Of a stretch of 64,000 bases of DNA, positions 1 through 64,000 are shown piece after piece. Positions within the stretch are counted from its first letter, which is position 1; the number at the start of each line of letters is the position of its first letter. This DNA comes from Spizellomyces punctatus DAOM BR117. Its lineage: Eukaryota. The DNA is taken from NCBI GenBank assembly GCA_000182565.2, contig KQ257451.1, one strand, 5' to 3'. Made by a program: the position numbers and the translations under genes. The notes under the pieces were generated by a model. The model was given only the letters and a program-made list of their open reading frames with translations. It did not search any database and had not been told where the DNA came from.

Positions 1-804
1 GATCCGTTTCCTATTTGCGAACGTTAATTTTAGAAGCGTTCTGCCGCCTGGAGTCACAAGCCAGGGCGTACATTCGTCAAGTATGTCTGGATCAGCTCTG
101 GGGCATCTGGGATCAGATATTCAAAATACTTGAAGATGGAGAAGATGGCCAAAACAGCATTTTTTCTGACATAAGGATGACGATGTTCCTACACACTGCA
201 TGAGCAATCATTGGAGGAATGGTTGATATGTATGGTTCTTACCAAGCAGGTGCGGACAGCTGGGACCAACGGCTCAAGTAACTCTGCTTCGCGAAGCTTG
301 CATAGAAATCTTAATGTGCTACCCCGCACAAATTCATTTGGATGGAGAATGTCCGTTCGAAGGTTGTTACTATAAGCCGCGGCAGAGACGATTGCTTCAG
401 TAACTTATCGTGGACCGACACCTCCTTGTTATCGTGAACTCACCAAACGAGCACCATTTCCTGCTTCAATTTTCCGTCAGGGTTCGTCTTGGGACAGATT
501 TCCCAGTAAATCAGTAGCAGCTTCTTGAGCGCCTTGTTCTTTGACGGCACGACAAATCGGATGACATGCATGAGCAATTGCGAAAGAGGGTCTCCATTCA
601 GCATGATAAGAAGGATCTTCTTCATGGTCTCAATCTTTTGTTCATCTTTGCCAGTCTCCAGCTGCTTTCGCAGCTCCTGTACGGTGGGCTGCTCCTTATC
701 ATCTAGCGGTAGTCGTTACCACGACCGCCTTGCAATACCATTCCAGCAGCGCGTCCTTACATACCATCCTGCTGGATTACAGTGTAGGCGTTCTGGTCCG
801 CCAT
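1..804 (-). CDS. COPB1: Coatomer subunit beta, 5' part (multi-exon; continues beyond the window start)
   Basis: ATG at 804 ([13 protein letters not shown]), intron 703-764, then [65 protein letters not shown], and later [28 protein letters not shown], typical of beta-COP/Sec26. Confidence 0.95.
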
Positions 805-1031
805 CGTGCGATAGTTTCACGCGAGAAAAACAACACCTCGGATGCCAGGATACGTTCCGCCTTTGTGTGCTTTCTGGGAAGGAATGAAACCCCCACGCGC
901 GGACGGAATCTAGTCTTGAGAGCGGTTCACGGCGTGTAGTTGCTTGCCTTTGGTGGCACGGGTACATCACGTGGACATGGCCTGCCTTTGCAGTGTCCAA
1001 TTTCTCGCCTGGGTAGAGATCACCAATTGAA

Positions 1032-3026
1032 ATGACCGAGGCGGAGAAAAACGACGCATGTAGCGGAGTCGCGGTCGATGCAGCTCAAGTATCCGACCTC
1101 AAACGACCAGTATCCGAACTATCTGATACTACTCCAGGGGAACATGATGAGCCAATTGGGAAGAAGATAAAGGTGGAGCCAATAGAGACCGCAACCGCCG
1201 ACGCCTGTGACACTGAAGAGCAAGTGACGAAAAGCCACGACGGTACCTTCGAATCAGCAGATCAGCAGGAAATCAAAGACGAAGGATGTAGCTCGCCGGA
1301 CGTGAAAACAAAGCAGCCATCGGCAAAAAAGGGCAGAAAGCAAGGTCGAGTTTGGGTTCCAAGAGAAGATACGGGAGAGCCTAAAGAACCAAAGCTACCT
1401 AAAAGAAAAGTGGCTCTTTTGATGGGTTATTGTGGAACTGGGTATAATGGAATGCAAATGTAAGCTTGCAGATATTGTCAGCCCGTGCAAAGGTCAGAGC
1501 TGACAGAGGGTGAATATGGTCATAGTAACCCTGGAGTAGAGACTATCGAGCTCGAGCTTCACAAGGCGCTGGCTGCCGCCGGAGCTGTTAGCAAAGATAA
1601 TGCGATGGACCCACATAAGGTTTTTGGTGCTTGATTTCACCCTACCATCGGTCGTTTCTTAAGCCGTCGTCAGATCGCATTCATGAGGGCTGCAAGAACG
1701 GACAAGGGAGTACATGCTGCTGGGCAGGTATGCTCTCTCAAAATGATAATCGAAGATCCGGATATTGTTACGAAGATAAACAGTCATTTACCTGAGCAAA
1801 TTCGTATTTGGGGTAAGCTATTGTAAAGCTTCTTGATAGTATACTCGGCTCAATATGAACTTTATGTTATAGGCTTTGTAAGGACAAATCGCTCATTCCA
1901 CGCCAAAAATGCTTGCGATGCACGTATCTACGAATACTTCTTGCCGACATATGTACTTCAGGCGGTAGATCCACGTCTGTATCCGTTGAGCGCGGTTGGA
2001 AAAAAAGCTGGCATAAAAGATGCACAACTGTCCTTTGATTATGTGGAGTTGCCAAAGACAGAGCAGAAAGACTTGGAAAACAAGCGTAGCTTCAGAATAG
2101 AACCAGAACAGCTTGACCTGCTAAGGTCCATTTTGAAGGAATATGAGGGAACGCACAACTTTCACAACTTCACAGTAAACAAACGTTTTGAAGACAGGAG
2201 CGCAAACCGCTATATTATCAGTTTTGAGGTATGGGCTTGGAATCGGGATATAGACCCTAACTATTTTGCTGACCAAGTGTGCAATACAGGCCAGCGATCC
2301 CATCATTCGAGGTGGCATCGAATGGGTGAAATGCAAGGTGCTGGGACAATCATTCATGCTTCATCAAATCCGAAAGATGATCGGTGAGTAAGCGACGGGC
2401 ACGCAGTCAAATCCATTTTCTCATATCAAGTTATAGGCCTCGCTATAATGATGGTCAGAACTGGAACTCCGGCATCGTTAGTGGAGCGGACCTTTGAGAA
2501 TGAAAAGTTAAACATCCCGAAAGCGCCAGCGTTGGGGCTCCTCTTGGATAAGGTAAATTGCCGTATCGTCAATTCTAGGTGTTGATGTTATTGTTGCTAA
2601 CCATCGCGTTGACATTTAGACATTGTTTCGAATGTACAACCAGAAGCGCTCCTCGGGAGAAGATGATGCCGTTGATTTCAACAAGTATCAGGTTAGGCCA
2701 TTCTTAGGTCTCAGTGTTTGTCAATAATCTCACCATGCTGTTGATGCAAGGATGTCATTGATGAGTTCAAAGAAAAATGGATATACTCCAAACTGGTACA
2801 GGAAGAGCTCAATGACGCCCAGTTCGACGAATGGGCGCGAGTAATTGATTCAAGATCGGCCGAATACGCGTGGTACTTCAACGACGACGCTACAATATCC
2901 ACTGAACGCAGGCCTCCTTATCTAGAGAAAGGGGCAAAAGGGTTAAAGTCAGATAGACCTCTTCCTCCCGGCGCCGTGGACCTGGTTGGAGATCTGGATG
3001 ATGATGCAGAAGGCGGAGACGAGTAA
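1032..3026 (+). CDS. PUS1: tRNA pseudouridine synthase 1 (TruA family), multi-exon
   Basis: [34 protein letters not shown] (catalytic Asp), [36 protein letters not shown]; stop TAA 3024-3026. Confidence 0.95.
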
Positions 3027-3089
3027 AGCGAATGTAGGAGGGGTTAGATGCTGACACTATATATTTAAAATTACTTCTGCATGTTTTAG

Positions 3090-4194
3090 CTACGCTAATC
3101 CGTGTGAGCGTAGTCGGAGAGTTAGCTCTTCGATACGACGGTCTTTGAGGTCTACCAATTGCTCGAGCTTGCATATTTTGAGTTGCAACATCTGTAATAG
3201 CTTGGTTTGTCAACGGTTATCCTCTGACAATGGATGCATTATCAGACATTACCTCGACCGTTTCTTGAAGTTCTGCCACCATATCGTGCTTGTGACCATC
3301 ATAGAGATTGCTCTTATGTTCCAAAAACATGTTGGAGGGATGTTCTTCTGCAACGATATGTTCAGCGATCAAATCGTTCTGGGCTTAGTTTCGGTACTTG
3401 CCACTCATCATTGGCATACTCGCTGTTGCCATCCCTACGTGCGTAACAGGTGGGACTGAATCCAGTGGTGCTTGAGATTTCGGAGGGGATACATAATCTT
3501 CACGACTCACAGATGCCTGCCACCCGTGCGAGTGCGAGCCTGACCTAATTTTGGTCATATCATTGTATGACGACCGGTCAAGGGCAGATGTTGACCTTAT
3601 AGCTGAGTTATGCTGCCGGACCTGTCGGGCTAGATAAGCATCGATCTATCGAAAAGTGTTAGTGGGAGCCGGTACGCTATCTGGTCATCAGCTCGGGAAC
3701 GGTATTCTTGCATCGCATTCTACCTTTTGTCTGAGGCCATGTAATAGGTATTCAATGCAACCTGGCCGATTCGATGCTACGTTTTGAATCAGTTCCTCGC
3801 TAACATGGTATCCAATCTTTCGAAAAACTTTTTCTGGTGATCATCATATCGCACGGTAGATAATCAGCTGGATGGCCAGTTCATCCTGATCAAATGTCCC
3901 TTACGATTAAGTGTTTTCCAATTATAAAGCTTTTGGGCCATTCCATTTGCCGGAGGGTAATTGTGTAAATCTACTAGTTTTGGCAAGAAATGCCGAACAA
4001 CTTCTGCTGCCGCAACTGTCAAACGGACTTTAGCAAGAATGAAGGAAACAGCAGTATGATGACAATTCAATGGCCTTACCCGCATCGCTGAAATCTCGCT
4101 GGATGTTGCGCTTTGGCCTTGATAAAGGGATCTCATCTATCCAAGCGTATAGGTCGTCCTCGTCGATCTCTCCAGGTACGAGCTGAGACATCAT
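3090..4194 (-). CDS. SPEF1: Sperm flagellar protein 1 (CH-like domain plus C-terminal coiled coil), multi-exon
   Basis: LYAWIDEIPLSRPKRNIQRDFSDA / AAEVVRHFLPKLVDLHNYPPANGMAQKLYNWKTLNQKVFRKIG; C-terminus LQLKICKLEQLVDLKDRRIEEL. Middle exons not fully resolved. Confidence 0.88.
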
Positions 4195-4429
4195 CGGATT
4201 TCCATTAGATCGTTAAAGTGACACGTTGGACCATCGCGACATCCCAGATTACGTGTACGTGATCGAGCATTTTGCAACATGAACGCTTTCTGCGTGCGGA
4301 TACTAGATTCGCAGCTGCAATAGCTCCAAGTACCTCCTTACGGGCTGTCAGCACATGTAAAAGTTACTTGTAGTGTATTACTATGCCGGACGGTCACAGA
4401 ACGTAAAAAGAAAGTCAATTTGCTATTAA

Positions 4430-4500
4430 TGCGTCCTCCTCGTTTGAACACTCGCTTTAGATGTTACAGTCTAACCCTCTTCCAGTTGAGCTAAGGGCGC
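4430..4500 (-). pseudogene. tRNA-like unit 1 (Phe-like body, 8-nt anticodon loop CTGTAACA, damaged T-arm)
   Basis: Minus strand GCGCCCT TA GCTC AACTGGAA GAGG G TTAGA CTGTAACA TCTAA AGCGAGTG TTCAAAC GAGG AGGACGC A; T5 run at 4405-4409. Confidence 0.75.
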
Positions 4501-4588
4501 TACATGCCATTGTTTGGCGAATAATATTCAGCAAGGAGACTTTCTGTACGCACAAGTACTAAGTGAAAGGACCAAAAAACCCATGCAT

Positions 4589-4654
4589 AGCTGCCTCCGT
4601 GATTTGAACACCGAACCTTTAGATGTTACGGTTTATCACTAGAGCTAAGAGACC
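4589..4654 (-). pseudogene. tRNA-like unit 2 (D-arm partly deleted, 8-nt loop CCGTAACA)
   Basis: GGTCTCT TA GCTC TAGTG ATAAA CCGTAACA TCTAA AGGTT CGGTG TTCAAAT CACGG AGGCAGC; T6 run at 4574-4579. Confidence 0.7.
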
Positions 4655-4975
4655 TCTGCTGTTTTATAATAGATGTCGTCCTCCAGATTGGGGAGGTGCG
4701 CAAAGTAGGCCGCCGAATGAAAGAACGAAAAAAAAAAAGCAGGTCACGACTCACGGGAATGCTCCTTCCCTTTGAGCCAGAGCTTACATATTTGTTCTTC
4801 CTGTTCTTGAATAAGTGATCATCAAGAGAGAAACGTGCGCTCGTCCCGTTGAGACAACAAGGGAAACGGCAATTACTGTTCGATGGACTGCGCTACATGT
4901 ATCCAGACTGGAGCTGGTATCAGAAAAACTGATCCGGCCACAATCACAAAAAAAGAATCCCTAAAGACACGGTCA

Positions 4976-5051
4976 TACTCCCTTCCGTGATTCGAACACG
5001 GAACCTTTGGATCTTAACGGTCTAACGCTCTACCAATTGAGCTAAGAGAGT
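4976..5051 (-). tRNA. tRNA-like unit 3 (near-complete cloverleaf, 9-nt anticodon loop CCGTTAAGA; isotype undetermined, possibly a pseudogene)
   Basis: ACTCTCT TA GCTC AATTGGTA GAGC G TTAGA CCGTTAAGA TCCAA AGGTT CCGTG TTCGAAT CACGG A AGGGAGT A; intact A and B boxes; T7 run at 4948-4954. Confidence 0.75.
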
Positions 5052-5215
5052 TTCCGTATGCACTCTTTTCGTTTTGCAATGTAAGCTCAAAGGAACATAT
5101 GGTTAGCTAACAAGTGGACGTGCATCCAGACTGGCCAGGTACGCACATGTAGGCCCAGGAAAGGAAGAATGGTCCGAACACCGCGGAGAAAAAAGCATAT
5201 TGGTCTACGTGATGA

Positions 5216-5296
5216 TGCTCCCTTCCGCGATTTGAATACGGGTACGGAACCTTTAGATCCTATGGTCTAACGCTCTACCAATTGAGCTAAGGGAGC
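5216..5296 (-). tRNA. tRNA-like unit 4 (8-nt loop CCATAGGA, 6-nt duplication before the T loop; isotype undetermined, possibly a pseudogene)
   Basis: GCTCCCT TA GCTC AATTGGTA GAGC G TTAGA CCATAGGA TCTAA AGGTT CCGTACCCGTA TTCAAAT CGCGG A AGGGAGC A; perfect 7-bp acceptor, D and anticodon stems; T6 run at 5189-5194. Confidence 0.72.
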
Positions 5297-5957
5297 GTAC
5301 AGGTTGTCTCCTTTCGGTTTTCATTATATCACATCTCAAAGCATGCCGATTGGAAGCGGGCACACTGCATTTCCTGTCCGACTACATGCTTGTAGACAGT
5401 GCCAGATATCCGGAGGCGCCCTGCCTCTAACACTGAAGGGAAGATTTGGTCTTTCGTGCTAGATAGTGCTATTCAAGCAGCCCTAGCTGCCGAGATTGTT
5501 ACAGTCTTCCAATGGATTGCGTCTAATACAGTACATTTGCCTCTTTCGTTCCTTTGGAACATTTAAAGGCGCTTTTTGGGGGATGCGCGCATCCCAGCAG
5601 CCGAGATAGCAAAAGCTCATCCATGATGGTGGTCGCTGTAAAGGAACAAGGCACACGATTATCGCCATGTGTCGTATCGAATTGAGGATCTCGGTCCATG
5701 GTGCTCGTAAAAAAGTCATGTCCCTCCAAAAATTGTAAACAAACCAGACAAATGCGCAATACACTCTCCAATATACTACAAATAACGCGCACAAAAGTAT
5801 ACCCTAAAAAGCCTTTGCCCCAGAAGAAATCAGCAACTGTATGACCCACATCATGACCCTCGAGAGAGAACCCAAAATTATACAAAATAGAAATGAAAAA
5901 AAAATGGGGAATATCCAAATCACCAGCAACCGATCATCGTGTCTCAGACGCAACTTT

Positions 5958-8900
5958 TCACCCTTCCGTTGTCCGTGTGCTCGCCATCACATTATTTTCG
6001 TCTCTGTCTCCGCTCCTCCCTCTCCCGCTTACCCTCCTTTTGTTTCGCCCGTCTCCGTTTCCGTTCCTCCAGTTCCTCCGCGTAAAGTTGTAGAGCCCTC
6101 AACAAGTGATTGGGATCGGTCTCAATAGCTGCACCAAGAGACTGAAGAACGCGGGAGAAGCGGGATCGGGTTAGGTAGAGGATGGATACTGCGTTCTATT
6201 GTGTGCGAGTGAATTGCATGAGCATGTTGCGTATGGGGGAGTGGGTTAGTAGAAACAAAAGGACATACCTCAATCCTAGCGACAAGCCCTTCCAAAACTT
6301 TAATTAAGCCCTCCCGATCTGCTTCCTCAACACCTTCAACAGCCCAATCTCCCTCCGTGTCTTCTGGAGGCGTAATGGAATTCGACTCGTCTTCTTTCCA
6401 TTCATCACTGCATCGGGCGGCGAGATACTCTAATCGAAGACAGATGCAGGCAAGTGTTCGGAGTGTGTTGCGGTCGAGTTTGTGGACTTTTTCGCGAGGT
6501 GGTTCGTCGGCTTTGCGTTGAGGCTGTGTTTTTCCGAGTGAGTTTATTTTATGCTATGCGAATGACGATAGAGATGCAATATTACCTGTGCCATGAGATT
6601 CAACCCTCCACTCTGTTCCAATGCAAAGAACCGATGTCGCATGAACAAGTCTCGTCGGTAAATCTGCAAGTTAATGTTTAAGATTCATCGCCAGTATGCC
6701 AAGAGACCAAAATATACCATACCGCATATATAACTTCCGGCGTCTCCAACCCCTTCAGCTTGACCTCTCCAATACACCATGTCACAATCCCCAACTTTTT
6801 CAACCTTGCCACCTCCTCCCCACCATCCACAACTTCGGTCAAGTCCTTGCCGCTCTTGACGCCCTCCCCGACACCACCATCATGCTCCCACCAGCCCAAG
6901 ACATGTTGGAGTTCCTTCATGGCGTCCGAGGAAATGAGGACCTGTCCACCTTGTGAGGCACCGGTGACACGGGCCGCGCGGTTGACCATTGGGCCGTAAT
7001 AGTCCATACGAGACGTAATGGGATCCACTTCACACAGAGGTGCACCGAAATGGATGCCCATGCGGACAGAAAGACCTTTAAAGATCAGCTCGCGTTGTTT
7101 GCGCGGCCGGCCGTCCCCACGTAATCGTCGTCCATCATCGGTCAATTCCACTTCCATATCCGATGATGCGTCCCCGCGGTCTTCCTCATCCCCTAATCCA
7201 GCACCCGAGACAAATTCTGTGGATCCGTTCCGTTGCCACCAAATATCACTTCCGTCCACCATGGCGAGAATCTCGGCTGGCCAATCAATGTTCAGGAGTT
7301 CGCCTTGGACAGTCAAACACCAATCCACTGCGTTGGCAATATTTTGAAAGGAGACCATAAAGGCGTCGCCTTCGGTTTTGACTTCGTATCCCCCGGTTTG
7401 GCGCAACAGACGGCGCATGACCGTGTGGTGGAGACGGAGAGCAGCTCGCATGGCGACAGGATTGTTCTCCCAGATGGAAGTCGAATTTTTGATATCGGTA
7501 AACACCAAAGCAAGACGTCCAATTGGGGGTGCAATCTCCTTGACGAGTAAATCCACCTCCTCACCAGTTTTTTTGCCCTTTTTGACACTTCCGCCTTCTC
7601 GTCGCGTCCGATCCTCAACACTGAGGCTCTCACTCGAGCTCTCTGCACTCCCGCGTCTAGCGCCCGCCGCATTCCACCACGCACTCTTCTTGGCTAAGTC
7701 TCTCAACCCAAGTACCATGACCAGATACCCACCTCCAACGCGTCCACCACCAAGTGACAGCGCCACATCGCGAACCTTCATCGCGGCGGTACTCCACCCT
7801 CCAGATGTTTTGGGGCTCTGTTGTTGATGGGCAGCGAGGTTGGAAGAGCTCTTTGTCATGCCGATGCCGGTGGAGGAGGGCGTTCCGCCGACACTGCCAG
7901 AGACCGTCATTCCCGTAGCTGTACCTGCCCCCGTGGGGTTCGCCGGTGCAACCGCTGACCGAGCAATGTCCACCACCATCTGCGCACCGTCTTCGTACGT
8001 TCCACCGCACTTCACGGCCCGCCAAACGGCGCCACTAGCCAACACCACAAACTCATCTCCGCCCCCCGAAGTGGCAGCAGCGGCAGGATGCTGGCCTGCA
8101 CCCGCATCAACACCACTCTCATCCTCGACACTCGGTGCAGCCAGGTGATGTTTTCGCGATTCCACGCTCTCTTCCCGTTTTAACAGTTCCTCATCATCTC
8201 CCACTTCCAATTCCACAGTCTGAATCCATGGATCGGCATTCACGGCACCTAAAAACGGAAAGAAGCCAAATCCACGCAAGAGATCCACTTCGCCTTCTAA
8301 TTTCCCAGAGGAAGCAAACCATCCGCTTGCGTTCTGCACGCGCTCTATTTCCGAAAGGGACCATGGGATGGGGTCCGAGGCATAGAGTGAACGCTTTTCG
8401 AGCTCTGCGTCGGATCGTTTTGTGGGTTGATTCCCACCACTTGTCGGAGCAGCCGCGGCAGCAGCCGCCATCTTGGCGTGCAGCCTTCCCGCCTCTGCTC
8501 GACTCAATCCCGCCAAATCCAATACATGGTGCTTGGCGAGGACTTGAGCGAGACCGCCCGCCTTGGACATGACCACCATACCGTCTCCCACGTTCGCGAT
8601 ATACAATGTACACTTGGCACCAGCGCGTCTGTGAGGGGATCCATGTAAAAAGACGACCAGTGCTGACGCGCCGTACAGAAGGCCTGGGTGCCCTTTGCCG
8701 TTTTTAGAGCGTCCCATGGTTTGGTCCCATCGCTTGGATTCAGAGGAACTCCTGGGTTGGTGGTGGTATGCTTGTGGGCCAGACGAAGTCGCATCGTCAA
8801 TTTCGTCTCCCATGCTCCCTAACTCGCGGTTCACGGCAATAAAAGTTCGTCTAAGAGCCGTTGTGATCCCATTTGCGTCCAGCGCGCCAGAGCGGGTCGT

Positions 8901-11900
8901 GTCAGCAGGGATGGGTGTACGCTGTCGAGGTACATGGCGGACACTGCCTGGTGCGGATCGATTGCCTGAGGCATTTCCGGTAGCGTTCCCAGTCCCAGGA
9001 GAGGGACCGGAATCACCTGTGGGACTTTTCGTCAAACCTAAATTGACCCCACCCACCTCAGAATGCCGTTCCCGCCCATGCGATGGCTCCTTTTCCAATT
9101 TCTCCAATTCATTGGCAAGAAACCATCCAAACCACTCATTCAAATATTTAGCCATGCGCGCACCACCATGCGTACCGCGTCCGTCGAAAACGGCAAAAAG
9201 CGCTTCATTATCTTTCCCCCGGAACTTGGGAACAACAAGGTCCCATACTTCGAATGTATCTGCATCGCCCTCACGAGTCGTGTTGGGGGTGGTGGTGAAT
9301 CCAATCGCGGGGATAACGTCTTTGGGATTGGGCCGCGTCAAGCAGTCTGCGACACCGTACCGTACCGAACCAGATGGGATGCCAACCATGGGGACTTCAG
9401 ACCCGGTGGTGCGAATCCGCCTCTCCGAACTCTCATCCGGCGGAACAATCAAACACGTGACATCCATTAACCCCAGCAACCGCAAATTGGTCAAAGCGTT
9501 GAAATCCGTTAGATCTCTCCGTCGTTGGGAGGGATTTGCGACCAATGCTCCGGATGTTGCTGGAGCTTGGATGGCGCCGCCTCGGGCTCCAATCTTGTGT
9601 GCAGCGGCAGGGGAGGGCGTGTTCCCAGCGGGCACAGAGTCCGTAAGGAAACTGGAGGCGTTGTTAGTAGAGGGCTTGATTTCCAGACGCTTGTTGCCAG
9701 AAAGGTTGAGGTACTTGAGATCCAAGTTCCAGTTCCTGTACCGATAACATGTCAATACACTATAATATCACCGTCTTCACCGAGCAAAATACACAACTCA
9801 CCAATTCCAATCATACGGCCAATTCGAGACATTATACCTCAACCCCGTTCCCTCACCGCGTCCACCAACTTGACTCCCTAAGTCAAGCGCTTCAAGCCCT
9901 TTCAACTTGCCAACTTCACCCGGAACCGTACTCAATTTATTCCCATTCAAAAATAGCAACTTCAAACTCCGCATGCGCTCAATCTCGCCTGGGAGAGTCG
10001 CGATGAGATTGCCTGATAAATGGAGTTCAACCAGTTTCTGGAACCAGGGTGTCATTGGGATCGGAACGGGGATGGCGACGACCCAGGGAGTTATATCGGT
10101 GATTTCGTTAAAGGAGGCGTGGAGGATAGTTAGGTTGGGGAGGTGGTACAGGGCCATATAGAGATCATCAGAAAGATGGTTTTCGGAAAGATAGAGTTGT
10201 TCAAGAGAATGAGAAAGTGGGGGGAGAGTCACGACTTGTGAGGAAGGTGTAGCAGTAGGAGGTTGCGCCATCGTGAATTCATCAGCTTGCCCAGGAGAGC
10301 GTCCATAAAGATTCAAAACTCCCCCTCGTTCCCCGAAACTTCCGCCAAACGAAAATGCACCTCCGCGTCCAAATGTGACGACTTGTCCTGAGACGAGGAC
10401 GGTACCATCCTCTGGTAGCGGCGTCGGAAAGATTTCAAGACGATTGGAAGTCACATTGAGGATTTTAAGACTCTTGCAGCGCCAAATGCCAGCAGGGAGT
10501 TCGCGGAGATTGTTGTTTTTGGCGTCCAGGTACTGGAGTTTGATCAGTTCGCCGATATCATCTGGGAGGTATTCCAAATAATTATTGGCGACATGCAGCT
10601 CTCGAAGAGACAGACGGACTGGCTCGGATGTTTTGTGAGCTGTGAAATCCGGGAGCTCTTTAAGTCTGTTCCCAGAGAGATTGAGAACCTGTACTCCAGG
10701 AAGTCGCTGAAAGAAGCGCTTGGGGAGGGCCTCAATCCCACAATATCCGATATCCAATTCAGAGAGCGATCCAGAGAGATTAACGAGTCGGAAGACCATG
10801 GACCGGTCATTGTGGGGGTCAAATTGGAAACTCATGGAAAGGTGTTTCAGATTGGGACACTCGAGAGACTTTGACTCCGTGGCTTCTTCAGACGAATCAT
10901 TATCAGATTCCTCTGTCCGCCGATCAGTATTCCAATCACTCCATTTTCCAACCCACCGAACCCGGTTCGCGTCCAGCTGCACAGTCTCTAACTTCTTACA
11001 CCGACATAAAACTTCCATGACCATTGATTCCTCCCCACCTGCATTCCCAAACGAGTTGCCACGTAAATCAAGTTCACGCAAATCCTGAAGCTCACCCAAA
11101 CGCCACGGAAGACCTCCGTACATACGATTGCCAGCCAGCCGTAGCGAAATTAAATGACGCAGCTCGCCAATCGCATCGGGGATCTTCGCTTTTATGCGAC
11201 AAAAGGAGAGGTCAAGGTGCTTGAGCGATAGACCCAAATACCGGCACAAATCTACCGGAAAGGACCTGAACCGATTATTCGACAAGTCAAGCAGCTCCAA
11301 TTTCTGGCATCCCCGTAATAGGTCCTCTGGAATCCGGTCAATCAAGTTACCACCCAAACGCAGCTTCGTCAATCCAGCCACAGATTCAAGTCCTGTTCCT
11401 TCGAGAGAAGTAATCCGATTGTATGACAAATCCACCTCTGAAAGCGTTCGAAGCGATTTCAGTGATTTTGGTACACGGGCGATTTCGTTCCGTGCTAAAG
11501 ACAGCGCGCGGAGCGATTCCATGGCTTGGGCAAGGTCGTTGGGGAGGTCTTGAATGTTGAGGTTGCGCGAGAGGTCGAGGTATCGAATTTCACTAGCGAA
11601 ATGAAACAATGCGACGGGGACGGTGGAAATGTTGAAACCGGACAAGGAAACGAGGGAAGTGTTGAAGGCGGGGGATCGCCAATAATCCGGATGCTAACGA
11701 AAATAAAAAATTTAAAAAGCACATAGGAACGATCTAGGCTACGGCGCAACTCACAATCTCAGTTCCGGTTGAAATCTCCTTGAAAACAAACCGACACAAA
11801 TAAGAATTGTCTTCGCGTCCTAATAGCTCGATCTTGTCTGCCGCCACATATCCTAGCTGCTCGAACAAACGTCGCTGAATTACGAGCGGTCGTTCGGTTC

Positions 11901-14111
11901 GGCCCAGAATGCGTTCTGTCAAAAAAATATAAATAATCGGTGCATGTTCCTTTCAGTCATTTCAAAAACGACAAAGCAACTTACCCGACCCCTTGCGCAC
12001 AATACAAATATTAAACCTTGAGAAATCTGATATAAGACTCTTTTTGGCCATAATGATAAGTAGTTCGCCTGCTGTGGTCGATTCACGGCACGAAATAGTC
12101 GCAAAAGTTCCGTCCCGGCGAAACAGCCTAAACGCGCACTATGCACCAGGTTCAAAGAGTTCATTGTCTCCTTCCCGAGGATATAGTTTATTTTCGCTGT
12201 GAACTTACCAATTTTTCGTCATATAGCTTCTCTTGACTTCCTCTTAGACTATCTCCATCCCCTCGATCATCAAAAGGCGGCAACTCCTCAAAGGGCGTGC
12301 GCAACTCTCCCATACTCGAAGCAGAGGGTATCGTCCCACCCGTCGGGACAGACCGCACAGAAGCATGGTCCGTACTCGTCAACGCTTGTGTCCAGGCCTC
12401 CTGAGGAGTCAAAGTCCGCGCACCCTCGCTATCCAAATGCGTTCCCCAGCTTTCAGGTGGTTGCCATGTGGAAGTGGCTTGAGAGAGAAGGACGTGGGCA
12501 CCTGCGGAAGAAACAGTGTAAGGCCCGGAAGACGGTGGGGGTTGTGGTGCGGGGAGATTGTTGGGCATTTTTTCGGGGGAATAGCCTATCGGTGTGGGAA
12601 CGAGGCCCGAATGGCCAGAGGAAGGGGACAGGGGAGAAACGAGGTCATACGGGACAAAAGAGGGGTCCATGGAGAAATTGGATAGGTCGACTACGGGAAA
12701 CGGTCAGAAGAGCGCGAAGGCTGAGCAATGGACAGTACACTTACGTTGAAGCCGCTTTTCATCTCTCCGTGATCCTTCTCGGCTCTACAAAGAAAATTGA
12801 GAAATTTCGTAGAGAACTTCAATGATACACATTACATACCCGACTATGCTTTGACTTTTTCGTCGGCGTCAAGTGCCCCGTAGATGAATCCCTTGTCACA
12901 ACAGACGTCGCCTCAGACCTCGAAGACGGCGCGCTCCCCTCACTCTTTCGCAACACAACAACATTTTCCGTAGCATGATCAGAGTCTTTGCCCTTTTTTC
13001 TGCCAAACGGATTCCAAAACAGCTTCTTTTTCTCCTTGTGTTCCGTGTTCCACTTGTCTGGGGTGATGGATGGGGGCTTCTTTTCTTTATGGGGAGTGTC
13101 GGGGTTCCACAGGTCGGGGGTGAGAGGTTTTGTGCGTTGCGGGGAGCGTTCGCGAGAGTGTCCGCGGGAACGACTGGATCCGGCGGCGAAAAAGGAGCGA
13201 CTGGATTTCGGCGGGCTGCCAGAGTATTTGGCAGAGTTCATGGATCCGGAAGTGGTTGAAAGGGCTTGGGATGTGACGGACGGGAGAGTCGAACTGGTAC
13301 TTGACAGTGTCCCCGGAATCATGTCTGCGCTCGCCGCTGAGCCTTTGCGCTGTGTCGGACCGTTGTGGTCCGATGAATGCGCTTGCCGTCCAAGATCTTC
13401 CGTAGAGCGTCCGCGGAGGTGAACACGGAGATTACCCCGCAGCCACCCTCTCGACGGTCGTGAATCCTCTTCAGAGGCTCTCGAATGCGGTTCATCGCGT
13501 AGACCTGCTACTATAGCCTGCTCCGATGGTCCACGACGGTACCCAGTATCGGGCATGTTGCGTTGTGCACCCATGTGTGGCGAACCTTGCTGAGAGCCAT
13601 GCTGTGAAGCGGGCTGTGAAGCCGGTTGTGAACTCGGCTGCAACGCAAGTTGCGAACCTGAGTGGGAACCCGTTTGAGAGCCCGTTTGGGAGCCCGTTTG
13701 GGAACCCTTTTGGGAGTCCGTCTGAGATGTGAACCCCGGTAATGAATGCTGCAAATGTCTCTGTGCTAAATGTGAATGCAATTGTGCTGGATGAGTCGGA
13801 GGAGGGGGGAGATCGTGCTGTGGGGGCGGGGGCGGCGGCGGGTATACAGCCTCTCCTTCATGTTCGCGTCCTTGCGACTGATAAAAACGCCGACCGTTCC
13901 CAAATCCGGTTTCCTTCCACCCATCATCATCCGATGCCAACGTGCTTGTCGCGGGAGACAAGTTTGCCGGGGTCAAGCTGGGTGTATTCCCATTTGGACT
14001 GTTCGCATTCGACGCGTAGTTGTACTCGTTGAGTAAATCTTCGAGGAATCGGCCGCTGGCAGACGAGGCTACCGACAAGTGTCCTTGAGCGACGGGACCT
14101 CCGCGGTCCAT
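5958..14111 (-). CDS. CYR1: Fungal adenylate cyclase (disordered N-terminus, Ras-association domain, LRRs, PP2C-like domain, class III cyclase), multi-exon
   Basis: RA: RLFRRDGTFATISC...TERILGRTERPLVIQRRLFEQLGY; LRR ORF 9798-11645 ending LRYNVSNWPYDWNW; PP2C ALFAVFDG...LYIANVGD; cyclase ALVFTDIKNST, YEVKTEGDAFMV, MDYYGPMVNRAARV, VKLKGLETPE; last exon stop TGA 5958-5960. Confidence 0.96.
13580..13726 (-). repeat. 12-bp coding tandem repeat (GSQT/ASQP tetrapeptides) in the CYR1 N-terminus
   Basis: cccgtttgggag-type units encoding SQKGSQTGSQTGSQTGSHSGSQ...SQPASQPASQHGSQQGS. Confidence 0.85.
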
Positions 14112-15169
14112 GGTGGGCCGAGGGGAGGGAGTGTGGGGCGGCCAGAGCAGGTGATTGAAACGGTGAGGTGACGGACGCGACGAAAAGGTGGGATTGTGTT
14201 GAGCGCTGCTAATGTGAATGTTACGTGCGCGTGTTCAATGTTGTGCTGACGAGTACAAATTCCGTGTGCACTCTGAACAACAAGAAAGGCACCCGCACTT
14301 TAGCATATCCCCATTGCGTGTAGTCTTTGCCATGGTCAATAGCGGGTTGTCATGTGTCATCTCCCATTCAATACCATCTCATGCACACATTGCCATCCTC
14401 CAAAACCCGCTAGAACCAATGGTTTCACATCACGTACCTTGCAAGATACCACTCTAAAGCCCCCTACCAAGAAAATGCCAAACCAATAAACACCTGCAAG
14501 TGGAACACATGTAAGATGACCCATTTCTTGTAGGCCTTTTCAAGCCCTCAAAAGTAACACACTCACACTAGCCAAAGGGCAACGTTCACAAACCACAAGC
14601 GTCCCGTCGTCGTCGATGGGTTCCTTCCTATAACAAAAACTCGCTCCCAGCACACAATAACAAGAACAACCAGAAGAAAAAACAGCCCCAAGAAAAGCCC
14701 AAAGCCAGCTTCACCGCAAACGACGACGCCGACCCAAGTTACCACGTGATTCTAAATGACTGTGCCACTCATCAAGAAGGGTGCTTGGCTTGCCCTTGGT
14801 AAACATGTTTGTTTCTTTTTTGTTTACGAATATCTGATATTGATATCGGAGGTTTCGGTCTTTTTTCTTATGGATATTGGAGTGAACAAAGATATTTGGC
14901 ATGTGCAAGTGTATTTTTGGGACATGCGAATGAATGGAACTGTAGATATGGGTTTCTTTTTACATGGATATATACATTTACAAAAGGGATAGGGACTACG
15001 AACTGGAACGTGTTCTTGAATATCAAGATGAGCAAGTACCAAAGTTTTAGATGAACGCCCATTACAAGCCAATCTCCCATCTCCCGGGGTTTCTTCTTTC
15101 TCCTCTGTTGCTGCCCTCGGTATATCGCAACCAATTCGACCCCCATCGGCCCGACCGGTCGCTCCTCCC

Positions 15170-16132
15170 CTACAAACCCTCATACCGATATTTGGGCGGC
15201 ATCTCTGGCGATGTATGCTGTAGATGCGGTGGAGCCAGCACATGTTGGTCATATCGATACGCGTGTGGAGGCTGCGCATAGTCCAAATCAGATGGCTGAC
15301 CCATATATTCTACATTAGGCGGATACGAATGAGAGGGCAATGTCCCGTGTGAGTGCATTGTTCCCATAGACCGCATTGTGCCTTGGGTTCGTATTGTCCC
15401 GTGTTCCTGCATCCCCCGTATCATCGTACCGTCGTCGTATTCATTATACATGCGCATCACCGTCCCATTTGGATGATGCGACCGAACTCCCTGTCCCCCA
15501 TACGTGACCCTCCGCTTCAGCCTGTCCTTGAACCCCTGGGACTGAGCAAGACCCACTTTGCGAAATGTGTAGATCCCCATAGCGGCAACGAGGAGCCCAG
15601 CTCCTGCCACTACCAGGAAGACGACGACTGCTGAGCCTACTTTCGGTGAATCTGAGGAGGTCGCGGTGCCTTTGCTGACCATGTCAGGCATTGCTGCCAC
15701 TTTCTGATTATTGATGATTTCAGGAATGGCGGTTGAAGGCTGAGCGGGAGGGGGTGCTTGTGCTCCAATAGGAAATGGACTGCGAGTAGGTTCTGCATCC
15801 TGCGCCCTTGACTTTGCCATGAGAGGTGTCATGGCCGGGGTCTTCGGTGACCCTATTTTCGTTGCGCCGTTCTGTGAAGGCGGACCCGTCGGCAGGCCAC
15901 CGGGCGGATCAGGAGGGACAGAAGTAATAACATAAATGATGGTGACTGGAGCAGATTCTTTGGTAGTTGCTACTGCAGTGGGTCTCTTTTGCACAGTGGA
16001 GATTTGCTTCTTGTTATTGTTATTGTTGTTGTTGTTCTTCCAATTCTTGTTTCTGCGGTGATCTGCGTATACCGTCTCTGCCAAAAGCGCGAACCCCAGC
16101 CAGAGAAGCAACCACCGCGCCAACAAACGCAT
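15170..16132 (-). CDS. Single-pass type I membrane protein (signal peptide, poly-Asn, S/T/P-rich ectodomain, TM helix, Tyr-rich tail); Mid2/Wsc-like topology
   Basis: 320-aa ORF: MRLLARWLLLWLGFALLAETVYA signal; AVVVFLVVAGAGLLVAAMGIYTF TM followed by RK. Confidence 0.85.
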   Translation of the reverse strand: MRLLARWLLLWLGFALLAETVYADHRRNKNWKNNNNNNNNKKQISTVQKRPTAVATTKESAPVTIIYVITSVPPDPPGGLPTGPPSQNGATKIGSPKTPAMTPLMAKSRAQDAEPTRSPFPIGAQAPPPAQPSTAIPEIINNQKVAAMPDMVSKGTATSSDSPKVGSAVVVFLVVAGAGLLVAAMGIYTFRKVGLAQSQGFKDRLKRRVTYGGQGVRSHHPNGTVMRMYNEYDDGTMIRGMQEHGTIRTQGTMRSMGTMHSHGTLPSHSYPPNVEYMGQPSDLDYAQPPHAYRYDQHVLAPPHLQHTSPEMPPKYRYEGL

Positions 16133-17813
16133 CGCTCTCTGTTTCTCGGGTGGTTACGTGCCTGAGCCTTCGCGGAAGTGTGCCGGTGAAGAGCAAGCTT
16201 GCTAAAGTGAATGAAATTAACAAGGATCAACAAACGAGACGCAATTCTCTGCCACTTGTCTTCCACCTTAAACAAATGTGAGATCCCAGTAACTCGCATG
16301 ATAAAGAACCAAAGGTACAAAGCGACGCTGTTTCAACGACTCCTAGAACCCAGTACGGAATGTTGACTTAAAATAAAACCCACTCGATATCAATCTTCCC
16401 GTCCAAATTACTGGTCACGTGCATAGGATATTGCTTCTTCCCCAAGAACGCGCCTTCTCCAAACAAGTGCAGCGTTTCGGCCTTCAAAACAGAGGTTACG
16501 CATTTGGCATGCAGAACCACCAGAGTTTTGTCACGCATGCCAACAGCGGGATGAGCGATATTGGCAGGATGCAAACAATCCCCGGCTATTACAAACCCCA
16601 ACGTATGCAGTGCCCCCTGTTATTTTTTTCTTTGCGATTTTGCTCATAAAGATGGGGGAATTACACTTGGCATGGAGCTTGAACTTGCATGTGGCTACGC
16701 ATGTCTACGCATTCCGCCATGAAAACGTCACGGGTGGTTGTGCCCAGAACCGGTAGTTGGTAATCATAGATTACAATCCTGTAATCCTCCGCTTACCGCC
16801 CAACAAGACTGTTGCACACTACAGCGTGTGCAATGTTGGGAGTCATTGCAAAAGTCGAGTAACTGGACTGCATGCATCTCACCTCTGGGGGGTCGTTTTT
16901 ACCTGCGCCGAACCCAACTGATCCGTTGCACTTGTTCGCTAGAAAACATTTTGATCCGGCTTCTTCGTGTACGCTTGCACTGTTTGCGGGCCTGTGCAGT
17001 GGTCCATGGCGTCGTCCTCGCCAGCTTTTGGAAGATGAACGGTGAGAGATCATGGAATACGCGTACCATGGACCCGGCTTCATTAAAATTTTTAGGTTCA
17101 TAAACGCCACATTAGACCCGGCAACCTGGTCTCCGATCCTTGATGAACTGGTGCGCCAAAGATGGGGGTGACATGACAAGGGAAACACATGCCCTTTGAC
17201 GCTTTACGCACGGGCTTGACTGCGATGTCAGGTTCAGACCTTTTGTCACCTACGCTGTGCGCTGCATACGCCAAGATCAAGGCCTCACAAAACGCCAAAG
17301 GTGCGATTGTGGTCTAATTGAACTTCCTTGTCCGTTGCTTGTTGCTTTTCACATTTTCCAAGGTTCCTATCCAACCACGTCTGCCAAAAGCATGTTTTGG
17401 TTGCACTTGACGCATACCAGTTCAAACGCAGCCCGCTTCAGATTTTGGCTCGTGTAATTCTGATACATAAAGATTGGTGGGGCCATCGAATCCTCGGTGC
17501 GGCTTGACGGATGATTTGGTAGCCTGGTTGTGGCCTTTCTGTTCCGTGGCATGTTTCGGACTCTTCCAGTAAAACACTCCTCCTGTTCATCAATCATCTT
17601 CTGGTTGAGAGTTTCATGCTTCCCACTTGACGCATTCACCATTCTATTCACATGCTATGGGGTTAGAGTACGCCGATAGTTATGCGACCGGAAACACGGC
17701 TGTGACCTGCCAAAAACAAAGATGGAGACAATGTCCAAAGTCACGTGGATCCTATAAACAGCTTGCGGCATGATGAACTCGTGTATGCAAACAAGCAATC
17801 AAGACGACCCCGC

Positions 17814-19398
17814 ATGTCCCATTCTCAAAAACAAGATCGCACCACACGCAATCCATCAGCGCACCACAGCGAGCTTCTTGTGTTCGGCTACGGATGCACA
17901 TTGTTTCGAAATGACGCTTTGGCAGAGACGGTCGAGTCTCTTCTGCAACCATGGCATGACGAAGAGAATGGGGTGTGGATGGATAGGTAATGCCTAAACA
18001 AAAACGTGAGGTCATAAGATGGGTTATGCTTGCAATGTGGCATGGAACTATCCAATTGTGGGTTTGAACTACAAAAAAGTTAGTGTCTACTGATGCAGGG
18101 TTATGCGAGTGCTTTTGCGCTCGCTATATTACGGTAACCAAATAAACTTTGAATCAACTGAGACAGAGGCTAAGACGGATATCTGATACACCCATCTTTG
18201 GCACTTCTCTGACAACACCAGATTCGACGTCCGCAACCTGCTTGACGATCTTGCCATATGTGATCAACCTGTTTGTCAGATTCCAGAAGCAGACTCAGAG
18301 GAGGATTTGTGCGACGAGGAGCGGTATCGGGATGTGGATTCGGAGGAGGAGACGCTGTTTGATATGTCGGAGGACGAGAGGGTGGAGTACTTGGAGGAGA
18401 AGCGAAGACGGGGATTAGAGGAGAACAAGAAGGAGATTTATTATGATTATGGGCCGGGAGATGGTAATGTTATGGGCAAGATGGGGGAGACGGAGATCTT
18501 GAACGCGGACCAAAAGGTCCAACTCAAGTATGCAGTACCGGCTGCCATGATCACGGTATATGTTCTACGTGTCAGGCAATTGTGGTCCCTCATTTGCTGA
18601 AGCTACCCACATCAGCCGTCCAACCAACGTATAGCAGACATTATCGAGAAAACAGCAACGTTCATCAATAACAGCACAAACCCCCAGATGGAGGTCCTCA
18701 TCCAAGCCAAACAAGCCACCAACCCCGATTTTGGGTTTCTGCACATGCAGCACAGCTTGCATCCTTATTACAAACACGTGCGGTCAGTCCTGAAATCGGG
18801 TTTGGCTGGGTTAACTGCGTACGGTAGCGATAGCGATAGCGACGATGAGGAACAACAAGTTCATCAACCTGAGGATGCTCCAGCTACTCCTGATCTCTCA
18901 ACGGCACCGCTAACGTGGACTGCTTTCCGAGGAGGCGGACTCCCACAGGCGGCCATGAGGCAAGTACAAAATACAACCCTAAACATTAGAATACTCCCTG
19001 ACAGGGACATTAGTATCCCACCACCAGACCTTCAAACCATCATTGACAAAATGGCCTCCTTTGTGGCGCGGAATGGGCCTTCGTTTGAAGCCAAAGTCAA
19101 GGAGAAGAATCGCGGTGACCCCCGGTTTGCGTTCCTACTCCCATGGAACGAGTTTCATATGTACTACAAAAGCAGACGCGATGGACACTCCGTTCATGAG
19201 GGTCAAACGACTGTGGCAAATGACACTGCACCAACGTCCCATGCAAGTACAAACTCCCAGATGACAGATCCTACAAAACTCAAAGCAGAGCGACTTGCAA
19301 GAGCGCGCGCATATCTGGCAACCATGAAAGCAAAAAGCGCACAGACAGGCTCGTCTACTCGCGCCCACCATCACACGGAGCCGGAGTCAATGCCATAA
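17814..19398 (+). CDS. SFSWAP: Splicing factor, suppressor of white-apricot family (DRY_EERY plus two SURP domains)
   Basis: LLVFGYGCTLFRND...WMDR|FDVRNLL...CDEERYRD; SURP1 IIEKTATFI...QMEVLIQAKQATNPDFGFL; SURP2 IIDKMASFVARNGPSFEAKVKEKNRGDPRFAFLLPWNEFHMYY. Confidence 0.9.
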
Positions 19399-20469
19399 CT
19401 TGCAATGTACCCACCGCGTGGACACATCTAATTAATTTGGCTCACAGGATGGTGAAGATGGGAGGTCAATGGACTCGCCAATGCATGGAAACGAAAAAGA
19501 AGACGAGGAAGCATGATTTGTGTCTTTTTGGAGCGCGGACCTGCATAGTCCAATTGTAATGATTGTCATTTGGGGCGGCTGCAAGCTTCAACTCGTTCGT
19601 CCTTTTTAGGCAAACAGAACTATAGAGCAAGTGTCCACGGAATATATTTACCCTAAATGAATAAATCGTATGAACACTACAATCAAAGTCCATGGCTCCA
19701 ACCACGGAAAAAAGTGCCACTTGTTTGCTACTGCATTCAGTAAATGTCGTTCATTTTTGTTTGCGAGCGGCTGGGCGCACTTTTATTGGTAAGCTGATGG
19801 TGTCGCAGGCGCGTATAGGTGGGAGATTTTGTCACAGCTTTATGTTCGCGTGTGTGTATTTTTGGAATTAGTTTGAAGTGCTCCTTTTTGCATAGGTCAA
19901 CATGTCGCCATGCGCTATGTTTCGATGCTCAATATGTCCAAATCATTGTTTTGAATATCGATGGGACGCGTGCTTTTATTTTGGTACACAATGCGGACCG
20001 GAATGCGATCGACGGTGGTGGGGCCGCGCGGGATGCGGGGAAACGGCGGAGGTGCCCCTCAAAAAGACGCGAGACGCACCTTAGCCACGTCCCAAGTTTT
20101 AGAATTGTTTGCGACCGATTGGATAGACAAGAAAGCTTTTTCTTTGTCTCTGGCCGACAAAAGTTTGTTTGTCCAACATTTTTTGGAGACTGGTTGGTGG
20201 GACTCGTGTTACTATTTTTGGACCGTTTTTTTGTGACCGATTTTCTAGATCCGTTCGGTAACCTAACGGTCGATGAATGAAATGGGGCTTTTTTATGGAA
20301 AGGACAGGCTATAGGGGATACCTCTGACCAAACATTTTAAAACTGGTTTAGCTTATCTTGTTCCCGTTTTGTGAGGTAGTTTTTTTTTGTAGCCTTTTGG
20401 ACATTTTTATTTGCGAGGTCTTGAGTCTTCCCTTGGTTGTTGGGGTGCTTGCATATTTTGATTTTCAAC

Positions 20470-22221
20470 ATGGAGGATGAGGTACGGTGCTCGAGCTTTT
20501 GGCCTTGATCGGGTGCCTGTGCGTATAGAACGTCCATACTAATGGTTTGTGGTCGATTGTGCAGTGGTTTGGAACGGAATGGTGTGATTTTCGATGTGAG
20601 TGTTCGTGCTACGTCGTGCAGTATGGTCAATATGTGTTAACCCTTCGGTCAACAGTTCGTGTGAGCGGTTGCAAGCATGCCACAATGTGGAAAACGTTTT
20701 ATATCGGTCGGTTTTGCTTTGGTGTGAGTCTTTTTACACATGCTGTTGTCTGACACTGTTTTTCGCTTTCAACAGTGCACTCCATTATTGCCCTGCCCCT
20801 CTTCTGTATGTACTTGCATCATCCTTGATCAACAAGAATAAGTTTGCTAATGGTATTCAACAGGTCTCGGTCTTTACCTCATATACAAAAAAATCTACCA
20901 ACGGCTTTGGAAGCAGGGGTTAGGAATTTTCGATGTCATTGATGGAGCCGTCAAGCCCCGCGCGACGGAGGGATTCATCTTCCCCGCGACCATTCATATC
21001 TTTGGCCGGTTCATCTACACAACTTTGATTGCGGCGGATGTGTTCAAGAGTAATGCCGTCAAAGAGTTTTTCGTGAGTTCTTTTGCTTCCATGTTCGATT
21101 GTTTGTTGAGTTGGGACTGATGGACTGTCTGATAGCATGATTGGCCATGGATTGCATTGTGGCATGCTGGAGTGTACTTCACCATTGGCATGTAAGTTGT
21201 TTCTTTCGATATCAATCTGGGTGGGACCTGCAAGAAGTCTCATGTCGATCATGTACCATCTAGAATCTACGCAACGCCCAAGTCCTACGTCACTGGCTCT
21301 AAACGCTCAGGAGACGTTTCCATCATCTCCCGTTCCCGCCTTCCCTCCCCCCGTCTCCTGAATTTTCTGCTCTTTGTTTATCTCCTCGTGCCAACCATCA
21401 CCCTCCCCCTCTTTGCCCTCCTGGACGGCATCGCTCGCGATAATGGCAACTATGAACTGGCTGCAACATACAATGAAATCCATTACGTGCTATGGGGGTT
21501 GTACACTATTTTGTTGGGAATGTTGGCGATTTATTTTGGGTTGAAGTTGCTGCTGATATTGAGGAGTAATGTGGAGGCTGTGGCTAGTGCCGATGGAGGT
21601 GTCAACAATGAGTTCCGGAGAGCTATCATGATGGTAGGTTTCTCAATGAATAGACAGCATAGCGTTTTGAAACCATTCGATTCTCATCCTTCCTTTCTGT
21701 GGCATGGCAGCTCATTGTCAGTTTGGGCGGGACATTCTGCATGGAAGTCTCGTACGGCGCCGTCCTTTTCTTTTACGGCATCCTCCGTGTCAAGATCCTT
21801 TCCCTCTTGCCAGCCGCTATCTTTTTCGGGTTCAACTGGATTTTCGCCTCGGCGCTCATGACGTATCCGATTTTCATTACCGCTACCTACAAGTATGTGT
21901 ATTATGTTTTTTCTTCGACGTTGGTCAGTACTAACCGACTTACTCTATAGCCTCATCGTCAATAAACAAGAATCTCGCGCTCGATCCTCCAACAACCTCT
22001 CCGCCTCTCTTCAAGGCCAACAAGCGGGGCAGCGCTCTTCAACCCGCTCTGGCACCGTTAAATCAAACAACAAACCCGTGGTAAACCAGAACTCGACAGC
22101 TGTCCTCTTGACTCCGCTTTCCAATTCTCAGTTGGCTCCGCATTCCAATTCTCAGTTGGCTTTGGAACGGGGGGATAGTTTTTGGAGGGAGGGGGAGCGG
22201 GGGAGTCAAGTCCTACGTTAG
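20470..22221 (+). CDS. Multi-pass (about 7 TM) GPCR-like membrane protein of unknown function, about 9 exons
   Basis: Spliced by eye: MEDE|NVHTNGLWSIVQWFGTEWCDFR|FRVSGCKHATMWKTFYI|VHSIIALPLF|CLGLYLIY...KEFF|HDWPWIALW...GI|IYATP...; seven hydrophobic segments and an S/N/Q-rich tail. Confidence 0.75.
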
Positions 22222-23000
22222 TTGTGCATTCTTAGATAGTTGTTTGCGTACTGATTTTAATGACTTAATAGATACCAATTTTTTGTTTATCGTTTGTATT
22301 AATGATGCGTGCTTGCTTATTGGAGCGGCATTTGTGCCGGGATTGAATTGATGCTCGCACTGCAAATGAGATGGAACTCGTATCGAAAACGCTTCCCGTG
22401 GTGGTATCCCAAGCAGATTGAATGCTTTTGGCAGAATCTCATTTGGATCTGGACATGTTCACTATCAGTCTATTCTGGATATTTGGCGCAGTGTGTCGGC
22501 AGTAATGCTATGTTTATGGCTTGATGCAACTTGCCCGACACCAGTACAAGAACGATGAAGGGCAAAATCGGTTTGCTTACGATTGATGTGGCTTGGCTAA
22601 TGCTTAGTCGCGAGATTTGTATGACTGTGCCACAATTGATTTCATTGGATAATTCTCCCGCTCCCCATTTAAAGTTTCCGCTGATGGGCTTTCGTTCAAG
22701 TTTTTTGGGGAATTTCTCAATTCCATTGGGAGAGATTGCAGGAATTTATCCTTATTTTTTAGGGCTCCAGCGTGCTTGTTGGGGGAGGGTTTTGGACGTT
22801 GATTTTTTTGTAGTGAGAGGTTCAAGAGCAAAGGTAGATGTTGCGAGTGAACTGCGAGATCTGGCTTGCTGTGCTGATCTTTGTTTCCTGAACGATGTAG
22901 GGGCTGTTTTCCTGATACCCATCCTTATCCAAATGATACAATCGAATCCGATTACTTCTCCGTTTTTAAAATAGTCAGTTTTGTTACATTCACCTCCAGA

Positions 23001-25745
23001 ATGTGTCCGCCCCAAGGCACTTCCTCCAAGCGCTCACCGACCATTCCCCTTATTCCCATCGGCGATAGACGACTTGGTTGTGGCAACCCACAAGGTCTTC
23101 CCTCCAATGTCGCACGAGAGTACCTCCAGCAACACCATGACTTTACAGACGATCTTTTATCACTTCCTGGCATGGTGCAGATTGAGGATCTCGATGCCAT
23201 GTTCCGTGAAATGGTCGACATGGGCAAGTTTGAGGAAGGATTGGGATTTGAGGAGACAGTTGTTGTCGAGGTTGAGGATGAGAGAAAACGTCAGAGTGGG
23301 CCTGTGATACATAGAGAGGGAGAGAGTAGGGCTAGTGGCGCTGGCAAGGTGAAGAAGAAAACAGCAGCATTGAGGAAAAAAGTGGATGCTGCAAGAAAGA
23401 CCGTTGAAGGCTGTCCCGTGGGAATTGATGGGAATCCAGTAACAACACGGGTCGAGCAGCAAGTTCAGCAGCAACAGCAACAGCTTATTTTTCAAGCCCA
23501 AGCCCAATCTGCCGGTGAATGTCTCCTACTTGGATCTCTACCCGGGATTGACCGGCCGCCCTCAAGCGTCACATCTACAGGCACTACAGCATCAGGTGAA
23601 GAAATCGTGCGCAAGGACTGCAAACGAAGGAAAGTGTGTCAAGCATGTATCCTCTGTCGCAAAGCCCACATGTCGTGCGACGAGGCACGCCCATGTGGGA
23701 GATGCGTTAGAAAGGGCATGGCACATCTGTGCATGGACGCACCGAAACGTGGAGAACTACCCAAACCCTGCAATACCTGCCCCGTAACTATCCGACCTGC
23801 ACCAGTCAAATCCCGTTCGACGGAATTTAAGTTGGCCCCAAGATTGGTATCGGGGCCATTAGCTGCTATTGGGCTGACGCCGCCTTTGACAATTGAGACG
23901 GTGGGCGGTGCGCTGATGTCTGCATCTGCAGGCAGTGCTCCATCAACACCGCTAGCTGGGGACATGCTACCAGTGAGTGCGACCACGGAAAGTCCGTCGA
24001 TTACAACCACCACATCAGGCAACACTATTACCTCTTCCACCGCACTTTCATCATTGCAGCCTTTCGCATCCCAGCAGCTCTCGTTTGTTGGATTATTGAA
24101 TGGGAAGGACATAGTGCCTCCTACTCCCGCACCGTCTACCTCAACCAGCCTAAACTCTAATGTGGCCTTTAACGGCACAGCATCTTTCAACCCCAGCATC
24201 CAGCAACCATTCACCGCACTGGCAGAAGCTACTTTCAAGACTCCACTCCCATCCGCAAATCTCTCTGCCCTACCACCCGGACTACTATCTTTTGCATCAC
24301 ACTCCACCACGGTACCACCCCCTCGACAATCACCTGTATTTGACGAACACGTAATTCCCAAGCGAGAAATTACACCTTCCTCGCCATACCAATCGCATCC
24401 GTCCTTTTCACCTAATCCAGGGTCCAGATCTGTCACACCAGGGACGCCAAACTCAACTCACACATCTCTGGCTCCGTCAACGATTACCAATGACACACCT
24501 CCACCGCCATCAACCTCATCAAAACATCAGCAACAGCAACAGCAACTGGGATCCGGTCCTCAGCAAGCCCAGCCCTGTGCCAACTTTGTATACTCGGCAC
24601 CAAGCTTCCCTCAACCCCCCAATAACTTTTTCGCCAGCGCCTCAGTTGGATCCGAATTTGCCGCTCTGGCCGAACTCTGGTCAGCCGTCTCTGCTACCAC
24701 CGGAGACGAACTCCCGACATCCTCCGCTCCCCACGCATGCACAGGCAAAGGTAGCTCCCGGTGTATGACCTGTCCCTTCACCACCCTCGAAAAGTTTTAC
24801 CTGACGGCCGCCGGTGATCAACCTTCAAACCTCTTCCAGGCTAGTGACCGGCTAGCTCACGTGTTGGACGCCAAACGCAGCGCCGGGCTTCTCAATCCCC
24901 ACGATTACACAACCGGCTACGCTCGACTGGGACACCACCTCTCAACGCAATGCACAGCAATGTCCCGCCAACGCATCTTATCTGTCGTCTCAGCCTTTCA
25001 AACAGGTTTTGCAGCGCTAGCCCGAACGGTCACCGATGCCGAACTCCTCGCTTCCGAAGAAATCTTTGAGCGACTCTGTTTAGAGTACGACCTGGCCTTT
25101 TCCATCCAAGGTGTTCCGTCCGCCCTGTGGCGCCGTACTGGCGAAATCGTCCGTGCAAACCAAAGCTTTGCCGACCTTGTCGGCCTCCCACTCTCCATCC
25201 TCTCCGAAGGAAAAGTATGCGTCTACGAACTGTTAAATGAAGAATCCGGCGTCAATTACTGGGAACGGTTTGGACGCGTTGCATTTGATCCAGAAGAAAA
25301 AGGATGGATGGGGCTCGCTACGCTTCGCAAATCCCGTGGCATCGTCAACGAACAGGAAATAAAATGTGCATATTCGGTTACGGTGCGGAGAGATAATGTG
25401 GGTGTTCCCCTCGTTTGTGCCGGAAACTTTTTGAGAAGTGAGCGAGTTGAGAGCGCTTGTGATGTCATACCAGATTGGGTTAGAGAGGGATGTGAAGTTG
25501 CTGAGAGGGCTCGAAAAAAGGCGAGCCAGAAGGAGGGAAATGTACCTGCTGCATCTATAGCTGCGCCCCCTGTTGCACCCTTTGTTCCGTCTACACCTCA
25601 CCCACCGCTCGGAACACCGCAACCGGAAAGCACCGTGTCCGCCGACATTGAAAACCTCGTAGGCATAGTGGGCGGACCAGGGGGAATGGAAGGCGATATG
25701 CTTCGGAGGATGTTGGAGGATTTGCTCGGTGTGGCAAGAACGTGA
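23001..25745 (+). CDS. Zn(II)2Cys6 transcription factor with C-terminal PAS domain (RDS2/ERT1, AcuM/AcuK family)
   Basis: CILCRKAHMSCDEARPCGRCVRKGMAHLC; LEKFYLTAA, GLLNPHDYTTGYARL, GVPSALWRRTGEIVRANQSFADLVG, SGVNYWERF, VPLVCAGNFL. First ATG at 23001. Confidence 0.92.
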   Translation: MCPPQGTSSKRSPTIPLIPIGDRRLGCGNPQGLPSNVAREYLQQHHDFTDDLLSLPGMVQIEDLDAMFREMVDMGKFEEGLGFEETVVVEVEDERKRQSGPVIHREGESRASGAGKVKKKTAALRKKVDAARKTVEGCPVGIDGNPVTTRVEQQVQQQQQQLIFQAQAQSAGECLLLGSLPGIDRPPSSVTSTGTTASGEEIVRKDCKRRKVCQACILCRKAHMSCDEARPCGRCVRKGMAHLCMDAPKRGELPKPCNTCPVTIRPAPVKSRSTEFKLAPRLVSGPLAAIGLTPPLTIETVGGALMSASAGSAPSTPLAGDMLPVSATTESPSITTTTSGNTITSSTALSSLQPFASQQLSFVGLLNGKDIVPPTPAPSTSTSLNSNVAFNGTASFNPSIQQPFTALAEATFKTPLPSANLSALPPGLLSFASHSTTVPPPRQSPVFDEHVIPKREITPSSPYQSHPSFSPNPGSRSVTPGTPNSTHTSLAPSTITNDTPPPPSTSSKHQQQQQQLGSGPQQAQPCANFVYSAPSFPQPPNNFFASASVGSEFAALAELWSAVSATTGDELPTSSAPHACTGKGSSRCMTCPFTTLEKFYLTAAGDQPSNLFQASDRLAHVLDAKRSAGLLNPHDYTTGYARLGHHLSTQCTAMSRQRILSVVSAFQTGFAALARTVTDAELLASEEIFERLCLEYDLAFSIQGVPSALWRRTGEIVRANQSFADLVGLPLSILSEGKVCVYELLNEESGVNYWERFGRVAFDPEEKGWMGLATLRKSRGIVNEQEIKCAYSVTVRRDNVGVPLVCAGNFLRSERVESACDVIPDWVREGCEVAERARKKASQKEGNVPAASIAAPPVAPFVPSTPHPPLGTPQPESTVSADIENLVGIVGGPGGMEGDMLRRMLEDLLGVART

Positions 25746-26159
25746 GTTTTGGCTCCTTTTGTATCTCTGTAAAATAGTTTATTATCTTTGGTTTATATGT
25801 TATTTTTGCACGATGTTCCCAAAGGTAAGAATACATTGGGACAATAGATATCGAGGCGATGATCTGTTTTTAGCGATACTCATTTTCATGTCTTTAACTT
25901 GACATTCATTCTCGCTGTCATTGGCAATCTTTAATGAACGTGTATGAAAAATGCTATTCACATTCTTGACCCTCCAATGACACATCTCTATACAAGAAAA
26001 GCAAAACAATGCCATCACGCCTCCACCACACACCGTATGAACCTACTAGATTGAAACATTTCCCTCCCCATTGACCTACACCACAAAGCCATCTCCCCAC
26101 ATTCGACCCAAACTTTGTACAAAAAAGGCCTCAACAACCTTTAACCCAGCGACAACTCA

Positions 26160-29023
26160 TTACCCTAAAAACACAATAACAGCAGCAGGCAACCCAGGTC
26201 TGTCTGTTCCCAGCCTTGCATCAGCCGGAGCAGTAGCCGTTTGTTCCTGACCGCCACCCAGTCGTCCAGGGAACATATCCATAAGACGTCTCAAGAATCC
26301 ACCACGACGGGGTTCGTTCCCTGCTTCCTCAGGTGTTGGCGATGTTTGGGTTGTTGTCGTTGTTGTTGTTGGCGTGGTTGTGGACGGTGGGTTGAAGGTT
26401 TGACCTCCAAACATGTTGGGTGGAGCCTCCTGGCTTGCGGGGCTGTGAACAGCTTTGTCGCGGCAGAGCGGACATGAATTATGGTATTGTGTTAGCCACT
26501 AAATGGATTCCAAATGAGTCAGCGAGAGGATGGACAAGTAGAAAACAACAGCTAATTACCAACCTGATCCAAGCACTCTCTGTGAAACCCGTGACGACAC
26601 CGCATTATCCTCAATTGATCCTCTTCTTCGTACGGCGTCAAACAAATCATGCATTTTTCACGGGTTGATGCCAGTAAATCTTTGATACCCCATTGCACAG
26701 GCTCTGTTTTCACGTCCTTTTCATCCTTGTCCTTCTCCTCTTTGGCCGGATTCTCGACCCTTGGTTCAGCGTGATCGTCAATATCCATAGAGACTACCGA
26801 GGACGTATCATCTACTCTTTGTTTGCCCTTTGCATCATCTTTATCGTCCCCAGCAGCTTCATTCGAATGCCATATGACTGTCGGTAGCTGCGCCTCTACA
26901 TCCGATTGCTCCGCATTACGTGGTCGCGCGGGGCCCAAGACTTCTGCCAATCGTAACAAGTCTTCATAGCTCATTCCATTTCCAGCATTTTCAGCGCCGG
27001 TGGCAATATCTAGGCTCAATGTACCGCCCAAAAGGCCTCCAGGCCCGTTCATGGAACCTTCCCGTAACATGTTGCTCACTAATTGGAGAATAATGGTGAT
27101 GGCAAAGTCCTCAACAACATTGCGACCTCCAGGACGTTGGGTTGCGGTTGCTGGATCTGCATTGGTATCTGTTGTGGTATTGGGGTTGAGGGTATCCGTT
27201 GTGGGAAGTGGCATGGTAAAAGGACTAGAGCCATCGAGATTTGTTGAGGCTGGCGGGGCATCGGGTCGAATAGCATCCACTGCTCCTGTACTCTGTCCTC
27301 CCGTGAACAGGTGAGTCAATGGAGGCATTCCAGCTGGAATCGAGCTTAGAATGTCGGCAAATGGATTTCGATCACGGGAATCACCTTCGGCAGGTTGTGT
27401 AGGAAACAATGGCACTGGTGTCGGTGCTTCAGGTGAAGCGCCAGGGATGGGTACATTCGAGGCTGCAGTTGGGCCAGCAGTTGCATCTCCCGTTCGCCTT
27501 CGATTAGGAATAAAGTAGATCATAAACTGAATACTCCTCCTAGCGGACGGGTTGGCAGGGTCCTGACCAGGTGTACCCTCAGCATTCGCTTCACCCGCAG
27601 GCTGTTCAGGAGCAGAAGTATTCGTCGTGGATGGGGTTGCTTCAGCCGGCGCAGGCGCTGGCACTGGTGGTGTTGAAAGGAGCGACTCAGCAAATGAGGC
27701 GACAGAGGGATTACCTTCATTACCCAACTCTCCAAAGAGTCGACTTGCACGATCGTCCGTTGCGTTTTGGGCAGCGGCTTCAGGAGCAGTTTCACCCGTT
27801 GCGTTTGCTTCCATTGTTGGAACGCTCTGCCCATTTGCCAGACGAACTGCACGTCCAATCAAAATCAAGACCGGCACGGGACTGCGTCTAGATGCTCCTC
27901 CATCTGCGTCCTCGGCCTCTCGTCCCCTACGACCGCGAAGTGCTCTAAGAAAAGATGACAAGCCCGCTGGTCCTTCTGCTGGTGACATTTGTATTGTGCC
28001 AGCACCCGGAGGTGGAGAGCGAAGAAATTGTAGCAAATCAGTTAAATTTGCAGACTGCATGCCTGCAGGCGGCTGGATTCTATCGCTCGCGGTAGGGGTA
28101 GCAGTTGCCGTTCCGGCACTGCTGGTATTATTGTTGCTAGTAGTGGTGGTATTTCTTCCATCAACAGAGGGTAACCCAGACATGATGGCCTCTAATAGAC
28201 TTCTGACAAATCTTCGGCGAATAGTGGAGGCTGGTCGAGCGAGTCCCGGAACGTCCGATGAATCTACACTTGAAGATGTTCCAACGGAACTGTCGGTTGA
28301 TGATCGTGGAGGTGCGGGGGAAGATGGTTGTAGAGGAGGTGGTGGTTGGGCTGGTGATAAGGGTGACCACGACTGCGACCCAGGGAAGCCAAACATTTCA
28401 TTAAAACCGGGCAGGGTAGGTCCTATAAGAAGAAAAAGTTTATAAGTATTTAAAACTTGCCAAGCACACATCCGCTGTAACCACATACGTTGACTATCCT
28501 CAACTTGTACAGATTGGTCCTGCTGACTCTCGTTTTGATGATCAACGTCCATCATAGCCTCCTCTTCATTTCTCGTAGAATCCACAGGACGTCTCTCAGA
28601 AGGTGTCCTCAATCTCCTCAAAACTCTTAAATTTCTCCTGTCATTCCCATCCCCAAGAGCATCCATCACACCTCGACTCTCGTTTCTGAAAATGAGAGAA
28701 GGCGGAACAAGTGGAGAGATACTAAACAGTTGGCGCCTACGGGCACGACTCGAGTGGCGGTGTACGTTGGAAGACGACGAGGACGAGGAAGAGGACGAAG
28801 ACGATGTTGAAGTGGAATACAAGTGTGAATTGTGTTGCGCAGATGAAGTAGAAGACGAAGAAGACGAAGAGGAGTCGGTGGACAAAGAAGTCTGTATACT
28901 AGGGAATGCGTCGTCGACTGCGGGTGGCGGGTGATTAGTTGCTTGAAGACTGCTCTCGCGAGCTTCATCGTAGTCCGCAGCCGGCGCCGATGGTGACGAG
29001 GAGGACGAAAGTTGGTTTCCCAT
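26160..29023 (-). CDS. RING-H2 E3 ubiquitin ligase with predicted N-myristoylation and a long disordered region
   Basis: Start MGNQLSS; MSYEDLLRLAEVLGPARP; CMICLTPYEEEDQLRIMRCRHGFHRECLDQ|WLTQYHNSCPLCR. Confidence 0.9.
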
Positions 29024-29226
29024 TTTCCTCCTGTAATATTCTAAAGCGCTAAAGGCAAACCAACTGTCTCCCTGCAGGAAATCAAACCGAAACGCAAGCA
29101 ACGATAAGCGACGTAATTCTACAAAAAAACGCCCTAAAAAAGCCCTTCCCGTCCAAGTCCTTTGGCAAATCAATCGGGACGCCCCCCCGCATGATGCGTT
29201 GCAAAGTCCGCCTGCCGTCCACTCAT

Positions 29227-29263
29227 GTTGTCATAGCAACGGCATGACTCACTTGATTAGTCA
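29227..29263. promoter_or_regulatory. Candidate RFX X-box plus AP-1/Yap-type sites in the divergent RING/GNAT promoter
   Basis: GTTGTCATAGCAAC 29227-29240, TGACTCA 29245-29251, TTAGTCA 29257-29263. Confidence 0.5.
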
Positions 29264-29318
29264 TCGGAACAGTTTATCGCTAATCAAAAGTCTTATTTGG
29301 GAAGGATAAACAAAAAGC

Positions 29319-29850
29319 ATGCACAAAAACATGGAGCGTTTGGACGACTATTCTATTCGAAAAATAACATCCAAACAAGATTTTGAAAAGGCCATCGACA
29401 TTAGAGTGCAAGTATTTGTAGAGGAACAGGTTACTTTTAAATCAGTCTTTGAGCATAGCGCCCCATTTTTTAAAGTTATTTTAGAACTGTCCGCCAGATA
29501 CCGAACCAGATGCTCACGACGACCACTGCATTCACTTTCTCGCCTATCATAACTCTATCCCCGTCGCAACGGCCCGTCTCCTACCACTTCCCCAACACAC
29601 AGGACCTCGTAAACGAGGAAAGCCAGGGCGCATTTGTGTCCTGAAACAATATAGATCAAAAGGTCTCGGATCACGTATCTTGGGGGCCCTCGAAGAAGAG
29701 GCCCTTGAAATAGGTCTAGAAGAGTTGGAATTGCATGCTCAATGCGATAAGGTTGCGTTTTACGAACGGCATGGGTACAATAGAGTAGATGATGACACGT
29801 TCCTCGAGGACGGGATTCTGCATTGTGTCATGATAAAAAGCCTATTGTAA
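29319..29850 (+). CDS. GNAT N-acetyltransferase (ElaA/YjcF-like), one intron
   Basis: AIDIRVQVFVEEQ|NCPPDTEPDAHD...VATARL...GRICVLKQYRSKGLG...LHAQCDKVAFYERHGY...FLEDGILHCVMIK; stop 29848-29850. Confidence 0.9.
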
Positions 29851-30123
29851 AATAAATATACTCGAGCCGTTTGGGGACCCTTGTAACAGTAGGTGAATGC
29901 ACGAAACTAGTATGAAAAACCTTTGCTCCTTTGAACCACACATACAAGCCATTATCTAGATTCTTCAAAATATTCCTAAACACAACTATAAAAGATCATC
30001 CTCTGCTGTCTATAGGGAGCATGAGATAAAAAAAAAAAAGTAAGAAACTACCGTAATGCGCTTTCGCGCAAGTCTATAGATAACCATCCAAGAAACCACG
30101 TCTATCCACTTCCAGCCCGCTTT

Positions 30124-33100
30124 TTACATCCCCTTTTGTTCTTGCTCATCATCGGCATCAGCTTCCATCCATTCTTTATGTTGGGACTCGAGTGATTGGA
30201 GCTAGAAAAAAAAAAAAAAAGATCCATATCGTTGGTATACAGCGACAAGAAAATCACATTCAACAAGGATCGAAGTCTCACCTGTGCTTTTACAGTCCCC
30301 ACTTCCATCTCCAGGATGTGTCGCTCCATCAACAACTCTTTAATCTTTCCATAGGCTTGTACGCTCAGCGCATCAAACCTCTTTCGATCACTGTCCAGAA
30401 CGTCCCGTAATTCCTCCTTCTCTCTCGCTCCTTCACGCACGAGTTCACGCAACCGCACGACTTCTGCCAACAAACTCTGATTCTCGGCTTTAGAAGCATC
30501 CAGATCGGATTGGAGAGTGGAGATGGTCTTTTCCGCAACCTCTTTTGCACTGGTAAGTGACGAGACAGTTGAGAGGGTTTGCGCATGCTTGGTTGACAGC
30601 GTGGTAGCTTCTGCCGACAGTGTCTCCAATTGGGTATTGAGAGCTGCAACAGTCAACACCGTTTGCGTTTGGACTTCCTTCATTGATGCACCACGGGTTT
30701 GGATTTGGACGTGACGGACTTTTTTGCGCGTCCGGGTTGGTGCCGCTACTGGTGGATTACCCGCTGTTGATGTCGACTGTGGCGTTGGCCCAGTACCTGT
30801 GCCGGTTGATACAGGTGTGGGTGATGTAGCCGCAGTGGATGCTGGACTAGGGGTCGCCGCTTCTGACGAAAGGGAAGCCGTGCGGGTTGCGGCGGCTGTC
30901 ATAACGGTCTGGGGCGTTGAGGGAGGAGTGACGGGTGCCGCAACCGGCACTGATGCCGGAGGGGATGTTGTCGTATGAGCATGAGCTGGGGTCGGTTCAG
31001 CAGCAGGTGCCACCGTGGGAGGAGCATGTCCTGTTTGCTGTCCCATTGCAACTCCAGCTCCTACTGCGACCGCAGGGGCACTTTGACTGTTAGTGGGAGC
31101 CCCTTCTCCACCCCGGACTTCATCACCATCTAATGGCTTTCCTGCAGAATACACCAACGAAGATCCCCGCGACGTTATCACCGGTCCCACACCGACACCA
31201 TTCTCTCCGCTTCCACTTCCCTCCCATTGCATCCGTTCCGCTTCCTTGTCCTTCAGTGCTGTAAAAGATGTAGACAATGGCCCGTACTCGAACTCGCCAT
31301 CGGAATCCTCCCAAGCCCCCATCAACTCTTCCACAACCGCAGAAAAACTGACAGTCTTCTTGGGACGTGGTGGTGCCATACCAGGCTTTCGAGTTTTCTC
31401 CGGCCCGACAACATCCGAAATCCCGTACTCAATCATTGCATTCAGCTCGGTGTTTTTGAGCGTTTCTTCGTCTAGATCGTCAAAATCATCAAACCGATCA
31501 TCATCATCGTAGTGATCATCCCAATCGTCATCATCGTCATCATCGTCCGAGAGCAGATAATCATTGCGGTACTCGGGGACGTTGGCCTGGTGCACCATAT
31601 CTTGGGTAACCACATGTGCTGGCGGTTCGACAGAGAGAAATACCTGGTCTTCGAACTTAAAGTTGGACTCAAAAGGAGAGACGTGGAAGGCTTCATCCGG
31701 CATAAGGGATAGCGGGTAGTTCAAGGGCTGCGTCGGCCGTTGATCAACAGCATTCTTTGGTCGCCCTTGCTCACCCAGTCGCCCATGAGGTGAAGGCGAT
31801 CGACGCGGTGGCACGCCTTGCTCTTGTTGTCGCTGAGACTGCGGGTCCTGGTCCATGCGCGGTTGCTGTGGTGGTGAATGATGGACACTCGCACGCTGCT
31901 GAGGCAAAGATTGTTGACGGGGCGGACCAAAGTACGCTTCATACTGTTGCTGTCCTCTGGGTGACGGCGCCCGGAGACCACCTTCCGGTAGCATGGATTC
32001 CGGACGACGTGGTCGGCCGGTTGCAGCTGAAACATCAATGAGAGGTGCCCCGAAACGTCCTTCGTCCTCTGCAATGATGATACTGCGGCGGACTTCGCGA
32101 TTCGATATGTGTGAGGGAACACCAAAATAATCCTTGGAAAGAGGAAAATTGTCATTACCTTACATTGACCATAAAAAAGGCATAGTGATCTCACCTGCTG
32201 TCCTTGCGCTTGATTCTCCTTGTTCGCAAAAGGATCATATGGTATCTTCAACTGAACATGCTTGGGCGGTTGAGCATTCTGCTGGTCCTCTCTCTTATTC
32301 TTCTTTCCAAATCCAAAAAAACCAGTAGACTTTTTCTTTTTCTTTTCCTTATCTTTTTTGGCATCTTTGGCGGATATCACAACACCATCTGGTCCCGTAC
32401 TGCGCAGGAAATCCGCTAGAGACTGCGTTTCGTTCCTTCGAACCGGTGGCGTGTCCATCAGATCGTCGTCGTAGTTGTCGTGAGACTCTGACAATCGAGG
32501 TGGTGCTGTATTTTGCCGCACTGGATGAGTCCGAGAAGGGATGTGTACGCCGTTAGGCTGTTGTGCGTGTTGCTGCTGGGGATGCTGTGGTTGTTGCTGT
32601 CCAGGAGTGGACACGTAATCGTAAAAAGCAGATTGCGAAGCCAGAGCTCTGTCAATAGAATTATCTGACAGGTCGTCTTCGGACTGATATCGTCGGTCTG
32701 AGGATAAGGTGATCCTAGTCGTAGCAGTATTGTTTTCCAAAATTCTCTCAAACTCTTCTGCAGTCATGACCTTGCCAGCCTTGGCACCCTGCTGCTGCTG
32801 CTGTTGTTTCTGTAGCTGCACCTGTTGGGCATTGCCAGTACCGTAACTTCCCTTACCCTGATAACGAACAACGACAAATGTATCGGCGGGCAAGAACACA
32901 GAAAAGTGCCCGGCAAGTTTCCAACAAAGGACGGAAGCAAAGTGGATGGTGCGTCCCAACGTTCAATTTCCATCACACGGTCATTGTGCAAGTGTGAAAA
33001 AGGGCGGGAGAGCGCGAAAGGCGATGATTACGTAATGACGGTTCAGATGGTAAGGAGAAGAAAAGGGCACACGAGGTAGAAGGACGAGCACAAACGAGGA

Positions 33101-33289
33101 CGGAGAGAGTAAGACAGCAGCAAGAAGAGGAAAACAGATGGTTAATCAAACGCTGACGAAAGGATTCCATCACAGTACAACGACACTGAATTTCCCCCGC
33201 TTCCTCCTTCCCTCCTCCTCCTCTTTATACGCGCCAGGGGCAAGGGCGCCGAACGGAACGTTGGGCGGGAGGACACCCCCGTCCATCAT
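30124..33289 (-). CDS. Hypothetical disordered scaffold protein with a C-terminal coiled coil (5' exon uncertain)
   Basis: Long ORFs 31721-32959 and 30102-31994 joined by introns; SLADFLRSTGP, acidic tract, A/T/P-rich linker, heptad region; last exon LESQHKEWMEADADDEQEQKGM*. Start tentatively MMDGGVLPPNVPF. Confidence 0.7.
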
Positions 33290-34078
33290 GTCTACGAGTT
33301 ATACCAAAAACCCGCTCCAGTTTCCATGCCTCTGTTCGCCTCCACAAAACCATATACAACTCCATAAAATGTAATAAGCTCGCACACTCGCCTGCAAACT
33401 TACCCTTCGATCCATCTCGACTAACGTTTCCTCTAGAGCCACGACCTCCTGGCAAGAGAGACTTGGTGGTGCTCACGAATTGATCGATCCCCCAAAATAG
33501 AGCGGGCAGGATGGGACGAACAAGAATAAAAACAAAAAGAAACTCCCGTCCCAGCAAAATACTCGGTAAAAGTCCAGCTGCGCTGGCGAAACAAGGCCGA
33601 TCTATCGAAAAACTCGCAATGGATCTAACGTCCAAGCGTAAAAGACACCTGCCGTAAAGAAATAACGTCCCAAATCGACAGCAACTTGTTCAAAAGACGA
33701 CAATCCACACACTTGCTCCTACGACTAGCCCAAAGCCCATCTTTACCCAAAAGGCAAGTGTGAAAAGTAACACTTCAGGTGTTCCTTCCCCCGGTTCGAA
33801 GGCCCAGCCAAAAGCGGCAAGATTAGGGGTTGAAACGGCGTTTCATGCGGCAATGGCTTAGCCTCTGATGGAGAGGCTTGGCTGATGAGGTCAGCAGAAA
33901 TGTTTGCCCTCCGACCATTTATATATTTTGCTGTTTTATTTTGTTTGCTGCTTGTTGAAATGACGTTACGGACAAGCGAAACACACTATTTTACAATATG
34001 GTACAGAGGAGACATTTTTTTGTTCTTTTTTCTTCTGTTACTGTGTAAGGCTAGGTTTTGCCACCCTTGCTTTCATTT

Positions 34079-35884
34079 TCAGAAACGCCTAGCGCGGAGA
34101 TTGTACCTTTTTCCGCCGCTCCGGTTTGATGTCGGTGTCGTCTGCGATGTAGGAGCTGTGCTCGGTTGCTGACCTTTTACTGATGATGTCTGGCGCGATG
34201 GTGTGCTGGTAGCTATCGGAACTGTCGCAGGATTGGGTGTAGAGACGCGTTGAGCCGCGCCAAGAGTGGTCCGCACTCGCTGTAATACAGTTGATGATGC
34301 TTGAACCGTTCCGGCCTTGCCATGAACTGTTTGAGCAGTGATTGCAGTATTTGAAGATCTCGGCGGCACTGCGGTGGGGACGGGACGCGAGACTGTGCCA
34401 GCGCCTCGCTGAACCGTGCCAGGTGCATTCGTTGTCGACACACGTCCAGTTGCAGCGGGAGTGGTCAACACTCGATTTGCAACAGTGGAAGAGTTTGATG
34501 ATCGTGGTGGCACCGCCGTCTGAATAGGGCCCGACACTGTATGGCCTGCTCGCGGAGTTTCGCCAGGTGAATTCTGAGGTGTGGGCATGGTGTGCGGTGC
34601 TACTGCTGTCATAATCGGATGTACGATCGTGGACACCTGATTAATCGTTACTTGCCGATTTTGTGACATGGTATGCGTGGCTACTGGCGTCATGATCGGA
34701 TGTACCATTGACGAGACTTGAATCGTTACTTGCCGATTTTGAGACATGATATGCGTGGCTAATGGCGTCATGATCGGATGTACCATTGACGAGACTTGAA
34801 TCGTCACTTGCTGATTTTGAGACATGGTATGCGTGGCTACTGGCGTCATGATCGGATGTATCATTGACGAGACTTGAATCGTCACTTGCCGATTTTGAGA
34901 CATGGTATGCGTGGGGGTGGGCGTCCCTTGGACGTTTGTCTGAATAGGTGGGATATTCTGCGTCGCAATAGGAGATGCCACTGTCGAATGGATCATGGTT
35001 TGATCCGTCGGCACAGCAATCAAGGTCGGGTTTGTCAAAATGCGATTCGGAAGCATGGGATGGGTCGGGGTAGGTGCTAACGTTGACTGACCGACTTGAA
35101 TCGTCTGAACAGGAGGTAGCGGTTGAATACTAGTTGAACCCTGCTGGACTGTGATTATTGTCGAGATGGGCTGAGCAGGCGTCGGTGTTGGTTGGCCATT
35201 ATGAACCCCACTTATAACTACAACTTGCGAAGACGGCGGTATAGCAATTCGTGACGTTTGTGCCCGGCAATTCTGAATCACAGTTGTGGTAATCACTGGA
35301 CAGTTGCATACTGCTGTAGCTGCTGCGGCACCAATCGTAGCTGGAGGGATTATGACGGAAATGTCTTGCAGTGTCGTTGATGTCGGGTTGGACGTAACTG
35401 GGGACACATCTGTCCGGTCAGGCGTGATAATGTTGACGATAGGCGACTGCACTCCAACGGGTCGGGTAGCTGTGACGATCACAGTGTCCAAAGTATTTCC
35501 AGGAATGGGAGTCGGTTGCACTCCAAAAGTCACGATTTGAATTCCACCCTGGGTAGTAGGCGTCCCAATCTGTTCACTGCTCCTAGTAGCAACCTGAATC
35601 GTAGGCTGGGGAGTAGGCGTCCCAATCTGTTCACTGCTCCTAGTAGCAACCTGAATCGTAGGCTGGGGAGTGGGCGTCCCAATCGGTTCACTGCTCCTAG
35701 TAGCAACCTGAATCGTAGGCTGGGGAGTAGGCGTCCCAATCGGTTCGCTGTTCCCAGTAGCAACCTGAATTCCAGGCTGGGGAGTAGGCGTCCCAATCGG
35801 TTCGCTGTTCCCAGTAGCAGTCTGAATCTCAGGCTGGGGAGTAGGCGTCCCATTCTGAACAGATTCACCGTTGCTAGTAGCAGC
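34079..35884 (-). CDS. Thr/Pro/Val/Gln-rich tandem-repeat protein, terminal exon (upstream part lost in or beyond the gap)
   Basis: Open frame of 602 codons from a poly-T...TAG acceptor at 35885 to stop 34079. Confidence 0.75.
   Translation of the reverse strand, partial: AATSNGESVQNGTPTPQPEIQTATGNSEPIGTPTPQPGIQVATGNSEPIGTPTPQPTIQVATRSSEPIGTPTPQPTIQVATRSSEQIGTPTPQPTIQVATRSSEQIGTPTTQGGIQIVTFGVQPTPIPGNTLDTVIVTATRPVGVQSPIVNIITPDRTDVSPVTSNPTSTTLQDISVIIPPATIGAAAATAVCNCPVITTTVIQNCRAQTSRIAIPPSSQVVVISGVHNGQPTPTPAQPISTIITVQQGSTSIQPLPPVQTIQVGQSTLAPTPTHPMLPNRILTNPTLIAVPTDQTMIHSTVASPIATQNIPPIQTNVQGTPTPTHTMSQNRQVTIQVSSMIHPIMTPVATHTMSQNQQVTIQVSSMVHPIMTPLATHIMSQNRQVTIQVSSMVHPIMTPVATHTMSQNRQVTINQVSTIVHPIMTAVAPHTMPTPQNSPGETPRAGHTVSGPIQTAVPPRSSNSSTVANRVLTTPAATGRVSTTNAPGTVQRGAGTVSRPVPTAVPPRSSNTAITAQTVHGKAGTVQASSTVLQRVRTTLGAAQRVSTPNPATVPIATSTPSRQTSSVKGQQPSTAPTSQTTPTSNRSGGKRYNLRARRF
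34600..34915 (-). repeat. 78-bp tandem repeat, about 4 copies (THTMSQNRQVTIQVSSMVHPIMTPVA)
   Basis: gagacatg recurs at 34741, 34819 and 34897 (period 78). Confidence 0.95.
35551..35884 (-). repeat. 57-bp tandem repeat, about 6 copies (PQPTIQVATRSSEQIGTPT)
   Basis: gtaggcgtcccaatc at 35556, 35613 and onward (period 57). Confidence 0.95.
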
Positions 35885-35913
35885 CTACCAAAATTAAAAA
35901 AAAAAAAAACGAA

Positions 35914-36013
35914 NNNNNNNNNNNNNNNNNNNNNNNNNNNNNNNNNNNNNNNNNNNNNNNNNNNNNNNNNNNNNNNNNNNNNNNNNNNNNNNNNNNNNNN
36001 NNNNNNNNNNNNN
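35914..36013. other. Assembly gap (100 N)
   Basis: Run of n. Confidence 1.
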
Positions 36014-37036
36014 AGAGTAGCTAAAAGGGGCCCTAAAAGAATAACTTGGAGAAAAGTCTAAAATTCAAAAGTTCTTGTTTTAAAGTAAGAAAAACCATCG
36101 GGGTGCCCACCAGACTCTTGTCCATTTTATAAAATCCTCTACTCTGCTAAAATCCTCACCCTCCACCCCACCCTATCCACGAACTCACGCTAACCCTCTT
36201 TTCTGACCGTTCAGATCCATTCCCCAAACGGATGCTTTCCCAATGACGTCCACCACCAAAAAGAAAACCTTTTACTCTCCCCACCCAGATTTCTCGTCGT
36301 TGAATAAATAAAAAATAAAATTCGGGAGCCACGGCCTGTTCGGGCAAAGTTTATAACCTAGCTAACGCCTAATCAAGGCTTAGTTATGGATTATGTAAAA
36401 TTGAATGAATTCGTGGTAAGCAATAAGAGATTAAAAATCGCCACGCCTTTAAAGAAATCCTGTGACATTGCAACAAAAGTTATCGTACAATGGCCACTCT
36501 TTCTAATATCGCAAAGAAATGAAAAAAAAGAAATTTCAACAGCCTTCTGCAAACGACTCGGAGGTCCTTTAGATGTTTGATTATACTCTGAGCAATAGAG
36601 TGCCACAATGCATTGGGAGACGGCTTTTTTGCAAAGATTCTTGTCGCATATAAACGGTTGGCAACGTGGTGATGACGGCAAATTCAAAGAGCATCAACAT
36701 ATAATTACAGATAATCCCTGTTTTGGGTCGCTCACCCAGACTTCCTACAATACAATTAGATTCCTCGCCCACCTCCACAAAAAAAATAAAACAGAAAAAA
36801 ATATATATCGCACACTAAACGCAACGATATGGAGGGTAATATACGCAATCACATTGTGCCAGCCAAAAATCCCTTTCCATGATCCATCCAGACACCTGTG
36901 CCTTCACTCTCGAGCCCAATCATAATTACTAGGGCAAGATGTCCTCCTCGTATACTCCTCCTTCATTATAGACAATATCTTTTTCCTCACCATGCACCAT
37001 GCACCATGCACATAAAACAGGAAATGTGTGAACCCG

Positions 37037-38641
37037 TTAGAAACCATGTCGCGTGGTCTCCACGCCGGTCATTGGATCTCCGCTCGTATTTGCGGAGCCA
37101 CCAGGTTCCCAGTCCATGTCCATCGTATCTATCTTTGGAGATGATCCTGCAGAGTACGACTTTCCATTGGATGCAGCTGCCCCAACAACACCTTCCAGAC
37201 TTCCAGCTCGTCGGGAATAATCCGTGTCCGGCGTCCAATTTGAATGTGCGAGGAACATTGGCGGTAATTTGGAAACGGGGGCAGAGGTAGCGGAATTGGT
37301 GGAATCATGAGAAGGGGAAAAGTGGTGATGTCCGTGAGAGTGATCGGGTTTGGGTGGAGGCAGAACAAGTCCTTCACGAGGACTACCGCTTCGGGCAGCT
37401 CCGTCGATGAGCCCGATCGGCAAGGACCTGACACTTGGTGCTCTCAGGGGCGTTGTGTTTTGAGGTCGTGCTTGTCTGTCAATATCAGGAGGTGCAGTCA
37501 TGACGGAAAAGGCCGATATAATGGATGGAGACCGATGTAATTGTGGTGGTGATGCCCGAGGAGATCCGCTGTGTGCACGATTTAAATTTGCACTTCCGTG
37601 GGACGTACCGGACATGTTGGGACTTTGGGACGGAAATATATTTGCATCCTGCTGCACACCAGGCATGACTACCTGGTATCCCTTATGGATGTTGTCGTTT
37701 AAGGTGTCCGATCGCTCGCCTTCATCCGGTCTCCCTGAACTGCCAAAAGATCTAATTGACTGATTGTCCATCGACAATATCGACTGATTATCGTAGGACC
37801 GTGTGTCATATGATCGATATGAGCGCCCGTCGTCCATGGAGCTGATGGAATAAATGCTCATCTGCTTGCCAGAATCATGGGACGGTCTCGGGAAGTCATC
37901 ATAGGAGCGCTTATTCTGGGCTGTTTCATAACGATATGGCGAGGCATCCCGATGATGCCGAGGTCGGTGCTTGGAAATGGGGACGTATGTTGGACGGAAT
38001 TCCGAGCTGGACTGCGATGCTAGCGAAGCGGCACTAAAGGACGAGACGGAGGATCGTATCGATGAGGCGGAAGATTGCGGGTGTTCAGGCATGAACTCTG
38101 GGTATATATCGGTAGAAATAACCACATCAGCAAACATGGGCAGCTCGGCAGGACTTTCGAGTTTCTTTGTTTGCAGCTCCTCTCGAGTGTAGTACGAGAC
38201 CAAATGCTGTTTCCGACCATCGGATGTGGTGATGGAGATGGCCTTTTTGGTCAAACCATCCTCTTTGATGACGTACTCTACTTTTTCTTCTGCCGCACCG
38301 GGCATTTTATGCTTCCGGGCTTCCACTTCACGGTATATCAAGAAACTGCCGTTGATACGGCTCGGTGACCAATGCTTTCCATCAGTCCATCTGATTGATA
38401 AAAATTTTGATTGAGATAAATTCAGCACGGTGAACGTGGGAAATGTGCCCATAACACACCTTTTAATTCCACTTTCTTCTTCGTCCCAGACAAAGACTGA
38501 ACCAGATCGAACATATGCAAGACGCTCGGACTCTGACAATCTTCTTTGAACTCTTTTGAGGCGCTGGAGACGACAAGCCTCAAACAAGAGTAGAGCGTCG
38601 TTCGGCGAGTTTACAAAACCGTGAAAACTCTCCATTGTCAT
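37037..38641 (-). CDS. Gti1/Pac2 (WOPR) family transcription factor, one intron (38391-38459)
   Basis: MTMESFHGFVNSPNDALLLFEACR...RRLSESER...RSGSVFVWDEEESGIKR|WTDGKHWSPSRINGSFLIYRE...GLTKKAISI...QHLVSYY. Confidence 0.95.
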   Translation of the reverse strand: MTMESFHGFVNSPNDALLLFEACRLQRLKRVQRRLSESERLAYVRSGSVFVWDEEESGIKRCVMGTFPTFTVLNLSQSKFLSIRWTDGKHWSPSRINGSFLIYREVEARKHKMPGAAEEKVEYVIKEDGLTKKAISITTSDGRKQHLVSYYTREELQTKKLESPAELPMFADVVISTDIYPEFMPEHPQSSASSIRSSVSSFSAASLASQSSSEFRPTYVPISKHRPRHHRDASPYRYETAQNKRSYDDFPRPSHDSGKQMSIYSISSMDDGRSYRSYDTRSYDNQSILSMDNQSIRSFGSSGRPDEGERSDTLNDNIHKGYQVVMPGVQQDANIFPSQSPNMSGTSHGSANLNRAHSGSPRASPPQLHRSPSIISAFSVMTAPPDIDRQARPQNTTPLRAPSVRSLPIGLIDGAARSGSPREGLVLPPPKPDHSHGHHHFSPSHDSTNSATSAPVSKLPPMFLAHSNWTPDTDYSRRAGSLEGVVGAAASNGKSYSAGSSPKIDTMDMDWEPGGSANTSGDPMTGVETTRHGF

Positions 38642-40089
38642 TTTAGACAAGTTCGTTGACAAGAATTTCAATTCCTGTGGAATCGCTCACTCATGCAACA
38701 GATGGACGGCTGGTTACCGGCAAAAATTATAGGAATTAGCCACTGTGCCAAGCAAGCAGGACTAAACGGTGGCGCAGGTGTGAATTCCCAGCATGCAAAA
38801 TGAGACTGCGCAAAAGCACCTTTCAGCGAAGAATAAGCCGCCGAGACGGCAAAAGCGAGTAGGAGAGGAAAAGTGCCTGTGCCGACAAAAAGAGTGCAAA
38901 TGACATTCATTGTCAGACATGAGACACTTTACGTCGGTCGCTGGCATAGGCACACCTTATATGTAGCCGATATTGTTGATGATGCTCCACAAAGGCGAAA
39001 AGGTGATACCGTCGTTTGTCAAAAGAGTCCTCAAAGGCTGTTGTTAAATGCGGCGCTAAACGAGCGGTGGGAGTAAATCGCGGGAATGGGTAGAATGCGA
39101 GGTTGATTGCCAAAACAAGTTGAAACCCGAATTCTCCTAGTTCCTCTCTTTTGTGTGTCTTGTATGGAAAGACCCAATGTACCCTGCCACTACACACACC
39201 GTACGTAGACTAGTAGAACAAGAGTTGCCTTGCAAAGTGATGCTGATGATGAAGAAAACCTCAAAATACGAAATGCAGCCCAACCAAGAAAAAAAACCAG
39301 CCAGGCCAAAATCAAAAGGACGAGGGCGGGAGGGGGGAAAAGCCGTGTGGATTTCTCCTGTTGATATGGGGACAACAACAGAAACTCTATTCAGAAGGGA
39401 GTTGTATCCATAACTCAAGCAAGTGGGCGCGACCTTCTATATATGGTAACAATATATACAAACTCGACGTGAGGCGCAGGGTCAAGCTGCAACCAAAAGA
39501 GGCGCGTCACGGACTGTGTGAAGAACTTTATGGTAATTCAGGGTGTGTTTACCATTGCCGCCTGTAAGGTTATCGGCGAATGATTGGATTGATTACGTAA
39601 GACAACTGGGATATGACTTTGCAAGCTCCAGTTGCCATTGCAGCAACCGAACAAGCAGAGTGCAACTGCAGCAGGATATGGGGCCGGCGACTCTTTTTTT
39701 TGCTTGCAAAGTCCACTGCCCCCCATCTGGACAGTCAAAACGAATGCCATCATTTGCGGTGAGCCAATAAGCAAAAGAAAGGGCGGGGAGCCCGAGTCAC
39801 TTGGACGCGTTAAGAAGGTTAAAGTTTCATTGAGCAATATTCCCGCTGTGACACTGCATTATGCCACGGTATTGGAGAAATATTTTGACATTGAAAAAAA
39901 AGGATATACCCTGCCTATCCCCAGAACATAGTGTGGAGGCGATTGAAAATGGCACTAGGACGCATTATTATCCGGATTAATCCGGTTAATCATATCGCAT
40001 AATCAGAACCCCCCTCTATCGCTCAGATTGGTGTGGCATGTATTGTAATGTTTTTTTTTTAAACTGCGGTGAGGCGCATGCCAAAGGTC

Positions 40090-40096
40090 TATAAAA
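40090..40096 (+). promoter_or_regulatory. TATA box followed by a pyrimidine-rich tract
   Basis: TATAAAA then ccttttccctctttcctctttaccc, about 100 nt before ATG 40197. Confidence 0.6.
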
Positions 40097-40196
40097 GGGG
40101 GGCCTTTTCCCTCTTTCCTCTTTACCCATCCTCGACTCGAAGCATCTGCGCAACGCTCATTGCGACCCACACAACCTCATCGCGACTCGGTCAACC

Positions 40197-40548
40197 ATGA
40201 GAACGCTGATGTGGTGGTGTCGAGGACCTCGACCGCCCGACAGCAACCGTGATCAGAACCAGCGGCAACCAATCGGATCCGATAACAAAGCCTACTATTA
40301 TACTGCCACATTAGTTGAGCTTGGTTGGTATGTATTGATGGCATTTCTTGCATTTCTTGTCATCGGGTCACCTCGCTGACATGCAAGTTTTTTTTAGTCT
40401 CCAAGCCTTGTCACTGAAAATCCACCAGCTTGTGACGCTGCCCAGTCGATTCGCTCCTGGATGCAAGAGTCTGGCTTCAATGCCATCAAGAGTTCTGGAT
40501 CAAGGCCTAGTAGGGACCACGTGTAGTGGTGGGCAGTTATCCGGTTAG
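40197..40548 (+). CDS. Orphan small spliced ORF (93 aa) or spliced non-coding transcript
   Basis: aaccATG; intron 40328-40397 (GTATGT...GCTGAC...TTTTTTTTAG) joins two ORFs in frame. Confidence 0.4.
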
Positions 40549-41204
40549 AACAACCGTTACGTATTGCGTGTATAATTGCCTAGTAGTAGTTAGTTACCTT
40601 TTCCGAACCGGTTGTCGCCGGTTTATTCCCTGGTGTAGTAGCTAGTGCCAGTTTCTGTCACCTCTACACTAAACAATGTACAGACGGAAAACAGAAACAA
40701 AAATTGTACATGAAAAACGTACATATATGAGAGATAGCATGAACAAGCAACCGAGTCACGGCCAAGATATGGTGCCGACGGGTAAAGATAAAATGTTGGC
40801 AACCTCACAAAAACTACACAAGTAGTCGATCAAACCAAAGTGTGGCCGCACCCTCTTGAAAAGAATACATTGATGCCTAAACGCAGTTGCAAACCATGAA
40901 CCACTGGAAGGTTGACCACATATGTGAGGAAAAGGGCTGCCAAACTCTATACCTTTTGGTGCGCACAGTATGCCAATTCAAAAGACATTGGCCTGGCCTG
41001 CGGCTACTGCGCGCACGTGGCAAGGTCGCGTTCGGCTTACATACGCGTGGCCTACTTACAAGACCGCTGGATCGTCAAGTTGGCATGTCTTTGACCGCAA
41101 CATACTGACCAGTTACCCAGGGCCGCATGCCGCCCCGCAGCGCATCGTTCAACACGACCGACCATACTCAGGGTCTCACACCACCCCGTAGCGCATCTTT
41201 TACC

Positions 41205-42895
41205 ATGCTCGACCAGCTTGGTAAAAAAGGGGAAGCGACAATGATGGCGATTCCACGAGATGTACGCATCAAGTATCCCATTCGACCGGCTGCCAATGCG
41301 GCAGAAGGTGTTCTCAAGACTGCTGTCATGGGAGATGACGGGGCGGATGAGCGAACGAGAAGCTTCCAAGTGAGTTTTGGTTATGTGGAAACTCTAGTTA
41401 ATCTAGACCTCCTCACCTCTTTGCATAACGTAGATAAAGGCAAAACTCCTTGCGGCCCTTACAGTCCTCATCATATACGTCATGTTCTGGTCTCGCCTTG
41501 CATTGGCCATCCCTCTTCCACCGTCCCAAATCCTATCACTGTTCCTTCCAGTCCTATTGGGTGGTTTGGTCCGACCATTGACACCTTACCCACTGCTTGC
41601 CATGCTGCTAACGGGTCTAGTTCTCCGCAACCTCCTTCCTAATTGGGTTGGAAACCCACCACATCAAATCGCAAAAGCATTCTTTTCTTTTGCTCTATCA
41701 ACGGTAGTTTCAAGAGCTGGATTGGCAATTTCATTATCGACATTTATCTCTCATGTACGTGCCACGCTGGCTGTCGGAGTTCTACCTGTGATTGTCGAAG
41801 CAGGATGGTTGAGCATACTTTCACATGGAGTGTTTGGTTTACCCTGGGAATGGGCTTTCATACTTGGGACGGGCGTCGCTAGTGTGAGCCCTGGTGTCGT
41901 TGTTCCCCTGCTGTTGGGTCTTGTAGACGGGGGTGATGCTCGATGGAAATCAAATAGGACTGTCAGGATTCTGTTGGCGGCGACTGGAGTGGATGTTTTA
42001 ATTGCGACAACCGCATTTGGAGTTGCTGTTGCGGTTGTGGAAGGTGTGCTAGAGGGGCGTGGCATTGGGCGATGGTGGGTCGTGAGAGGGCTCTTGGAGG
42101 TGGGAATGGGCGTGAGCGTGGGAGCAATTTTGGGCGTATTGGCCTGGTCACTCAAAAAGTGGATCGGAAGGGACGTGATCCTGTTTTGCCTTTCTACAGC
42201 TTGGATGATGGGAGCCAAGGCCTGGCGGTTTCCGGGGGCTGCTACGTGTGGGACCATCTGCGCTTGGGCCGTCGCTGGCAACGTATGGAGCAAGGGGGAT
42301 GTGGAAAGGGCTGACAAACGGTATGTTGGGCGTGCTCTTCCGAAACAATGCTTTGCAACGCATCTCATGCTCTTCCCTCAGGTTAAAAACAGTCTGGTAT
42401 TGCGCAGAACCATTTCTCTTTCCTGTCATTGGTGCATCCATTTCTCTCGCCTCGTTCGATACGCCCACACTTGTCCTGTCTCTCACCTGTGTGGCATGCT
42501 CCATATGCATCAAACTCTCGACAGCATATGTAGCAGCACGGTGGGGCGGACTGGATAAAGATGAAGCAACGTTCTTGTCTGGGGTGTGGACGGGAAAGGC
42601 TAGCGTACAGGTAAACCCCTGCGCAGACGGCTTCGTTATTGCCTGCAGCGGCATTGACAATATTGCTTGCTTCCCATAGGCGGCATTGAGTAGCACACCG
42701 CTGACACTGATTCAAACCTACCACCTCGAATCTGAACCAGACTTTGCCTATGCTCACATTGTGTTTGCGGGTATGGTCAGTGCGATCCTAATTGGCGCTC
42801 CCATAGCGTCTGGGTGGGTCGCCATGTATCGGAATAACGAGGGAAAACAAAAAGAGATGGCTCATGCTACGGTGATTGGCGATGAAGTCGTGTGA
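41205..42895 (+). CDS. Na+/H+ antiporter, NHA2/SLC9B-like, multi-exon
   Basis: PLLAMLLTGLVLRNL, VSRAGLAI, ASVSPGVVVPLLL, LLAATGVDVL, WYCAEPFLFPVIGASI, WTGKASVQAAL, AILIGAPI. Confidence 0.88.
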
Positions 42896-43133
42896 TATAG
42901 AATGAGACGGTTGTGAGCTAGTTCTTGGGTGCAAAATAAAATGAGATCGCTTCATAGAGAATGTGAAGCGCAAAGTATCTAGAGCGCAATCAAATAGACT
43001 GGTTTTTAATATTCCTGGTTAAAGATATCATCTTTTCTATCAATTGTTTAAAGAGACTAATGTCCAATCTAACATATATATATATATCCAAATTCACAAA
43101 GCATTAAAGGTATCCAAGATTGTAACGAAGAGC

Positions 43134-44153
43134 TCAGCGCGACGGTAGTTCGCTTGCATCTTTCCATGCAAACCTGTACACCCTATACCTCTGCTTTTCA
43201 ACCTTGTCCAAAAGCTCATCAGCCCAAACCCAAGTGCCCACGAATCCAAACGCCTCCATATTCTTTTCGAAATCACTTATCGCAGAAAAAAACTGCGGTC
43301 TAATTCGGTTGACAATGACCGCCTGTTTGGGTTCCGCTGAAAGAGAGTTGACAAAAATGGTGTGTATCACTTTGGGAAGAATGCGAGCGTGCTCTGGGGC
43401 ATAGATAACATCCGCGGCAAGAACCGTGCTGATGAATTGACTGTGGGTAGGTGGGTTGTTCCAGTCTAATACTTGAAAGGAGACACGCTCTTCGACGTTG
43501 TTGAGACGAGCATTTTTAAGTGCTGTTTCAAGGATAATCGGATGAAAATCTGTCGCAGTAATGTGGGTAGTAGGTGGTAAAACCATGGCGGCTAGAATCG
43601 AGGTCAACCCCGTCCCGCAGCCAAGCTCAAGGATGTTGGTAGGATAGGGCGGAAACAAGTGAGATGCGTCAATCAGACGAGACAGGACAAGGCCAGCATT
43701 CCATATTTGGGTCCCGATCTCGACGTCTGAACCTGTTCGGCTTGCGCTTGGTTCAGACAGTTTCAAGGTGGCATGAGTAAATGACCATGATTCTATATCT
43801 GACTCGCACGGCGAAACGTCATCCGACGGCTTGTCATTCAACCACTCTTCCAATACCCCTGCTGTCCGCTCGAGCGCCTCAACAATGCATTTACTTTCTT
43901 CCTCTTTTTCCACATGCAGTGTCTCCAACTCCTCCATCCGCCTGAATAGCCACTTTTTGATACCTTCCACAGCAATCTGATGCTCGATACGGCCGTCATC
44001 TACCGGTTCCCCGTCGCCATATCCAGAGTCTGTATCGTTTATCGTACATGCAGGGATGAAGCGGGATTGGATGTTGGATAAAATTGCAATGTAAGGAGCA
44101 ATGTCGGAGATGGATCGGATCGTTGCCTGTGGGGGGAACGGAAGAAGGGACAT
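43134..44153 (-). CDS. Seven-beta-strand protein-lysine methyltransferase (Methyltransf_16, Efm2-like), intronless
   Basis: IGTQIWNAGLVLS, ILELGCGTGLTSI, ITATDF, LDWN, VLAADVIY. Confidence 0.9.
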   Translation of the reverse strand: MSLLPFPPQATIRSISDIAPYIAILSNIQSRFIPACTINDTDSGYGDGEPVDDGRIEHQIAVEGIKKWLFRRMEELETLHVEKEEESKCIVEALERTAGVLEEWLNDKPSDDVSPCESDIESWSFTHATLKLSEPSASRTGSDVEIGTQIWNAGLVLSRLIDASHLFPPYPTNILELGCGTGLTSILAAMVLPPTTHITATDFHPIILETALKNARLNNVEERVSFQVLDWNNPPTHSQFISTVLAADVIYAPEHARILPKVIHTIFVNSLSAEPKQAVIVNRIRPQFFSAISDFEKNMEAFGFVGTWVWADELLDKVEKQRYRVYRFAWKDASELPSR

Positions 44154-45030
44154 TGGTAGGGCGACGGGCCGCGATGGACGGCAGAGGCAAACTCGATCGT
44201 CTGGCTGCGGGTATCATTTTTTACTCTTTTTTTTTTTGTTGCAGCCAACTGCGTGCAGATCCAAAAATAGAATTCAAAAAAGTTCGGATAAACAAAATGA
44301 AGAAATTAATTTCCCAATTCTTAAATTAAATAATATCCACGTGATCTATCAACCACACGGAGCGCTCCATCCCCCCAACGACCGCGGTGAAAACGTTGGG
44401 ATGGCCAGCAATCTACGAGTCGCAGCATTTCAAGGCACGTTCCAAGTGGAACTCAAGCTGAAAGCAATAATGAGCATCTGCCAATTTCGTTCGTCCTTTT
44501 CACCGACGCAGTCATTGACGAGTAGATACTTTTATGCCAACGGAGAATGGGATGCAGCAACATGGCTTCCTGACAACGAGTCTCAAGCTGTGAAATTGCT
44601 CAAACTAGCAAAGAAACAGGAAAACAGTTCCAACTTGCAAAAGAATGGAGCATTAGACCACAACGGTGCCGTCATAGCAACAGCGTGTGTGACCTTACTG
44701 GAGACAGTTGCCAAAACTCAACTGATGCTTAATTCTGCATGTTTATCCAATTGACCATTGCCCGTATCCAAGGAGGTAGGCGTTCATCCTTGTGATAGTA
44801 CGCATAGTGCTAGCTTTATCAAGCCCTGGTTTCACGGTTATCCATGATCCGTGATTCTGCTCGCATGATCTACACGTTCAAGTGAAGGGGATCTTACGGC
44901 CGCTTCTGCTTCTTTATTGCTGCTCATGCCAAGTCTCTTAAGGGCTACGAATTTGCGGAGCTGTAGGATTTCCAAAGTTGTATTCCCCTCTGCCAATCGT
45001 CCGCGCTGGTTCTCTTCCACCTTTGTCAAA

Positions 45031-46762
45031 ATGGGAATTTCGGGTGTGTTTGCATAGCGAGAACCGTCATGTAACGTAGCTAAAGGCTAACCGGTGCGCA
45101 TTCAGGCTTAACCAAAGTCATAGGGGATCACGCCCCAGGCGCAATCAAAGAGAATGACATTAAAAACTACTTTGGAAGAAAGGTTGCGATCGATGCTTCC
45201 ATGTCCATATACCAATTCCTGATCGCGGTTCGGCAAACGGACGGAATGCAACTGACAAACGAGGCAGGAGAGACTACAAGTCATTTGATGGGGATCTTTT
45301 ATCGTACTATTCGGATGGTGGAGAATGGAATCAAACCAGTGTATGTCTTTGATGGGAAGCCTCCAACGCTCAAGTCGGACGAGGTACGTCCGTAATCATC
45401 CTCCTCAGAGCTCCAACAGGAGATTGATAGCTTCTGGAATTGGGTTATAGTTGAAAAAACGTGGTGAACGTCGTGCAGAAGCCCAAGCTCAAGCGGACGC
45501 TGCTACGGAAGCAGGTGGGATTTATGCCATGTCAAAATATTGCAAATACCGATTTTGACGTGGGAATCTTCCTCTAAGGCGACACGGAGAACTTTGACAA
45601 ATTCAGCAGACGGACAGTGAAGGTGACAAAAGAGCATAATGAGGAGTGCAGAAAGCTTTTAAGGCTCATGGGGGTACCATATATTGAGGTATATGCAGCT
45701 AGTCACACTTTACAAAAAGGTGTCGATTATCCAATGCTATCAATAGGCACCCTGCGAGGCGGAAGCACAATGCGCGGCCCTTGCTAGGGCTGGAAAAGTG
45801 AGTAGCATTCCCATTCCCTTTCCTCTAGCGGTTCCTATGCTGTAAATCTCACGTAGGACTTAGGTCTTTGCAGCGGGCTCGGAGGATATGGATACCCTTA
45901 CATTTGGCACACCAATTCTATTGCGACATTTGACCTTTAGCGAAGCTAGGAAGATGCCGATTTCAGAAATTCATTTGGATAAAGCGTTGGCTGGCCTTGA
46001 CATGACCATGGACCAGGTGCGACAGCTGAGTCGTGTGTGTTCACGGTCTCGTCCATATAAACTGAGACGCTGTGGCCGCCGCAGTTCATTGACTTGTGTA
46101 TCCTACTCGGATGTGATTACTGCGATTCTATTCGAGGTATCGGACCTCATCGTGCGGTCACATTGATGAAAGAATGCGGATCACTAGAAAAGGTTTTGGA
46201 AAAGTTGGACCCCAAAAAGTATAATATTTCAGAAGACTGGCCATATAAAGAAGCGCGAGAGCTGTTTAAGAAGCCGGATGTGGTGGATCCGGTTGATATT
46301 GAGGTTGGTCTCGTTTTCGGCTCTGTTATTTGAATCCAGGTTCAAATACCCTTTTTTCCCGATTAGCTGAAATGGGATGAACCTGATGAGGAGGGTATAG
46401 TAGATTTCATGGTTAAGGAGAAGAATTTCAAGTAGGTTCATTGGATGCCCTCCGATTCTCGAAATGCCCTGCATTCCGCTAAGTATATTTCCTTCTCTCA
46501 CAAGTGAGGAGAGGGTACGCACTGCAGTAAAAAAGCTGGCCAAGCTGCAAAAAACCGCGACCCAAGGACGACTAGACGGTTTTTTCAAAGTGTTGCCAAA
46601 TTCGGGTGTGGGTAAACGAAAGGTGGGTGGCCTGTGCAAAAGGAAAGCGTGTGACTATTTCATTGATTAGCCTACTATAAACAGGCTGAGGATAAGAAAG
46701 GGGGACCTGCAAAGAAGACCGCTGCAAAAAAAGGTGCCGGTGGAGGGAAACCTAGGCGTTAA
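45031..46762 (+). CDS. FEN1: Flap endonuclease 1, multi-exon
   Basis: [12 protein letters not shown]...[69 protein letters not shown] box QGRLDGFF. Confidence 0.97.
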
Positions 46763-46889
46763 ATAGACAAATATCATTTCGCACTTACATTATTGAGCCG
46801 TTGGTATGGCAACATCTCGATGGCACGGGCACACTAGCGCTCAAGATGCCGAGTCCCATCCCATTCCCGCACGAACCACTTCCATCGTC

Positions 46890-48133
46890 ATGCTAGCTAT
46901 ACGCCGGTCTGCCACTCGGGCTCTAGGAAGAGCGCCAGTCTCGATTGTTGCTACATCACATATTCCTCACGCCGTCACATGCCGAGTCCATCGTATCCAG
47001 ACAGTTCGTCACAACTCCTCAGGACCGGATGCAACCAGCAAACGTGCCGCGATTTCGTACGATGTCAACCTACAAAACGAGGAACAAGCTGTATCTTCTC
47101 AAACCGAGTACGTCGCCCTACACCTTTCCTTTTCTCGAACCTTCATCTGACTTTACGCAGTGTTACAGCTACGCATATCCTCGAGGCCTCGTTGAAACAT
47201 GTCCCTCAGCATGGGTGGACAGTACAAGCTCTCGGAGCCGGTGCTTCAGACTTGGGATATCCGTCCGTATTGCACGGACTGTTTCCAAGGGGTGGGGTGG
47301 ATCTGATAGACTACTTCCTAAAAAAGAGCAAACGTGAGATGAAGGCTGAAATGGAGAAGCTGGATTTGGAGAGGTGATTATTCCGATTGGACGATAAACC
47401 CTTTGCTTCATGATACTTATTATGTGTCTCATGCTAATGTACAGCATGAAAATCACCGCGAAGATTCGGACAGCTTGCATAACCAGACTAAAGTTGACTG
47501 GTCCGTACATATCTCGATGGCCCGAGGTGTGTATTTTGTCCGTCCCCATGTCCACCTTACAACCGTCTTACGCTCTCTACCCAATGCAGGCGCTAGCTCT
47601 GATGGGTCAACCTCAAAATGTACCTATGTCTCTCGGAAATCTGGGAGAATTGGTAGACGACATGTGGTATCTTGCTGGGGACCGGTCCGTGGATGTGAGT
47701 ATCTGCACGCCCATTGTGATCGTTCCTTTTCTCATACAAATCTTTGTGCATGTAGATGAATTGGTACAGCAAACGGACGTTGTTAGCCGGGGTGTATACA
47801 TCGACTGGTAAGCCTCAATCACACAGAATTGCGAGAACAGGCAATATCTAAGTGACCCAACTTTCGCGCAGAGCTCTACATGACGCAAGATCGATCGCCA
47901 GACTTTGAGGAAACATGGAAGTTTCTTGATCGGCGGTTGCAGGATGTGGCATTCATAGGACGGACGGCCTCGGAGGTGACGAATTACCTCCAATTTGGAG
48001 TGAGAAGTGCGTTTGGCATCCTTTCCTCGGTAGGTTCATGATTCACAGAAACATCCTGCACGTCCAGAAACGACGCCAGACAAACCAGTGTATTCTTTTA
48101 CAGTTTGGACACAAGACCCCTTTCAATCGCTAA
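46890..48133 (+). CDS. COQ9: Ubiquinone biosynthesis protein COQ9, mitochondrial, multi-exon
   Basis: Arg-rich presequence MLAIRRSATRALGR; ILEASLKHVPQHGW, LVDDMWYLAGDRSVD|MNWYSKRTLLAGVYTST|ELYMTQDRSPDFEETWKFLDRRL. Confidence 0.93.
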
Positions 48134-48320
48134 TCATCTAGACACATATATAGCAGTCACATAAACATAGCTTCATAGGAAATAGAGCTGAACATAAGGC
48201 ACAATGTAGCAACGTCCAGGTATGAAGACTACATAGCGAGGTGATGGCGTAAGGTACCGGTCCGGCGCCATTATTCTGGTCTCATTCCACACACTGCCCG
48301 TAGAAGAAATATACAAGTCT

Positions 48321-50004
<1,684 letters not shown>

Positions 50005-50313
50005 TCTCTGCAAGATCGCGTCAGATGCCACCAAAAAAACTGTTGAATGAGCGGGGAGAACGCGACTTGGACTGAAGGGTCCCCCAAAGCCGCTTTTTGG
50101 CCCGCACGGATCTTCGTTTAATAGCGATAAATATGTCCGCAGCACCGACGATCCCGGCAACATTATGCTCTTGCTTCCGATTTGATACTAGGCAACAGCT
50201 ACTCACACTTAGCTAAGCTTCTCCGACACCGACCCATTCCCGTCATTACGATAGGTCGGGGTTGTTCTCCAGGGCGAGGATGCAGCTGGTTGGACCAGTT
50301 TGGCAGATAACCC

Positions 50314-53300
50314 ATGGACGATAACGAGCTGATTTTGGCTTGTACAAGCCAAAATGCGATTGCTCGACTCAGTGCATTGGAGACGTTGCGGGCAGATATT
50401 AAAACATCGGGTTCAAAGTGGGCACATAATGCCGCATCGACGGAATTGCTCTCCACTATTGCATGGACACTTTGCGATAGCAATCCAAAGATTGCGATTG
50501 AGAGTTTTCAGTTTCTCCTGGACTTTATTCCAACCAATTTGCGAGGTTGCGAAAGTGTCCTGGAATATGCTGTTATTCCAGTCCTCATAAATTGCTTGGG
50601 TGATATAAAATTACAACACCGACGGTTGGCCTTGCAAGTCTTGAAAGTCTACCTAGAGCACACTAGCAGCGTTGAAAACATGCTGGAGGCGTTGGCGCAT
50701 TACGGGCTCGAGAGCGAAGATTGGCGCGTACGAAAAGAAGCTGCAGCTGCGATACCCATGCTTATACCTACTAATATACCAGGCCTTAACTGGCAGCCCT
50801 TGATTGGAGCACTGGTAAATCGATTGAGGGATGTTTCGGATGTTGTTATTAAAGGAGCCATCCTGGTCTTGAGGCACATTGGCCTGACGATTGGAGACGC
50901 GGTGTTCATGGACATAATCAATAGACTTCCTGGGTTGTCCAGGCAGCTATTTAGGCAGTACCAGGATAAGATTCTAGTGCACGGTGAGGCGGGCGACACG
51001 AACAGAGTTGGAGGGGTTGACGCAGGACCAAGAGCTTCTCCTGAGCGCCCAAAATGTTTGCCCCCACGCACTTTATCCGAACCTGCCCGAACACCATCAC
51101 GCAACAGTCAATTCCAGGAAACAGCACTCCTCCCTTCCCCACCTCATTCTGCAAAAAATCGAGTTGTGGCAGTGGAGCCGCAACTTGCGGACACCGACGT
51201 CGTCTTTGGACTAATCCCAGTCGTCATAGTGCAGGGGCTTCACACAGAAGTAGACTGGCGACGGCGGTCAATGGCGATCGAGAACTTGCACCGATGCATC
51301 CTTGCTGCTGACGACGTCGTTCCTTTACTTCCTTTCCTGGATGATTTTGTTGACTTCCTAGCCCCATTTTTGGGAGATGCCAATTTCAAGATCGTCATGA
51401 CGACCTTGCGAATTTTGAGCGACCTGATAACTAGAGTGGGGTCCGCAGTACGTCCAAATCTAGAAAAGACCGTTCAATGCCTTATTCAGATCCTTGGGGA
51501 CACAAAAGTTGCCATCCGGCAAGCAGCTGCAAAGCTAGTGCTACAGCTCATGCATGTGACAGCGCCAGAGCCGGTGTTAACAATCGTCCTGCGGTATGCG
51601 AAACATGACAGCCCAAAAGTTCGCGAGGAGGTCGTAAACATTGTGACAACAGCTCTGCTGACCTTTCCTGATGCGCAGTGGGATTTCCCATGCATTATTA
51701 AAGAGCTGCTTGGAACGCTGAAGGATGGAAAAGCAAAAGTGAAATATGTTACAGTCGAAGCATATTCAGTGATTGCCGCCACACTATCTCCAAACCGCAT
51801 GCAAGAGATCTTGCGAGGATTTGGTTTGGATGAGGAGACATTGCATTTATTAGATCTGCGATTCATGGATCGAACTTTGCCAACTCTGAACTCGGAAGGA
51901 TCGCTGGAGCATATTATTTCACGGTCGAATGTCACTACACCCCAACCGATGGCATCACCAACTAAAGAACACCCTACAAGTCCGACCGGAAAGGCACTAA
52001 CACGGGTGAATTCCAAATCAGCACCTTCCTTGGCTGGGCGTCCGCTTTTGGCCCAAAGAACGGGCAATTTTGAGGAAGCACTGCAGGGACATATTCGAGC
52101 ATTAGATAGGGCTCTGAGCGCAACTACAGAATCCCCGAAAGAGGGCACCAACAGCCGAGGACAAACCGCCCGAACGATCAAATTGCCCTGGGAAAGACCT
52201 CGTTCTGGTACGAAATATCGCTACTCCTTTCATGGAGATATGCACAGATCTCAGAACGAAGCTTCGCAAGATGGGCATCGTGTACGAAGTTTCTCGGACT
52301 CTGAGAGGATCCTTGGGCAGGGACCCACAGCCGATTCACAGACAGCTGGTCACCTTCCTTCGAGCGATGACATCAAAAATGATTACCACATAAGTGACGG
52401 ATCCCCAGCGTCTTTTGATGATGCAGCCACACAGGGCAAGGCTCAGGCACCGGTGCGAATGAACAGCTATCCGAGCAAAACCCAACCGTCGCCTCACCGT
52501 AAATCAACTCTCGCTGGATTGCGAAGGGTTCGACCGAAGCTTACCACTTACTGGAACCAATCAGAGGATGATCTCCGTACCGACGGTAAAGAATATCCCC
52601 TCGGGGATCATCCACGGTCACCGAGTGCACCGTGGTTGCTTAGCGATGTCTCCTCAAGGGATTCTAGCGCAGCAGATATCACATTACTTACGACGCATCC
52701 TACAACCATGTCTCCTCTGCCGTTCAGCTCAGCGCCAACCCCTGATCTCGACTCTCAATGGGACGGCCAACCACGCGACCTGATCAAACCACCTGCAATA
52801 CATCGTAATACCAGTAACACCGGAAAGCGTGCATCAATCGCCACTTTTGGCACTGCGGAAGGTGCTTCACCTGCCGCCGAAACATCCGAACCGAGTGGGA
52901 GATCCCCTGACGATCATATCGCATGTAAGCGGTCAACTACTGTTGAGAACTCGAACGGCTTGAGCCGTTTCAGTAACCCTTCCTCTGAGGGATCGTCTAA
53001 GACTCAAAAAGACGGTCTAGTCGAGAATGGGTCTCGTCCTTTTGCCCATGATTCCTCTCAAAGGGCAGCATCCTCACCTCAGAAGAAATTTCACACTTCT
53101 GCCATGACACGGGACGAGCCCCCAGCATCAGCACCGCCAGGCTTACAGCGCACCAAAACAAGTAAAACTTTTGAACAAGACTACCGTTTGGCGCTGCAGC
53201 AATTACGGAACAACCCCGATTGGACCGTCAAAGTTGAATCTGTTGAAAAACTGAGGATTATTCTCGTGGAGTGCCCTCCTTTGTTCAACGGAAATCTTCA

Positions 53301-54866
53301 TGAACTACTCCTTGCAGTTGTCGCCACGGTGCACAACCTGCGCTCTTCCGTGAGCAAGCACGCAATTGCGTTTCTTCACGATATGTACCTGCATCTTGGC
53401 AAAACCATGGAAGCAGATTTGGACATGACAGTTGGGTCATTGTTAAAGAAAGTTGGGGAAGGAAATGGTTTCATTGTTGAAGAAGCTGATCGAGCGCTGT
53501 CAGCAATGTGTGAAGCCGTAAATCCATCACGCTCAGTCGCATCGCTTCTTTTGTTTGCAGACCACAAGAATCCGGCTGTTAGGATGCGGGTGGCGTCTTT
53601 GATGGGCCGGGTCGTAACAGGGACGTCTGACGCCCAAGCCGCGCGTTACATTCAGTCGTATGGGGAGGCTGGAAAGCTTCTCACTGCTCTGGTGCAATTT
53701 TTGCGTGACGGATTGGCGGACACGAGGAATGCCGCCAAGCGAATGCTACTCTTTCTTTCGCAACTCCCTGACTTCAATAAAGTTACGGAAAAGGTACTCA
53801 CCATAAAACAAGTAAATGAGGTCCACGAAGCATTGAAGAGCGCGACGGGACGGGAAAGCGCAGGTGCGTCTTTCTCCGCAAAATGATCCAGAACCCATTT
53901 TATTGAAATGTCTATTAGTCAGCACCAGATCTGCGGTAACAGGAGCACTAGTTCGAGCCCCAAGCAAACGAAATGTAAAGAAGCCTCGGGAGAAATCGGA
54001 TGTCCGGGACATGGACCGTCTGAACAGTATTTACAGAGACATGGTCGCAGACGGTGAGAATGCGCTGTATTGAATTCTGGAGTTTGCTGTGGGGCTAACA
54101 ACTGCTATGACGTAGACTGGAGAAAGCGATATCAGGGTGTCATGGATGTCATAGCATTTGTCAAAGAGTATCCATCAGAAATGATGGACCGCCAGCGGAT
54201 CCAAATGCTATTTGACCACTATCTGGAAAGATGCCGAGACGGGAATAGCAAAGTGGGATTATTGGGTTTACAAAGCTTGCAGGAGCTTATACCTGCATTG
54301 AAGGTAGGATGCTGTTGAGTCTTCCGCATGCATGCTTTCTATCGCTAATACGTTTTGTAGACTGGTCTAGATCCCGTCATCCACACGTTAGTCCAAACAT
54401 TGGCCAACCAAATGGCGACTGCCAGTCCCGTTATTCGTACCGCCACAGTGCAAGCCATGGATACACTAATTGCAAATGGAGACAATGGACTGATCCTGCA
54501 ATCTCTTGCGAATTTTGTGCAATTTGGATCCAATGCTCGAGTCAAGCCGATGCTTCTTGAACAAATGATCCGTAAGTTGGCAGTCCCAAAGAGCAGTGAC
54601 GCTCAGGAGTCTAACGTGTCCTATACATTCTTTCGTACACAGCGGTTATTGACAATGTTTACGCCTCCAAGCCGAGCCTTGTCATCAAATACGCCGTTCC
54701 AATCACAATGCGCTTCCTTCAGGAAGCAAAAGGCGATATCCGGAGCACCAACGCCAAACTATTGAAAGGATTGTTTTCATTGATGGGTCAATCACTATTT
54801 GAGCACGTTGGACATTTGACACCTGAGGTTCAAGGAAACCTCATGGCCACCTTGGGATGTTCATAA
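50314..54866 (+). CDS. TOGARAM1: TOG-array regulator of axonemal microtubules (crescerin/FAM179/CHE-12 family)
   Basis: Two N-terminal TOG domains (GLESEDWRVR; DWRRRSMAIENL...LGDANFKIV), disordered linker, two C-terminal TOGs (NLRSSVSKHAI; DWRKRYQG...RCRDGNSKV); stop 54864-54866. Confidence 0.85.
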
Positions 54867-54969
54867 TATTTAAGAGCTGGGACAGCGGGCTGTCTCTCGT
54901 GTAACAAATAGGAACCACCAAGTAGATAACTCGATTGTACATAATGAAACTTTTTGACAAACCCGTACA

Positions 54970-56225
54970 TTAGCCTATCATCTTTGCGTGGTCGTCTGGC
55001 GGCCATTTAGTTTGCGCAAACGTCATTAGGCGCTTAATGGATTGAATCCACTTTCGCTGTGCTTCGTCATTCAGTACGTGCGCAACTTGCGACGAGAAAA
55101 TCTTCTCTCGAGCACTACGCTCGTGGATACCTGAAGGAGTTAACGCTCTTAGTTACCTGGAACTACTCTGGCGTTTGCTGGCATCCAGGAAGCGAATGAA
55201 GATACTTACCAACCATGGTGACTCCAATAGGCCACGGTGCATTGCCAATCGATAGGCGAAGATATGAATCATTGGCCTGAAGGTACTCCCGCTGCTGCAT
55301 CAGTTGGGCAATTTCACAGACGCGTGCCAGCACGTCAGGTTCGAGTGCCCTCTTTTTAAGTTGTTTGAAGAACGGCTTCATGTACTCTGCTGTTTGCGCC
55401 TGTATAGCGGCTTGAAGCCGTCCTTGTACGCTTCGTTTGACGTCTTCCGGCCGAGCGTCTAAGGACTTATCCCATTCCCTGAGCAGTCGTTTGAAATATA
55501 TGGATAGCAAGTTATAGGCTTTATCACGATCCGATTGGAGAAGCTCAAGGGATATAATGGAAGTGTCGACCATCTCTCGTTCAACATCTCGGTCTTTTCG
55601 TTTCTTTCGATACTGGTCTTCTTCCTCTTCTCCGCCTTCGCCCCCGGATGCTTTCCGCTTTAAGTTCTCTAGAACAAGTTCCTGTTCGGTAGCCGCCATC
55701 GCAGCACGGAAATCATTGCGCTGCCCCTCCGTTCTTTCCTCGCTAGCCTCTAATTTCCGTAATCGCCGAATTCGCTGCTTATCGGTTTCCCCGAACAAGC
55801 GAATTGGCTGATCTCGTGCTCGGAAGCGACGCACCAAATCACTTTCGGCAATGTTATAGTCTACTTCATCGTTCTCATCTGCTTTGTCTTTCTGGCTGTC
55901 GGCATCGGATGTATGGGCTTCGGGTGTTCCTGAAGGGCTGCCTAGAGAGGGTGAATTGAGTCCCTTCCGACTTCCACTCGGAGCTTCTCCGAGACGTTTC
56001 GCTTGCTTTTCCAGGCGCTCCTTCTCTAATCGTTTCTGTTCCTCTCGATATTCTTCCTCTCGACGCTTTTCAAGCTCGCCGCGCTTGATGTACTTTTTCC
56101 CGTTGGCAAGCTGGGCTAGTGCGGCTTTCTTCTTCTCAAGTTCTGCCTTAAACGGGTGGCAAGCACTGTCAGTTTCAGTCAGTAGATATCAGTTTATCTC
56201 CCTCACTCACCTTGATAAGGTCCAT
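54970..56225 (-). CDS. PRP18: Pre-mRNA splicing factor 18
   Basis: [51 protein letters not shown]...[19 protein letters not shown]. Confidence 0.96.
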
Positions 56226-56402
56226 TTAAAAAGAGCCAACACTGAAATGTGGCAAGTATGTGTTGCTGAATGAGTGATCTCGCAGTGCTCGAAGGCCAAA
56301 GAAGCACTCTGGCTCACGTGTGGTCGATTGTCACGTGGATTCGACTGGTCGTCTCGCATGTCTGGACATTCATGACGGTGATCTCGTTCACGAAAAGCGA
56401 AG

Positions 56403-57616
56403 ATGGTTTTCCCTGACAAGCTGAAAAGACTTTTTATACAAGCATATCTCCTAGAGCGCTTTTCCACGGAAGAAGACGTTCTTAATGTCTACCAAAGAGT
56501 CTGCGAAACTCTCGGACGTAAGCACCCCCAAGCTGCATACGACCGTGTTATTCGGAAGTTAATGGTTAGGTTGAATAGGACCGTATGCCCGTGAGGACCT
56601 GTCAAGCTTCATATCAAATATGAATCAAACATTGGATACAGTTGATATGGAGTTACGGAAGGGACATGCGCCGCAAGACGGGACAACCTATTATGCCCTC
56701 GTCAACACCAATGGCGACGAGGTGGCACAAATGGCTACCGAATGCACACCGACAGAGATTACTTACTTCAAGCATCTGGTAGACGATTGCGTGTATGCAT
56801 GCTTGACGCCAAACTATATTTTGACATCAGATATTCACTTGCAGATTGAGATCATTGTACATGCGGACGACGATGTGTATGAGCTTTCCTCAACCGTGGC
56901 CTTGTCGGAGGCGACAAGAATAAAACCTGCAATGACAAAGAGAGATGCGGAAGCATTTATCGATCGCATGATCAAGAATAAGTGGCTGGTGGACAGGTAC
57001 GTGGTAGTGCCTGTTTTCGTAGACAAGCCCAGTTCTCAAACATTTGCTAGGGATGGATTGATATCAATGAGTCTACGAACAATTCTGGAACTTCAAACGT
57101 ATCTGAAAGACCAGTATCCTGATAGAATACATGAGTGCACATTGTGCATGGAGATCGTAACGACGGATGTAAGTATGTCGACGTCTTGGACCCTCGTGTG
57201 CACTTGAGAATGCGCCTAATGCTTGCCGCTGCCAGTACGAGCGATGTAACGTTGCAAACTGCCAGACTCGGCTTCATTCGCATTGCAGCAGACAATATTT
57301 TTCGAGGAGAAATCAGAATGTTTGCCCATCTTGCCAAAGCGAGTGGAGAGGTATTCTGCTCGGAACTGGCGAGCATCGGACAGGGAACACGGGGCGACGA
57401 ACCTCGCGTAGAGTTTCTGCGAGCCAGTCAACATTGAGTCTTCAATGTGATGAGGAAGAGGAGCAGGAGGACGATGAGAATGTAGACATGAATGGGACGG
57501 CTAATGACAGCCCAGACGACATGGTGGTAGATCGACCGTTACGTCGAACAAGGGATCGAGATGCAATTCCCACAAGTGCAGGTAGTTCTCGGAAAAGACC
57601 GAGAAGACCTTTATAG
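56403..57616 (+). CDS. NSE1: Smc5/6 complex subunit Nse1 (winged helix plus RING-like), multi-exon
   Basis: RLFIQAYL, YALVNTNGDEVAQMAT, LRTILELQTYL, CTLCMEIV...C...RLHSHC...CPSC...W. Confidence 0.88.
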
Positions 57617-57762
57617 AAATAAATTCCTGGATGCTATCATTACAAGCGCCATCGTCCGGATACCGAAGCAGGTTGGGATCTGAAGAGCACAAGAGTTGTG
57701 GTTCAGGTATGCTTCTATTAACAATGACCAATGGCACCAAAGATGCCAGTACTATATGATAG

Positions 57763-58643
57763 TTACTGTCTGCTGCTGATAATCTGAAGGAACTCTTGGT
57801 CCTTCAAAGACGCACCCCCGACCAAGAACCCATCGATGTCTTGTTCTTGTTGCAAATCCGGTGCGGACTTGGCACTCACTGATCCTCCATACAAAATGCG
57901 CGTCGCATCTGCCACCTCCTGGGAGACATTCTTGGCTAGCCAGCCACGAAGCTCGTTGTGAACTTCCTGAGCCTGTTGAGGTGTAGCTACCTTACCGGTA
58001 CCGATGGCCCACACAGGCTCATATGCGATAACGACGTTCGCCCAGTCGGCGGGGGCCAACTGGTCGGCGATGGCCTTAATTTGGCGGAATACGACGGCGG
58101 TCGTCTGTCCCGCCTCGCGCTCGGCGTCTTGCTCGCCGACACAAGCAATGACGCTCAAGCCAGCCTTGACGGCAGCGTGCACCTTTTTCCCTACGAACTC
58201 GTCCGATTCCCCAAATATCATTCGGCGTTCCGAGTGCCCGAGAATGACCCAACCAATGCTGAGGTCCTTGAGCATTTCGGTGCTCACTTCGCCAGTGTAT
58301 GCGCCTTTGGATTCCGTGTAGCAGTTCTGGGCAGATACGCCAACGTCTTTGCGGAGGGTGTTACGGACCAATTGAAGATACGGGAAAGGAGGGGCAATGA
58401 CGACCTCTGAAGGAGTGGATGGCGTTTAACTCACTTTCAACCCAGATAAGTCCACAAAATGGTTCAACATACCAACGTTGGGGCTCCATTTGCCCTGGTT
58501 GAGAGCGTTGACGATGGTTTCCGCCAACTTGACGGACCCATTCATCTTCCAGTTGCCACCGACCTGTCCACATATGTGGTTAATAGATGCTTGAGCGTAT
58601 ACAAGTAAAGTACCTTTGAGCTTACCAAGAACTTTCTTGCCAT
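57763..58643 (-). CDS. TPI1: Triosephosphate isomerase
   Basis: [45 protein letters not shown]. Confidence 0.98.
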
Positions 58644-58824
58644 TGCTGCGTGTTTACTTTGTGAGAAGAATTTGAAATTGACGACAAAAGGAAGAAACGG
58701 TGGGCGCTCTTTAAATACTCTGTCGAGTCGGTCATTTCCGGAATCGATACTGAGTCATGCACCAACGCGCATGCAGCTGGCAGCTTTGCGCGGCACTTTT
58801 TGCTTGTCGGGCGATTCCGCAGCC

Positions 58825-59565
58825 ATGCCCAAGATTGTCAGTTCCAGTACGATTTCAGCGTCTGCCGAGTTTATCACAGGCGCAGAGAAAGCTCTCCATG
58901 TATACTACTGCCATTATTGCGGGGAATATGTTCTCATCGTTGGTATGAAAATCTTTAGCTGTCTTTGTTTGTTGTCGAGATCTAAAATTACTGTTGTAAT
59001 ACAAAAGACAAACGATTACACAAGGTATGTCGGTGAAGGCCCTGCATTTCCCTCCGAGTGATTTATGTATGCCTCGACCGAACAGCTGCCACGCCGGAGA
59101 ACGGACAACGCATCGATAATAAGCGACAAACGAACATTCAAGCTCAATCTCAAACGTGGCCCTACAAAAATTATCAAGAGGTAAGCCTATCTGTAGAGTA
59201 TTACTCCGGATCATATATAACATAATGCCGTCCTGGAACAGAGCGGCTGGATATGAAAGACAATCCCGATGGTCATGTCCGCGATGTGATCTACCTGTAG
59301 CGTACGATCAAGATTCTGGGCCAGTGTACATATTTGATGGGGCAGTTCATGGCGGTACATCGGCACAAGGCCCTGATGAATCAAGAAGACAAGTACTGGG
59401 GGAAAGCAAAGTAATTTATTCGTGTGCTTTGGTCTAGTGTGAAGGTTGTTGCTGAATCACAAGATGTTTTGATAGGTGGAAGATCATCGCCCTGCTCAAG
59501 TACAAATGACTGCTGAACAGCTACTTCGAGAAGCGGAGAGATCCAGAGAGAGGTCGAAACGATAG
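58825..59565 (+). CDS. STEEP1: STEEP1/CXorf56 (UPF0428) Zn-binding protein, 5 exons including a 17-nt microexon (59008-59024)
   Basis: MPKIVSSSTIS...LHVYYCHYCGEYVLIV|DKRLHK|LPRRRTDNA...IKR|AAGYERQSRWSCPRCDLPVAY; predicted last intron 59411-59475. Confidence 0.85.
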
Positions 59566-59760
59566 GCATCTCATTGAAGTATGATTATTTTGGAAAGTCA
59601 CCTACAGAGCGATTGGTAACAGTAAACCACGTAAATTAGTGCGGACATGGAGGAATGGAGACCATCGCTCGGCCCCATATCGACCACTGATTAATCAGCA
59701 TTTGAACGTACTACCGCATCTGAAAAACCTCCCCAGTAACATCTATTCGCAAGTGTAATC

Positions 59761-60193
59761 ATGACCAGCGCGACTTACGAGAAAGCTATTTGGTTCAATG
59801 TTTTCTTGAGCTTGATTACCTGTGAGGTGATCGTGCGTGCTGGGATACGATACGACTTGGGCATGCCAAGGAAGTTACTATTCGTATCTATTGTGATTGC
59901 AATCATTTCAACTAGTGGCGGTAGCCCATGCCATCAAATCTGGTTAACCCCGGCGCTGCGATGTTGCTGTTCTGTTTAGAATAGGAATTGTACTGCGTAG
60001 TGCGGAGCCAATTGCACTGCGTATATTTAATAAATGCACCAGAGACAGAATACGAGATCCAGCTTGGGGTTTATCGATAGTGCGGAATGCTCACGTAATG
60101 CGGTGCTGTGCACTTTACAGTGGACACAACAGTGTCCACCACATCCAAGATGGCGAAAAGCAATTCGTTCAAAGTTCCAAGGCAGGACGATAG
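59761..60193 (+). CDS. Possible small membrane protein (two hydrophobic segments); structure uncertain
   Basis: MTSATYEKAIWFNVFLSLITCEVIVRAG...LLFVSIVIAIISTSG with a plausible short intron; no family recognised. Confidence 0.3.
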
Positions 60194-60202
60194 CGGAAGA
60201 AT

Positions 60203-61776
60203 ATGTCAAAGGAGCTGGTAACTCTAACACAGAACGATGCAGAAAATCCTGCACGTCGTCTGGCTTTTCTTTGGGGCATCGTAGGAGCATGGTTTTCCCG
60301 CATTGACGTGTGGCTTCGGGGGACCAGGTAAGAACGCCCCAAGGGAAAAGGAGCACGCTGAGGGACAGCTCAAACCGATTGCTAACACTTGCAACTAAAG
60401 ACACAATACTCCACTCTTTGCACTTTACGCTCGTAAGTATTGCTAGTTCGTCGTACACCAGGCGACAAACGCTAACCTGGATATCTCGGTTCTCTGGTAG
60501 TATTTAAGCTTGTTCACGTTTTCTTCCGCAGGCTCCTAACTGGGCCCCTTGTGCCAGTATGGAGCTACAAAGCTGAAGTTGGGATAGCGTTGTTGCAATA
60601 TGGGCTACATTCCGATCTGGAATTCGTCAGGACCCTCCTAACAAGGGCAAGCAACCTGACAATTGGCCGTGGCACGGTTGTCTATGTACGTAGGCAGGCA
60701 ATTTGATTGGGAAAAGAAAGCAGTGCTCAGATTACCGATAGGTGGATGAAGAAAACTTGAAGGGTTCATGGCTTACTTTGCGGGATGTCAAACCGGTTCT
60801 TCACGTTGGCGTTCGAGATGCCAAAGGTCTATCCGTTCAGACTCCTCTGACAATCTTTTACGTTCATGGTATGGTTGATGATTCTACGAGCAAATTGAAT
60901 ACACAGCACAATTTCTGACATGCATTCATAAAGGCGGAGGATATTGTTTTGGTGAGCCAGTGGTCGACCGCTGAACATTTGCAGTACACAACGAGCTTAC
61001 ATTTCATAGGCATGCCTCTGATGTATCAGTCCCAACTTCTCCAGCTCCTCCGAGATCTTAAAGAATCTTATGGTATCGCGGCGCAGATTTTCTGCGTGAA
61101 ATATCCGCTTTCCCCTGAGGTGCCCTTTCCCGGCGCCATTGATAGTGTCATCGCGGCCTATAACGCATTGCTGGCACACATGTTTGACCCATCACGAATC
61201 ATCCTAGGTACCTCTCTTAACATCATCTGAATTTATGTCGTCTCTGACTGAATATTATCAGGAGGGGACTCTGCGGGTGGTGGGCTGGTCCTGAACCTTC
61301 TTCAACACCTGCGTTCTACGGCGCCGTCAAAGTTACCCCTCTGTGCGAATCTCATCTCCCCCTTTGTGAACCAGCAGGCTACAGCGCCATCAATGGTTGC
61401 CAACGAGCCATACGACTTCCTATCTCGGCGTTCTATCTTAGATATGGCCGGTCGTTACAGGAACAGTGCCACTTTCCCAGCTCCAGATGACCCTGGTTTG
61501 GCAGAACCCCGCGTTTCCCCGATAAATGGGGACGTTCATGGGCTTCCGCCGCTTCTTGTAACCGTTGGGACAAAAGAAATCTTTCTTGATGATGTGAACG
61601 CGTTGGTATCAAAATGCCAGCAAAGTGGTGTTATTGTTGAATTGGATGTTGGTGAAGGAATGGTACACAACTATCCGCTTTTAGAACAGGTCTTCGGAAG
61701 ACCAGCCAGAGAAGGCTTAGGTAGGATTGCGACGTGGATGGCTAAGATGGTGAAAGATAGTCAACAGCAATTTTAA
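60203..61776 (+). CDS. Alpha/beta hydrolase, hormone-sensitive-lipase family esterase (Say1-like), multi-exon
   Basis: IFYVH|GGGYCF, YPLSPEVPFP, G|GDSAGGGL, LISPFV, GLPPLLVTVGTKEIFLDD, GMVHNY. Confidence 0.9.
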
Positions 61777-62060
61777 TGTACATCCAGATAATAAGAGTAG
61801 AAAGCTTGTTTCTGTGTGAATGTGTGTGTGTTACGTGCAAGCGTATCTTGACCTTGGCTATTGACATTGGAAGGCCGTACTCTGCGCTTCGCAGAGGCAT
61901 GCGTACGTGTTTGGCTACCATAACCTTGGACAATCACTGGACCTTGTTTGTTTCGTCCACCGGAGATAACAGGACTCATTTAGTTACGGATCAGTCCGGC
62001 GAATGTTGCATACGAGGAGATGTTGTTTGTCCACATGAATGGCATATTTGCCAACGAGCT

Positions 62061-63363
62061 TTAGCAAGGTGAGAGCAGTTCTACAACGTCGGATCGCTTC
62101 CAATCGCGTGCTGAAACAATTGATCGGCGTTAAAGCCATTATACATCTCCCGTCCTCACCTTGTAGGCAGAAATTGCTCACCGATGTCGACAGCCCTTCT
62201 TCCATGAGCGTCTTCCACGTCTTTGCTGACACCAGCAACATCAATGAGCCATCGAATAACATCGATATGGCCCTCTCGCGCTGCGAAATGGAGAGGGGTA
62301 AAACCGTCCAACGTCTCAGGACTTTGGAAATCCTGTCGGACAAGGTGTTTGACATTGTCCGGGCTGTCGACTTCCGATGTCCTTTCGCACATAAATATGT
62401 CAAAGAGATACTGCAGAATATTTAACCTGTTCGTCTGTGCCGCAAAATGCACTGCTTGCATTCCAGCCTTCGACGTTGCTCGCGCATCACTTTGATATCG
62501 TTTTAAGCAGATATCGACGCACGATAATGAGCCGGAGATGCAGGCTAGGTGGAAGATCGTCAACCCTTCGGCGTCTCTGATTTGCGTTAACTGCAGCAAT
62601 TCACTTTCGCCCAAGCTATCAACTTGGGATCGCCCAACTTCGAAGAGCATTTCCAAAACTTCAACGCAAGGTGCAGCGGCTGCCATATGTGCGGGTGTTC
62701 GACCGTTTCTTGACTGAACAAAAACCAAATGTGGCGCCTTCTCCACTATAAACTGAGCGCATGGAACTGCACACTTCTGGGCAGCCACATGCAGAACATT
62801 CCATCCGTCTTTATTTTGCGGTGTTAAGAGGGCTCCGTAATCGTAAAGGACCTTGAGAACCGGCAGCAAGTTTTTGTTGGTTGCAATCATGGCTGGCACC
62901 CAAGTCCCATGCTGTTCCAGGGAAGACATGAAGTAGAAAATAAGTGACGAAGTCTTCTCGGTAATTGCCTTTATGTGCAGCATACCTTGAATCCATTTGG
63001 ATCGGCGCCTTTTGAAAGTAGGTACTCGACACATTGCTTGCACTCAATTGTCTCATGAATTGGGCGGCGGCCTACTCACGGCACGTTCAGTTAGCATAAG
63101 CGTTGTCGGTCCAGATCCTCAAGAACCAAATTACCAAATATGTTGGAAACATTAACATCAGCGTGAAACTCCTCCACTAAAACTTCAAGAACTGTGAGGA
63201 TCTGTGCACGGCCTGCGAAGTGGATTAGCCGATCTTGCTGACGGTTAACTGGTGAATTAACGTCAAAGGTCGCTTGGTGCAGCAAGCAACGAAGGTCTGA
63301 AAGAGCACTTTGGCATGTAGCGCGGATGAGGGCGGGGATAAGAGCAGCAGTATCATTTCCCAT
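62061..63363 (-). CDS. Ankyrin-repeat protein, ANKRD16-like, multi-exon
   Basis: GRRPIHE...CVEYLLSKGADPNGFK|HGTWVPAMIA...QNKDGWNVLHVAA...SRNGRTPAHMAA...GFTPLHFAAREGH; last exon ARDWKRSDVVELLSPC*. Confidence 0.85.
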
Positions 63364-64000
63364 GTGTGTGCTTGCAGTGCTAGTTGCCAAACAGCAATAT
63401 GAGATCAGGGTGGCTGTGAAATCCATTTACTACCCCACATTTCCCCACACTTGACGCTCGGTTGAGTCAATTCCTCCGCCTGTGTGTCATTCCTTCTTGG
63501 CCATCATTCATTGAATGCACTATTTCATAGCAATTGCTACGGCGGTATGGCCATGCCCTCAAACCTGGTTTAACGCATGCGCTGCTGTGTTTCTGCTGTG
63601 TACCCGTTATCTGTCCCATCATATATTCGATACTAGTTGTACCGTGAGGATTCACTGACCGCATTATGCTTTTGGATCCTGGAGCTGTTCCAGGCGATAG
63701 ATTACTCTTCAAAAGAGTCTGCGCAGGTGTCATGATTTCTGCATCAGCACTATATTCTGATCTGATATCTTCCCGCCCGTGTTACAGTCCTTACGCCCTG
63801 TCAGTGGGAATATCAGTGGAACGTCAAGAGCCACTTACAAGCAAAGCATAGTCTCATATGATACGATACCTTGAAAGGTTTATATGGCTCGTGGTGAACT
63901 TGCAATGTGTCAATGCGGAGACCTGATGCTGTGTACATGTTGATCTTAAAGTCGATGTAGACAGTACGGGCCATTTGAATTGGAACGGCTCTATCATAAG

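Follow-up and report, generated by a model that had tools for sequence, protein, structure and literature searches.

On the minus strand of the 64-kb stretch of Spizellomyces punctatus DNA that was analysed here (the window), a tandem array of tRNA-derived units was found, which we interpret, with a probability of roughly 0.55, as a local tRNA gene cluster in which an ancestral insertion in the anticodon loop disabled decoding, three copies now being dead and two being preserved as tRNA-like units. We infer the following order of events. The founder would have been one nuclear Pol III tRNA gene whose anticodon loop already contained one additional base, and the units would have been copied from it locally as DNA. 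The loop insertion, joined later by a U33-to-C change in three of the copies, would have removed the capacity for normal triplet decoding, after which the copies would have decayed one at a time. Units U1 and U2 and the remnant of a fifth copy would be dead, having lost arms and base pairs and varying freely between haplotypes. The remaining two, U3 and U4, would represent tRNA look-alikes rather than decoders, with any remaining constraint acting on the body of the molecule (its structure or its internal promoter) and not on the anticodon. If the array is only such a dying cluster, it constitutes a tidy but ordinary case of the loss of a redundant tRNA array, in which one disabling loop insertion was inherited by all copies and unequal speeds of decay are visible even between haplotypes.

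Four minus-strand tRNA-like units were identified at positions 4430-4500 (U1), 4589-4654 (U2), 4976-5051 (U3) and 5216-5296 (U4), all in the same orientation and regularly spaced; the features described below lie on the same strand. All of these coordinates agree with those of an earlier sequence-only reading, and its description of a tandem, same-strand array of tRNA-derived units with anticodon loops expanded beyond 7 nt is likewise supported. The loops were shown to measure 8 nt in U1 (CTGTAACA), 8 nt in U2 (CCGTAACA), 9 nt in U3 (CCGTTAAGA) and 8 nt in U4 (CCATAGGA). The shared arm proposed in that reading was recovered as regards its TTAGA/TCTAA stem, including the variants ATAAA in U2 and TCCAA in U3, while the AGGT that was said to follow it is present in U2 to U4 but not in U1. 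A 19-mer of the D arm occurred three times in the window at three or fewer mismatches, compared with an expectation of 0.01, and scans with the Rfam tRNA model and with motifs detected no further copies of the units elsewhere in the 64-kb window. A scan for bacterial promoters and terminators, a type of scan that is irrelevant for this DNA, found nothing. A protein search with the ORF at 12819..14234 returned no hit, database features indicated no more than a 'eukaryotic cyclase', and assignment to a flagellated fungus was based on Pfam domains only.

When scored against the Rfam tRNA model (RF00005; gathering threshold 29 bits), two of the four units, U3 (42.5 bits) and U4 (39.5 bits), exceeded the threshold, U1 remained below it at 21 bits and U2 yielded no match even at E≤10. 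Eleven ordinary, complete tRNAs reached 52.3-75.5 bits with the same model, all above U3 and U4, which lie at least about 10 bits under the lowest of the eleven; the three among them with the identical, exact body scored 65.9-75.5 bits. Weak sub-threshold Rfam matches to ssnA, Deinococcus Y RNA and DicF (E 0.26-9) were attributed to chance. The 'tRNA-Leu' reported by ARAGORN in its intron mode was dismissed as a tandem-copy artefact, being composed of the 5' half of U4 and the 3' half of U3 separated by a 247-nt 'intron'. A tRNA intron of 1-2 nt within the loops was also rejected, as its removal would leave the copies without a consistent anticodon. An intron of this length would not be expected to form the structure that the splicing endonuclease needs.

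For a comparison of the individual units, cloverleaf pairs were counted by hand (out of 21); U1 and U2 do not have the extra A described below, and MAFFT aligns their 3' acceptor strand wrongly. The best-preserved unit, U3, has a variable loop of 5 nt and 20 of the 21 pairs in the window allele, in which an A29.C41 mismatch is located in the anticodon stem, and all 21 in the other allele; its minimum-free-energy fold is a cloverleaf (z = -2.36). U4 likewise retains 20 of the 21 pairs; 6 nt of its T arm are tandemly duplicated, and the G53-C61 pair has been lost. In the minimum-free-energy folds of both U3 and U4, a common extra A after the T stem pairs with T8, resulting in an acceptor stem of 8 bp and a one-base linker. 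The two units can thereby form an acceptor/T helix of 8 + 5 = 13 bp, and depart from the canonical arrangement of a 7-bp acceptor stem and a 5-bp T stem with a two-base linker. U1 and U2 keep the canonical spacing, but only six (U1) and five (U2) of their seven acceptor positions are paired according to the hand count.

A 13-bp acceptor/T helix is a feature of selenocysteine tRNA, which U3 and U4 resemble in being able to form such a helix. They differ from it, however, in lacking a UCA anticodon (no TCA occurs in their loops), a long variable arm and a 6-bp D stem. The double change between U4 (G1-C72) and U3 (A1-T72) that had been noticed from the sequence proved to be real, and the acceptor stems exhibit two pair-preserving double changes, at 1:72 in U3 and at 3:70 in the window allele of U1. 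Where U3 and U4 differ by a single change in a stem, two of the changes are compatible with pairing and two disrupt it, which matches the expectation for neutral transitions.

The other copies are degraded to various extents. U2, which appears to be dead, has a D arm that is 8 nt short, 12 of the 21 pairs by hand count and a minimum-free-energy fold without a cloverleaf. U1, which is dead or dying, is characterized by a broken T arm, 16 of the 21 pairs (hand count) and a fold z of +0.37. A probable fifth unit is represented by a remnant (~4760..4845), in which the 3' acceptor strand and the trailer are recognizable and the 5' part is scrambled. When aligned, this remnant is in register with the other segments, and it includes a 19-column match to the acceptor-3'/trailer region of U3; local alignment alone gives it no significance, as 27 of 300 and 72 of 300 shuffles score at least as high. 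At 4769, inside the remnant, 11 reads of run X17 depart from the window sequence, and their continuation, when reverse-complemented, corresponds to a tRNA 5' acceptor strand and the start of a D stem. The decaying array that had been offered as one option in the sequence-only reading agrees with the state of U1, U2 and the remnant.

ARAGORN labelled U3 as 'tRNA-Stop (tta)'; once the threshold had been lowered, U4 was reported as 'tRNA-???' with the 4-base anticodon atag. Both calls would be in line with recoding tRNAs that decode quadruplets (+1 frameshift) or, in the case of U3, act as an ochre-type suppressor. This explanation, which had also been put forward previously, is considered highly improbable. 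The 'tta' call was obtained only via a shifted stem register, which when worked out by hand involves two mismatches. The putative anticodons of four to five bases differ by lineage (GTAA in U1 and U2, GTTAA in U3 and ATAG in U4), position 33 is T in U1 only and C in the other three units, and position 37, normally a purine, is C in U1 and U2. The deficit of at least about 10 bits relative to the lowest of the 11 ordinary tRNAs, and the extra base that creates the 13-bp helix in U3 and U4, also argue against recoding, as do long ORFs in the window that run without interruption in the standard code and for which no recoding is needed. The frameshift suppressors SufB2 and SufJ do carry an 8-nt loop according to their descriptions, one base having been inserted into the anticodon loop of an otherwise ordinary tRNA. 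Such suppressors retain U33, an otherwise intact, high-scoring body and an anticodon of four defined bases, whereas in the array U33 has been lost from three of the four units, the loop letters vary and the bodies are further damaged.

The natural 8-nt anticodon loops returned by a literature search are organellar, as exemplified by yeast mitochondrial tRNA-Thr1, in which such a loop is naturally fixed (excerpts of PMC4267643). Transfer of a mitochondrial tRNA gene to the nucleus, followed by its duplication, would accommodate the enlarged loops, yet such an origin is very unlikely. Read by hand, the nucleotides of the tertiary pairs, like the D and T loops, are fully canonical and of the cytosolic type, T-runs occur at a fixed distance from the units, and the G+C content of the units (~47%) is similar to that of their surroundings. 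In those excerpts, tRNA-Thr1 is an organellar, single-copy tRNA whose loop is conserved and whose role in decoding has been demonstrated, features none of which is evident in the array. The literature search, covering titles, abstracts and some passages, returned no nuclear cytosolic tRNA family with loops of 8-9 nt in fungi or chytrids.

The four loops all represent variants of a single 8-mer. An oversized loop that is ancestral to the array would account most simply for this relationship, and in the interpretation preferred here the ancestral 8-mer would have been close to C-Y-G-T-A-A-S-A, with one extra base. In the sequence-only reading, the array was derived from a tRNA(Phe) gene whose loop received an inserted T before amplification. 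The ancestral status of the loop and the sufficiency of a single event were supported; the Phe parent was not, since GAA is absent from all four loops and a GUA (Tyr-type) anticodon with a single base added between positions 37 and 38 likewise produces the ancestral loop in one event. Furthermore, an exact-pattern scan of metagenome contigs identified the same D-arm/anticodon-stem body in combination with the anticodons GAA, GTT (twice), GGC, TCC and TAC. All six of these ordinary tRNAs possess a 7-nt loop and U33, the combination that typifies a canonical tRNA and that is lacking in the array. Caution is thus warranted in assigning a parent, as a body that is carried by ordinary tRNAs with five anticodons does not reveal isotype.

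Each unit is followed by a T-run resembling a Pol III terminator: T6 at 5189..5194 (21 nt downstream of U4), T7 at 4948..4954 (21 nt downstream of U3), T11 at 4728..4738 (21 nt downstream of the remnant), T6 at 4574..4579 (9 nt downstream of U2) and T5 at 4405..4409 (20 nt downstream of U1). The gap between unit and T-run is 20-21 nt in four of the five units; for a random site in the window, the probability of a run of at least five T within 40 nt is 0.06. The claim that each copy has its own T5-T7 run was thus corroborated, at distances of 9-21 nt from U1 to U4. An A/T-rich, TATA-like block upstream of U4 (5308..5341) is homologous to a block upstream of U3 (5063..5092), with 8 of 300 shuffles reaching this result by local alignment. 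In addition, U3 and U4 retain the A/B-box-like motifs of the D arm and T loop, features that speak to sequence competence for Pol III only. Together with the near-perfect cloverleaf, the upstream block and the T-run, these motifs suggest that U3 and U4 are probably still recognizable to TFIIIC and Pol III.

A downstream spacer island in the U3 segment (4895..4911) is identical at 15 of 17 positions to its partner in the U4 segment (5118..5134; 4 of 300 shuffles). The presence of homologous islands in both flanks of U3 and U4 indicates that a whole unit of ~240 bp was copied as DNA. Amplification by local tandem duplication is also known from plant tandem nuclear tRNA arrays, although their members, as described in excerpts of PMC12652284, are canonical, decoding tRNA genes.

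The flanks of most pairs are unrelated (at shuffle level), and the units resemble the heads of tRNA-derived SINEs, which are transcribed by Pol III, in their tRNA-like sequence, internal A/B boxes and T-runs. Repeated landing of a SINE or another mobile family at this locus would be consistent with both observations. Such an origin, corresponding to the SINE-like array of the sequence-only reading, is nevertheless scarcely credible, as DNA depth was flat over the units in all three raw-read DNA runs (80% likeness), with few reads aligned only in part (1, 51 and 25 in the three runs). No 1-nt deletion was called inside any loop in these runs, which, together with the flat depth, indicates that there is neither a multi-copy family nor a close parent with a 7-nt loop. 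The matching offsets of the islands flanking U3 and U4, the uniform orientation and regular spacing of the units and the lack of more copies in the window also argue against mobility. In contrast to SINEs, the units are neither dispersed nor multi-copy, and have no tRNA-unrelated body or tail.

Comparison of the paralogues revealed that their bodies are 67-82% identical, compared with 43-57% for the 60-nt flanks and means of 47-51% for shuffled controls. The body was better kept than the flanks in every unit pair (U3/U4: p about 5e-6). Since copies evolving neutrally from the founder should match the divergence of their flanks, the body with its 8-nt loop has been either long conserved or homogenized after duplication. 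Conversely, divergence within the U3/U4 body is greatest in the loop, with 4 of 9 positions changed versus 7 of 67 in the rest of the body (p = 0.02). The long conservation of the body after duplication would be easier to reconcile with a functional tRNA-like RNA than with decay alone, and U3 and U4 may possibly still be under constraint. A conserved body combined with highly divergent flanks is described as a mark of active tRNA genes in part of Thornlow et al. 2018 (PMC6130373).

These patterns lend support to a less likely alternative, according to which U3 and U4 are genes for a functional tRNA-like Pol III RNA that does not decode, as all members of the array would once have been, with U1, U2 and the remnant as discarded copies. 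Selection would then act on the cloverleaf body and the 13-bp acceptor/T helix, leaving the enlarged loop free to change. The compensatory change at 1:72, the perfect 8-bp acceptor stem common to U3 and U4 and the retention of every T-run would agree with this possibility. On the other hand, the T-arm duplication and the missing G53-C61 pair of U4 are at odds with it, and gene conversion limited to the body could mimic selection. The undescribed tRNA-derived ncRNA family suggested in the sequence-only reading may apply to U3 and U4, but it is rather doubtful that these two belong, as expressed genes, to a new family of nuclear Pol III tRNA-like RNAs whose scaffold would be re-used beyond triplet decoding. 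If they are, the RNA might serve, for example, as a processing signal or regulator beside the flagellar SPEF1-like gene or as a chromatin boundary needing an RNA fold, and the dead neighbours would form a record of turnover within the family. The array would gain in importance if U3 and U4 were transcribed and constrained, nuclear tRNA-shaped RNAs with a conserved body and a free, enlarged loop being few; the literature search returned none for fungi.

The dying cluster that we prefer has counterparts in tRNA pseudogenes or 'tRNA-lookalikes' (Telonis et al. 2014, PMC4189335; tRNAscan-SE 2.0 criteria, PMC8450103), which in the excerpts of these sources likewise descend from tRNAs and have sub-par covariance-model scores, changed anticodon regions, partly kept cloverleaves and a debated functionality. 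The array differs from them in that its five copies form a tight, same-strand tandem arrangement with one founder and a common expanded loop, and in that two copies are better conserved than their own flanks and their sister copies.

In ~6% of one ordinary cDNA run, 37 reads were located on 1021 nt, with a depth of 0-2.5 over U3 and U4 and no evidence of sense-strand RNA; the reads over these two units were mostly opposite in orientation to those covering the 5' region of the SPEF1-like gene, which lies on the same strand. This result disfavours a functional RNA, but the sparse signal says little, since RNA of tRNA size would escape a cDNA library of the ordinary type. Three ChIP runs (targets unspecified) displayed no peak over the units.

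Differences relative to a divergent haplotype were unevenly distributed, amounting to 7 of 71 positions in U1, 6 of 66 in U2, 6 of 86 in the remnant, 1 of 76 in U3, 0 of 81 in U4 and 20 of 641 in the spacers. The contrast between U3 and U4 combined (1/157) and the three degraded units (19/223) was significant (p = 0.0003), in support of a functional RNA, whereas the contrast with the spacers alone was weak and not significant (p = 0.097), which weakens that case. The depth of U4 is low in X17, and its conservation between haplotypes rests mainly on X16 and X18. In U1 and U2, several states of the window haplotype proved, when worked out by hand, to be derived, with the loss of pairs still present in the other haplotype; the latter in turn interrupts the T5 run of U1 by a substitution at 4405 and a 1-nt deletion at 4406. 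The sole variant in U3, at 5009, toggles a stem pair, the other haplotype having TCTAA and thereby a restored pair. This paired state is also that of the other units, an observation that again favours a functional RNA.

The window sequence confirmed four minus-strand tRNA-like units (4405-5296) at exactly the positions given by the sequence-only reading, whose observation as a whole was borne out. The units, designated here as U1 (4430-4500), U2 (4589-4654), U3 (4976-5051) and U4 (5216-5296), carry the anticodon loops CTGTAACA (8 nt), CCGTAACA (8 nt), CCGTTAAGA (9 nt) and CCATAGGA (8 nt), respectively, flanked by the stem strands TTAGA (5') and TCTAA (3'), except for the 5' strand of U2 (ATAAA) and the 3' strand of U3 (TCCAA). 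A shared D-arm 19-mer occurs three times in the 64-kb window (up to three mismatches; 0.01 expected) and a T-arm 21-mer twice (0 expected). Downstream of each unit, as had been noted, lies a run of five or more Ts (20, 9, 21 and 21 nt from U1 to U4, respectively), for which the chance of occurrence within 40 nt of a random window site is 0.06.

The units differ in their resemblance to tRNA. Against a gathering threshold of 29 bits in the Rfam tRNA model, U3 (42.5 bits) and U4 (39.5 bits) scored above and U1 (21 bits) below the threshold, and U2 gave no match even at E<=10. For comparison, 11 complete ordinary tRNAs from fetched loci scored 52.3-75.5 bits with the same model, including three with the same exact body, i.e. 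the shared D-arm and anticodon-stem part (65.9-75.5 bits). ARAGORN found U3 alone, labelled 'tRNA-Stop (tta)' through a shifted stem register; at a lowered threshold, U4 was labelled 'tRNA-???' with a four-base anticodon. By hand count, 20/21 cloverleaf pairs are present in both U4 and U3, 16/21 in U1 and 12/21 in U2, and a cloverleaf-like minimum-energy fold was obtained in U3 and U4 only (z=-2.4 and -2.7; U1, z=+0.4). The D arm of U2 is short by 8 nt, the T arm of U1 is broken and in U4, 6 nt of the T arm are tandemly duplicated and the G53-C61 pair is lost. In both U3 and U4 the T stem is followed by an additional A that pairs with T8, which extends the acceptor stem to 8 bp and the acceptor/T helix to 13 bp.

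Every copy has an enlarged loop, three have lost U33 and the loop letters are unlike in every lineage; decoding as a shared role, be it of triplets, of quadruplets or by suppression, is thus very unlikely, which argues against the recoding tRNAs proposed earlier as one option. As far as the available excerpts describe them, +1 frameshift suppressors and the tRNA-Thr1 of yeast mitochondria have only their loop size in common with the array, which lacks their other features. The literature retrieved, mainly abstracts and selected passages, contained no fungal family of nuclear tRNAs with loops of 8-9 nt; the closest known kind in these excerpts is a cluster of nuclear tRNA pseudogenes or 'look-alikes' (PMC4189335, PMC8450103).

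The tRNA-Phe label of the sequence-only reading was not upheld, as GAA is present in none of the four loops and the body is common to several isotypes. The latter follows from a metagenome scan (exact match to the 3' half of the D arm, the anticodon stem and the variable loop start, with 7-9 nt loops allowed), in which six loci carried five different anticodons (GAA, GTT twice, GGC, TCC and TAC), in every case in a 7-nt loop with T33. The ancestral loop was close to C-Y-G-T-A-A-S-A; its proposed derivation from a GAA loop by one insertion is possible, and an equally possible source is a Tyr-type (GUA) loop that gained a single base at the 37/38 junction. A metagenome contig (L005) carries a dense cluster of eight ordinary tRNA genes (Leu, Val, Val, Leu, Cys, Thr, Ile and Arg), all on one strand and within 850 nt (374-1224), which is unrelated to the window and looks organellar or bacterial.

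Raw reads of three DNA runs (from ChIP libraries, 38-51 nt long) and reads of one RNA run, all with the same species label, were mapped to 4380-5400 at 80% likeness. DNA depth across the units was flat and no one-base 'left out' calls were observed inside any loop, which indicates that there is neither a dispersed family nor a close parent with a 7-nt loop. These results argue against a SINE. The earlier interpretation is partly supported, in its tandem tRNA-derived array but not in its tRNA-Phe, SINE-like and recoding components. Two flank islands shared by U3 and U4 (5063-5092 with 5308-5341, and 4895-4911 with 5118-5134; scores reached by 8/300 and 4/300 shuffles, respectively) lie at matching offsets, and thus the whole unit of ~240 bp was copied as DNA.

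Alignment of whole repeat segments revealed a gutted, probable fifth unit at ~4760-4845, with a still recognisable 3' acceptor strand and trailer and a T11 run 21 nt downstream; taken alone, this remnant is not significant, its local score being reached by 27/300 and 72/300 shuffles. The DNA runs also contain a second, divergent haplotype, predominant in run X17 and structurally different from the window at 4712-4852, where reads depart from the window sequence at 4712, 4769 and 4852. At 4769, 11 X17 reads continue with sequence that, when reverse-complemented, corresponds to the 5' acceptor strand of a tRNA and the beginning of a D stem, which supports a unit at this place in the other haplotype. 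Since the tRNA 5' half that these reads enter is clean, the haplotypes probably differ in the number or the state of their units.

Bodies of the paralogues are 67-82% identical and their 60-nt flanks 43-57%, the latter near shuffled controls (means 47-51%); for U3 and U4, body versus flanks gave p ~5e-6. Divergence in the U3/U4 body is highest in the loop (4/9 positions versus 7/67, p=0.02), and the acceptor stems carry two pair-preserving double changes. Such body-over-flank conservation and paired changes imply either that the array was long functional as a tRNA-type cluster or that its bodies were homogenised.

Between haplotypes, U1, U2 and the remnant differ at 7/71, 6/66 and 6/86 nt, U3 and U4 at 1/76 and 0/81 nt, and the spacers at 20/641 nt, with X17 depth being low over U4 and just upstream of U3. 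U3 and U4 differ from the three degraded units (p=0.0003), as do the latter from the spacers (p=0.002); U3 and U4 against the spacers alone gave p=0.097, numbers being small and spacer variants probably under-called where reads do not map. The sole U3 difference, at 5009 (TCCAA to TCTAA), restores the A29-U41 pair present in the other units, so that the disruptive mutation in the window allele is a fresh one. Inspection by hand indicated that several window-allele states in the T stems of U1 and U2 and the anticodon stem of U2 are derived losses of pairs still present in the other haplotype, in which the T5 run of U1 is broken up. At U1 acceptor pair 3:70 (4433, 4498), the window haplotype has G3-C70 versus T3-A70 in U3 and U4; in the other haplotype, position 70 is A and no variant was called at position 3, an unpaired intermediate. 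This otherwise dead-looking unit thus apparently has a compensatory change segregating in it.

U1, U2 and the remnant are dead, with decay ongoing in real time, and U3 and U4 are well preserved. The favoured reading of the array is a disabled tandem tRNA gene cluster in progressive decay, with U3 and U4 remaining as putatively Pol III-competent look-alikes (probability about 0.55). The stronger claim that U3 and U4 are functional, non-decoding tRNA-like RNA genes seems rather unlikely; their bodies are conserved relative to their flanks, and conserved bodies with strongly divergent flanks mark active tRNA genes according to the portion of Thornlow et al. (2018, PMC6130373) consulted, by which signature both may still be transcribed and constrained. 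In one cDNA run (~6% sampled), 37 reads fell on 4380-5400, with a depth of 0-2.5 over U3 and U4.

The array is located downstream of a CYR1-type adenylate cyclase gene (6678-11693, minus strand; LRR, PP2C-like and cyclase regions) and ~240 nt upstream of the start codon of a SPEF1-like gene (3864-4212, minus strand; N-terminal exon in ORF 4030-4212, beginning near 4190), all three on the same strand, and these neighbours corroborate the 'SPEF1-CYR1 interval' named previously. In RNA run X15, 13 molecules in minus-strand orientation have their ends at precisely 4591, within the U2 3' acceptor strand; the minus strand reads c-a-g immediately before this position. These ends belong more likely to the SPEF1-like mRNA (its 5' end or a splice acceptor) than to a U2 product, in which case part of the array would lie inside the 5' UTR or an intron of that gene. 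The molecules, seen as minus-sense RNA at 4555-4591 and 4380-4449, match the window only partly.

The window is of eukaryotic, fungal type, with Pfam matches to a Zn2Cys6 factor, a Gti1/Pac2 protein and a SPEF1-type CH domain (CH_2; 3864-4136, minus strand, E=5e-11); co-occurrence of the flagellar SPEF1-type gene with the two fungal factors supports a flagellated (zoosporic) fungus as the source. A TruA/PUS1-like gene is present at ~1017-3026 (plus strand). Three long open frames without a Pfam family (471-685 aa), at 12819-14234 (minus strand; no relative in a protein search), 30102-32159 and 34079-35884, may be lineage-specific genes or low-complexity frames.
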